Shown: positions 1 to 32,000 of the stretch, piece after piece | Layout of the letters: each line of letters begins with the position of its first letter | Numbering within the stretch: the first letter of the stretch is position 1 | DNA from: Candidatus Scalindua sp. | GTDB lineage: Bacteria > Planctomycetota > Brocadiia > Brocadiales > Scalinduaceae | Reading direction: 5' to 3' | NCBI GenBank assembly: GCA_031316235.1 | Contig: JALDRA010000001.1 | Location: 3,390,001-3,422,000 of the forward strand | Length of the DNA: 32,000 nt | Notes under the pieces: generated by a model | Database searches by the model: none | The model's input: the letters and a program-made list of their open reading frames with translations, nothing else | What the model was told of the DNA's origin: nothing | Made by a program: the position numbers and the translations under genes

Positions 1-90
1 GATAAAATCCGAGAGAAAAAAATGAGCAAGGATACCATTAACCAGGCTCTGGTTTTAAGAAAAATATAAAACCAGATCGGTTTTAGTATA
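1..90 (+). mobile_element. MITE-like structured repeat, copy 1 (5' end cut by window edge; diverged)
   Basis: It aligns to copies 2-4 from GATAAAATCCGAG through AAAACCAGATCGGTTTTAGTATA. The right terminus AGTA+TA lies at 87-90. Confidence 0.75.
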
Positions 91-544
91 TTTGCCGTAA
101 GTTTCCCTGTGTTGATTCAAGCAACTCTTCTGTGCCGAAGAAAAGTGCAATTTCTCTCTCTGCGGATTCAGGAGAGTCTGACCCGTGTGCCAGGTTATAT
201 CGATTGCTTAATCCAAAATCTCCTCGTATAGTTCCCGGAGCTGCCAGATGGCAGGCTGTTTTTCCCAACATGGTGCGGGTAACTTCTATGGCGTTGGTAC
301 CTCTGATTACCAGGGCTACTATGGGGCCTGATGTCATAAATTCTATAAGTTTTTCAAAAAATTCTTTTCCTTCATGAGCAGAATACGTCTCTCTTGCCAC
401 GCTTTGAGAGAGGAGAAGTAGTTTGAGACCGAGTATTTCAAGCCCCTTTTCCTCAAACCGGGTGATTATTTTTCCAATTAGTCTGCGTTGTACCGAATCC
501 GGTTTAATGATGACTAATGTTTTTTGCAAGGTCGGCTCATTCAT
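83..544 (-). CDS. ndk: nucleoside-diphosphate kinase
   Basis: 153-aa ORF with NDK hallmarks: LVIIKPD, FMTSGPIVALV, PGTIRGDF and NLAHGSDS (active-site His region). The last codons (TAC TAA) are supplied by the end of repeat copy 1. Confidence 0.93.
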   Translation of the reverse strand: MNEPTLQKTLVIIKPDSVQRRLIGKIITRFEEKGLEILGLKLLLLSQSVARETYSAHEGKEFFEKLIEFMTSGPIVALVIRGTNAIEVTRTMLGKTACHLAAPGTIRGDFGLSNRYNLAHGSDSPESAEREIALFFGTEELLESTQGNLRQIY

Positions 545-582
545 ACTAGGTTTTCTATAACCTCTGATCTGAAATCAGTATG

Positions 583-1104
583 CTACGTTATTTTCCCCCG
601 GACACGCAAAAAAAATTTTTTATACTCTTCCGTCTGGTAATCAGGATATGTCCATGGCATGTTTGCGTATTGACCATATTTATAGTAGAGGGTGACTTCT
701 GCGTAAATGCCCTTTTGAAGATAGATCCTGTGGTAAAAGTCTTTTGTGGAAGCAAGTATGAGCTGGCATTGGGTGAGATATCCCGGATCCAGATTTACTG
801 GTCTCTTGATGCGGTACTCATCATTTTGTTTGAGTCTCTCCTCTAATTCATTTGTCCACACTTTGATAGCTGCAATCTCTTCGGGATCGATAAGGTCTTT
901 AAAAGAGTAAAACGTACGCAAAATGTCTGATCCCATCTCTTTTCTGTAGTAATCGGTAAAATTGAAGGGGATAATATCGCTCTGCGTCTCAATTTCCCCG
1001 AGCCGTTCCTCAAGGAGTGGAGACACCTCTTCAAAGAGTGTCCTGATGCTCGAAAGCATTCCCACGATCAGTTTTACAGGCTTTGGCCGGGTAATTTCAG
1101 ACAT
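583..1104 (-). CDS. DUF4416-family protein (function unknown)
   Basis: 173-aa ORF. The pattern VKLIVGML..PFNFTDYY..EMG..LDPGYL..KDFYHRIYL..GIYAEVTL matches my recollection of DUF4416. No search was run. Confidence 0.6.
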   Translation of the reverse strand: MSEITRPKPVKLIVGMLSSIRTLFEEVSPLLEERLGEIETQSDIIPFNFTDYYRKEMGSDILRTFYSFKDLIDPEEIAAIKVWTNELEERLKQNDEYRIKRPVNLDPGYLTQCQLILASTKDFYHRIYLQKGIYAEVTLYYKYGQYANMPWTYPDYQTEEYKKFFLRVRGKIT

Positions 1105-1151
1105 CGTTTTTTACTCTTTAAACGAAATTACTTCACAGGGAGCAGTGAAAA

Positions 1152-2888
1152 TCAAGCAGGATCTCTTTGTGATGCACTATCTGTGGTTAAAGATTGTATA
1201 CAGGTTTTTGTTACCTGGACGATATTTTCAAGTCTTGAAAATGATACTTCGTTCGTAGAGCGTACCTTAATTTCCAGATCACCTTTCTCCTGGTAGCTTT
1301 TTCCCACGGTTATCCGGATTGGAATTCCAATAAGATCGGCATCCTTAAATTTGAAACCCGGTCTCTGGTCCCTGTCATCGAGCAAAACCTCCACTCCCTC
1401 TTTGCGTAAGCTGTCATAAATTTCTGTGGCTGTATCCATAAGGTTACGCTCTTTTATATTTACGGGTACGACCAGGACTTCATACGGTGCCAAAGGTATT
1501 GGCCAGATAATTCCATCCTTATCATGTGATCTCTCAATGGTGGCGGCGATGATTCTGTTTATACCGATACCATAGGACCCCATAACTATGGGCTGTTCCT
1601 TCCCTGTTTTATCCAGGTACTTTGCGTTCAGCGTTTTACTGTATTTTGTACCTAATTTAAAAACATGGCCTATTTCTATTCCACGGGAGATTGAGAGTAA
1701 GCTATTGCATTTGTGGCACTTATCGTCTTCTTTGACAAATCTGATATCGGCAATTGTGTCAACGGTGAAATCTCTTTCAAGATTTACATTCATAATATGG
1801 CTGTCAGCTTTATTCCCGCCTACCACGCAATTTTTCATATTTACAACTGCACGGTCTGCGACAATGTGTGCATTTAATCCAACAGGGCCTGCAAAACCTA
1901 CGGGAGCATTTGTAAGCGTGACAACTGTTTTTTCATCAGCCAATTCGATTGAATCCAGTGATAACTGTTTTGCCAGTTTTGCTTCATTAACATCATGATC
2001 TCCACGCACGAGGACTGCAATGTGGCTGTTATTATGAGAGTAAATCAAGGTCTTCACCATTCTCTTCGGTTCGATGCCGAGAAAGCTGCTAACCTCTTTT
2101 ATGGTGCACATGTCAGGGGTTGAGACCTCTTTTTGCTCCTCAATAATGGCATCATCTTCCCGTTCTACCTCAGCAGCGACGGCCTTTTCAAGATTTGCGG
2201 CGTAATCACATTTCGTACATTTTACGATTACATCCTCTCCGTTGAAGTTGGGTACCATAAATTCGTGGGAAACATCGCCCCCCATGGCACCTGTATCAGC
2301 CTCAACAACTATATAATCTAATTGACATCGCTTGAGGATGCGGCAATAGGTATTGTACATCGTCTGATAGCTGTTGTTGAGACCATCAGTATCAATGTCG
2401 AAACTATAGGCGTCTTTCATGAGAAACTCTCTGCTCCGCAAAACGCCAAACCTCGGCCTGGCTTCGTCTCTGAATTTTGTCTGAATCTGGTAGAGAATCA
2501 GGGGCATGTTTTTGTAGGAGCAAAGTTCATTCTTCATTAAGTCAGTAATTACCTCTTCGTGAGTGGGGCTCAGGGCAATGTCCTTTCCGTGGCGATCTTT
2601 CATGCGGAGTAAATCGTTGCCGAAAACAGCAACTCTGCCACTTAACTCAAAAAGGGATAGGGATTGCAGGGCCGGCAGCAAAATTTCTACAGAACCCGAA
2701 GCATTCATCTCTTCCCTGATGATAGTGTTTACCTTATTTAAGACCTTTATGCCTAACGGCAGGTATGAATAGACTCCTGCGGATAATCTTCTGATCATTC
2801 CTGATCGTACCATAAGTTTATGGCTATCTACTTCAGCATCATTAGGATCTTCTTTTAACGTCGGTATGAATGTCTGTGTCCATCTCAT
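1152..2888 (-). CDS. proS: proline--tRNA ligase (bacterial type with insertion/editing domain)
   Basis: Long ORF with class II aaRS features and a ProRS-typical N-terminus, MRWTQTFIPTLKEDP. I therefore moved the start from 2933 to the ATG at 2888. The C-terminal anticodon-binding region is present. Confidence 0.93.
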   Translation of the reverse strand: MRWTQTFIPTLKEDPNDAEVDSHKLMVRSGMIRRLSAGVYSYLPLGIKVLNKVNTIIREEMNASGSVEILLPALQSLSLFELSGRVAVFGNDLLRMKDRHGKDIALSPTHEEVITDLMKNELCSYKNMPLILYQIQTKFRDEARPRFGVLRSREFLMKDAYSFDIDTDGLNNSYQTMYNTYCRILKRCQLDYIVVEADTGAMGGDVSHEFMVPNFNGEDVIVKCTKCDYAANLEKAVAAEVEREDDAIIEEQKEVSTPDMCTIKEVSSFLGIEPKRMVKTLIYSHNNSHIAVLVRGDHDVNEAKLAKQLSLDSIELADEKTVVTLTNAPVGFAGPVGLNAHIVADRAVVNMKNCVVGGNKADSHIMNVNLERDFTVDTIADIRFVKEDDKCHKCNSLLSISRGIEIGHVFKLGTKYSKTLNAKYLDKTGKEQPIVMGSYGIGINRIIAATIERSHDKDGIIWPIPLAPYEVLVVPVNIKERNLMDTATEIYDSLRKEGVEVLLDDRDQRPGFKFKDADLIGIPIRITVGKSYQEKGDLEIKVRSTNEVSFSRLENIVQVTKTCIQSLTTDSASQRDPA

Positions 2889-3165
2889 GGTATTATTGGA
2901 TCGTAAAGAAAGCACTGGAGTTTTCCTGGACAACCCGATCCAGAAAACTGATTAACCTGTTTCCCTGCCTCTCATTCCGACTGAAAAACCGGGAGAGGAA
3001 ATAATTTATGACAGTTATAAAACATGAAAGGTAGATTTATGGTCCAATCTTACCGAAATTCCCTTTCGAATCGTCAGGCATGGGGAACTTTGAGAGGATT
3101 ATATTGCTGGCGATACGTATTTGCAAGTAATTTATCGTTTTGGTTACTATGATGCAACATAACGG

Positions 3166-3193
3166 TTGAATTTGGCCGGAAATTTGTTATAAT
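3166..3193 (+). promoter_or_regulatory. candidate sigma70-type promoter (TTGAAT-16 nt-TATAAT)
   Basis: TTGAAT at 3166-3171 and a perfect TATAAT at 3188-3193, about 130 nt upstream of the cytochrome gene start at 3323. Confidence 0.35.
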
Positions 3194-3322
3194 TTTTGCA
3201 TTGAGAGTGTTTATTTATTTAAGATGTTGAGCTGTAATGTGTTACATTAATCAGGTTTTGTAGTTTTACAGTGGCATGTTTTCTGCGTATCTTTAGTGAA
3301 TGAATTGGAAAGGATTTACATT

Positions 3323-3808
3323 ATGTATAAGTGGTTAATCATTATTGGTTTTTCGTTGGTAGTTTTTCATGGTGAGATAAAGGGTGAAGAGGTTGTCCCT
3401 GTGGAACAGGAAGAAGAGAAGAGTGAATTGGCACTGCTGATGCACGATATCGATGTAAACTATAAAATAGTAGAAGGGATGTCCGGGTGGTATCAATACA
3501 AGAAAAAACATTGGCAGATTATCCTTAAAGCCGGGGAGAACATGGTAAAGGTAACCAGGAAAATCCGGAGCAAATTTCCACAGTATGATGACTGGACCTA
3601 TCAAGAGCTGATGGAAAAAATGCAGATAGCGGCAGAAGAGATGGTAAAGGTTGCAAAAGATAATAAAAGAGAAGGTGCCCTTGAGGATGCTCAATGGCAG
3701 GTGAGAATGTTGAGACGGACATGTGCAAAATGTCATAAGCATCTGGATATTCACATCTATCCTAATTTATATAAGAAAGAGGAGAAAGAGATACCTCCGG
3801 CACCATAG
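3323..3808 (+). CDS. membrane-anchored/secreted monohaem cytochrome c, class II-like (C-terminal CxxCH)
   Basis: The ATG at 3323 is preceded by GGAAAGGA. There is an N-terminal hydrophobic segment, a helix-rich body, and a single CAKCH motif near the C-terminus, as in c'/c556-type four-helix-bundle cytochromes. Confidence 0.65.
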   Translation: MYKWLIIIGFSLVVFHGEIKGEEVVPVEQEEEKSELALLMHDIDVNYKIVEGMSGWYQYKKKHWQIILKAGENMVKVTRKIRSKFPQYDDWTYQELMEKMQIAAEEMVKVAKDNKREGALEDAQWQVRMLRRTCAKCHKHLDIHIYPNLYKKEEKEIPPAP

Positions 3809-3861
3809 TCTTTTTCAGTCTATAGGGTCTTTTGGGAAAACGAATCATTATCTTTTTTTAC

Positions 3862-3890
3862 TTGACTCTAGGGAGCCATGGTGATAGTAT
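3862..3890 (+). promoter_or_regulatory. candidate sigma70-type promoter (TTGACT-17 nt-TAGTAT)
   Basis: TTGACT at 3862-3867 and TAGTAT at 3885-3890 with a 17-nt spacer, upstream of the cytochrome gene at 4098. Confidence 0.4.
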
Positions 3891-3893
3891 TCC

Positions 3894-3925
3894 AATTTTG
3901 TAATTTTGTAATTTCGTAATTTTGT
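3894..3925 (+). repeat. tandem octamer repeat (AATTTTGT x4, one unit AATTTCGT)
   Basis: Four head-to-tail 8-mers start 4 nt after the candidate -10 box. A degenerate fifth unit follows. Confidence 0.9.
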
Positions 3926-4097
3926 TTAGTTTTCGTTTTTATACATCTTGAAATGGAAGGGGGGTGAAGTTTTTAAACCGAGAAATAGTTTGTTGAACTT
4001 TACAAAGTTAGCTACTGTAAGATCAAAGTATTACTAGGTTTAAGGCTAACCGATAGAAGGCTCATATTTTATTTTTTAATTAAGGAGGCTGAAGTAA

Positions 4098-4529
4098 ATG
4101 AAGAGAAAAAATGTTTTTATAGCATGTGTTTTCGCATTATCGTTGTTCGTGACAGGTACAGCAGTTAGTTATGGCGCTACAGATCAGGAAATCTGTAAAG
4201 AGAGCAAGAAACATTTTGATGCAATTGTGAGAAATAACGGATTATTACCTGGTGATGAGTTTAATCCGTACAATTTTAAAGAAGTAGCAAATGCTGCAAC
4301 TGCAATGTTGGCGAACGAAAAAAAACGTGCTCCTGGAGACAAAAACAGAACCGCTCTCATCAGGTTGGTATCGATACACATTGAGAATATAGAAAAAGCA
4401 GCGAAAGATGCTGGTGATGGAGCAGTTGAAGCTGCAGGTCACTCTTTGAGGTTTTTGACTCTCTCCTGCAAAGCGTGTCACAAAGTATATGAAACTGAAT
4501 CTCAGAACAGAAGCATGACACCAAAATAA
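4098..4529 (+). CDS. secreted monohaem cytochrome c, class II-like (C-terminal CxxCH)
   Basis: AAGGAGG lies upstream of the ATG and there is a signal peptide (MKRKNVFIACVFALSLFVTGTAVSYG). A single CKACH sits near the C-terminus. The architecture parallels the ORF at 3323-3808. Confidence 0.7.
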   Translation: MKRKNVFIACVFALSLFVTGTAVSYGATDQEICKESKKHFDAIVRNNGLLPGDEFNPYNFKEVANAATAMLANEKKRAPGDKNRTALIRLVSIHIENIEKAAKDAGDGAVEAAGHSLRFLTLSCKACHKVYETESQNRSMTPK

Positions 4530-4637
4530 CCTTATATTCTGAAATGGATTAGTACAAAAAACGGGCTTAAATTTATCACTGAGTATTTTAATTTAAGTTA
4601 CAATTTTAAATAATAGTTAGTGGGGGTATGAACTAAA

Positions 4638-5036
4638 ATGAAAAGATTTAATTTTTTGTGTATAATAGCAATTCTCGCTGTTTCATGTTTTGCAGTGGGT
4701 CAGATTAGTAGGGCAGGTGAGGCCGAAGAATTAATTGGTGATCCTGAAAAAAGTATTTTCTTCATTTTTGCAACCGGTGGTATTCAGGGTTCTTTCGGTA
4801 CGATGGAAACCTGCGTATTTTGCCATGGAAATGGCGGTAAAGGTACAGCTGAAGGCAGGAAAATGAATGTTCCTGATTTTACCGATGCTAACTGGCAATC
4901 ATCAGTTACTGACGAGCAGATGATTGCTCATCTGGAGTCTAGTAATAAGGGTTGCACGAAGTGCAGAGGCAGGATTTCTGAAGCAGCTATCAAGAAACTT
5001 GTTCAGATCGTCCGAAATTTTGGATCTGGATCATAA
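4638..5036 (+). CDS. secreted monohaem cytochrome c, class I-like
   Basis: Signal peptide, then CVFCHGNGGKG (CxxCH followed by a GKG pattern) in the N-terminal half. Confidence 0.7.
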   Translation: MKRFNFLCIIAILAVSCFAVGQISRAGEAEELIGDPEKSIFFIFATGGIQGSFGTMETCVFCHGNGGKGTAEGRKMNVPDFTDANWQSSVTDEQMIAHLESSNKGCTKCRGRISEAAIKKLVQIVRNFGSGS

Positions 5037-5052
5037 TAAAAAAAGTCGATAC

Positions 5053-5099
5053 GGCTCTTTAAAATGTCTGCTTGGATGTTTTAAAGAGCCTTTTTTTTT
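5053..5099 (+). terminator. Rho-independent terminator
   Basis: A 12-bp perfect stem (GGCTCTTTAAAA / TTTTAAAGAGCC) with a 14-nt loop, followed by T9. It lies 17 nt after the cytochrome stop, between convergent genes. Confidence 0.8.
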
Positions 5100-5181
5100 G
5101 AATATTCTCAGTTGGTGTGCACCCGTTTACCGGTTTTTCGATACCATGAGGAGTGTATTTTCACCCGGGTACCGCTTAAAC

Positions 5182-6294
5182 TTAACCCTTGTGCTGATTC
5201 AAAATTACCCTGTTATAAAGCGTATCTCTTTCGACTGGTTCGTGCCCGGTTTCTTCTATTAACGATCTGATTTGATCAACCGTTAATGACTCTGGTGTTT
5301 TCGCACCGGCAGAATGGGTTATTTTTTCTTCAATAACTGTTCCGTCAATATCGTCAACTCCGAAATTAAGGGAGACCTGAGCTAGTTTAATTCCCAGCAT
5401 AATCCAATAGGCCTTGATATGGTCAAAATTGTCGAGCATTAGTCTGCCGATTGCAAGCATCTTAAGATCTAAGATTCCTTGTGTCCCGGACAAGCCGTGC
5501 AGTTCAGTATTTTTGGGATGAAATGCAAGGGGGATAAACGACATAAATCCCTTCGTCTCGTCTTGAAGTGCACGCAACTGCAACAGGTGATTAACCCTGT
5601 CTTCATCTTTTTCTATATGGCCGTATAGCAGGGTTGCGTTACTCCGCAGCCCTAGATTGTGGGCCTCGCGCATTGTTTTTAACCAGATCTCACCGCTGAT
5701 TTTTTCTGGACAAAGTTCATTTCTGATGTGTGGTGCAAAAATTTCAGCTCCTCCACCGGGGAGTGAACCGAGTCCCGCATTCTTTAATAATCTTAGTATT
5801 TCTGTTGTTGTCGTTCCTCTCATTTGGGCAAAATGAACAATTTCAACAGCGGTAAATGCCTTTAAGTGTACCTTGGGAAAGCAATCGTGAAGAGATTCAA
5901 TCAAGGTAAGGTAATAATCAAGTTTGATATCAGGATGGAGACCTCCAACAATATGTAATTCGGTGGCACCTTCTTCAATGATCTGCCTGGCCTTCTCCCG
6001 TATCTCGTCAATACTCAGGAGGAAGGCATCGTTATTCTCCTGAGTACGGCTGAATGCACAAAATTTACAGCTGTTTTTGCAGATATTTGTATAGTTAATG
6101 TGGCGATTTATTACATAATAGGCGTAATTTTTATTTAACCTTTCTCTTACAATGTTTGCAAGATACCCAATGGTGAGAATTTCTTCAGACGCAAACAATC
6201 GCAGGCCATCCTCATACTCAAGACGTTTTTTGTCCATGATCTTTTCATATATATCTGAGAGGTCTGTGCTGGTCGGGATCTTAGTTAATGGCAT
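5182..6294 (-). CDS. mqnE: menaquinone (futalosine pathway) radical SAM enzyme, MqnE/MqnC family; aminofutalosine synthase-like
   Basis: 370 aa with HINYTNICKNSCKFCAF (CxxxCxxC). The overall length and layout fit the MqnE/MqnC family. The FSR following the cluster and the A-F/Y-x-L-S pattern lean toward MqnE, but MqnC is not excluded. Confidence 0.7.
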   Translation of the reverse strand: MPLTKIPTSTDLSDIYEKIMDKKRLEYEDGLRLFASEEILTIGYLANIVRERLNKNYAYYVINRHINYTNICKNSCKFCAFSRTQENNDAFLLSIDEIREKARQIIEEGATELHIVGGLHPDIKLDYYLTLIESLHDCFPKVHLKAFTAVEIVHFAQMRGTTTTEILRLLKNAGLGSLPGGGAEIFAPHIRNELCPEKISGEIWLKTMREAHNLGLRSNATLLYGHIEKDEDRVNHLLQLRALQDETKGFMSFIPLAFHPKNTELHGLSGTQGILDLKMLAIGRLMLDNFDHIKAYWIMLGIKLAQVSLNFGVDDIDGTVIEEKITHSAGAKTPESLTVDQIRSLIEETGHEPVERDTLYNRVILNQHKG

Positions 6295-6340
6295 TCCGTT
6301 TCCTTAATCTTAATTCGATATTTTGATAGTAAAAAACAAT

Positions 6341-6477
6341 TTTCACGAAAAGACGCAAAGTAGCAAAGACGCAAAGGGGTTGTTTGTCCAGGCAATTTAC
6401 GATCCGTTTGATACAATCCTTCATAAAGCCATCATACTTTTTTCACCTAGCGTTCTTAGCGGTTTTACGTGAGAATC
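6341..6477. repeat. imperfect inverted-repeat element with an internal 12-nt direct repeat
   Basis: AAAGACGCAAAG occurs twice (6349-6360 and 6365-6376). The left arm TTTCACGAAAAGACGCAAAG... is roughly complementary to the right arm ...CTTAGCGGTTTTACGTGAGAA (6447-6477). Confidence 0.55.
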
Positions 6478-6748
6478 AGTAATTTAATTTGAAATCATCA
6501 GCTTAAGCACAACTAAAATACATAACTTACCTGCCCGAACAGGTACCCGTTCGAATGGCTAAGCCGGCTGGGCAAAACAACGACAACATGGTGGTAACTT
6601 TGGTGCTGTAAATGCTTAAAGTAGAATTTCCCAGAATATCAGATTAGTTTGGAGAATTCAAGGACATATCTCTTGATTGTATAGGGCGTTCAATATACAA
6701 TGTACATAAATCAATGTGCAATGAGTATAGAAAGATTGGAGGAATCGG

Positions 6749-7171
6749 ATGCAAAAGAGAGTTATTGCAACAAACAATGCCCCAGGGGCAATCGGGCCAT
6801 ATTCTCAGGCAATTGGCTTTGATAATCTGCTCTTTGTTTCCGGTCAGATACCCATAGATCCGGAATCGGGTGAGGTGGTAAGCGGGGGCATTTATGAACA
6901 AACACTACGGGTTCTGGAAAATTTGAAGGGAATATTGGAGGCTGGTGGTACCCATATGCAGAATGTCTTGCGTACGACCATTTTTCTGGTAGATATGGAT
7001 GATTATGCCACGGTTAATGAGGCATATGCACAATACTTTACTAATGATCCACCTGCGAGAGCTACAATCCAGGTATCAAGGCTCCCGAAAGAGGTACAGG
7101 TTGAGATTGATGCAATTGCCTTTGTTCCCGATCTGGCCGAGTCAGAACCAGAAAAGGGAACAGGCATCTAA
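6749..7171 (+). CDS. ridA: RidA/YjgF-family reactive enamine/imine deaminase
   Basis: 140 aa with APGAIGPYSQAI, LFVSGQIP, and PARATIQVSRLPKEVQVEIDAIA typical of the YjgF/RidA family. GGAGG lies upstream. Confidence 0.88.
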   Translation: MQKRVIATNNAPGAIGPYSQAIGFDNLLFVSGQIPIDPESGEVVSGGIYEQTLRVLENLKGILEAGGTHMQNVLRTTIFLVDMDDYATVNEAYAQYFTNDPPARATIQVSRLPKEVQVEIDAIAFVPDLAESEPEKGTGI

Positions 7172-7191
7172 TAGGTTCTGGCTTGTCCTGG

Positions 7192-8316
7192 TTAGCTCTT
7201 TACGAAACGATTCCCGGAAAGCTGTTTTACCAATTTTCTCACTTCCAGAATCAATAATATACTTGTGACATTGGATACCGGTATACCTGATTTAATCGTT
7301 ATTTCATCGATATTTTTTGGTGTGCTTGAGAGAAGGGAAAAGATCTTGTTCTCTTGAGAGTTGAGGGTGAGGCTTCTCATGTCATCAACTTTTCTGTTAT
7401 CGCCTATCTGTAAGGTTTCCGCAAGAGGGCCCAATTCCTCAACAATGTCATTGATTTCTTCGACAAGTTTTGCACCGTCTTTAATGAGCTTGTTGGTCCC
7501 CTTGCTGTAATTACTGTCGATATTACCGGGAACGGCAAATACCTCTTTTCCCTGTTCCAGTGCCCATCGTGTAGTGATGAGAGAACCGCTCATCAAAGTT
7601 GATTCTATCACCAAGACTCCGAGTGAAAGTCCACTGATTATCCTGTTTCTGGGTGGAAAATTACGGCTGTTTGGAGGGGTGTTCATGGGGAGTTCTGAAA
7701 TCACGGCACCTTGAGAAGCGATCTTCTCCATGAGTTCTCTGTTCTCGCGAGGGTAGACGGTACTCAGTCCGCATCCAAGAACGGCTATTGTTCTTCCCTT
7801 GCCATTCATTGCTCCTGAATGCGCGTTTGTGTCGATACCTCTCGCCATTCCACTTACAATACAGAAACCGACTTGTGCCAGTTGCCGTGCCAGTCTTGCG
7901 GCCTGGGCCTGGCCATAATAACTGCACTTGCGTGAGCCAACGATTGCGAGGGCAATGCTATCCTTTTTCTCAATATTCCCCCTGATGTAAAGTATCAATG
8001 GCGGATCATAGATTGCGTTGAGATTGGGAGGGTAATGTTCGCTTGAAAAAGGTACAATCTTTACGTTGTTTTTTTCAGCCAGCTTAATCTCTTTGTCCAC
8101 ATCCAGCTCTTTTGAAGCGGTTACTATTCTTTCAGCCATCTTTGGGCCTATGCCGGGGGCTGATTCCAGCTTACTCTTTGTTGTATTAAGTACTTTCTTC
8201 GCAGTACCGAAGTGCTCAATTAAGCTGCGATAGGTGATGGTGCCTATACCCGCAATCATGTTGAGGCGAAGAAGGTGTTCTAGATCGTCATCGTTCGGAA
8301 TTTCCGTATTCATCAT
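7192..8316 (-). CDS. dprA: DNA-processing protein DprA (Smf)
   Basis: 374 aa with SGMARGIDTNAH, VLGCGLSTVYPREN, FPPRNRIISGLS and a C-terminal winged-helix-like tail. Confidence 0.9.
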   Translation of the reverse strand: MMNTEIPNDDDLEHLLRLNMIAGIGTITYRSLIEHFGTAKKVLNTTKSKLESAPGIGPKMAERIVTASKELDVDKEIKLAEKNNVKIVPFSSEHYPPNLNAIYDPPLILYIRGNIEKKDSIALAIVGSRKCSYYGQAQAARLARQLAQVGFCIVSGMARGIDTNAHSGAMNGKGRTIAVLGCGLSTVYPRENRELMEKIASQGAVISELPMNTPPNSRNFPPRNRIISGLSLGVLVIESTLMSGSLITTRWALEQGKEVFAVPGNIDSNYSKGTNKLIKDGAKLVEEINDIVEELGPLAETLQIGDNRKVDDMRSLTLNSQENKIFSLLSSTPKNIDEITIKSGIPVSNVTSILLILEVRKLVKQLSGNRFVKS

Positions 8317-8384
8317 AACAGTATCCTACCACTCAATAGTGGAAAAAAAACAAGTACATGTACAGGAGTTACAAAATCATGTTT

Positions 8385-8548
8385 TATACTCATCTCATAC
8401 TGGATTTCGGATAAAATCCGAGATAACATTGAGTGAGTAAGGTCCTCGACGTCTAATCCGGGGAAAGTCTTCGGCGCTTTTTGTCCGGGGATACCTTCAC
8501 CAGGATCTGGTTTCCGGCAAGACCGAAAACCAGATCGGTTTTAGTATA
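8385..8548 (+). mobile_element. MITE-like structured repeat, copy 2 (long form with an inserted block of about 52 nt)
   Basis: TATACTCATCTCATACTGGATTTCGGATAAAATCCGAG ... ATCTGGTTTCCGGCAAGACCGAAAACCAGATCGGTTTTAGTATA. The extra block at about 8440-8491 consists of two related units of about 26 nt. Confidence 0.85.
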
Positions 8549-8652
8549 TCTGCGCCAGCGTTTCCGCCTGAACGAAAGAGTTGTGTCTGCCTGCTTCCGA
8601 TGCTCTGTTTACGGCAGCGGTACTGTGGAATGAGTTCGTCCGTACATACACA

Positions 8653-9750
8653 TTAAAGTTGGATTGAAATTGAATTGGAAGTAATGGAATTTAAAATAGT
8701 AGCATCATCCGGTTTGTCACTGATTATTACGGTTCCCACTTTCGTAGGGAGTACAAATCTCAGTTTTCCTCCAATTGTTTTTTTGTCTTGGTACAATGTC
8801 CTGACTATATCATGAGGGTTTAATGCATGATAAGTAAGAGATAAGCCTAATCTTTTCAATAAGGTTTCCTGTCTTTCCAATACGGTCTCATCAGTAAGAT
8901 CCATGCTTATCGCGATCTTTGTGGCATATATCATGCCAATAGCAACGGCCTCTCCATGTCGATATTTTTTGAATGAAGTTAACGTTTCCAGTGCATGACC
9001 GATAGTGTGCCCGTAATTTAAGATTGCCCGTATTCCCTCTTCCTTCTCATCAATCTCCACAATTTCTGCTTTGTTCCTGCAGGAGTTGTAGACTATTTCT
9101 CCCAATGAGGTATCATCAAGTTCAAGTATTTGGGGGAGATGCGTTTCCAGGTATGCGAAAAAGCTCGGATCCCTGATCATTCCATATTTTATCACCTCAA
9201 CCATCCCTGCTACCATCTCTTCTTTTGGAAGTGTTTTGAGAGTGTCGGTATCAATAAAGACTGCCTTCGGCTGATAAAAACAGCCAATCATGTTCTTGCC
9301 TCTTGGATGATTTACGGCAACCTTTCCTCCTACACTGCTGTCAACTTGTGACAATAATGTTGTTGGTATCTGGACAAAGGGTACACCTCTCATAAAGGTG
9401 GCGGCTACAAAACCTGTTAAATCACCAATTACTCCACCACCCAAAGCGAAGATGGTTGATTTTCTATCAACTTTATGATCAAATAACGCTTCATACAGAT
9501 TTTGTGCCATCGTTATTGACTTTTTTTCCTCTCCAGGCTCGATGGAAACCAGCTTGACATCAAAATTGGTTTTCGACAGGCTCTCTAAGAGGGTTTTTGC
9601 ATACAAGGATTCTACCGTTGTATCGGTGACGACTACGGCTTTTCCTGGTTTGATAATCTTTGAGGTGAGTGTTCCCACCTGGCTGAGAATGCCTTTTTCA
9701 ATTACAACCTGGTAGCTGTATTTATCTAGATTTAACTGAACATTTTTCAT
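8653..9750 (-). CDS. aroB: 3-dehydroquinate synthase
   Basis: 365 aa with LGGGVIGDLTGFVAATFMRGVPFVQIPTTLLSQVDSSVGGK and metal-ligand His motifs (HTIGHALE). Confidence 0.93.
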   Translation of the reverse strand: MKNVQLNLDKYSYQVVIEKGILSQVGTLTSKIIKPGKAVVVTDTTVESLYAKTLLESLSKTNFDVKLVSIEPGEEKKSITMAQNLYEALFDHKVDRKSTIFALGGGVIGDLTGFVAATFMRGVPFVQIPTTLLSQVDSSVGGKVAVNHPRGKNMIGCFYQPKAVFIDTDTLKTLPKEEMVAGMVEVIKYGMIRDPSFFAYLETHLPQILELDDTSLGEIVYNSCRNKAEIVEIDEKEEGIRAILNYGHTIGHALETLTSFKKYRHGEAVAIGMIYATKIAISMDLTDETVLERQETLLKRLGLSLTYHALNPHDIVRTLYQDKKTIGGKLRFVLPTKVGTVIISDKPDDATILNSITSNSISIQL

Positions 9751-9764
9751 AGAGTAAGTTTGTA

Positions 9765-9805
9765 AGCTATGTTGATTTCTTTGTCAAGAAAAAATCAGCA
9801 TAGCT
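9765..9805. promoter_or_regulatory. 14-bp inverted repeat in the divergent aroB/folC intergenic region (candidate operator)
   Basis: AGCTATGTTGATTT (9765-9778) pairs with AAATCAGCATAGCT (9792-9805) with one G-T pair. The central part contains TTGTCA. Confidence 0.3.
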
Positions 9806-9847
9806 GCCGGAACCGATCCCTATGGCTGTATAAAGTAACAGGTATAT

Positions 9848-11203
9848 ATGGAACAGAGAAATTATTTAACCACGTATGAAGAGGCCGTAGAGTTTCTGTT
9901 GCAGGCGGTTGATTACGAAAGGTTGACAAATTATAAATATGATTTGATAAACTTTAACCTCAAGAGGATGGAGGAAATATTATCAGTAGGGCACGACCCT
10001 CACGAAAAGGGGCTGTATGTCCATGTAACCGGCACAAAAGGGAAGGGCTCTGTCTCAATAATGATTGCCTCAGCCTTGCAGGGTATGGGATACAAAACAG
10101 GTCTTTTTACTTCGCCACATCTTGTGTGTCTTGAAGAGCGGATCAAGGTAAACAACAGGATGGTATCACAAGAGATGATTGTGAAACTGGTGAATGAGCT
10201 TAAACCCTATATTGAGAGAAAAAGAACCGAAGATTACAATCTCTCTCCAACCTTTTTTGAAACAATAACGGCGATGGCACTCGTCTATTTTGAACGTGAA
10301 AAGGCAGACATTTCGGTACTGGAGGTAGGGTTGGGTGGGAGACTGGATGCCACAAATATTATTTCTCCTCTCGTTTCTGTTATAACGACCATTGGTTATG
10401 ATCATACCGATAAGTTGGGGCATACACTTGAAAGTATAGCAGGTGAAAAGGCCGGTATAATTAAGGAGGGGAAACCTGTAGTCTCTTCTCTCCAGGAACA
10501 CGAAGCGTTATCTGTTATTTCAAGAGTTTGCAGGGAAAAACAGTCTCGTTTATGTCTGATTGGAAAAGATGTTTTAATAAGAGATGTAAGGAAAGTGAGG
10601 AGAAACGGGTCATACGGGACAGAATGTACCATCAGTTCATGGAGTAGGGAGTATAAGGACATTTTTTTACCGCTGGTTGGGGTTCATCAGGTTGGGAACT
10701 GTGCTACTGCAATAGGAGCCCTGGAGGTTCTGGAGGACAGTGGTCAGCTGAAAATAAATCATGAAGAGGTTCGTGATGCGTTTTTAAAGATGAAGCTGCC
10801 GGCAAGAATCGAGATAGTTTCAAGAGAACCTCTTATTATCCTGGATACAGCTCACACCGTTGATTCAATGAAAGCCCTGAAAGAGGCGTTAAATGAGAAT
10901 TTCAGTTTTGACAAGCTGGTGCTATTATTAGGACTATCGGGAGATAAGGATCTTGAAGGTGTCCTGCGTGAGATAACGACTGTTGCAGATGAGCTGGTTT
11001 TGACGAGGACCGGTAATCCGAGAGAAGCAGAACCGAAACAATTAGCTGCTATTGCTAAAAAGTTTTTCCGCAAAGAACCGATAGTGATAGAAAATATTGG
11101 TGATGCATTAAAAGAGACAATGAAGATTGCTGAGATGAAATCCCTGATATGTGTAACTGGTTCTTTCTATCTGGCAGGTAACGTGAAAAAGATACTGAAG
11201 TAG
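9848..11203 (+). CDS. folC: bifunctional folylpolyglutamate synthase / dihydrofolate synthase
   Basis: 451 aa with the Mur-ligase-type P-loop VHVTGTKGKGSV, and ITTIGYDHTDKLG. Confidence 0.9.
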   Translation: MEQRNYLTTYEEAVEFLLQAVDYERLTNYKYDLINFNLKRMEEILSVGHDPHEKGLYVHVTGTKGKGSVSIMIASALQGMGYKTGLFTSPHLVCLEERIKVNNRMVSQEMIVKLVNELKPYIERKRTEDYNLSPTFFETITAMALVYFEREKADISVLEVGLGGRLDATNIISPLVSVITTIGYDHTDKLGHTLESIAGEKAGIIKEGKPVVSSLQEHEALSVISRVCREKQSRLCLIGKDVLIRDVRKVRRNGSYGTECTISSWSREYKDIFLPLVGVHQVGNCATAIGALEVLEDSGQLKINHEEVRDAFLKMKLPARIEIVSREPLIILDTAHTVDSMKALKEALNENFSFDKLVLLLGLSGDKDLEGVLREITTVADELVLTRTGNPREAEPKQLAAIAKKFFRKEPIVIENIGDALKETMKIAEMKSLICVTGSFYLAGNVKKILK

Positions 11204-11247
11204 CTTATGTTCTCTCTACCTCTACCATAAATCAGTGATGCAGTGTT

Positions 11248-11811
11248 TTATTTAAAAAGAGAGAAGTCTACCTCATATTTTTCTGTTCCAAAATCTTTTT
11301 GAACAATAACTGTGGTCTGCGCATTCAGTGAGATTTCTGAATAGGGAAAACTGGCAACGATAAAGAGCGCTTTGTGCTGAGGGTCTTTTTTTCCCATTTT
11401 CGGTTTTTTCATGGCTTTTGGTTCGATAACCCTTGAATCCTGCATTAATAGTATTTTATAGACATCCTCTCCGCCACGATAGCTTATCTCCAGGGTGTCT
11501 GAATCCAGAATAGTGTTAACATCTTCATCGGTTAATTTCTTTTTTGCCCTTACTTTCATGGCGGATATAATGGTCACGCGGATAAGCTTGCTTTTTATTA
11601 TTCCCCCACTGAAGTCTGGCCATTTTCCGAACGTAGCGGGTTTTACAAGTTCTGATTCGAAGATGTTTTCTGCGTGAGTTTCTCCGTATCTGATTACTTC
11701 GTCAATCTGCTCCTGTGAAGGATTCCTTTCAATACCCTCTGAGGTACTTGAAAGAGCCACAGACAGAGCAGATACGATAGTGAAGACTAAAAGACTCCAT
11801 TTTTTCGCCAT
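11248..11811 (-). CDS. hypothetical secreted protein
   Basis: The start was moved to the ATG at 11811, which is preceded by AGGAG. It has a signal-like N-terminus (MAKKWSLLVFTIVSALSVALSS). I recognise no family. Confidence 0.55.
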   Translation of the reverse strand: MAKKWSLLVFTIVSALSVALSSTSEGIERNPSQEQIDEVIRYGETHAENIFESELVKPATFGKWPDFSGGIIKSKLIRVTIISAMKVRAKKKLTDEDVNTILDSDTLEISYRGGEDVYKILLMQDSRVIEPKAMKKPKMGKKDPQHKALFIVASFPYSEISLNAQTTVIVQKDFGTEKYEVDFSLFK

Positions 11812-11980
11812 TGCCCCTCTCCTAAAAATTAATTTTTTATTACAAAAAGGTACGCCTTGTAAGTCATACCAAGACCTGTAAATGGAGTCTATCACTTTTA
11901 CAATAAAGTGTCAATCGCAGAAGCTCTCTCCCTGCGAAACCGGGAACAGCAAATTGATGAGAAATCGGTTTCATTTTCCC

Positions 11981-12009
11981 TTGACACAGATTTCTTGTAA
12001 AGTTAGAAT
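11981..12009 (+). promoter_or_regulatory. candidate sigma70-type promoter (TTGACA-17 nt-TAGAAT)
   Basis: Consensus -35 TTGACA at 11981-11986 and TAGAAT at 12004-12009 with a 17-nt spacer. The next plus-strand CDS starts about 440 nt downstream. Confidence 0.45.
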
Positions 12010-12272
12010 TAAAAAATATTATTTTATAAGTACTTACGGAAATGTTGAGGTATATACTTCATTCGTTTTGTAAGTAAAAAGGTTTGAATTAATAAGTGGG
12101 TAGTGTGTATCTCCAGTGTTATTACTCCTGCCAGACCTTTTCCGTATGAGTGCGTTCGTAAGTCATTCTTTACTTTATGAGGTATTTTTAGGGCTGCCCC
12201 CCGATAAAAAACACGACTGGCACGCTCTTCGGAATGACTATCGAGTTGATGTGACCGGTTTGTCTGGTCAAG

Positions 12273-12384
12273 TATACTCATCTCATACTGGATTTCGGAT
12301 AAAATCCGAGATAAAATTGAGCGAGTATACCTTCACCAAGATTTGGTTTCCGGTAAAACCGAAAACCAAATCGGTTTTAGTATA
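12273..12384 (+). mobile_element. MITE-like structured repeat, copy 3 (112-nt short form, used here as the type copy)
   Basis: TA-TACTCATCTCATACTGGATTTCGG ... CCGAAAACCAAATCGGTTTTAGTA-TA. It has a left hairpin TCGGAT-AAA-ATCCGA and a right hairpin of about 13 bp. Confidence 0.88.
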
Positions 12385-12445
12385 TCTATTGATAAATGTA
12401 GATTCTTGAACCTTATAGGAGATCTGTTGTACATTACCTGTTATT

Positions 12446-13300
12446 ATGAATGAAGAACTTTCCAAAAGGGGGCCATTTAAGAGTATTCTTTATTTTCCTC
12501 TCTTTTTTGACATACCCCTCATAAATATTTTTCTTTTTGTTGTCACAATATTTTCTACGTACTATATCAATGGACTTAGTTATGCAGTTTCTATTATCAT
12601 TATTCTGCTTGCGCATGAAATGGGACATTTCATCATGTGCAGAAAATATCATGTAGATGCAACATGGCCGTACTTTATTCCATTTCCTTCTCTCTTTGGT
12701 ACACTGGGCGCCGTTATCAGGATGAAGGGGCATATACCTGACAAGCGTGCCCTGTTTGATATTGGGGTTGCCGGCCCCATCGGAGGCTTAATCTTTGCAA
12801 TCCCGGTTACCATAATAGGACTCTCTCTTTCAGAGGTGCATCCTGTCCCGCAAACTGCAACAGGTTACATCGGATTGGGAGAACCTATACTCTTTTCCTT
12901 TTTTTCAAAGATGTTGATTGGAGAGGTTTCACCGGGATACGATATTTACCTGAGTCCCGTTGCCTTTGCAGGATGGGCAGGCCTGTTTATCACAGCCCTC
13001 AATCTCCTTCCCCTGGGACAGCTTGATGGTGGGCATGTTATTTATGCAATGTTGGGGGAACACAGTACAAAAGTGTACAAGACAGGTATTTTACTATTTT
13101 GTCTTTTTACCATTTATCTTATTGTTCGATATCATAATCCTGTCTGGTTTGTCTTTGCGATTATGCTTTTATTTATCGGTTTTAAACATCCCCCACCAAT
13201 TGATCCGTATACACAGCTGGATTTCAAGCGTAAGTGCATCGGTGTTCTGATGCTCGTTATCTTTTTGCTGTCTTTTACGCCAATCCCCCTCAAGTTTTGA
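12446..13300 (+). CDS. M50-family site-2 metalloprotease (membrane protein)
   Basis: 284 aa, polytopic, with HEMGH (HExxH) and the second motif NLLPLGQLDGGH. Confidence 0.88.
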   Translation: MNEELSKRGPFKSILYFPLFFDIPLINIFLFVVTIFSTYYINGLSYAVSIIIILLAHEMGHFIMCRKYHVDATWPYFIPFPSLFGTLGAVIRMKGHIPDKRALFDIGVAGPIGGLIFAIPVTIIGLSLSEVHPVPQTATGYIGLGEPILFSFFSKMLIGEVSPGYDIYLSPVAFAGWAGLFITALNLLPLGQLDGGHVIYAMLGEHSTKVYKTGILLFCLFTIYLIVRYHNPVWFVFAIMLLFIGFKHPPPIDPYTQLDFKRKCIGVLMLVIFLLSFTPIPLKF

Positions 13301-13321
13301 AATGAGTTTTGTCTGTTTTCT

Positions 13322-13366
13322 GTGACTAGGGTGCAGGAAAAAACAACTTGTTGTTCACGCCTGGGC
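13322..13366 (+). repeat. 45-nt hairpin repeat, copy A
   Basis: GTGACTAGGGTGCAGGAAAAAACAACTTGTTGTTCACGCCTGGGC matches the reverse complement of 18849-18893 at about 38 of 45 positions. Confidence 0.7.
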
Positions 13367-13444
13367 CCTTAGTCTCCAAGCCAACATTTTCCTGCTCTTT
13401 TTGACGGGAGATTGTCACCTGAGAGGCGGTAGCTGCGTTTTTTC

Positions 13445-13556
13445 TCTACTCATCTCATACTGGATTTCGGATAAAATCCGAGATAACTTTGAGCGAGTAT
13501 ACCTTCACCAGGATTTGGTTTCGGGTAAAAACGAAAACCAGATTGGTTTTAGTATC
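13445..13556 (+). mobile_element. MITE-like structured repeat, copy 4 (short form, flanked by TC instead of TA)
   Basis: Same sequence as copy 3 with a few substitutions. The dinucleotide on both sides of TACT...AGTA is TC. Confidence 0.85.
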
Positions 13557-13616
13557 TGAGTGTGTTCGTTAGTATGTTTCTACTTTTATAGGTACGGCGG
13601 TAAGTGATAAAAGGCA

Positions 13617-14693
13617 ATGAAGAAAAAGGTTGTAGTGGCAATGAGCGGAGGTGTTGACAGCAGCGTTGCCGCTCATTTCTTGGTAGAACAGGGATATGAG
13701 GTAATTGGTCTGTTCATGCGTCTCGGTAATGTTGAAGTGAATGATTGTGTTGATGAGAAGAGGGCAACGTGCTGCAGTGCGGAGGATGCCAGAGATGCGG
13801 CAAATGTTGCAGCATCTCTCAACATTCCATTCTATATCATAAACTTCGAAGAGGAATTTAATAGTATTATCGAGTATTTCTGCAAAGAGTATCTGGAAGG
13901 AAAAACCCCGAACCCCTGTATTACCTGCAATCAGAAACTTAAGTTTGGGAAATTTCTTAAATATGCCCAGTATCTCGATGCCAGTTATGTTGCCACAGGG
14001 CATTATGCGAGAGTAGAGAGACACAATGATAGATATGTATTGAAGAAGGGGAGAGATGCAAGGAAAGATCAGTCTTACGTGCTCTTTCCTCTTACCCAGG
14101 AGCAGCTGGCATATGCCCTGTTTCCACTTGGTGAATTAACCAAGACCGAGGTTCGTGAAAAGGCAGAGGAGTTAAACCTGAAAACGAAAGATAAACCTGA
14201 AAGTCAGGAGATCTGCTTCGTGACAGGCAACCGGTATAGTGACCTGATTGCTGAAAGAGTAAACTCTCAAATCGGCAGGGGGGAAGTGAAAGATACCGGA
14301 GGAAAGATCCTGGGCAGACATGAGGGTATTCATAATTTTACGATTGGGCAGAGAAAGGGATTAGGCATTGCATTTGACAAACCAAGATATGTGGTTGACA
14401 TTGATCCCGTACAGAACGTTATAACGATTGGTACTGCTGAAGAGCTTTTTAAGGATACGTTTACGGTCTGTGATGTGAACTGGATCATGTTTGAAAGCCT
14501 GGATACTGAGTTGCGAGCAGCAGTAAAAATACGATACCAGAATAATGAATCTCCAGCCATACTTTATCCTCTTGGGCAGAATCGTGTAAAAGTTGTGTTT
14601 GATACGCCACAGCGGGCTATAGCGCCCGGACAGGCCGCTGTATTTTATGATCGAGATCTAATTGTGGGTGGTGGGTGGATTGAGAGGGATTGA
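13617..14693 (+). CDS. mnmA: tRNA 2-thiouridine(34) synthase
   Basis: 358 aa with the PP-loop VVVAMSGGVDSSVAA and conserved catalytic Cys regions (NPCITCN; ESQEICF). Confidence 0.93.
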   Translation: MKKKVVVAMSGGVDSSVAAHFLVEQGYEVIGLFMRLGNVEVNDCVDEKRATCCSAEDARDAANVAASLNIPFYIINFEEEFNSIIEYFCKEYLEGKTPNPCITCNQKLKFGKFLKYAQYLDASYVATGHYARVERHNDRYVLKKGRDARKDQSYVLFPLTQEQLAYALFPLGELTKTEVREKAEELNLKTKDKPESQEICFVTGNRYSDLIAERVNSQIGRGEVKDTGGKILGRHEGIHNFTIGQRKGLGIAFDKPRYVVDIDPVQNVITIGTAEELFKDTFTVCDVNWIMFESLDTELRAAVKIRYQNNESPAILYPLGQNRVKVVFDTPQRAIAPGQAAVFYDRDLIVGGGWIERD

Positions 14694-14751
14694 CGGATCG
14701 CTATTACCCCTAAGCTCGGAGTCATGAGTCTGGAATTCTGAGGAATTAGAG

Positions 14752-14913
14752 GTGAGTGAGGATAGATTTGATTTTGAGAACCTTAAGTTCTGCCGGAAGT
14801 CTCTGGAGTCTGTCGGTTTTGTGTATGAGATTACAAAAGATTTTCCTGGAGAAGAGATATTTTCTCTAACTGACAGCGTAAGACAGTTTATTTTAAGGCC
14901 ATTATCACCGTAA
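14752..14913 (+). pseudogene. truncated four-helix-bundle protein (23S rRNA intervening-sequence protein family) fragment
   Basis: A GTG-initiated 53-codon frame gives SEDRFDFENLKFCRKSLESVGFVYEITKDFPGEEIFSLTDSVRQ. This matches the N-terminal part of a family that is normally about 115-125 aa. It is absent from the ORF track because of its size and start codon. Confidence 0.6.
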
Positions 14914-14929
14914 TATACCATTACAGCTT

Positions 14930-16681
14930 ATGAATATGACAATTTTAGACGAGGTAACAAGGTTCCTGGAAAAAGTGTCAGGTTATATCTGGAGTATGCC
15001 TCTGGTCATCTTACTGGTGGGGACAGGTGTCTATTTCAGCTTCAGGCTGATATTCCCGCAATTGAGAAAGATTGGACACAGCATAGCTATTACCAGAGGT
15101 AAATATGATAATCCGGCAGATGCTGGTGATATAACTCATTTTCAGGCACTGTGTGCCGCACTTTCTGCAACGGTCGGTGTTGGTAACATTGCCGGTGTTG
15201 CGATCGCCATACATACTGGTGGCCCAGGAGCACTTTTTTGGATGTGGGTGGCAGCCTTTTTTGGTATGGTTACCAAGTATGCAGAATGCACACTTTCACA
15301 AAAGTACCGTGTAGTTCATGGCGACGGTACCGTAAGTGGTGGTCCAATGTATTATATAGAAAAGGGTTTGGGCAGCAATTTCAAGTGGCTGGCTATCCTG
15401 TTTGCTGCATGTGGTCTTGTGGCCACCTTTGGGGGCGGTAATATGGTACAGTCCAATTCAATGACCATTGCCTTCGTCGATCATTTTGCCACACAAAAAT
15501 ATTATGAAGAGACACCATTGTCTGTATTACATAAAGGAAAGACTATTGACAGAGTTGATGGTGTAGATCTTTTCATAGACGTAAGGGATGGAAGGTCACT
15601 GGCTATTGATGTCACAGAAGATGAGACGGTTGGGGATTTTTTGCATAACATCAACAACCATCCGGATAATTCACCAAAGTTTGTTTCGGCACAGATCGCC
15701 ATGGGCAATGCTCGAATTGAGATCATAGATCTGACTCAGGGTGACCATCAGTTTATGCTGAAGTCTCCCGGTGGCGTTAAAGTATTGAAAGAGCTGGGAT
15801 TTATTGATAATAAAGGTGCTCTCACAAAATCGAATGATACAAAGGTGGCTACGTTTGTCCCTGAAAGAATACTTTTGAGGTCTATTATCGGGATTATCAT
15901 CTCTCTGGTTGTCGGACTCGTCATAATCGGTGGTATCAGGAGGATCGGGAAGGTTGCCGGCAAGCTTGTCCCCTTTATGTCTTCCATCTATGTGGCTGGT
16001 GCACTCTTTATCATATGCTGCCACTTTACCCAGATACCTCATGCATTTGGTCTGATTTTCAAGCATGCATTTACGCCTACCTCGGCAATTGGTGGTTTTG
16101 CGGGTGCTACGGTTTTATATACGATCACGTGGGGCGTAAGGAGGGCGGCGTTTTCCAATGAGGCGGGTCTGGGAAGCGCCCCGATAGCCCATGCCGCAGC
16201 AAAGACAACAGAGCCGGTGCGGGAGGGGCTCGTCGCAATGCTGGGACCATTGATTGACACCATCGTAATCTGCTCCATGACGGCACTCGTAATTATCATA
16301 ACGGGAGAGTGGAAGAGCGATGCCGATTCCTCAGTATTGACAAAAAATGCCTTCAATTCAGGGATACCCTACTTTGGCGGTTCCATTGTATCGATTGGCC
16401 TGATCCTGTTTGCTGTTTCAACGGCCATAAGCTGGTCGTACTATGGTGACCGTTGTGCAGAATATCTATTTGGAAAAGGTGCTATAATCCCCTATCGCTG
16501 GGTATATGTTGCCGCCATTTTTGTGGGTGCGGTAATGAAACTAGAGTTTGTCTGGAATTTTTCCGATATCACGTTAGGTCTTATGGCATTACCGAACCTT
16601 ATTGCCATTATTGCTTTGAGCGGGGTGGTGGTAAGTCTGACAAAGGATTATTTTTCTCGCAGGCATACTCGATTCAAGTAG
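14930..16681 (+). CDS. alanine/glycine:cation (sodium) symporter, AGCS family, with a large internal insertion
   Basis: 583 aa with ITHFQALCAALSATVGVGNIAGVA, GGPGALFWMW and NEAGLGSAPIAHAAAKT. A hydrophilic segment of about 125 aa (roughly nt 15488-15868) interrupts the usual short loop. Confidence 0.88.
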   Translation: MNMTILDEVTRFLEKVSGYIWSMPLVILLVGTGVYFSFRLIFPQLRKIGHSIAITRGKYDNPADAGDITHFQALCAALSATVGVGNIAGVAIAIHTGGPGALFWMWVAAFFGMVTKYAECTLSQKYRVVHGDGTVSGGPMYYIEKGLGSNFKWLAILFAACGLVATFGGGNMVQSNSMTIAFVDHFATQKYYEETPLSVLHKGKTIDRVDGVDLFIDVRDGRSLAIDVTEDETVGDFLHNINNHPDNSPKFVSAQIAMGNARIEIIDLTQGDHQFMLKSPGGVKVLKELGFIDNKGALTKSNDTKVATFVPERILLRSIIGIIISLVVGLVIIGGIRRIGKVAGKLVPFMSSIYVAGALFIICCHFTQIPHAFGLIFKHAFTPTSAIGGFAGATVLYTITWGVRRAAFSNEAGLGSAPIAHAAAKTTEPVREGLVAMLGPLIDTIVICSMTALVIIITGEWKSDADSSVLTKNAFNSGIPYFGGSIVSIGLILFAVSTAISWSYYGDRCAEYLFGKGAIIPYRWVYVAAIFVGAVMKLEFVWNFSDITLGLMALPNLIAIIALSGVVVSLTKDYFSRRHTRFK

Positions 16682-16686
16682 TATTA

Positions 16687-16798
16687 TATACTCATCTTAT
16701 AATGGTTTTCGGTTTTACCGGAAATAAAATCTTGGTGAAGGTATACTCGCTCAATTTTAACTCGGATTTTATCCGAAAACCATTACGAGATGAGTATA
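16687..16798 (-). mobile_element. MITE-like structured repeat, copy 5 (112 nt, TIR subtype)
   Basis: The termini TATACTCATCTTATAATGGTTTTCGG and CCGAAAACCATTACGAGATGAGTATA form a 24/26 inverted repeat. The internal sequence is the reverse complement of copy 3. Confidence 0.88.
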
Positions 16799-16799
16799 C

Positions 16800-17882
16800 A
16801 TGATCGATAAGAAACAGGATAAACAGATGCAGGAAAATTACGACGTGGTAATTGTGGGAGCCGGTCCTTCCGGTGCGATGGCCGCACGGGTGCTGGTAGA
16901 GAAGGGACTGAGAGTGCTGATAATTGAGAAAAAGAGACTACCTCGATACAAGATATGCTCTGGAATCATATTCAGGAAATCACAAGATATAACAGACAGA
17001 TATTTTGGGCAAATCCCGAAATCTGCTTATGTGGAGCCCGAGCTACTGCAGGGAGTCCGGATGTGGGATTGCAGTGGAGGCTACCGTGATATGCCATTCA
17101 GTAAGGAGGGGAGAGGGGCACCAAATGTTTGGCGGTCAGAATTTGATCACTGGCTTGTTCGCGGTTCTGGCGCAGAGGTTCGGGATCTTTTCGTTTTTTT
17201 GGGTTTTGATGTTGAAGGCGACTCTTTAACACTCAAATGCCGGGATATGAGAGAAGAGAGGGAAGTTCGTGTTACCGGTAAGTACCTGGTAAGTGCGGAG
17301 GGTGGCAAATCCTTGATTCGGGCTCAGCTTGATCCGGAGTTTGAAAATGGATTGAGATGGTTTGTTGCATATCAGAATTACTATGAAGGTGAATCAGACC
17401 TTGACCCCAATCTCTATCATGGTTTTCTTGATCCGCAATACGGTGACGTCTATGCATGGTTTAGTGTGAAGGACGGACTGCAGATATTTGGTACAGCAGT
17501 AAAGAAGGGGAGCATGATTGCTCCCTATCTCATGAAATATACTGAATTTTTGAAGGATCAATTCAGTCTGAAACTCAAGGAGATGGTTAGAAAGTCTGGT
17601 TGCGTGGGAAACAATATGTGTCCGGAGGGTAAATTTTATCTGGGCAAGGGAAACGTGCTGCTGGTTGGAGAAGCAGGTGGGTTTTTGAACGCATTTGGCG
17701 AGGGTATATCCTGTGCACTTACATCGGGTTTATGTGCCGGAGAGGCCATAATTAAATGTTTGGAGTCCGGAGAAAGTGCGCTTTCCTTATATACGGAGCT
17801 TACGAAACATGAAAGAAGACTCACCCGGCTGTCATGGAGGATGGGGGGGAAGATGGCGGGCAGGAATCTTATGCCCTTATAG
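16800..17882 (+). CDS. NAD(P)/FAD-dependent oxidoreductase (geranylgeranyl-reductase-like family)
   Basis: 360 aa with the N-terminal dinucleotide fold YDVVIVGAGPSGAMAARVL..IIEKK and the later motif LLVGEAGGF. Confidence 0.75.
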   Translation: MIDKKQDKQMQENYDVVIVGAGPSGAMAARVLVEKGLRVLIIEKKRLPRYKICSGIIFRKSQDITDRYFGQIPKSAYVEPELLQGVRMWDCSGGYRDMPFSKEGRGAPNVWRSEFDHWLVRGSGAEVRDLFVFLGFDVEGDSLTLKCRDMREEREVRVTGKYLVSAEGGKSLIRAQLDPEFENGLRWFVAYQNYYEGESDLDPNLYHGFLDPQYGDVYAWFSVKDGLQIFGTAVKKGSMIAPYLMKYTEFLKDQFSLKLKEMVRKSGCVGNNMCPEGKFYLGKGNVLLVGEAGGFLNAFGEGISCALTSGLCAGEAIIKCLESGESALSLYTELTKHERRLTRLSWRMGGKMAGRNLMPL

Positions 17883-17918
17883 TGTTTGAAAGAAAACTGC
17901 CCATCTACTGCGTTGCTG

Positions 17919-17972
17919 TAATAATTCCGTAATCCTCACGTACTTGAGTACGTTCCGGTTACGCAATTATTA
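17919..17972. repeat. 54-nt bipartite imperfect palindrome (structured element downstream of the oxidoreductase gene)
   Basis: The outer arms TAATAATTCCGTAATCC / GGTTACGCAATTATTA pair at 14 of 16 positions, counting one G-T. The inner stem ACGTACT/AGTACGT is perfect. No T-run follows. Confidence 0.6.
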
Positions 17973-17997
17973 CGCGCCTTGTACCTGGACGGTTTTC

Positions 17998-18110
17998 GTT
18001 CAAACACAGGGTCTCTGTTCAAACACAGAGGCACTGTTCAAGCACTCTATATTTCTAAAGAGTGGGCAGTGGGCAATAAACAGTTGACAGTTAGCAGTTG
18101 GCAGTTGACA
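17998..18110. repeat. cluster of short tandem repeats (19-mer x2.5; heptamers AGTGGGC x2 and CAGTTGR-type x4)
   Basis: GTTCAAACACAGGGTCTCT / GTTCAAACACAGAGGCACT / GTTCAAGCACT at 17998-18046. AGTGGGCAGTGGGC at 18061-18074. ACAGTTG ACAGTTA GCAGTTG GCAGTTG ACA at 18080-18110. Confidence 0.85.
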
Positions 18111-18234
18111 AAAATAGGGAAAAACGGAACACCTTTCTGTAAACCAATAAATTTTTAAAGCAAAGTATATTGGCCCTCTTACTAACAAGCGTGTCAATTT
18201 GCCAATTTCCTACTGCCTGCTCAGCAGATTGCCA

Positions 18235-18750
18235 ATGATAAAGGTAACCTGTTCACTAAAACACGAGGGTACTGCTATCATAATCTTAATCATATCATTA
18301 ATTATAATGTTTGCAGGCTTAATGGGGATAGTGCTTCCTATTGTTCCCAGTACGCCCGTTATCTGGTTTGGCGCGTTTCTCTATGCATTTTTTGATGGCT
18401 TTAACAAGATAACCTGGATGATGCTCATCATCTTTGCTGCCATGACCATATTCTCGTTAGTACTCGATTACTTTGGAGGTATTATCGGGGCAAAGAAATT
18501 CGGAGCGACAAGGTGGGGTATCATTGGATCTATCATAGGGGGAATCGTAGGCTTCTTTACGGGCGGCTTGGTTGGCTTAATCTTTGGCCCCTTTTTCGGC
18601 GCGGTATTATTCGAGATACTGTTTGGTAAGGATTTTAAGACTGCCTTTAAATCAGGGGTTGGTACAATAGTCGGTTTCCTTGGTGGTGCAGTAGCAAAGC
18701 TCGTCATCAGTGTTGTCATGATTGGGATCTTTATCTGGAAGGTGTTTTAG
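18235..18750 (+). CDS. DUF456-family membrane protein
   Basis: Gly-rich polytopic protein with LPIVPSTP, GAKKFGATRWG and GLIFGPFFGAVLFE, typical of DUF456. The start is uncertain: ATG at 18235 or TTG at 18199. Confidence 0.7.
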   Translation: MIKVTCSLKHEGTAIIILIISLIIMFAGLMGIVLPIVPSTPVIWFGAFLYAFFDGFNKITWMMLIIFAAMTIFSLVLDYFGGIIGAKKFGATRWGIIGSIIGGIVGFFTGGLVGLIFGPFFGAVLFEILFGKDFKTAFKSGVGTIVGFLGGAVAKLVISVVMIGIFIWKVF

Positions 18751-18811
18751 TACGCCATGTTGTAAATAAGGTTACGTATTGTATCCAATTCTTTATTAGG
18801 AAGCCAGGAAA

Positions 18812-18849
18812 CCATGAGATTAGGAATTGCTAATTCCCTAATCTCATGG
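18812..18849. repeat. 38-nt near-perfect palindrome flanked by an 8-nt direct repeat CCAGGAAA
   Basis: CCATGAGATTAGGAATT-GCT-AATTCCCTAATCTCATGG. CCAGGAAA occurs at 18804-18811 and 18851-18858. Confidence 0.7.
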
Positions 18850-18893
18850 CCCAGGAAAGAACAACAAGTTGTTTTTTCCTGGGCCCTAAACAC
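18849..18893 (-). repeat. 45-nt hairpin repeat, copy B
   Basis: GCCCAGGAAAGAACAAC-AA-GTTGTTTTTTCCTGGGC forms a long stem. It is the reverse complement of the element at 13322-13366. Confidence 0.7.
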
Positions 18894-18982
18894 ATCTCGT
18901 CTCTTAATAGACACTCTCTACCTCTGCCGAAACTTACTCAATTAATCTCTAAAAATAAAAAAACATGACAGGTATAATATCA

Positions 18983-19289
18983 TCAATCGCCCAGAGGACT
19001 CCTCACATCAAGTATATTTTTTGTTGCAACATGAGTGTAGATCATTGTGGTTTGAAGGTTTCAGTGCCCGAGCAACTCCTGAATTTTCCTGATGTCATAT
19101 TCTTTTTCCAGAAGATGGGGAGCAAAACTGTGTCTGAGGGTATGTACCGATGCCGGTTTTGTGATATCAGTTTTTATCACAGCACTCTTAAAAGTCTTCT
19201 GTAACGATGCGGGATGCATGTGATGACGGCGAACCGTATGAGTACGTGGATCTACTGACCTAAAACTGAACGCGATCAAATAACAAGTT
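18983..19289 (-). pseudogene. intI: integron-integrase-like tyrosine recombinase, 3' remnant with an in-frame TGA
   Basis: Translation gives ..[92 protein letters not shown]. This carries the box II motifs ([16 protein letters not shown] with the catalytic Tyr) and an IntI-like tail (V-R-SPL). About two thirds of the N-terminus is missing. The TGA is at 19061-19063. Confidence 0.8.
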
Positions 19290-19309
19290 CAGAGATCCGG
19301 ATCTCTGAA
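19288..19309. repeat. perfect 22-bp palindrome at the truncation point of the integrase remnant
   Basis: TTCAGAGATCC|GGATCTCTGAA. The integrase reading frame opens at 19289. Confidence 0.9.
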
Positions 19310-19340
19310 TTTATAGAATTTTTCTTCATGCCAAGTGCAA

Positions 19341-19426
19341 GTATAACAAATTGAACTTTACATTCGAGATGTTGAACTATAATATGCTGTCAAATTATAG
19401 AATAAATATAAAAATTAATGTTAGGG
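19341..19426 (+). other. junction region ending in the crossover-type core GTTAGGG (attI-like or decayed attC; unresolved)
   Basis: It begins with GTATAAC (an RYYYAAC-like core) and ends with G|TTAGGG at 19420-19426. It contains direct TTGAACT repeats and two short hairpins, but no clean L''/L' pairing. Confidence 0.4.
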
Positions 19427-19447
19427 TAAAAATAAACTGGTACATAA

Positions 19448-19720
19448 ATGGAATTTGAATGGGATAAAAAAAAAGCAGCATCAAATGAAATAAAACATGG
19501 TGTCTCATTTCAAGAGGCTGGTACAATATTTGGTGATCCATTAGCTTTAACATACAATGATCCAGATCACTCAATTAACGAAAATCGATATATTACTTTT
19601 GGAATTTCAAGACTGGGCAAGAACTTGGTAGTGTCCCATACTGAGCGTGGCGATAAAACCAGGATCATTAGTGCTCGCCAAATGACAAAGAATGAAAGGA
19701 CAATATATGAAGAAGGTTAA
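19448..19720 (+). CDS. brnT: BrnT-family (DUF497) type II toxin
   Basis: 90 aa with FEWDKKKAASNEIKHGVSFQEA..FGDP..DPDHS..E.R..T.G....L.VVSHTERG.KTRIISARQMTKNE, the typical BrnT pattern. Confidence 0.85.
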   Translation: MEFEWDKKKAASNEIKHGVSFQEAGTIFGDPLALTYNDPDHSINENRYITFGISRLGKNLVVSHTERGDKTRIISARQMTKNERTIYEEG

Positions 19721-19937
19721 AAAGGAAGATGAATTAAAACCTGAATACAAGAGATCAGAGCTAGGCAAAGGGGTCAGAGGAAAATATTATGAGTCATATA
19801 AATCCTCACATAACCTTGTTCTTCTCAATCCGGAAGTTGCAAGCGCTTTCCCGACTGAGCAGGCAGTAAATAAGGCACTTATGTCATTAATTGCCAAATC
19901 TAAAACAGCAAAAACCCTAACAAAAAAATCCAGTTGA
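19707..19937 (+). CDS. putative antitoxin partner of BrnT
   Basis: Small ORF overlapping the toxin stop, with AAAGGA 6 nt before the ATG. It has the motif ELKPEY.RSELGKGVRGKY seen in small antitoxin-type proteins. Family assignment is tentative. Confidence 0.6.
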   Translation: MKKVKKEDELKPEYKRSELGKGVRGKYYESYKSSHNLVLLNPEVASAFPTEQAVNKALMSLIAKSKTAKTLTKKSS

Positions 19938-20047
19938 CCAGAAATGTGATATTTTTTTTGTCGGAATAGGGCTGCAAAAAAACGGTTTCAAGTCTATCAG
20001 AGCCAATTTTCATGTCTATTTCCACCAACTGATTTAAAACGTTATAC
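19915..20047 (+). other. candidate integron attC site (133 bp) of the brnT/antitoxin cassette
   Basis: R'' is CCCTAAC (19915-21), followed by a 4-nt spacer. L'' is AAATC[C]AGTTG (19926-36, with an extra C). L' is CAACTGATTT (20026-35), followed by a 5-nt spacer and R' G|TTATAC (20041-47). R'' is the exact reverse complement of GTTAGGG at the cassette start. Confidence 0.75.
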
Positions 20048-20076
20048 CATGGAAATAAAAAACAACGGAGTATTCA

Positions 20077-20373
20077 ATGTCATATGAATCGCAAAGCATC
20101 AGGGATGCTATTGAGGAAGTTAATAGGACATACTTCCTGCCAGCGATACAAAGAGAGTTCGTTTGGGACACATATCGCGTAGAAAAGCTGTTTGATTCAA
20201 TAATGGGTGATTATCCGATTAGCTCATTTTTGTTCTGGAAAGTTAGAGAAGAAAATAAGAAGGACTGGGCTTCTTATGAATTCATCAGAAATTTTGACCA
20301 AGACGCCCCACACAACATTTACACTGAACTATCTGGAATCAACAAAGACATATACCTTATTTTATGGCCATAA
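20077..20373 (+). pseudogene. DUF262 (GmrSD/ParB-like nuclease N-terminal domain) gene, truncated after about 98 codons
   Basis: YFLPAIQREFVW, LFDSIMGDYPISSFLFW is the N-terminal DUF262 signature. The frame stops just where the conserved DGQQR motif would be expected. Full-length family members are several-fold longer. Confidence 0.7.
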
Positions 20374-20475
20374 AAATAAGCAAGTAGAACCGCTACTCAA
20401 CCATACCGCGGGATACGTGGTTTAATTTTAAAACTAAATTCTTGTGCGGCTTATCAAGGGTGTCGTTATTTGTCT

Positions 20476-21228
20476 ATGAAAATAGTCTCTTGGAACTGTA
20501 ACGGGGCTTTAAGAAAAAAGACCCAAGAAGTAGATAAGCTTGATGCAGATATTATTATTATACAAGAATGCGAAGATCCTGCCTTGTCAACAAAAGATTA
20601 TCAAAATTGGGCTGGAGACTATTTGTGGGTCGGTGACTCAAATCATAAGGAAATCTGTGTATTTCCTAAAAACAATAATGAAGTAAAACGCCTGGACTGG
20701 TATGGAGAATTTGAAATAGAAGGCTTGAGTAGTCATAGCTCTTCTATAAAGTGGACAACTTATGATTTAAAGTTGTTTCTTCCTTGTAAAGTAAACGAAA
20801 GCTTTAATATTTTAGGCGTTTGGACAAAGGGTACAGATTCAGAAGTCTTTGGATATATTGGCCAGTTCTGGAAATTCCTTCAAATTCACAAAAAGAATCT
20901 ATCGACAAGTAGGCAAATAATTATAGGGGATTTTAATAGTAACAAAATATGGGACAAAGCTGATAGATGGTGGAACCACTCAGATGTAGTTTGTGAATTG
21001 AACGATATCGGCCTTATAAGCTTATTTCATCACCAACACGTTGAAAATCAAGGGAAAGAGTCTATTCCTACGTTCTTCATGCACAGAAAAAAAGAAAAAT
21101 CATATCATATTGATTATGCATTTATATCAACTGATTTTGTAAATAGCAGTAATATTGAAATTGGTGGAAAGGAAAGTTGGCTATCATTAAGTGATCATAT
21201 GCCAATAAGCGTGACTTTAAACAGTTAG
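20476..21228 (+). CDS. endonuclease/exonuclease/phosphatase (EEP) family protein
   Basis: MKIVSWNCNG.., IIIIQECE, IIGDFNS, and SDHMPISVTL at the C-terminus are the classic EEP/ExoIII-like motifs. I prefer the ATG at 20476 over the TTG at 20470. Confidence 0.85.
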   Translation: MKIVSWNCNGALRKKTQEVDKLDADIIIIQECEDPALSTKDYQNWAGDYLWVGDSNHKEICVFPKNNNEVKRLDWYGEFEIEGLSSHSSSIKWTTYDLKLFLPCKVNESFNILGVWTKGTDSEVFGYIGQFWKFLQIHKKNLSTSRQIIIGDFNSNKIWDKADRWWNHSDVVCELNDIGLISLFHHQHVENQGKESIPTFFMHRKKEKSYHIDYAFISTDFVNSSNIEIGGKESWLSLSDHMPISVTLNS

Positions 21229-21282
21229 CCATGCCATCAAATTGACGCCAAAAAGCGGCGCAATTTATGGCAAGCGTTGTAC
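21216..21282 (+). other. candidate integron attC site (67 bp) of the EEP cassette
   Basis: R'' is TTTAAAC (21216-22). The hairpin GCCAT[C]AAATTG[A]CGCC-loop-GGCGCAATTTATGGC (21233-71) has extra C and A on the 5' arm. A 4-nt spacer precedes R' G|TTGTAC (21276-82). A GCCAT tandem duplication lengthens the 5' spacer. Confidence 0.65.
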
Positions 21283-21290
21283 GTGAGAGT

Positions 21291-21701
21291 ATGAAGAAAG
21301 ATTCACAAGTTACTGGTAATATTGGGCTCTACTGGACATGCTATCATCTCTCTCGCATGGGCTGAAATGCAATGCCAACATCTCGAAACGCACGTGGCGT
21401 AGACATTATTGCCTATACCGGCGACTGTTCCCAGATGATATCCCTACAAGTCAAAACCCTTAGTAAGAGAAATCCCGTCCCACTCGGTAAGTCACTTGAC
21501 AAATTAATGGGGTAGTTCTGGGTAATCGTAAACAACGTAGTAGCTGCTCCTCCTCAGACATATATCATGCTGCCTCAGGAAGTCAAAGACCTTGCACACC
21601 GTGGAGAGAAGGATGGAAGAGTATCTTACTGGCTTCAACCTTCATCATACTGCACAGAACAGTTTCATGAGGCCTGGAACAGAAAAGGTAAACCAAATTA
21701 A
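21291..21701 (+). pseudogene. nuclease-fold (PD-(D/E)xK-like, inferred) gene inactivated by two in-frame stop codons
   Basis: A single frame reads MKKDSQVTGNIGLYWTCYHLSRMG*NAMPTSRNARGVDIIAYTGDCSQMISLQVKTLSKRNPVPLGKSLDKLMG*FWVIVNN..YIMLPQEVKDLAHRGEKDGRVSYWLQPSSY... The TGA is at 21363-65 and the TAG at 21513-15. There is no frameshift. The GVD...QVK spacing resembles a PD-(D/E)xK core. Confidence 0.6.
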
Positions 21702-21704
21702 AAC

Positions 21705-21766
21705 GTACAACATGCTGGCGTTAGGGACCGCTCGTGCCTTGCGGCCCCAGACCAGCGGCGTTGGGC
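21705..21766 (+). other. candidate integron attC site (62 bp)
   Basis: R'' GTACAAC (21705-11) is the exact reverse complement of GTTGTAC at the cassette start. An imperfect hairpin (GCTGG..GGG.CCGC / GCGG.CCC..CCAGC) follows. R' is G|TTGGGC (21760-66), which fits GTTRRRY perfectly. Confidence 0.7.
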
Positions 21767-21984
21767 TTAAAAAATATAAGGAGATTTGTTATGTTCTTGA
21801 AGACGAGGAAGGTTTAGCCAACATGCGTCACCTTGGGAAATGCATCGATTGGCTTGGCAAGGCCATTATTCCCACTATAGATAACTATCCAAAGTCTTAG
21901 TCTTTACAGATAACAAAGGATATGCTCTATTCTCCTATTGTCGAATAACGTATATCCAGAACGTTGAGAAGAAAAGATGAAAAT

Positions 21985-22005
21985 GTATAACAAATAAGGT
22001 TAGAT
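21985..22005 (+). other. collapsed core-site pair GTATAAC-7 nt-GTTAGAT
   Basis: An R''-like and an R'-like 7-mer lie only 7 nt apart. The 11-mer GTATAACAAAT is identical to 19341-19351. Confidence 0.4.
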
Positions 22006-22094
22006 TGTGTGAAGAGGAACGGAAAACAGCGAGTTTTTTATAGATTTCTGCTATTACTGTTTTTCGTTGCTTACCCATGTCGTTTGACATTGAT

Positions 22095-22361
22095 ATGACA
22101 CATAAATTAATAGCGGCGTCGTTTCTTATAGCATCAGTCACCCTTGTTCGTCTGATACTGAAGGACAACTGGGACAATGTAGCGGCGCTATCGAATTTCA
22201 AAGGGCCGGTCGAAATTATTGGCGCTGAAAATGACACGGTTATCCCGGTGAGACACGCAAAGGCTCTTGCCGCGGCTATTCCCGGATCAAAGCTGTCGAT
22301 TATTGATGGAGGCCATAATGATTGGTCTTACGAGAGCCGAGTGAAAATTAGGAATCCATGA
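22095..22361 (+). pseudogene. alpha/beta-hydrolase C-terminal fragment
   Basis: ..FKGPVEIIGAENDTVIPVRHAKALAAAIPGSKLSIIDGGHND.. carries the acid (D) and His regions of the catalytic triad. The nucleophile-elbow part of the fold is absent. Confidence 0.55.
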
Positions 22362-22379
22362 GGTGTTTTGCCAGAAACG

Positions 22380-22447
22380 GTCGAACCAGGTGTTCCACCG
22401 GAACTGCGGGAAAGGGTACTCGCCTGCCGGTGAACTTTTCGTTCAAC
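22380..22447 (+). other. candidate integron attC site (68 bp), last of the array
   Basis: R'' GTCGAAC, 5-nt spacer CAGGT, L'' GTTC[C]ACCGG, 25-nt loop, L' CCGGTGAAC, 5-nt spacer TTTTC, R' GTTCAAC. R''/R' complementarity is 6/7. It abuts the stop codon of the histidine kinase gene. Confidence 0.75.
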
Positions 22448-22449
22448 TG

Positions 22450-24192
22450 CTAACCCGCAGAATTTATCTGGTGTATGGGCAGGGAAATGATAAATTTTGT
22501 TCCGCTACCCGGTATGTTTTCAACCGCTATTCTCCCTTTATGTAACAGCACAATATGTTTTACAATTGAAAGCCCCAGGCCTGCTCCTCCAAGTTTTCTC
22601 GATCGGGATTGGTCCACCACATAAAATCTTTCAAAAATTCTGGACAGGTGTTTTTTCGGAATACCTATTCCGGTATCTGATATCTGGATGGTGACCTCAT
22701 TTCCCTGTCGGTGTAATGAGATTTGAATCTCTCCTTTTTCAGTATACTTGATGGCGTTGTCAATTAAGTTTATAAATACCTGTTCCAGTTTAAACGGGTC
22801 TGCAAAGAGGAGGGGAAGCGCCTCATCGGTAGTGTAACGTAACTGTATGTTCTTCTCTGTTAATCTCTGGCTGAAGATCTTGAGAACGTTTTCTATCAGA
22901 ACTTTTAAATTCACCTCTCCTGATTCCAGGCCGGTATTTTTTTCTTCCAGCTTTGACAATAACAGCAAATCGTCAACGATGGTGATCACCCTGTCTGTAT
23001 TTCTCTTGATGATATCCAGATAATATTTATTCTTCTCTTCGATGCCATCTTCCATAGTCTCAATAAATCCCTTTATCGCCGTAAGCGGTGTTCGTAACTC
23101 GTGTGAAACATTTACTATAAAATCTTTTTTTGTCTTTTCGAGATTCCTGATCTTTGTTATATCGTGAAGCGTCGCAACCAATTCATCTTTATTGCAGAAA
23201 GTAGCGCTGCACAAATATACCTTCTCCTCCAGCACTACCTCACTCTCAAGGTTTGTTTTCTCCTTTCTTGCCTTTTTTATCAATTCACCAAAGGTAAGCT
23301 CTCTTAAGACCTCCCAGTAAAATTTCCCTTTAGCAGAATTGTTCTGTACGATCCGTTCAAAGCTCTTATTACAGATGAGTATCTTTCCTTTCCTGTCCAG
23401 CACACAAAGCCCCTCTTTGATTGAGGTGATAATGTTTTTAAGTTCCTCTTTTTGATACGAGAGTTTGGAAAAAAGAGTCTTTATCTGGTCTGTCATATAA
23501 TTAAAACTATCTGCAAGCTCTTTGAGCTCGTCTTTATTGCGGAGAATGACTCTGACATCGAAATCTCCATGAGCTACCTTGCGGGATGCCCTGTTCAATG
23601 CCCTGATCGGTTTCGATAAATTCCGTGAAAAGAAAAGTGCAGCCAGCAGTGAGAAGGTAACGATAATCATGGTTATAATGAGAATATTTCTCTTTAATAA
23701 GTGGAGTAGGCTCTTTATATCCTTTAAGAAAAGGCTCATTCTCAGGATATGGGTGATATGTCCGTCACTCTCCATTGGAATTGCAACATACAGCATCTCT
23801 TCTGTAACGGTAGTACTGAAACGCAACGTTTTACCGACCTCACCTTTTAGGGCCTCCATTATTTCGGGTCTTTTTCTGTGATTGTCCAGTAATTCTGGAT
23901 TTTTTTCGGAATCAGCCAGGACTAAACCTGTCGAGTCTATGACCGTAATTCGGGACTGTATCTGGCTTCCGAGACTCTTGACCAATATGTCCAGTTTGTC
24001 AAATCTGCCTTCAGCTAAAAGGGGAGTTATCTTTAATTGCAGCGTCAGGCCCAGGTTTCTCAGGCTGTTTGTCAGGGTGTCTATGTGATGAACTTTTATT
24101 GCTTTAAAAGAGAGGGGGATGATTAAGGCTGAAAGAGTGCATATGACAAATAAGTAACCGCCAAAAATTTTAAAAAAAATTGATTTTTTCAT
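22450..24192 (-). CDS. sensor histidine kinase (two TM segments, extracytoplasmic sensor, HAMP, PAS, HisKA, HATPase_c)
   Basis: H-box VSHELRTPLT, N-box NLIDNAIKYT, G-boxes DTGIGI and GGAGLGLSIV. The start is set at the ATG at 24192 (MKKSIFFKIFGG.., first TM), not at 24312. Confidence 0.88.
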   Translation of the reverse strand: MKKSIFFKIFGGYLFVICTLSALIIPLSFKAIKVHHIDTLTNSLRNLGLTLQLKITPLLAEGRFDKLDILVKSLGSQIQSRITVIDSTGLVLADSEKNPELLDNHRKRPEIMEALKGEVGKTLRFSTTVTEEMLYVAIPMESDGHITHILRMSLFLKDIKSLLHLLKRNILIITMIIVTFSLLAALFFSRNLSKPIRALNRASRKVAHGDFDVRVILRNKDELKELADSFNYMTDQIKTLFSKLSYQKEELKNIITSIKEGLCVLDRKGKILICNKSFERIVQNNSAKGKFYWEVLRELTFGELIKKARKEKTNLESEVVLEEKVYLCSATFCNKDELVATLHDITKIRNLEKTKKDFIVNVSHELRTPLTAIKGFIETMEDGIEEKNKYYLDIIKRNTDRVITIVDDLLLLSKLEEKNTGLESGEVNLKVLIENVLKIFSQRLTEKNIQLRYTTDEALPLLFADPFKLEQVFINLIDNAIKYTEKGEIQISLHRQGNEVTIQISDTGIGIPKKHLSRIFERFYVVDQSRSRKLGGAGLGLSIVKHIVLLHKGRIAVENIPGSGTKFIISLPIHQINSAG

Positions 24193-24448
24193 GCCTTCAG
24201 TCTGTGTTTCCTGCCAGCGATCTTGATTTGAAAACAACTTGCTATACGAAATCCGGTAGTAAAAATAAAATGATACCATAATGCTTCTCACTATTTCCAA
24301 GCATTTCATCAAACTTTTTTATCCAGTTGGAGCTGGTATCGATGGAATTTCAGCCAGGGAAGAGTGATTGATATAAATGAGCTCAGATACAGATCCTGGA
24401 GCGTGATGAAAGATTCAATGGTTTCTGATCAGAACCGAAAAAAATATG

Positions 24449-24500
24449 TTGACTTTCAAATGAGAATGAGTATCATCCGTCTTAATTGAGACTCATTCTC
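24449..24500 (+). promoter_or_regulatory. candidate promoter (TTGACT-16 nt-TATCAT) overlapped by a Fur-box-like sequence and a 10-bp inverted repeat
   Basis: CAAATGAGAATGAGTATC matches 13 of 18 positions of the ATAATGATAATCATTATC consensus. GAGAATGAGT (24462-71) and ACTCATTCTC (24491-500) are perfect reverse complements. Confidence 0.3.
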
Positions 24501-24774
24501 TTGTAGCAGACCTGTTTTCTCGATCAAATGCTGCATCTATTATTTCCCAAAAAGGGAAAAAATTTTCAGCCTGTATTGATAGTGAGACTCAATCAAGACA
24601 GATGGGTTTGGGGTATTTTCTTTTGAGACGGTGAAGAGGTCTATTGATGGTTATGAATTCTTGAGAGTTTGCATAGGGTAAGAACAGTAAGATAAATGAG
24701 GAGAATTTTCCACTTTTATCTGCGAAATTCAATCTGAGAATTTTTTAATTGTAAGGAAACTGGAGGAAAAAGAT

Positions 24775-26337
24775 ATGAGCAGAAAGAGGGTTTTTTTAAG
24801 TTTTCCAATTGTTATTATTTTTGGGATGCTGTTTGCCGCGTTTCCAGGGGAAACACAGGCAATACCGCCATTTGCAAGGAAATACAAAACGGCATGTACG
24901 ACCTGCCACTGGGGCACATTCCCGAAACTCAATGCGTTTGGAAGCGCTTTTTATGCAAATGGTTTGAGAATGCCGGGCGGGGATGATGAAGTCTTTGTGA
25001 AGGAGGAACCGGTAGCACTTGGAGCATCAGCCTGGTCAAGATTGTTCCCGAATGCAGTATGGCCGGGAACAATACCCCATCTTCCCGCCATCGGTTTTAA
25101 AATGGTATCTGAATTCACAGCGACGAAAGAGAGGCCGCGGAATCCAAGAGGCGGGGATCCTGGAAGACCTGACAGGGGATCGGATACGGAATTCGTGGGG
25201 ATAGAGTCTCTTGAGGTACTTGTTGGTGGAACTTTTGGTGAGACTTTATCATTCTTTGGAGCCGGTTCAATTGATGAGCTTGAGAGGGCGTACGTGAATT
25301 ATGCGCCTTTTTTATTTGGTGAGCAGGGGCTTCTTAACTTCCGATTTGGCAGGCTGGATATGCGTGTGACTCCCATGACAAGTCACAGGAGACAGCTTTC
25401 TCTTGCCCCTTTCATTATGGATGTCATGCCCACCGTATCGTCAGGGAACTTCTGGGGATTCCATCCGGCACAGAATGGGATAGAATTTTGGGGCAGTCTC
25501 AATGGGCCTGGTGGCAGGGGAGGTCTCGAATGGGCAGCTGGTATTGTAAACGGTGAGACGGGAGAAGGGATAGAACTGTTTGATGGTACAGGAGACATGG
25601 CAACTATTATAGAAAATGTTGAAGGGGTGGCGGGAGGTCCTTTCGGGGGAGAATTTAATAACAATAAGGACTGGTATATCATGGTTTCATACAAGATAGG
25701 AGGTCTGGGTGTACTGGGAGGAGAGGCGGAAAATGACTCACTGATTTCAAAAGGGAATTGGCAGGATAACTCTATCAGGATAAAAGGTTATTATTATCAG
25801 GGTGTTACCGGTGCTTATGTCGATGACCCGATAACGGGCAGCGTGGGGAATCCTCTTGCAGGTGGTGTTTTTGACAAGGATGCCAACAGATTCAAACGAT
25901 ATGGTATTGTGATAGATGCGAACTGGTGGAACTTCAATTTTATCGGAGTAGCCTCCTTTATGGAGGATGATATAAAGGGGTCAATAACGTATGATGCCGG
26001 TTCGTTTGGCAGTAACCTGCCGCGTGAATCGGGATCAAGTTTTGATACGGCAATCTATACAGGAGAGGTCGAATGTGTAATCTTACCTTGGATTGTTCCT
26101 TCCTTCAGGGTAGAAAATGTCAATCCAAGTTATGACGCAAGGGATATCAAGTCTTTTACAAAATACACCTTTGATACCACTATCATACCACGGGCAAATT
26201 TCAAGATACTGGCTGGTGCATCGTGGACAGATTATCCTGATAAGAAAACTGGCATGGATGGTCTTGATGCGGATGGGATTGATTTTGGGAGTTTTCTGGA
26301 TACCACCTATAGAATTGGAGTTGATATTGCTTTCTGA
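24775..26337 (+). CDS. putative outer-membrane beta-barrel protein with an N-terminal CxxCH haem-binding motif
   Basis: Signal peptide ending ..GETQA, then IPPFARKYKTACTTCHWGTFPKLNAFG. The long Gly/aromatic-rich body has alternating patterns and a C-terminal ..YRIGVDIAF (terminal Phe), typical of OM barrels. Confidence 0.6.
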   Translation: MSRKRVFLSFPIVIIFGMLFAAFPGETQAIPPFARKYKTACTTCHWGTFPKLNAFGSAFYANGLRMPGGDDEVFVKEEPVALGASAWSRLFPNAVWPGTIPHLPAIGFKMVSEFTATKERPRNPRGGDPGRPDRGSDTEFVGIESLEVLVGGTFGETLSFFGAGSIDELERAYVNYAPFLFGEQGLLNFRFGRLDMRVTPMTSHRRQLSLAPFIMDVMPTVSSGNFWGFHPAQNGIEFWGSLNGPGGRGGLEWAAGIVNGETGEGIELFDGTGDMATIIENVEGVAGGPFGGEFNNNKDWYIMVSYKIGGLGVLGGEAENDSLISKGNWQDNSIRIKGYYYQGVTGAYVDDPITGSVGNPLAGGVFDKDANRFKRYGIVIDANWWNFNFIGVASFMEDDIKGSITYDAGSFGSNLPRESGSSFDTAIYTGEVECVILPWIVPSFRVENVNPSYDARDIKSFTKYTFDTTIIPRANFKILAGASWTDYPDKKTGMDGLDADGIDFGSFLDTTYRIGVDIAF

Positions 26338-26356
26338 TCTTGTGGAATAGTTCAGC

Positions 26357-26403
26357 GTGTTTTTTCTCGTATTTCATCCGAAAACCATTATAAGATGAGT
26401 ATA
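26357..26403 (-). mobile_element. MITE-like structured repeat, copy 6 (one-end fragment)
   Basis: CTCGTATTTCATCCGAAAACCATTATAAGATGAGTATA matches the reverse complement of the left end of the family. The rest of the element is missing. Confidence 0.7.
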
Positions 26404-26461
26404 TTTACCGTAGTCCGCTTCGATCAGGTATCCAGGGGGGGGGAGGGAAGGTATTGATTGT

Positions 26462-26500
26462 GAAGGGAGCGGATTTCAGGGAATGGACACCCGCTCCTTC
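26462..26500. terminator. hairpin between convergent genes (possible terminator, no T-run)
   Basis: GAAG(G)GAGCGG - 18 nt - CCGCTCCTTC, located 6 nt beyond the pyk stop codon. Confidence 0.35.
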
Positions 26501-26505
26501 GTGAA

Positions 26506-27924
26506 TTAATCGACTTTTTCCACTTGAATTGAATCTATCAGTTTACCCTTATGCTCAACCTGGGTAATTGCTATAATGTAGTTTCCCTGTTCGATCAGCT
26601 CTTTGTCCTTTAAAAGAGTAATAGCCTTTTCCACGTTTTCGAGCGGGTTTTCCTCGGCAAAATCGATGAGAAAAGGACGTATACCCCAATAGAGTGCCAA
26701 TCGATTTACGACATCCCGATTATTGGTAAAAGCATATACTTTTGTATGCAGTGTGCGCATCCACGCTGCATAGCGAGCCATACGACCCGTTCGGGTAAAG
26801 ACAATCAATGCGTCTGCTTCGACCTCGTGAGCCAAAACCGATGCCCCTTTGACGAGCTTTGCTTCCAGGCTGTCGAGCTTGGCTAATTTTGCGTAATCAG
26901 CACCACCGCTCCGCTCAACCCGCAGGGCAATACGGTTCATGACTTCAACACACTGGCTTGGATATTGACCTACCGATGTTTCTCCTGACAGCATAATGGC
27001 ATCAGCCTGTTCGAAAACGGCATTTGAAACATCAGTTATTTCAGCCCGCGTGGGGAGAGCATTTCCGATCATGGATTCGAGCATGTGGGTGGCTACAATG
27101 ACGGGTATCCCTTTTGTCAGACAGATCTTTACAATACGTCGCTGTATAATCGGTAATTCTTCATAGGGACATTCAATTCCCAAATCTCCGCGTGCAACCA
27201 TAATCCCGTCGGCGACCTCGGCTATCGCTTCAGTATTCCTCACTCCTTCCTGGTCTTCCAGCTTGGCAATGATCTTTTGAGGGGCTTTGTGCTGACTCAG
27301 CAGCTCTTGAAGCATGACTACATCTTTGGCTTCTCGTACAAAGGACATTGCAATGAAATCGACACCCAGCTCTATTCCAAGCGCTACATTCCGAATATCT
27401 TTTTCCGTCAAGGCCGGCAGCTTAACCCGTATACCGGGTAAATTGATATGTCGGCGGCTTCCCAGAATACCCTCGGTCAGTACCTCACAGGTTAGATGAT
27501 TCTGCTGCTTCTCCAGGACCTTCAACTGGATGTTTCCATTATCTACCATGACCACATTTCCGACATGAATATCTTCAATGAGGTCGTCATAATTAACGTC
27601 TACCGAATGCTCTTCTTCAGATTGTTCTCCGCGTACGGTCAGGGCAATTCTTTCTCCTGGATTAAGATTCAGCGCCGTAGAAAGATCTCCTGTACGAATA
27701 GCCGGCCCTTGCAAATCCATGAGCAACGCTATATGACGATCGTGCTTTAAAGACAGTTTCCGCACGCGCTCCACTGTATTACGGGCCTCCTGGTCTGTTG
27801 CATGTGACATATTTATCCTGACCACATCAAGTCCCTTCAGCACAAGCTGTTCTAAAGCTTCAAACGACTCCGTTGCAGGGCCTACGGTTCCTATAATCTT
27901 AGTCCTGCGTACATTATTCATCAT
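26506..27924 (-). CDS. pyk: pyruvate kinase
   Basis: 472 aa with TKIIGTVGPA, MVARGDLGIE, and IVATHMLESM. Confidence 0.93.
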   Translation of the reverse strand: MMNNVRRTKIIGTVGPATESFEALEQLVLKGLDVVRINMSHATDQEARNTVERVRKLSLKHDRHIALLMDLQGPAIRTGDLSTALNLNPGERIALTVRGEQSEEEHSVDVNYDDLIEDIHVGNVVMVDNGNIQLKVLEKQQNHLTCEVLTEGILGSRRHINLPGIRVKLPALTEKDIRNVALGIELGVDFIAMSFVREAKDVVMLQELLSQHKAPQKIIAKLEDQEGVRNTEAIAEVADGIMVARGDLGIECPYEELPIIQRRIVKICLTKGIPVIVATHMLESMIGNALPTRAEITDVSNAVFEQADAIMLSGETSVGQYPSQCVEVMNRIALRVERSGGADYAKLAKLDSLEAKLVKGASVLAHEVEADALIVFTRTGRMARYAAWMRTLHTKVYAFTNNRDVVNRLALYWGIRPFLIDFAEENPLENVEKAITLLKDKELIEQGNYIIAITQVEHKGKLIDSIQVEKVD

Positions 27925-28018
27925 AAATATTTTCCTTATAATCCCTGTTTTACGGAATAGCCCTTCCCACAGTCTGTGACACCGGGAACTAATGTTTGAG
28001 AGGAAATATTAAGTGGTT

Positions 28019-29761
28019 TCATCCTGCATCGGGCTTATTCAGTCTGTTTGCCTCTTGAGACAGATATTTTTGGAATTTGGTGATGATCTGCTCATTTTTC
28101 CCCGCCCTTTTTCCAAGAAAATCCTTAATTTCATCGATAACATCTTTTTTCTTCATATTTTTCGTTCTTAACTTTGCCGCATCAAATGCGTCAATATCAA
28201 GGGCATCAAAACCAAGATTGTTCATCCTCTTTGATGCGAACTTCATCGACTCATCCCTTATTTCTGACAAAAACTCCGACGTTATCAGTTTGTGGCCATT
28301 TTCCCGTGCCCTCTTTTCCATGAGTTTATAAATTCCAGGCCTCACAAAATCAGGAGCGTTTTTTACTCGTTCCAGGGCTTCGGTCGACCATTCAATCTTC
28401 TCGCTTCTTTCCCTCTTTTTTAAAAGAGAGAGAAAGGGGAACATCATCTTTTTATCTACAGCCATCTGCTCTTTTGCTTCCTTCATAATGGCGGGGGTAA
28501 CCAGGGTAAAACCTTTTTTCCTTGCATATTCTTCAACTCTTTTGATAACCATCCCTCTTCCAAAAGAAGGCACTTTGTCCAGCCTTTTTCTGGCATCCTC
28601 ACTCCATGAGAGTTCAAAATCCTTTTTCAAGCCAAACGTGTTTTCTGCTTTGAGCACGATTTTCTCACCGCCATACTTTCCCGGTTTATAATCACACCAT
28701 GCGTCCTCAGCCATTTGGTCACCTGTGGTCGCTAGTGCCCGGGCACGACATCCTTTGCATATGGAAACAAATTCACACTCTCCGCATCGCCCCTTGAGAT
28801 TAGCATCCCTCAACTCATTCAGGGTTTTGGAAGTGTTCCAGATCTCACGAAAACTTTGCTCCCTGAGGTTTCCGCAGGATGTATCCATATAGGGACAAGG
28901 GGTAACATTTCCCTCTGGTGTAATCCTTACATAGTTTGTTCCTGCCGGGCATCCCCCTGAATAATATTTTAAGAGAGCCGATTCAGGATTCATCTCATAG
29001 GCTATTCTTCTATAGTGAGGGGCACATTTTGCACTAATGAGCATTTTTCCTTCGTAGAGAGTGTGGAGCCTGTAAATTTGCTGTAATGCATTTTCATATT
29101 GTTCAGGTGAAATATCCGTCAGATCCTGTCCTCTACCCGTGCAAACAAGGAAAAAAAGATTAAAGACTTTCACACCCTTTTTATGTGCAAAAGCCACTAT
29201 TTGAGCTATTTCATCATAATTTCTTTTAAATACTGTGGTTTGTATCTGTACTTCAAGCCCCACTCTTCTGCACGCATCGATACCATTGACAGCCTGCTGC
29301 CAGGAACCCTTTACCCCTCGAATCGAATCATGTTTCTCGGGATCAAGAGAATCGAGACTGATACCAATACCGGAGAAACCGTTTTCTTTTAATCTCCTGG
29401 CGATGCTGTCATCTATAAGACAGGCGTTTGTCCCGAGAAGAACCATCATTCCCTTCTGAGATGCATGTCGGGATAAACTGAATATATCGTCCCGTAATAA
29501 AGGTTCTCCCCCTGTTAAGATTAAGATTATGTTTGGGTTAATAGCTGAAATATCATTTATTACCTGAATTGCAGTTTCCGTATCAAGCTCTTGCTGGTTA
29601 TCATGTGAGCCGCATGATAATGGTAATGGTTTTGGAGAAAGCGGCTGCTCTGTAGCAGCTAGGTGATTAGTTGGATTATCTGTGGGGAGATAGCAGTGGG
29701 AGCAGGCCAAATTACACGCTTTTGTAAGGTTCCAGGAGATTACATGCGGTACGTATTCCAT
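28019..29761 (-). CDS. radical SAM/SPASM enzyme (AhbD/NirJ-like core) with a duplicated C-terminal PCP_red-like module
   Basis: CNLACSHC (CxxxCxxC), FNLFFLVCTGRG and a Cys-rich SPASM region (CGECEFVSICKGCRARA). Two similar segments of about 48 aa follow (LSWSEDARKRLDKVPSFGRGMVIKRVEEYARKKGFTLVT.. and IEWSTEALERVKNAPDFVRPGIYKLMEKRARENGHKLIT..). Confidence 0.75.
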   Translation of the reverse strand: MEYVPHVISWNLTKACNLACSHCYLPTDNPTNHLAATEQPLSPKPLPLSCGSHDNQQELDTETAIQVINDISAINPNIILILTGGEPLLRDDIFSLSRHASQKGMMVLLGTNACLIDDSIARRLKENGFSGIGISLDSLDPEKHDSIRGVKGSWQQAVNGIDACRRVGLEVQIQTTVFKRNYDEIAQIVAFAHKKGVKVFNLFFLVCTGRGQDLTDISPEQYENALQQIYRLHTLYEGKMLISAKCAPHYRRIAYEMNPESALLKYYSGGCPAGTNYVRITPEGNVTPCPYMDTSCGNLREQSFREIWNTSKTLNELRDANLKGRCGECEFVSICKGCRARALATTGDQMAEDAWCDYKPGKYGGEKIVLKAENTFGLKKDFELSWSEDARKRLDKVPSFGRGMVIKRVEEYARKKGFTLVTPAIMKEAKEQMAVDKKMMFPFLSLLKKRERSEKIEWSTEALERVKNAPDFVRPGIYKLMEKRARENGHKLITSEFLSEIRDESMKFASKRMNNLGFDALDIDAFDAAKLRTKNMKKKDVIDEIKDFLGKRAGKNEQIITKFQKYLSQEANRLNKPDAG

Positions 29762-29948
29762 TTTGATTTGAACAGAAAGATTTAAATTTTACTGATAGTT
29801 AACGGGTAATTAATGGATAGAGAGTTAATTCAAACAGAAAAAAGTAAAATAGTCAATGGTAAATAGTATCTGATAGCATCGGTGATACTAAAATTGTTTC
29901 TAAGAGGCGCTGAGAAACAACCGCTTTCAGCTGTATAGTCTGGACATT

Positions 29949-30116
29949 TATATGTCAAAACCAGACCGGTTTTTGGGTTTTCTAAAAAGCAAAGCCTGGC
30001 TGCTGGTATCCCCGGACAAAAAATGCCGAGGACTTTCCCCGGACAAAAGGTGTCGAGGATTTTGATCGCTCCGTTTTTTCTCAGATTTTTTTCGAAAACA
30101 TTATAAGATGAGTATA
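29949..30116 (-). mobile_element. MITE-like structured repeat, copy 7 (long form, diverged)
   Basis: It ends ..TTCGAAAACATTATAAGATGAGTATA. It contains two tandem 27-nt units, CCCCGGACAAAAAATGCCGAGGACTTT (30010-36) and CCCCGGACAAAAGGTGTCGAGGATTTT (30037-63). These are homologous to the reverse complement of the extra block in copy 2. Confidence 0.75.
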
Positions 30117-30500
30117 ATGACGGCGTACACACCTTATGAGAATAAAATTACGTGTGTAAGGTTATCTCTGGGGCTTAATTTCACCATTAAATCAACAGGT
30201 AAAGTATGTGCTGTCAATTCCGGAATTCAGCGATGGGCACTTACAAAACCCTTGGCTTGATTTCTTTTCATTGAGATCGAGTTAAGAAGGACTGAGAAGA
30301 CCTCAGTGCATTTATTTATTAATTTTTCTCATAAGACGGTAAACCAGGCTCTCATTGATTTTTTATTTTAAAGAAATTTTTAAAACCTAATCAGGAATAT
30401 CAAAGACTTAAGGGAAAGTACTCAGAGAGTTTCCTCGTGTGAATGGAATTGGCATCAATCTTGCGCGTTCAAAAGCTTCAAAAAAATAAAAATTTTTAAC

Positions 30501-30528
30501 TTGAAAAGTTTTTTAAAAATAATATTAT
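30501..30528 (+). promoter_or_regulatory. candidate promoter (TTGAAA-16 nt-TATTAT)
   Basis: Located in an A+T-rich region about 60 nt upstream of the cupredoxin-like gene. Confidence 0.3.
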
Positions 30529-30590
30529 TACAACCTTTGTTGGTTTGATTTGTATTTTGTTTCGTGTTAGGAAGGAGAGGATTTTCTATT

Positions 30591-31304
30591 ATGAAAAGTT
30601 TAATTCGTTATTTCTTGTTTGTTCTGTTTATTTGTTTTGTAGGTTCGGCAACTCTTGTCGCACAGGAAGCGCTTACTGAAGAGCAGGCAAAGGCTGCGCA
30701 GCAGAAATTGGAAGAGGCACTGAAATCTCTTAAAAAAGAGATCAGGACAGAAGTTAAGGTTGAAAATGGCGGTGCTATCACCGGTATCGTCGCATGTAAG
30801 AGAGTGAAGCATCCCGATAATGTTGTGGTGTATATTGAGAAAATAGGGGATAAGACCTATGATGCTCCTGTGGAGCATGGTGTTTTGGATCAGCTGAATT
30901 TGACATTCGTTCCTCATGTTGTTGCGGTGCAGAAGGGAACCACAATAGATTTTCCCAATAGCGACTCGGTGCGTCACAACGTTTTTACCCCTCCTGATTG
31001 CTGCCGTCAGTTTAATTTGGGTACATATGACGTAGGCGTGGTCAAGAGTGTCACATTTGAAGAAACCTGTGATGTTCCGATTTTGTGCAACGTGCATGCC
31101 GAGATGCTGGGCTATGTTGTTGTACTTGATAATCCGTACTTTTCTGTAACGGAGAAAGATGGGGTTTTCAAGATTGAAAATATACCACCTGGTACCTATA
31201 AGCTTGCAGCCTGGCATGAAAAGCTCCAGACGGTTGTTAAAGATGTTACGGTAGAGGCAGGCAAGACAGTAAATGTTGATTTTCAATTAAAGAAGAGAAA
31301 ATAA
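30591..31304 (+). CDS. secreted cupredoxin-like protein fused to a carboxypeptidase-regulatory-like beta-sandwich domain
   Basis: The ATG at 30591 lies 10 nt after GGAAGGAGAGG, and a signal peptide is present. The ligand-like pattern is H (SVRHNVF) ... C-N-V-H-A-E-M (C-x2-H-x2-M, as in amicyanin-type sites). The C-terminal GVFKIENIPPGTYKLAAWHEKL is typical of CarboxypepD_reg-like domains. Confidence 0.65.
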   Translation: MKSLIRYFLFVLFICFVGSATLVAQEALTEEQAKAAQQKLEEALKSLKKEIRTEVKVENGGAITGIVACKRVKHPDNVVVYIEKIGDKTYDAPVEHGVLDQLNLTFVPHVVAVQKGTTIDFPNSDSVRHNVFTPPDCCRQFNLGTYDVGVVKSVTFEETCDVPILCNVHAEMLGYVVVLDNPYFSVTEKDGVFKIENIPPGTYKLAAWHEKLQTVVKDVTVEAGKTVNVDFQLKKRK

Positions 31305-31328
31305 ACCATTTATTTGGTGGGCGTTAAA

Positions 31329-31880
31329 ATGATACAGGAAATGGGAGATAAAGGGTTTGATGCAGGGTGTTCCGGGTCACATGGCGGGCATGTTGTGAAA
31401 AAGACAATAAGCCGAAGGAGATTTTTTTATCTCGTTGGTTGGGGTTTTATAGCCGCGTTTATGATGGGGGTTAGTGGGGCTATTATACGCTTTTTTTTCC
31501 CACGTGTTTTATTTGAGCCTCCGACAAGATACAAGTTAGGCTTTCCGTCAGAATATACCCTGGGTGTTAGTGAGAAATTTAAGAAACAATTCAGGGTGTG
31601 GGTAGTTCGTGAAGCAGACAGGATTTATGTTATTGAGGCGAAATGCACACACCTGGGCTGTACTCCAAACTGGTTGTCAACAGAGAAAAAGTTCAAGTGT
31701 CCTTGTCATGGAAGCGGCTTTACTCCAGATGGGATAAATATCGAAGGTCCTGCACCGAGACCATTAGAGAGGTTTCAGGTTTCAGTCGGTGAAAGCGGGC
31801 AGTTGGAGGTGGATGAGGGTATACGGTTCCGTGGTGAAAAGGGTGAATGGAATAAGCCGGGTGCTTTCGTCCCGGTATAG
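31329..31880 (+). CDS. Rieske [2Fe-2S] subunit of a cytochrome bc-type complex
   Basis: Twin-arginine-like SRRRFF followed by a TM helix, then CTHLGC ... CPCHGS Rieske boxes. The start is uncertain: ATG at 31329 or TTG at 31314. Confidence 0.88.
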   Translation: MIQEMGDKGFDAGCSGSHGGHVVKKTISRRRFFYLVGWGFIAAFMMGVSGAIIRFFFPRVLFEPPTRYKLGFPSEYTLGVSEKFKKQFRVWVVREADRIYVIEAKCTHLGCTPNWLSTEKKFKCPCHGSGFTPDGINIEGPAPRPLERFQVSVGESGQLEVDEGIRFRGEKGEWNKPGAFVPV

Positions 31881-32000
31881 TTGTAGAATGGTTGTTTTTT
31901 GTCTATATTGATGGTGCTTGACTGATTAAATCTTGTACGGGTGTGAACACCGCATACGTTGGAATGTGGATTTTGCCTGAAATGAAGCTCTGGTTGAAAG

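Follow-up and report, generated by a model that had tools for sequence, protein, structure and literature searches.

A short, hairpin-rich repeat occurs seven times in the 32-kb stretch of DNA analysed here (the window), which comes from Candidatus Scalindua, a genus of marine anammox bacteria. What kind of element is it, how did it reach so many sites, and does the host make use of it? We consider the repeat very probably a selfish MITE that duplicates a TA on insertion; a DDE transposase of the IS630/Tc1-mariner type most likely moves it in trans.

Copies in the window and their architecture

The earlier note had counted seven copies in the window. Repeat detection, an alignment of the seven copies and an nhmmer profile recovered all of them at the same positions and no others in the 32 kb: three copies of 112 nt, two variants of ~165 nt, one copy cut by the window edge and one half copy. 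The degenerate 24-nt pattern of the L terminus, TACTCATCTYRTAMTGGWTTTCGG, matches the window six times, compared with 0.00 matches expected from 100 shuffles. Reading and aligning the copies also confirmed the features originally described, namely, a left end TACTCATCT..TGG(A/T)TTTCGG, a right end CCGAAAACC..AGTA, a left hairpin TCGGAT-AAA-ATCCGA, a conserved middle GAGCGAGTATACCTTCACC, and flanking TA dinucleotides except at 13445-13556, where TC stands on both sides. The copies and the parts of the reference copy are as follows.

1-90, plus strand: copy cut by the window edge (nhmmer 1-89)
8385-8548, plus strand: long variant of 164 nt in the dprA-aroB spacer, in which the internal GC-rich module B is doubled (nhmmer 8385-8547)
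12273-12384, plus strand: reference full-length copy, L..R type, 112 nt including the TA on each side (nhmmer 12273-12383)
12273-12274: left TA of the duplicated target of the reference copy
12275-12298, plus strand: L terminus TACTCATCTCATACTGGATTTCGG (family consensus TACTCATCTCATAATGGTTTTCGG)
12292-12312, plus strand: left hairpin ATTTCGGAT-AAA-ATCCGAGAT, the loop of which is insertion site 1, for a GC-rich module
12319-12329, plus strand: GAGCGAGTATA, an internal inverted copy of the outer L terminus that closes the left stem-loop domain
12340-12372, plus strand: right hairpin GATTTGGTTTCCGG-TAAAA-CCGAAAACCAAATC, the loop of which is insertion site 3, for GC-rich modules
12359-12382, plus strand: R terminus CCGAAAACCAAATCGGTTTTAGTA of the reference copy
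12383-12384: right TA of the duplicated target of the reference copy
13445-13556, plus strand: full-length 112-nt copy with TC/TC flanks, a concordant non-TA duplication (nhmmer 13446-13555)
16687-16798, minus strand: full-length 112-nt copy, L..L type, with TA/TA flanks (nhmmer 16688-16797)
26357-26403, minus strand: solo left half, with the L terminus at 26378-26401 and TA at 26402-26403 (nhmmer 26360-26403)
29949-30116, minus strand: degenerate long variant with two module-B units and a diverged R end (nhmmer 29957-30116, in two segments)

A copy is non-coding and has termini of 24 nt each, L and R; between them, a short core separates a left hairpin from a right hairpin. With the flanking TA, the constant termini read TA-TACTCATCTCATAATGGTTTTCGG on the left and CCGAAAACCAAATCGGTTTTAGTA-TA on the right. 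The L terminus and the reverse complement of the R terminus have the outer TACT and the inner TGGTTTTCGG in common and agree at 14 of 24 positions. Terminal inverted repeats (TIRs) are thus present, and in L..L copies such as 16687-16798, which has an L-type terminus at both ends, the TIR is 26 nt long and near perfect. Optional GC-rich hairpin modules at three fixed internal positions give rise to length classes of ~53, 87, 108, 128, 135, 143, 160, 166, 174, 190, 198 and 221 nt; module B of the longer variants is inserted directly after GAGCGAGTA. Copy lengths span 53 to 226 nt, and the ORFs that span copies are short and spurious-looking. The minimal 53-nt copies are composed of an L terminus, TAAAA and an R terminus and nothing else. 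As RNA, the reference copy has a predicted folding energy of -38.5 kcal/mol (z = -6.6), the predicted fold of the standard 112-nt copy comprises two independent stem-loop domains, and that of the L..L copy at 16687-16798 runs from end to end (z -7.9 to -9.2).

The window contains housekeeping genes as well as c-type cytochrome and Rieske proteins. ORF 12446-13300 has an M50 peptidase domain, and the remaining large ORFs, assigned by eye, are presumably ndk, proS, ridA, aroB, folC and pyk. The copies had been described as lying only in intergenic DNA and often filling it completely. The first description is nearly accurate, the exception being copy 1-90, which overlaps the last codon and stop of ndk; the second is clear for one spacer only, 16682-16799 between an alanine symporter gene and an FAD-oxidoreductase gene, which copy 16687-16798 occupies entirely. 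The ndk gene (83-544, minus strand) ends within copy 1-90: the outer bases of the R terminus serve as its final codon (TAC) and its stop (TAA), which indicates that its original 3' end was replaced on insertion.

The same window holds other repeats and an accessory island. A second palindromic repeat family of ~106 nt is represented at 17883-18006 and has 58 BLAST matches in the ~970-kb sample described below. A third small palindromic repeat, GGGCCCAGG..AACAACAAGTTGTT..CCTGGGCCC, occurs in inverted orientation at 13321-13372 and 18843-18894 and has 13 to 24 matches in the sample; about half of spacer 13301-13616 consists of this repeat and the MITE. The accessory island (19448-21228) lies amid housekeeping genes and encodes a BrnT-family toxin (19448-19720), a GmrSD N-terminal fragment (20077-20373) and an endonuclease/exonuclease/phosphatase-family protein (20470-21228).

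Target-site duplication and insertion history

An exact-pattern scan of one genome per species found at least 120 stretches with the element; among the matches listed, all stretches belong to Candidatus Scalindua sp. SCAELEC01, Scalindua sp. RBC_AMX3 and one Scalinduaceae MAG. The sample that was assembled consists of the window and 938 kb of loci from three other Scalindua(ceae) genomes (~970 kb); its loci are 8-kb blocks picked for containing the MITE, and the sample is partial and biased. In it, nhmmer found 193 non-overlapping matches and 136 full-length copies, window included, with 184 of the matches lying beyond the window in the 938 kb from the three genomes; all of these counts are lower bounds. 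Further copies, the lack of which would have refuted the reading in the earlier note, are therefore numerous, and two genomes hold at least 53 and at least 79 full copies. A terminus search of the ~970 kb recovered 190 L-type and 148 R-type termini, which pair into 138 L..R and 2 L..L elements and leave 58 solo ends. The window is 78 to 89% identical to syntenic SCAELEC01 loci and is thus from a fourth Scalindua species. Viral contigs contained no match to the element, and JGI metagenome contigs contained five, with no new element type among them; the terminus variant specific to the window had no match in metagenome contigs. The M50 peptidase of the window was matched exactly by one other contig (Logan, 1.1 kb), with flanks of 86 and 176 bases.

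A 2-bp target-site duplication had been proposed from the window, with the TC/TC copy as the case that it predicts. At additional copies the flanking dinucleotides are duplicated as well: TA stands on both sides of 126 of 140 copies. TA accounts for 8% of intergenic dinucleotides, so that ~0.7% of copies would be expected to have TA on both sides by chance. The TC/TC copy of the window has the sole concordant non-TA flank pair among the 140. This is what a duplication predicts, since a dinucleotide owned by the element would need two parallel mutations; as far as sequence can tell, it is only at this copy that a TA duplication would be separated from a TA-carrying element inserted beside a TA. 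The target context is weakly A-TA-T.

Empty sites were sought by joining the flanks of each copy and matching them against the other sampled sequences. Seven independent empty sites were found, each an uninterrupted homologue with a single TA exactly where the filled site has TA-element-TA. Three are nested in other repeat families: locus L063 is a copy of the ~106-nt family (the one with a copy at 17901-18006 in the window, within 17883-18006) interrupted by the MITE, and L053/L116 and L008 are nested in a repeat family other than that of L063. One is orthologous, with L042 of SCAELEC01 filled and L025 of RBC_AMX3 empty, and three are paralogous (L087/L065, L023/L112 and L024/L061). The single TA in all seven indicates a 2-bp TA target-site duplication, which is thus supported by both the flanks and the empty sites, and the latter demonstrate that the repeat is an insertion and not ancestral conserved DNA. 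A 3-bp duplication, also considered, does not fit, since it would make the reconstructed empty site of L063 2 nt longer than it should be.

Within the sample, MITE copies identical along with their flanks lie on different RBC_AMX3 contigs, inside another repeat family (L053 5567-5702 and L116 3584-3719). This suggests that the host repeat moved or was duplicated after gaining the MITE.

Many copies are dispersed and show presence/absence polymorphism, as at L042/L025 and in the dprA-aroB spacer, and identical 108-nt copies are found at different loci. In the dprA-aroB spacer, the window has its 164-nt copy on the plus strand, whereas SCAELEC01 has a 112-nt copy on the minus strand at a different position; this difference between species indicates that insertion continued after speciation. 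At the SCAELEC01 loci L049 and L080, the window spacers barely align, as they are too diverged at ~85% coding identity. The identical copies and the dprA-aroB difference show that the element has been active since the sampled species diverged. RBC_AMX3 and SCAELEC01 copies are ~91% identical over their whole length (maximum, 98%), compared with ~78 to 80% for flanking DNA, as aligned at two orthologous sites. A whole-length identity of ~91% is beyond what transposase binding at the ends alone accounts for.

Placement, predicted folds and host function

Could the copies instead be structured elements that the host has selected, whether as bidirectional terminators, mRNA-stabilising 3' hairpins, protein-binding sites or small-RNA genes, and that are transposon-like in looks only? 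Several observations would suit such a role. Folding is predicted to be very stable (-38 to -43 kcal/mol, z -6.6 to -9.2), the whole-length identity between species exceeds that of the surrounding DNA, and some copies lie within a few bases of gene ends, as do 16687-16798 and 1-90 in the window. A function as terminators, UTR structures or small-RNA sources had also been suggested from the window.

The placement of the copies argues against host selection. Based on crude greedy ORF calls on all loci, which are heuristic, tandem, divergent and convergent spacers hold 77, 25 and 11 copies versus 441, 115 and 100 spacers in the background (chi-square p ~0.16), so that the use of spacer types follows the background. 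Orientation in tandem spacers is likewise unbiased (45 versus 32; binomial p ~0.17). Eleven copies appeared to lie inside an ORF; most of these ORFs are short and seem to be made by the element or to result from over-extended starts. Insertion is thus shown to be essentially random within intergenic DNA and to occur in either orientation.

The structural searches gave no support to a host role either. Promoter- and terminator-like sites occurred at the level of shuffles, with no enrichment, and the short copies had no stem-plus-U-tract signature. No Rfam family matched at the gathering threshold; the best weak match reached 23.5 bits against a threshold of 100 (E 0.77) and is at chance level. 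Of the cells, 91% are paired, but covariation stood at 0.044 versus 0.048 for shuffled controls, and the majority of pairs are invariant; the great uniformity of the copies explains why the controls are not exceeded. Moreover, presence/absence polymorphism, truncated halves and nesting in other repeats are the behaviour of a parasite. There is no sign that the host uses the element, and we regard host-selected structure as an improbable account of the family. Intergenic and unbiased placement, together with the lack of Rfam and terminator signals in these analyses, points to a selfish MITE.

Probable transposase type, nested elements and similar known elements

As the earlier note had stated, the window encodes no transposase, a result borne out by Pfam scans of 20 of its ORFs. 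The note had also proposed a search for an autonomous insertion sequence with matching termini. In the ~970-kb sample of MITE-containing blocks, no autonomous element was found that has such termini and encodes a DDE transposase. Each terminus pair spaced by more than 400 nt (0.4 to 5 kb) proved to be a MITE copy interrupted by an IS110-family gene, and clustering of multi-copy ORFs across the ~970 kb yielded IS110 as the sole multi-copy transposase. The genes beside the 58 solo termini, judged by eye from their first 70 residues, look ordinary. The missing cognate transposase is weak evidence, since the sampled blocks cover the genomes in part and favour DNA that contains the MITE.

A 2-bp TA duplication with a weak A-TA-T context is a hallmark of IS630/Tc1-mariner integration. 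The element was first likened to IS630/Tc1-mariner-derived MITEs; the further copies, the duplicated flanks and the seven empty sites establish the part of this reading that concerns a MITE with a TA duplication, and for the superfamily we infer IS630/Tc1-mariner as the most likely attribution. On this attribution, a DDE transposase of the IS630/Tc1-mariner type would catalyse movement in trans, binding the inner terminal motif TGGTTTTCGG that both ends share and cutting beside the outer TACT. Integration at a TA in a weak A-TA-T context and the duplication of that TA are shown by the flanks and empty sites. The hairpins would be side effects of an inverted-repeat architecture combined with nested palindromic modules, with no host function, and effects on neighbouring genes, such as the copy that supplies the ndk stop codon, would be incidental.

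Inverted matches at 14 of 24 positions make a weaker TIR than that of classic IS630-derived MITEs. This favours a different source of mobility, as does the lack of an IS630-like gene or a matching autonomous element in the ~970 kb: the MITE could be moved by a transposase outside IS630/Tc1-mariner (for example, an undescribed enzyme or one from an IS5-family subgroup whose duplications are very short), or it could now be an orphan without an active transposase in these genomes, as Correia elements are assumed to be. The TIRs of most bacterial MITEs resemble no insertion sequence ends found so far (PMC2229807), which is in keeping with either possibility. However, the duplication is strictly of TA and the A-TA-T context is that of IS630/Tc1-mariner, the presence of identical copies at different loci speaks for recent activity and against a long-dead orphan, and a low-copy autonomous element would easily be missed in 8-kb blocks chosen for the MITE. 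We therefore think another transposase or an orphan MITE unlikely, although this is the alternative to which we give the most weight, and we retain IS630/Tc1-mariner as the preferred attribution.

The IS110-family element (PF01548 plus PF02371) lies at one identical position in MITE module B of four host copies (L071 4442-6275, L120 3150-5007, L009 ~1-1573 and L125 107-1997). Its gene carries a frameshift in two of them, L071 and L120. The sequence across the junction, GGCGC-CT-[IS]-CT-TTTGTCC, fits a CT core and no duplication, and Rfam had no match over the IS110 copy. Since the four MITE copies differ in their flanks and module content, IS110 targets the MITE in a site-specific manner.

The MITE (e.g., L014 6373-6405) contains short GC-rich palindromic units, CCTGCCTGTGCG..CGCAGACAGG and CCCGCCCGGCCTG.., that are also present in at least three unrelated repeat families. 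Sites outside the MITE include L010 ~1793-1830, L058 ~470-505, L108 ~1198-1240, L065 7128-7170, L087 2166-2200, L080 6949 and L114 5687. Within the MITE, the units occupy the loops of both hairpins in one fixed orientation, with CGG(A)/CCAG on one side and TAAAA on the other; they fall into a few subfamilies, mostly of one genome, and represent few independent events. The modules may be independent nested hairpin units. That the MITE is a scaffold of layered nested mobile DNA in Scalindua, carrying hairpin units and IS110, is a tentative idea that we consider doubtful. If the units were hairpins autonomous in trans with a target rule of their own, they would be an unusually clear case of ultra-small mobile hairpins parasitising a MITE, and the ~91% conservation could then reflect horizontal exchange or selection on these landing pads. 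At three places (L008 ~4200-4335, L049 ~1770-1894 and L113 ~6140-6272), an L-type MITE terminus continues into a long palindromic body of another kind, ..GAAATTTAGATTTTTCGATTGAACAA..; these may be a separate family that has the L terminus in common with the MITE.

HUH-type elements lack both target-site duplication and TIRs. This bears on whether the repeat could consist of REP/REPIN- or PATE-like palindromes that a Y1 (HUH) transposase, either RAYT or the TnpA of IS200/IS605, mobilises in the form of single-stranded hairpins. The architecture is hairpin rich and modular, like a BIME mosaic, GC-rich palindromic modules recur across several repeat families, and an IS110-family element targets the repeat as IS110 members target REPs (PMC1525189). 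REP/BIME sequences are, in the same way, modular GC-rich hairpins in intergenic DNA and favoured targets of the IS110 family (PMC1525189, PMC11208160). REPs, however, have neither TIR nor duplication and are linked to RAYT transposases, whereas the Scalindua scaffold has inverted-repeat termini and the TA duplication seen at seven empty sites, and no RAYT or IS200/IS605 gene was found among the multi-copy ORFs of the sample. The Scalindua element is not a REP/REPIN, and movement by a Y1 transposase is very improbable.

All features tested that define a MITE are present in the element, which is small and non-coding, has TIRs, duplicates its target as judged from empty sites, and occurs as dispersed, polymorphic copies. 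Stowaway MITEs, which derive from Tc1/mariner, likewise combine a TA duplication and short TIRs with a strongly folding non-coding body and are moved in trans by mariner-like transposases; unlike the Scalindua element, they are eukaryotic and their cognate transposases are known. Among bacterial MITEs, most have TIRs, a terminal TA and target-site duplications, and binding of a transposase to a MITE is on record (PMC2229807). A close comparison is RUP (repeat unit of pneumococcus), a non-coding, intergenic MITE of ~107 bp that is present on the order of 100 times per genome, has TIRs, inserts at TA with duplication, nests in mobile elements and has a high copy identity that suggests recent mobility, all as in Scalindua (PMC2229807). 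RUP was attributed to IS630-Spn1 on evidence of the same kind as that presented here (PMC2229807), but its termini match that resident element, whereas no cognate insertion sequence was found for the Scalindua element in our sample. The likeness, which implies no sequence relationship, also ends at the two-domain fold, non-identical L and R ends, modular length classes and different host phylum of the Scalindua element.

Correia/NEMIS elements of Neisseria have a TA duplication, TIRs of ~24 to 26 bp, hundreds of intergenic copies and no known transposase, and their two main size classes, with an internal difference of ~50 bp, parallel the 112-nt versus ~138/165-nt copies in Scalindua (PMC2229807). 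In this comparison, which is of architecture only, Correia differs in its IHF site, in documented promoter and RNase III processing functions and in its unrelated host. ERIC/IRU elements similarly form a long imperfect palindrome with a terminal TA and a target-site duplication, and the 5' and 3' halves of CIR fold independently into long stem-loops, comparable to the two-domain fold of the Scalindua element (PMC2229807). Both have proteobacterial hosts; ERIC differs in its 7-bp TIRs and its position in transcribed regions, and CIR differs in having no TIRs and no established duplication.

Full-text literature searches returned no paper that ties Scalindua or anammox bacteria to MITEs, and the main text of a 2024 pan-prokaryote MITE survey mentions neither Scalindua nor Planctomycetes. 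The element is thus of a well-known kind but apparently undescribed in the Scalindua lineage. It adds a TA-duplicating MITE to a phylum with none described in the searched literature, and it represents no new class of mechanism. Scalindua genomes are known almost solely as fragmented metagenome bins, and a repeat as dense as this one (seven copies in a 32-kb window) would account for contig breaks. The repeat needs to be masked or modelled in assembly and annotation, as illustrated by ndk, the annotated end of which is built from it. The family also provides a natural IS110 target sequence that is usable for studies of bridge-RNA targeting in the Scalindua lineage, and its presence/absence insertions are ready strain and species markers for uncultured anammox populations.

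Follow-up and report, generated by a model that had tools for sequence, protein, structure and literature searches.

The island and its boundaries

The locus occupies positions 18752-22456 of the window (the whole 32-kb stretch of DNA analysed, from a Candidatus Scalinduaceae genome) and combines a fragment of an integron integrase gene with a short series of plus-strand genes and attC-like sites (Table 1). It is flanked by conserved DUF456 and histidine-kinase (HK) genes, as the original prediction had described, and the plus-strand ORFs that follow the intI remnant all share one orientation, again in agreement with that account. Nucleotide comparison revealed that homology to a related Scalinduaceae genome (L180) ends at 18751 and restarts at 22457, the HK side resuming 10 nt past the end of the terminal attC, and that the orthologous DUF456-HK slot of this relative lacks the island. 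The island is lineage-specific; an identical, syntenic copy in relatives, which had been named as evidence against an integron, was not what we found.

The surroundings consist of housekeeping chromosome, with no transposase in the 32-kb window. GC content is lower in the island than in the remainder of the window (38.9% versus 42.1%), a difference that makes the proposed A+T richness only modest: the first 2 kb of the island have 35% GC and equally low stretches occur elsewhere in the window. The locus has just two other copies, L001 and L002, which are both 100% identical to it and show no cassette polymorphism.

Table 1. Features of the island, with window coordinates, strand and basis of assignment
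Feature	Position	Strand	Basis or content
intI pseudogene remnant	18983-19279	-	C-terminal catalytic part: HxxR ... LLGH ... Y box
Perfect 14+14 palindrome, AAGTTCAGAGATCC followed by GGATCTCTGAATTT	19285-19312	.	Repeat search
Direct repeats containing TATAGAAT	19303-19319 and 19387-19403	+	Repeat search; 84 nt apart
Pc-like cassette promoter TTTACA-N17-TAATAT	19357-19385	+	Promoter scan; directed into array
attI site, TATAGAATAAATATAAAAATTAAT followed by GTTAGGG	19393-19426	+	Crossover between G and TT; GTT at 19420
Cassette 1 (621 bp)	19421-20041	+	brnT toxin 19448-19720; overlapping small putative antitoxin 19692-19937
attC of cassette 1 (133 bp)	19915-20047	+	R1 21.8 bits, E 2e-3; R2 35.9 bits, E 3e-6
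Truncated GmrSD/DUF262 N-terminal fragment (98 of ~570 codons)	20077-20373	+	Pfam GmrSD_N 1e-11, profile 3-57 of 199
Intact endonuclease/exonuclease/phosphatase (EEP)-family ORF	20470-21228	+	Pfam Exo_endo_phos 4e-7, full profile length
attC of EEP cassette	21216-21282	+	R1 22.8 bits, E 1e-3; R2 20.8 bits, E 7e-3
Cassette (484 bp) with 136-codon pseudogene ORF 21291-21701	21277-21760	+	Homolog alignment
Probable attC of 136-codon-ORF cassette	21705-21766	+	R1 13.8 bits, E 0.16, non-canonical pairs flagged
Mini-site GTATAAC-AAATAAG-GTTAGAT	21985-22005	+	R1 14.8 bits, E 0.095; R2 12.6 bits, E 0.47
5'-truncated alpha/beta-hydrolase gene	22077-22361	+	Pfam Abhydrolase_1, profile 192-239 of 245
Terminal attC	22380-22447	+	R2 32.7 bits, E 2e-5; R1 14.0 bits

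Integrase remnant and attI region

The minus-strand recombinase fragment is specifically of IntI type, as had been proposed. It matches the NCBIfam integron integrase model TIGR02249 over model positions 222-312 of 315 with 124.8 bits against 82.5 bits for XerD, a margin of 42 bits, and contains VRRHHM in the IntI-specific region (RRHH motif, patch III). The IntI1 model PRK15417 gives 106 bits, and the best matches are environmental IntIs rather than IntI1. The environmental IntI clade consists of integrases of ~413-419 aa at metagenome loci L095-L174, and among the organisms given as their sources in the protein database are Nitrospira, Nitrospirota, Thermodesulfobacteriota and a Methanobacteriota MAG. 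Homology runs from 19258 down to 18992 and corresponds to residues 327-415 of the ~415-aa relatives, which are 85% identical to the remnant over these residues. The last 89 codons therefore survive, ~78% of the gene (its N-terminal part) having been deleted, and an in-frame TGA lies at 19061-19063 within what is left. Searches of the window by tblastn with full-length relatives recovered no N-terminal remnant, and the 32-kb window contains no second intI. On sequence grounds, the fragment is an integron-type tyrosine recombinase by ancestry and not by function, because it is a pseudogene: an intact, expressible integrase is absent, and it is not an IntI of the mobile classes 1-5 with a transposon or plasmid link.

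On the array side of the remnant, the attI and Pc region of the IntI clade is conserved at 19357-19426. At least 20 related integron loci share the motif ATAGAATAAAnnTAAAAAnTAAT-GTT, placed 140-157 bp upstream of intI, and their sequences part ways directly after the crossover GTT. The Pc-like box stands 62-63 nt from this GTT, the same distance as TTGACA-N17-TATAAT in one relative (L116), and CTTGACA boxes occur at that spacing in ~20 relatives. The segment adjoins and diverges from intI and carries the GTT at which cassette 1 begins; we identify it as the attI site. The TATAGAAT repeats are candidate IntI-binding repeats of this region; L096, L171 and L124 likewise have a pair of ATAGAAT-like motifs, placed at about -24 and about -110 relative to the crossover.

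The perfect palindrome lies where the intI remnant meets what is retained of the intI-attI intergenic region, and on the minus strand it was scored as a terminator-like hairpin. It was not found in the equivalent region of relatives and may represent either the scar of a deletion or a hairpin.

attC sites, core junctions and cassette contents

Two covariance models were applied to the attC sites: R1, trained on 15 class 1 plasmid attCs only, and R2, a clade model, neither of which ever saw the window. R1 was run over both strands (64 kb in total), and its top six matches are all on the plus strand, within 19341-22447; the best five window matches outscore everything in 99 kb of related Scalinduaceae DNA, where the background maxima are 12.7 bits for R1 and 14.6 bits for R2. 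Background-level scores at every site, another outcome named beforehand as contrary to an integron, were thus not observed; both models exceed these maxima in one region and on one strand. Across 80 loci with IntI relatives, R1 returned 89 matches of 12-52 bits, nearly all of them with the strand and the side that a cassette array would have. R2 lifts two window sites to 33-36 bits, and the window scores sit at the low end of the intact-array range (14-36 versus 14-52 bits). Three sites at E<0.01 in at least one of the models and a marginal fourth share one strand, where IntegronFinder takes at least two same-strand attCs to define an array or CALIN.

Five hairpin attC sites had originally been proposed. 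Those at 19915, at the end of the EEP cassette and at 22380 are recovered by both models and that at 21705 by R1 alone, R2 not reporting it; the fifth, near 20384-20426 between the GmrSD fragment and the EEP gene, found no support in fold analysis, R1 or R2. A bulged C occupies the model bulge column at 19915, 21223 and 22380, and the bottom-strand folds show the attC pattern at 22380-22447 (R box, unpaired spacers, L box, extrahelical G) and bulged G and T on the expected R''/L'' arm at 21216-21282, with site 21705 atypical. Whole-site folds of two window attCs are no better than shuffles.

The attC of cassette 1 comprises R'' CCCTAAC, a 5-nt spacer, L'' AAT-C-CAGTTG with its bulged C, L' CAACTG-ATT and R' GTTATAC; its whole-site fold is unexceptional (z -0.2) because the central part is long. 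The EEP-cassette attC has its R' GTTGTAC at 21276, a tandem 5-mer (GCCATGCCAT) and an L'' arm with bulged C and A on the top strand, whose bottom-strand counterparts are G and T; the bottom strand folds at -14.4 kcal/mol with DNA parameters (z -3.3). Its R'' is ambiguous, being either TTTAAAC (21216), as originally proposed, or AGTTAGC (21223), the geometry chosen by R1 and R2. Site 21705-21766 combines R'' GTACAAC, a GC-rich hairpin, an atypical L box and R' GTTGGGC (21760), and folds as R box plus stem hairpin (-13.6 kcal/mol, z -1.3); it is probably an attC, and the 7/7 complement that it forms with the preceding R' also favors this reading. The terminal attC shows canonical geometry, GTCGAAC-CAGGT-GTT[C]CACCGG ... 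CCGGTGAAC-TTTTC-GTTCAAC, and in its bottom-strand fold the R box pairs over 7 bp, the spacers stay unpaired over 5 nt and the L box contains a bulged G. In the mini-site, R''-like and R'-like cores are adjacent and both scores fall at or close to the background maximum; the element may represent an attC that lost its interior, or chance.

The original prediction rested chiefly on four pairs in which the R'' core complements the GTTNNNN at the start of its own cassette, and all the 7-mers it quoted lie where it had placed them. Two pairs match at 7/7, GTTAGGG(19420)/CCCTAAC(19915) at the attI crossover and GTTGTAC(21276)/GTACAAC(21705) at the R' of the preceding attC. We regard these as real cassette signatures because both lie at independently predicted junctions; a random pair matches as well with p=0.0064, and at least two perfect pairs among five consecutive ones are expected with p=4e-4. 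The 6/7 pairs, GTTTAAT(20420)/TTTAAAC(21216) and GTTTGAC(22082)/GTCGAAC(22380), do not share this significance: their GTTs are not at model-supported R' sites, and for 63% of random NNNNAAC 7-mers the preceding 1 kb contains a GTT that they match at 6/7. Complementarity thus exceeds random controls for half of the proposed pairs. Counted along the array, the signature is complete (4/4) at two of five consecutive junctions and absent at those flanking truncated genes.

In cassette 1, which is intact, brnT matches Pfam BrnT_toxin at 2e-27 over the full profile length, and the ORF downstream, which overlaps it by 29 nt, encodes an 81-aa putative antitoxin that matched no Pfam or NCBIfam antitoxin model. 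The array of L139, an intact integron, contains homologs of both (61% and 54% aa identity), followed by a 39-bit attC, and a further brnT homolog occurs in L105. GmrSD homology stops at ~20364, just short of the DGQQR motif, and a full-length GmrSD query (tblastn) matched 20110-20364 only. The EEP ORF probably starts at ATG 20476 and has a weak ExoIII match in NCBIfam. The 136-codon ORF has 1455 homologs with up to 84% identity and a typical length of 135 aa, against which it shows TGA (21363) for a near-invariant Trp, TAG (21513) for Asp and a 1-codon insertion. Homology of the hydrolase gene is confined to its C-terminal ~80 residues (NCBIfam RutD-type models, 169-237 of 258). The complete signature in two cassettes, alongside premature stops and truncated GmrSD and hydrolase genes, upholds the proposal that the locus records both cassette capture and decay.

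Origin, alternatives and relation to known integrons

Collectively, these features identify the locus, with high confidence, as a decaying sedentary chromosomal integron of Candidatus Scalinduaceae whose integrase has been lost. The integron interpretation is supported, each finding named in advance as evidence against it having been sought and none obtained. It is strengthened by the conservation of attI and Pc at 19357-19426, where sequence identity breaks off precisely at the crossover GTT, and by the homologous brnT/antitoxin cassette that a related, intact integron carries in its array.

The original platform would have comprised a minus-strand intI and a divergent attI with its Pc promoter, and IntI would have captured promoterless cassettes by recombining attI with the folded bottom strand of the cassette attC. 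Crossover falls between G and TT, and a cassette therefore begins with TTNNNN complementing its own R''; the full capture signature persists on the brnT/antitoxin unit and on the cassette of the 135-aa-family pseudogene. The intI gene lost codons ~1-326 to an internal deletion of ~1 kb, and what remains of it acquired a nonsense mutation, while attI and the Pc-like element are intact at the sequence level. GmrSD breaks off at codon ~98, no attC separates it from the EEP gene, and the hydrolase gene lacks its 5' part; such truncations may stem from deletions that fused neighboring cassettes. Decay would have begun with the internal intI deletion and continued through nonsense mutations and cassette-fusing deletions, leaving attI, Pc and the proximal toxin-antitoxin (TA) cassette. 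Still behind Pc, this attI-proximal pair is the one likeliest to be expressed, and the putative TA function may have aided retention of the locus. With no local IntI, the array is presumably frozen unless an integrase acts in trans.

That exception constitutes the strongest alternative, though we consider it unlikely: the array would be a functionally alive, CALIN-like reservoir whose cassettes are still moved by a functional IntI elsewhere in the genome or on a mobile element. At least three attC sites retain canonical R/L-box geometry and the bulged base, the attI is intact, and mobilization of CALIN cassettes in trans is held possible in the literature (PMC4889954; PMC9668308). Against this, the window contains no second intI, the locus is identical in its two other assemblies, and recent cassette turnover is argued against by the truncation, fusion or pseudogenization of several cassettes. 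A second possibility, to which we give little credence, is that the cassettes at 20420-21766 are a nested insertion at a secondary GTT within an older GmrSD cassette (20042 to ~22005), instead of part of a linear array eroded by deletions. The R' GTTATAC (20041) is the exact complement of the GTATAAC (21985) heading the mini-site, and the 1.96-kb span would suit a full-length GmrSD cassette; however, tblastn detected no GmrSD C-terminal coding remnant in 21767-21984 or elsewhere in the window, a second GTATAAC lies at 19341 where base composition predicts ~0.3 chance copies in the region, and the mini-site scores at background level. Finally, a generic defence/TA island beside a XerC/XerD- or phage-type tyrosine recombinase fragment, with attC-like hairpins arising by chance or as terminators, would suit the BrnT, GmrSD and nuclease content, the full-length GmrSD adjoining the HK ortholog without attC matches in another Scalinduaceae genome, and the chance-level matching of two of the four 7-mer pairs, but is largely refuted, and hardly credible, given the IntI identity, the attI and Pc shared with intact integrons, the two perfect junctions, and an independently trained attC model whose best matches all fall here on a single strand and above background.

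As a decaying sedentary integron, the locus resembles sedentary chromosomal integrons with inactivated intI (e.g. in Xanthomonas) and those CALINs, as IntegronFinder defines them, that neighbor an intI pseudogene, sharing with them a chromosomal location, an intI pseudogene beside a co-oriented attC-bounded array, and mostly promoterless cassettes of TA and unknown or defence-type functions. Inactivation of intI is common, affecting 10-46% of intI genes (PMC3108266), and 15 of 279 CALINs have a nearby intI pseudogene (PMC4889954). It differs in its anammox Scalinduaceae host, its very short array (~4-5 cassette units) with heterogeneous attCs, and its intI lesion, a near-complete internal deletion sparing attI and Pc in place of point mutations or IS insertion. 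Members of the environmental IntI clade share C-termini 74-87% identical to the remnant, the attI motif, the Pc position, the divergent intI/attI layout and arrays whose attCs are recognized by R1 and R2, but mostly have full-length intI ORFs and higher-scoring attCs, whereas the last 89 codons alone persist here. Class 1 mobile integrons (In/Tn402-type) display the same attC architecture (R''-5 nt-3 bp-bulge-stem ... stem-3 bp-5/6 nt-R'), such that a model built from class 1 attCs alone finds sites here, and the estX attC (GCTGCACCGG...CCGGTGAGC) closely resembles the terminal attC (GTTCCACCGG...CCGGTGAAC). Unlike class 1, the locus is chromosomal, with no Tn402/tni, qacEdelta1/sul1 or resistance cassettes and no transposase in 32 kb, and its IntI falls in another clade, marked by an extra ~90 aa at the N terminus.

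Planctomycetota were already known to carry integrons, CALINs and intI pseudogenes. The earlier description of integrons there as poorly characterised overstated the novelty; the locus is a well-supported but ordinary example and leaves the current understanding of integrons unchanged. A broader view, which we advance tentatively, is that it may be the first documented anammox (Scalinduaceae) integron platform, in a DUF456-HK slot that is a variable integration/defence hotspot across the family, keeping a clade-wide attI/Pc module (ATAGAATAAAnnTAAAAAnTAAT-GTT, Pc 62-63 nt upstream) that could allow attI to be defined throughout a large, cross-phylum clade of ~415-aa environmental IntIs. To our knowledge, attI sites are unknown for most integrons, and for that reason the conserved module could be a practical attI marker for this widespread environmental clade. 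Anammox planctomycetes have hosted integrons, and the locus provides a clear snapshot of such a platform dying.

Integrase remnant and predicted attI region

The minus-strand intI remnant matched the NCBIfam integron integrase model TIGR02249 at 124.8 bits (model positions 222-312 of 315; XerD, 82.5 bits) and is interrupted by an in-frame TGA at 19061-19063. A metagenome scan recovered 80 loci with relatives of this remnant (67-87% identical), most of which carry open frames of 413-419 codons. When eight full-length relatives were compared with the window by tblastn, the only match (19258-18992) corresponded to residues 327-415, and no other intI segment was detected elsewhere in the window. 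Thus, approximately 78% of intI has been deleted, and the remainder carries a nonsense codon. Short IntI-like proteins (78-172 aa) were all that a first protein search yielded, but this was an artefact of that search, and a conserved "mini-IntI" was rejected, as the metagenome loci have full-length ORFs of ~415 codons. A conserved internal Met at "MLPESL" accounts for the recurring 152-aa length of such proteins.

The intergenic region that remains is similar in length to that of relatives, so the deletion extends from approximately the start codon of intI to codon ~326. Exactly at the junction of the remnant and the attI-proximal intergenic region lies a perfect 28-nt palindrome (19285-19312; 14-nt halves AAGTTCAGAGATCC and GGATCTCTGAATTT). 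This palindrome is not present in relatives, and its right half overlaps the upstream copy of a TATAGAAT repeat. It may be a trace left when intI codons ~1-326 were deleted.

Prompted by a short blastn match, we aligned about 20 relatives on a GTT located 140-157 bp upstream of the intI start. The aligned relatives share ATAGAATAAAnnTAAAAAnTAAT directly 5′ of this GTT and a (C)TTGACA-N17-TAnAAT promoter ~62 nt upstream of it, and they diverge completely on its 3′ side, which is the pattern expected of an attI site with a predicted cassette promoter (Pc). Judged by sequence pattern, the attI crossover therefore falls at GTTAGGG (19420), the 7-mer with which the original prediction had begun its first cassette. 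A second TATAGAAT copy, 84 nt upstream of the first and likewise present in relatives, is a putative accessory IntI-binding repeat. A candidate attC upstream of the first cassette (19341-19426 or 19341-19377) was rejected, as this stretch is the Pc/attI region common to relatives.

Members of the closest IntI clade (metagenome loci L095-L174; e.g., L095 ORF 219-1469) are ~413-419 aa long, with an N-terminus ~80-90 residues longer than that of IntI1 (337 aa). The source names of close relatives (Nitrospira, Nitrospirota, Thermodesulfobacteriota, Acidobacteriota, Spirochaetes, and a Methanobacteriota archaeon MAG) suggest a wide cross-phylum spread of this clade. Two of these loci, L109 (9225-10234) and L110 (11307-12039), show plus-strand attC matches downstream of intI besides the usual upstream minus-strand array, suggesting a second array or CALIN in opposite orientation.

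Features of the integron remnant and dispersed repeats (window positions)
Feature	Position	Strand	Description
intI remnant	19279-18986	minus	Translation of 97 protein letters, with one in-frame stop
R1 match	19341-19377	+	10.9 bits; in Pc/attI region
Pc-like promoter	19357-19385	+	TTTACA-N17-TAATAT, spacing as in relatives
attI	19396-19426	+	TATAGAATAAATATAAAAATTAAT followed by GTTAGGG
Cassette 1	19421-20041	+	Full-length BrnT toxin (Pfam 2e-27) and overlapping 81-aa ORF
attC	19915-20047	+	R1 21.8 bits; R2 35.9 bits (E 3e-6)
attC	21223-21282	+	R1 22.8 bits; R2 20.8 bits (E 7e-3)
Compact cassette	21277-21760	+	ORF starts 14 nt past junction; attC starts 4 nt past stop
attC candidate	21705-21766	+	R1 13.8 bits; missed by R2
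attC-like mini-site	21985-22005	+	R1 14.8 bits
attC	22380-22447	+	R1 14.0 bits; R2 32.7 bits (E 2e-5)
Dispersed repeat copies	38-95, 8382-8553, 12268-12389, 13442-13561, 16684-16803, 26360-26406, 29955-30079		16684-16803 inverted

attC sites and core-site complementarity

A covariance model (R1) was trained on 15 attC sites extracted from class 1 integron arrays on plasmids (VIM-4, aadB, aac(6')-Ib, arr-3, cmlA, aadA1, aadA2, dfrA1, dfrA12, dfrA27, gcuC, gcuF, catB3, estX, and qacL). All 15 share a single geometry: R''(7), 5 nt, 3 bp, 1-nt bulge, 6 bp, variable part, 6 bp, 3 bp, 5-6 nt, R'(7). Searching both strands of the window without filters, we found that the six best matches all lay on the plus strand within 19341-22447, with only two matches (≤8 bits) outside this interval; the background maximum, from 99 kb of Scalinduaceae DNA outside the window, was 12.7 bits. 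The 80 loci with IntI relatives served as a positive control and yielded 89 R1 matches of 12-52 bits, nearly all on the minus strand upstream of intI, as arrays predict. A second model (R2), built from 68 attC sites among these environmental matches, had a background maximum of 14.6 bits.

In bottom-strand DNA folding, a check proposed with the original prediction, 22380-22447 adopted a textbook structure: its R box spans 7 bp, its spacers are 5 nt long, and its L box carries an extrahelical G. A strong hairpin with two bulged bases on the expected arm formed at 21216-21282 (z -3.3), and a plausible hairpin at 21705-21766. Over its full length, the 133-nt site at 19915-20047 folded unremarkably owing to a long central region. 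A further proposed attC at 20384-20426 folded poorly, matched neither model, and was discarded. Ranking all AAC...GTT pairs by constrained DNA folding energy did not discriminate sites, with long unrelated hairpins topping the ranking. Within the L'' arm of the attC following the endonuclease/exonuclease/phosphatase-family (EEP) gene, a tandem 5-mer (GCCATGCCAT, 21229-21238) moves the canonical-looking TTTAAAC (21216) away from the bulge by 7 nt too many, and AGTTAGC (21223) is therefore taken as R'' by both models. The tandem may have arisen by a small duplication and damaged the site.

To evaluate core-site complementarity, we used only independently predicted junctions, namely the attI crossover and model-defined R' and R''. 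All four variable positions matched between attI and site 1 (GTTAGGG/CCCTAAC) and between sites 2 and 3 (GTTGTAC/GTACAAC), two of four between the mini-site and the last site (GTTAGAT/GTCGAAC), and one of four both between sites 1 and 2 (GTTATAC/TTTAAAC) and between site 3 and the mini-site (GTTGGGC/GTATAAC). Given the window's own 7-mer composition, a random pair matches perfectly with p = 0.0064, and at least two perfect pairs among five arise with p = 4e-4. The two 7/7 pairs originally reported are thus genuine cassette signatures. The two 6/7 pairs (GTTTAAT/TTTAAAC and GTTTGAC/GTCGAAC) do not constitute evidence: when any GTT up to 1 kb upstream is accepted, as in the original procedure, 63% of random R''-type 7-mers reach 6/7 (11% reach 7/7), and for each of these pairs another partner fits just as well.

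Genes are truncated where the junctions are mismatched, which is consistent with deletions that fused cassettes. GTATAAC occurs twice on the plus strand (19341 and 21985), each time heading a weak attC-model match, and is the exact complement of R' of the first attC, GTTATAC (20041); this complementarity is probably coincidental. A nested cassette derived from it is unsupported, as no GmrSD C-terminal remnant was found.

Cassette contents

Homologs of both the BrnT gene and the 81-aa ORF of the first cassette occur within the array of L139, an intact integron, where they are followed by a 39-bit attC. Next comes a GmrSD N-terminal fragment, whose homology covers only residues 8-96 and stops ahead of the DGQQR motif; no attC separates it from the EEP-family nuclease gene, which is intact and has its own attC. 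The compact cassette encodes a member of a widespread 135-aa family (identity up to 84%), but in the window copy a near-invariant Trp is replaced by TGA and an Asp by TAG, and one codon has been inserted. An exclusively cassette-borne family was ruled out, as the closest homolog (L175) lacks a flanking attC. No convincing ORF was found in 21761-22379, before a 5'-truncated alpha/beta-hydrolase fragment that ends at the terminal attC. Within that segment, a good RBS and ATG (AAGGAGATTTGTTATG, ATG at 21791) open only an 8-codon ORF, and a 37-codon frame one base off runs on to 21900; accordingly, 21776-21900 may be a frameshifted small cassette gene.

Genomic setting and relatives

The histidine kinase (HK) adjoining the island is 81% identical to that of one Candidatus Scalinduaceae MAG and 55-65% identical to those of other Scalindua or Brocadiaceae genomes, and the window therefore derives from an anammox planctomycete. 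The remainder of the 32 kb is housekeeping (ProRS, MqnC-like radical SAM, DprA, DHQ synthase, Mur ligase, M50 peptidase, MnmA, Na/Ala symporter, FAD protein, DUF456, PhoR-like HK, and pyruvate kinase). No transposase emerged when the large ORFs outside the island were scanned against Pfam, and no Rfam family matched anything within the window. The A+T richness originally ascribed to the island holds in that its GC content is lower than that of the rest of the window (38.9% versus 42.1%; 35.2% in its first 2 kb), but the signal is weak, since A+T richness is just as high in several stretches elsewhere in the window.

Three related contigs share the gene order M50 peptidase, MnmA, symporter, FAD protein, DUF456. 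Synteny via HK in representative genomes was uninformative, as the closest genome (81% HK identity) has different neighbors; the search via DUF456 succeeded. In the related contig L180, an HK ortholog (75% aa identity), again convergent, lies downstream of DUF456, and nucleotide homology to the window stops at 18751 and resumes at 22457, delimiting the island as 18752-22456. The island is thus not identical and syntenic in this relative: the 5.8-kb interval of L180 is occupied by genes for an M48 peptidase and an SNF2 helicase plus two small ORFs, and neither intI nor attC gave a signal there. HSP20 genes come after DUF456 in a further relative (L176). No cassette polymorphism was found, as the two other assemblies with the exact locus are both 100% identical, leaving no strain differences to score.

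In another Scalinduaceae MAG (L006, 9874-11589), the HK ortholog is directly followed downstream, in the same relative orientation, by a full-length GmrSD/DUF262 gene that shares 47% identity with the window fragment and lies beside a pst/phoU operon, without attC matches. Defence genes may recurrently occupy the slot next to HK. Several repeats were also observed in the window. A dispersed intergenic family of ~110-170 nt with internal hairpins (e.g., TATACTCATCTCATACTGGATTTCGGATAAAATCCGAGATAA ... GGTTTTAGTATA) has at least six copies in 32 kb and looks like MITEs or REP elements. A 52-nt palindromic repeat (GGCCCAGGAAAGAACAACAAGTTGTTTTTTCCTGGGCC) occurs at 18843-18894, within the 230 bp that separate DUF456 from the end of the intI remnant, and at 13321-13372, just past the M50 peptidase gene, the two copies being 83% complementary to each other. 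A long, strong imperfect palindrome (17891-17998; about -22 kcal/mol as DNA) lies in the intergenic region upstream of DUF456.

Collectively, the intI remnant, the attI/Pc region, the attC model matches, and the two perfect core-site pairs support the original reading of this island, which is very probably a decayed chromosomal integron. Integrons have already been reported in Planctomycetes/Planctomycetota (PMC4889954; PMC9668308), with Rhodopirellula baltica among the hosts (PMC3108266); integrase inactivation is pervasive among integrons (PMC3108266), and CALINs beside intI pseudogenes are a described category (15/279; PMC4889954). We found no literature tying integrons to Scalindua or anammox genomes specifically. 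Given these precedents, the locus belongs to a known type of element and is of modest interest, integrons and their decay having already been described in Planctomycetota.
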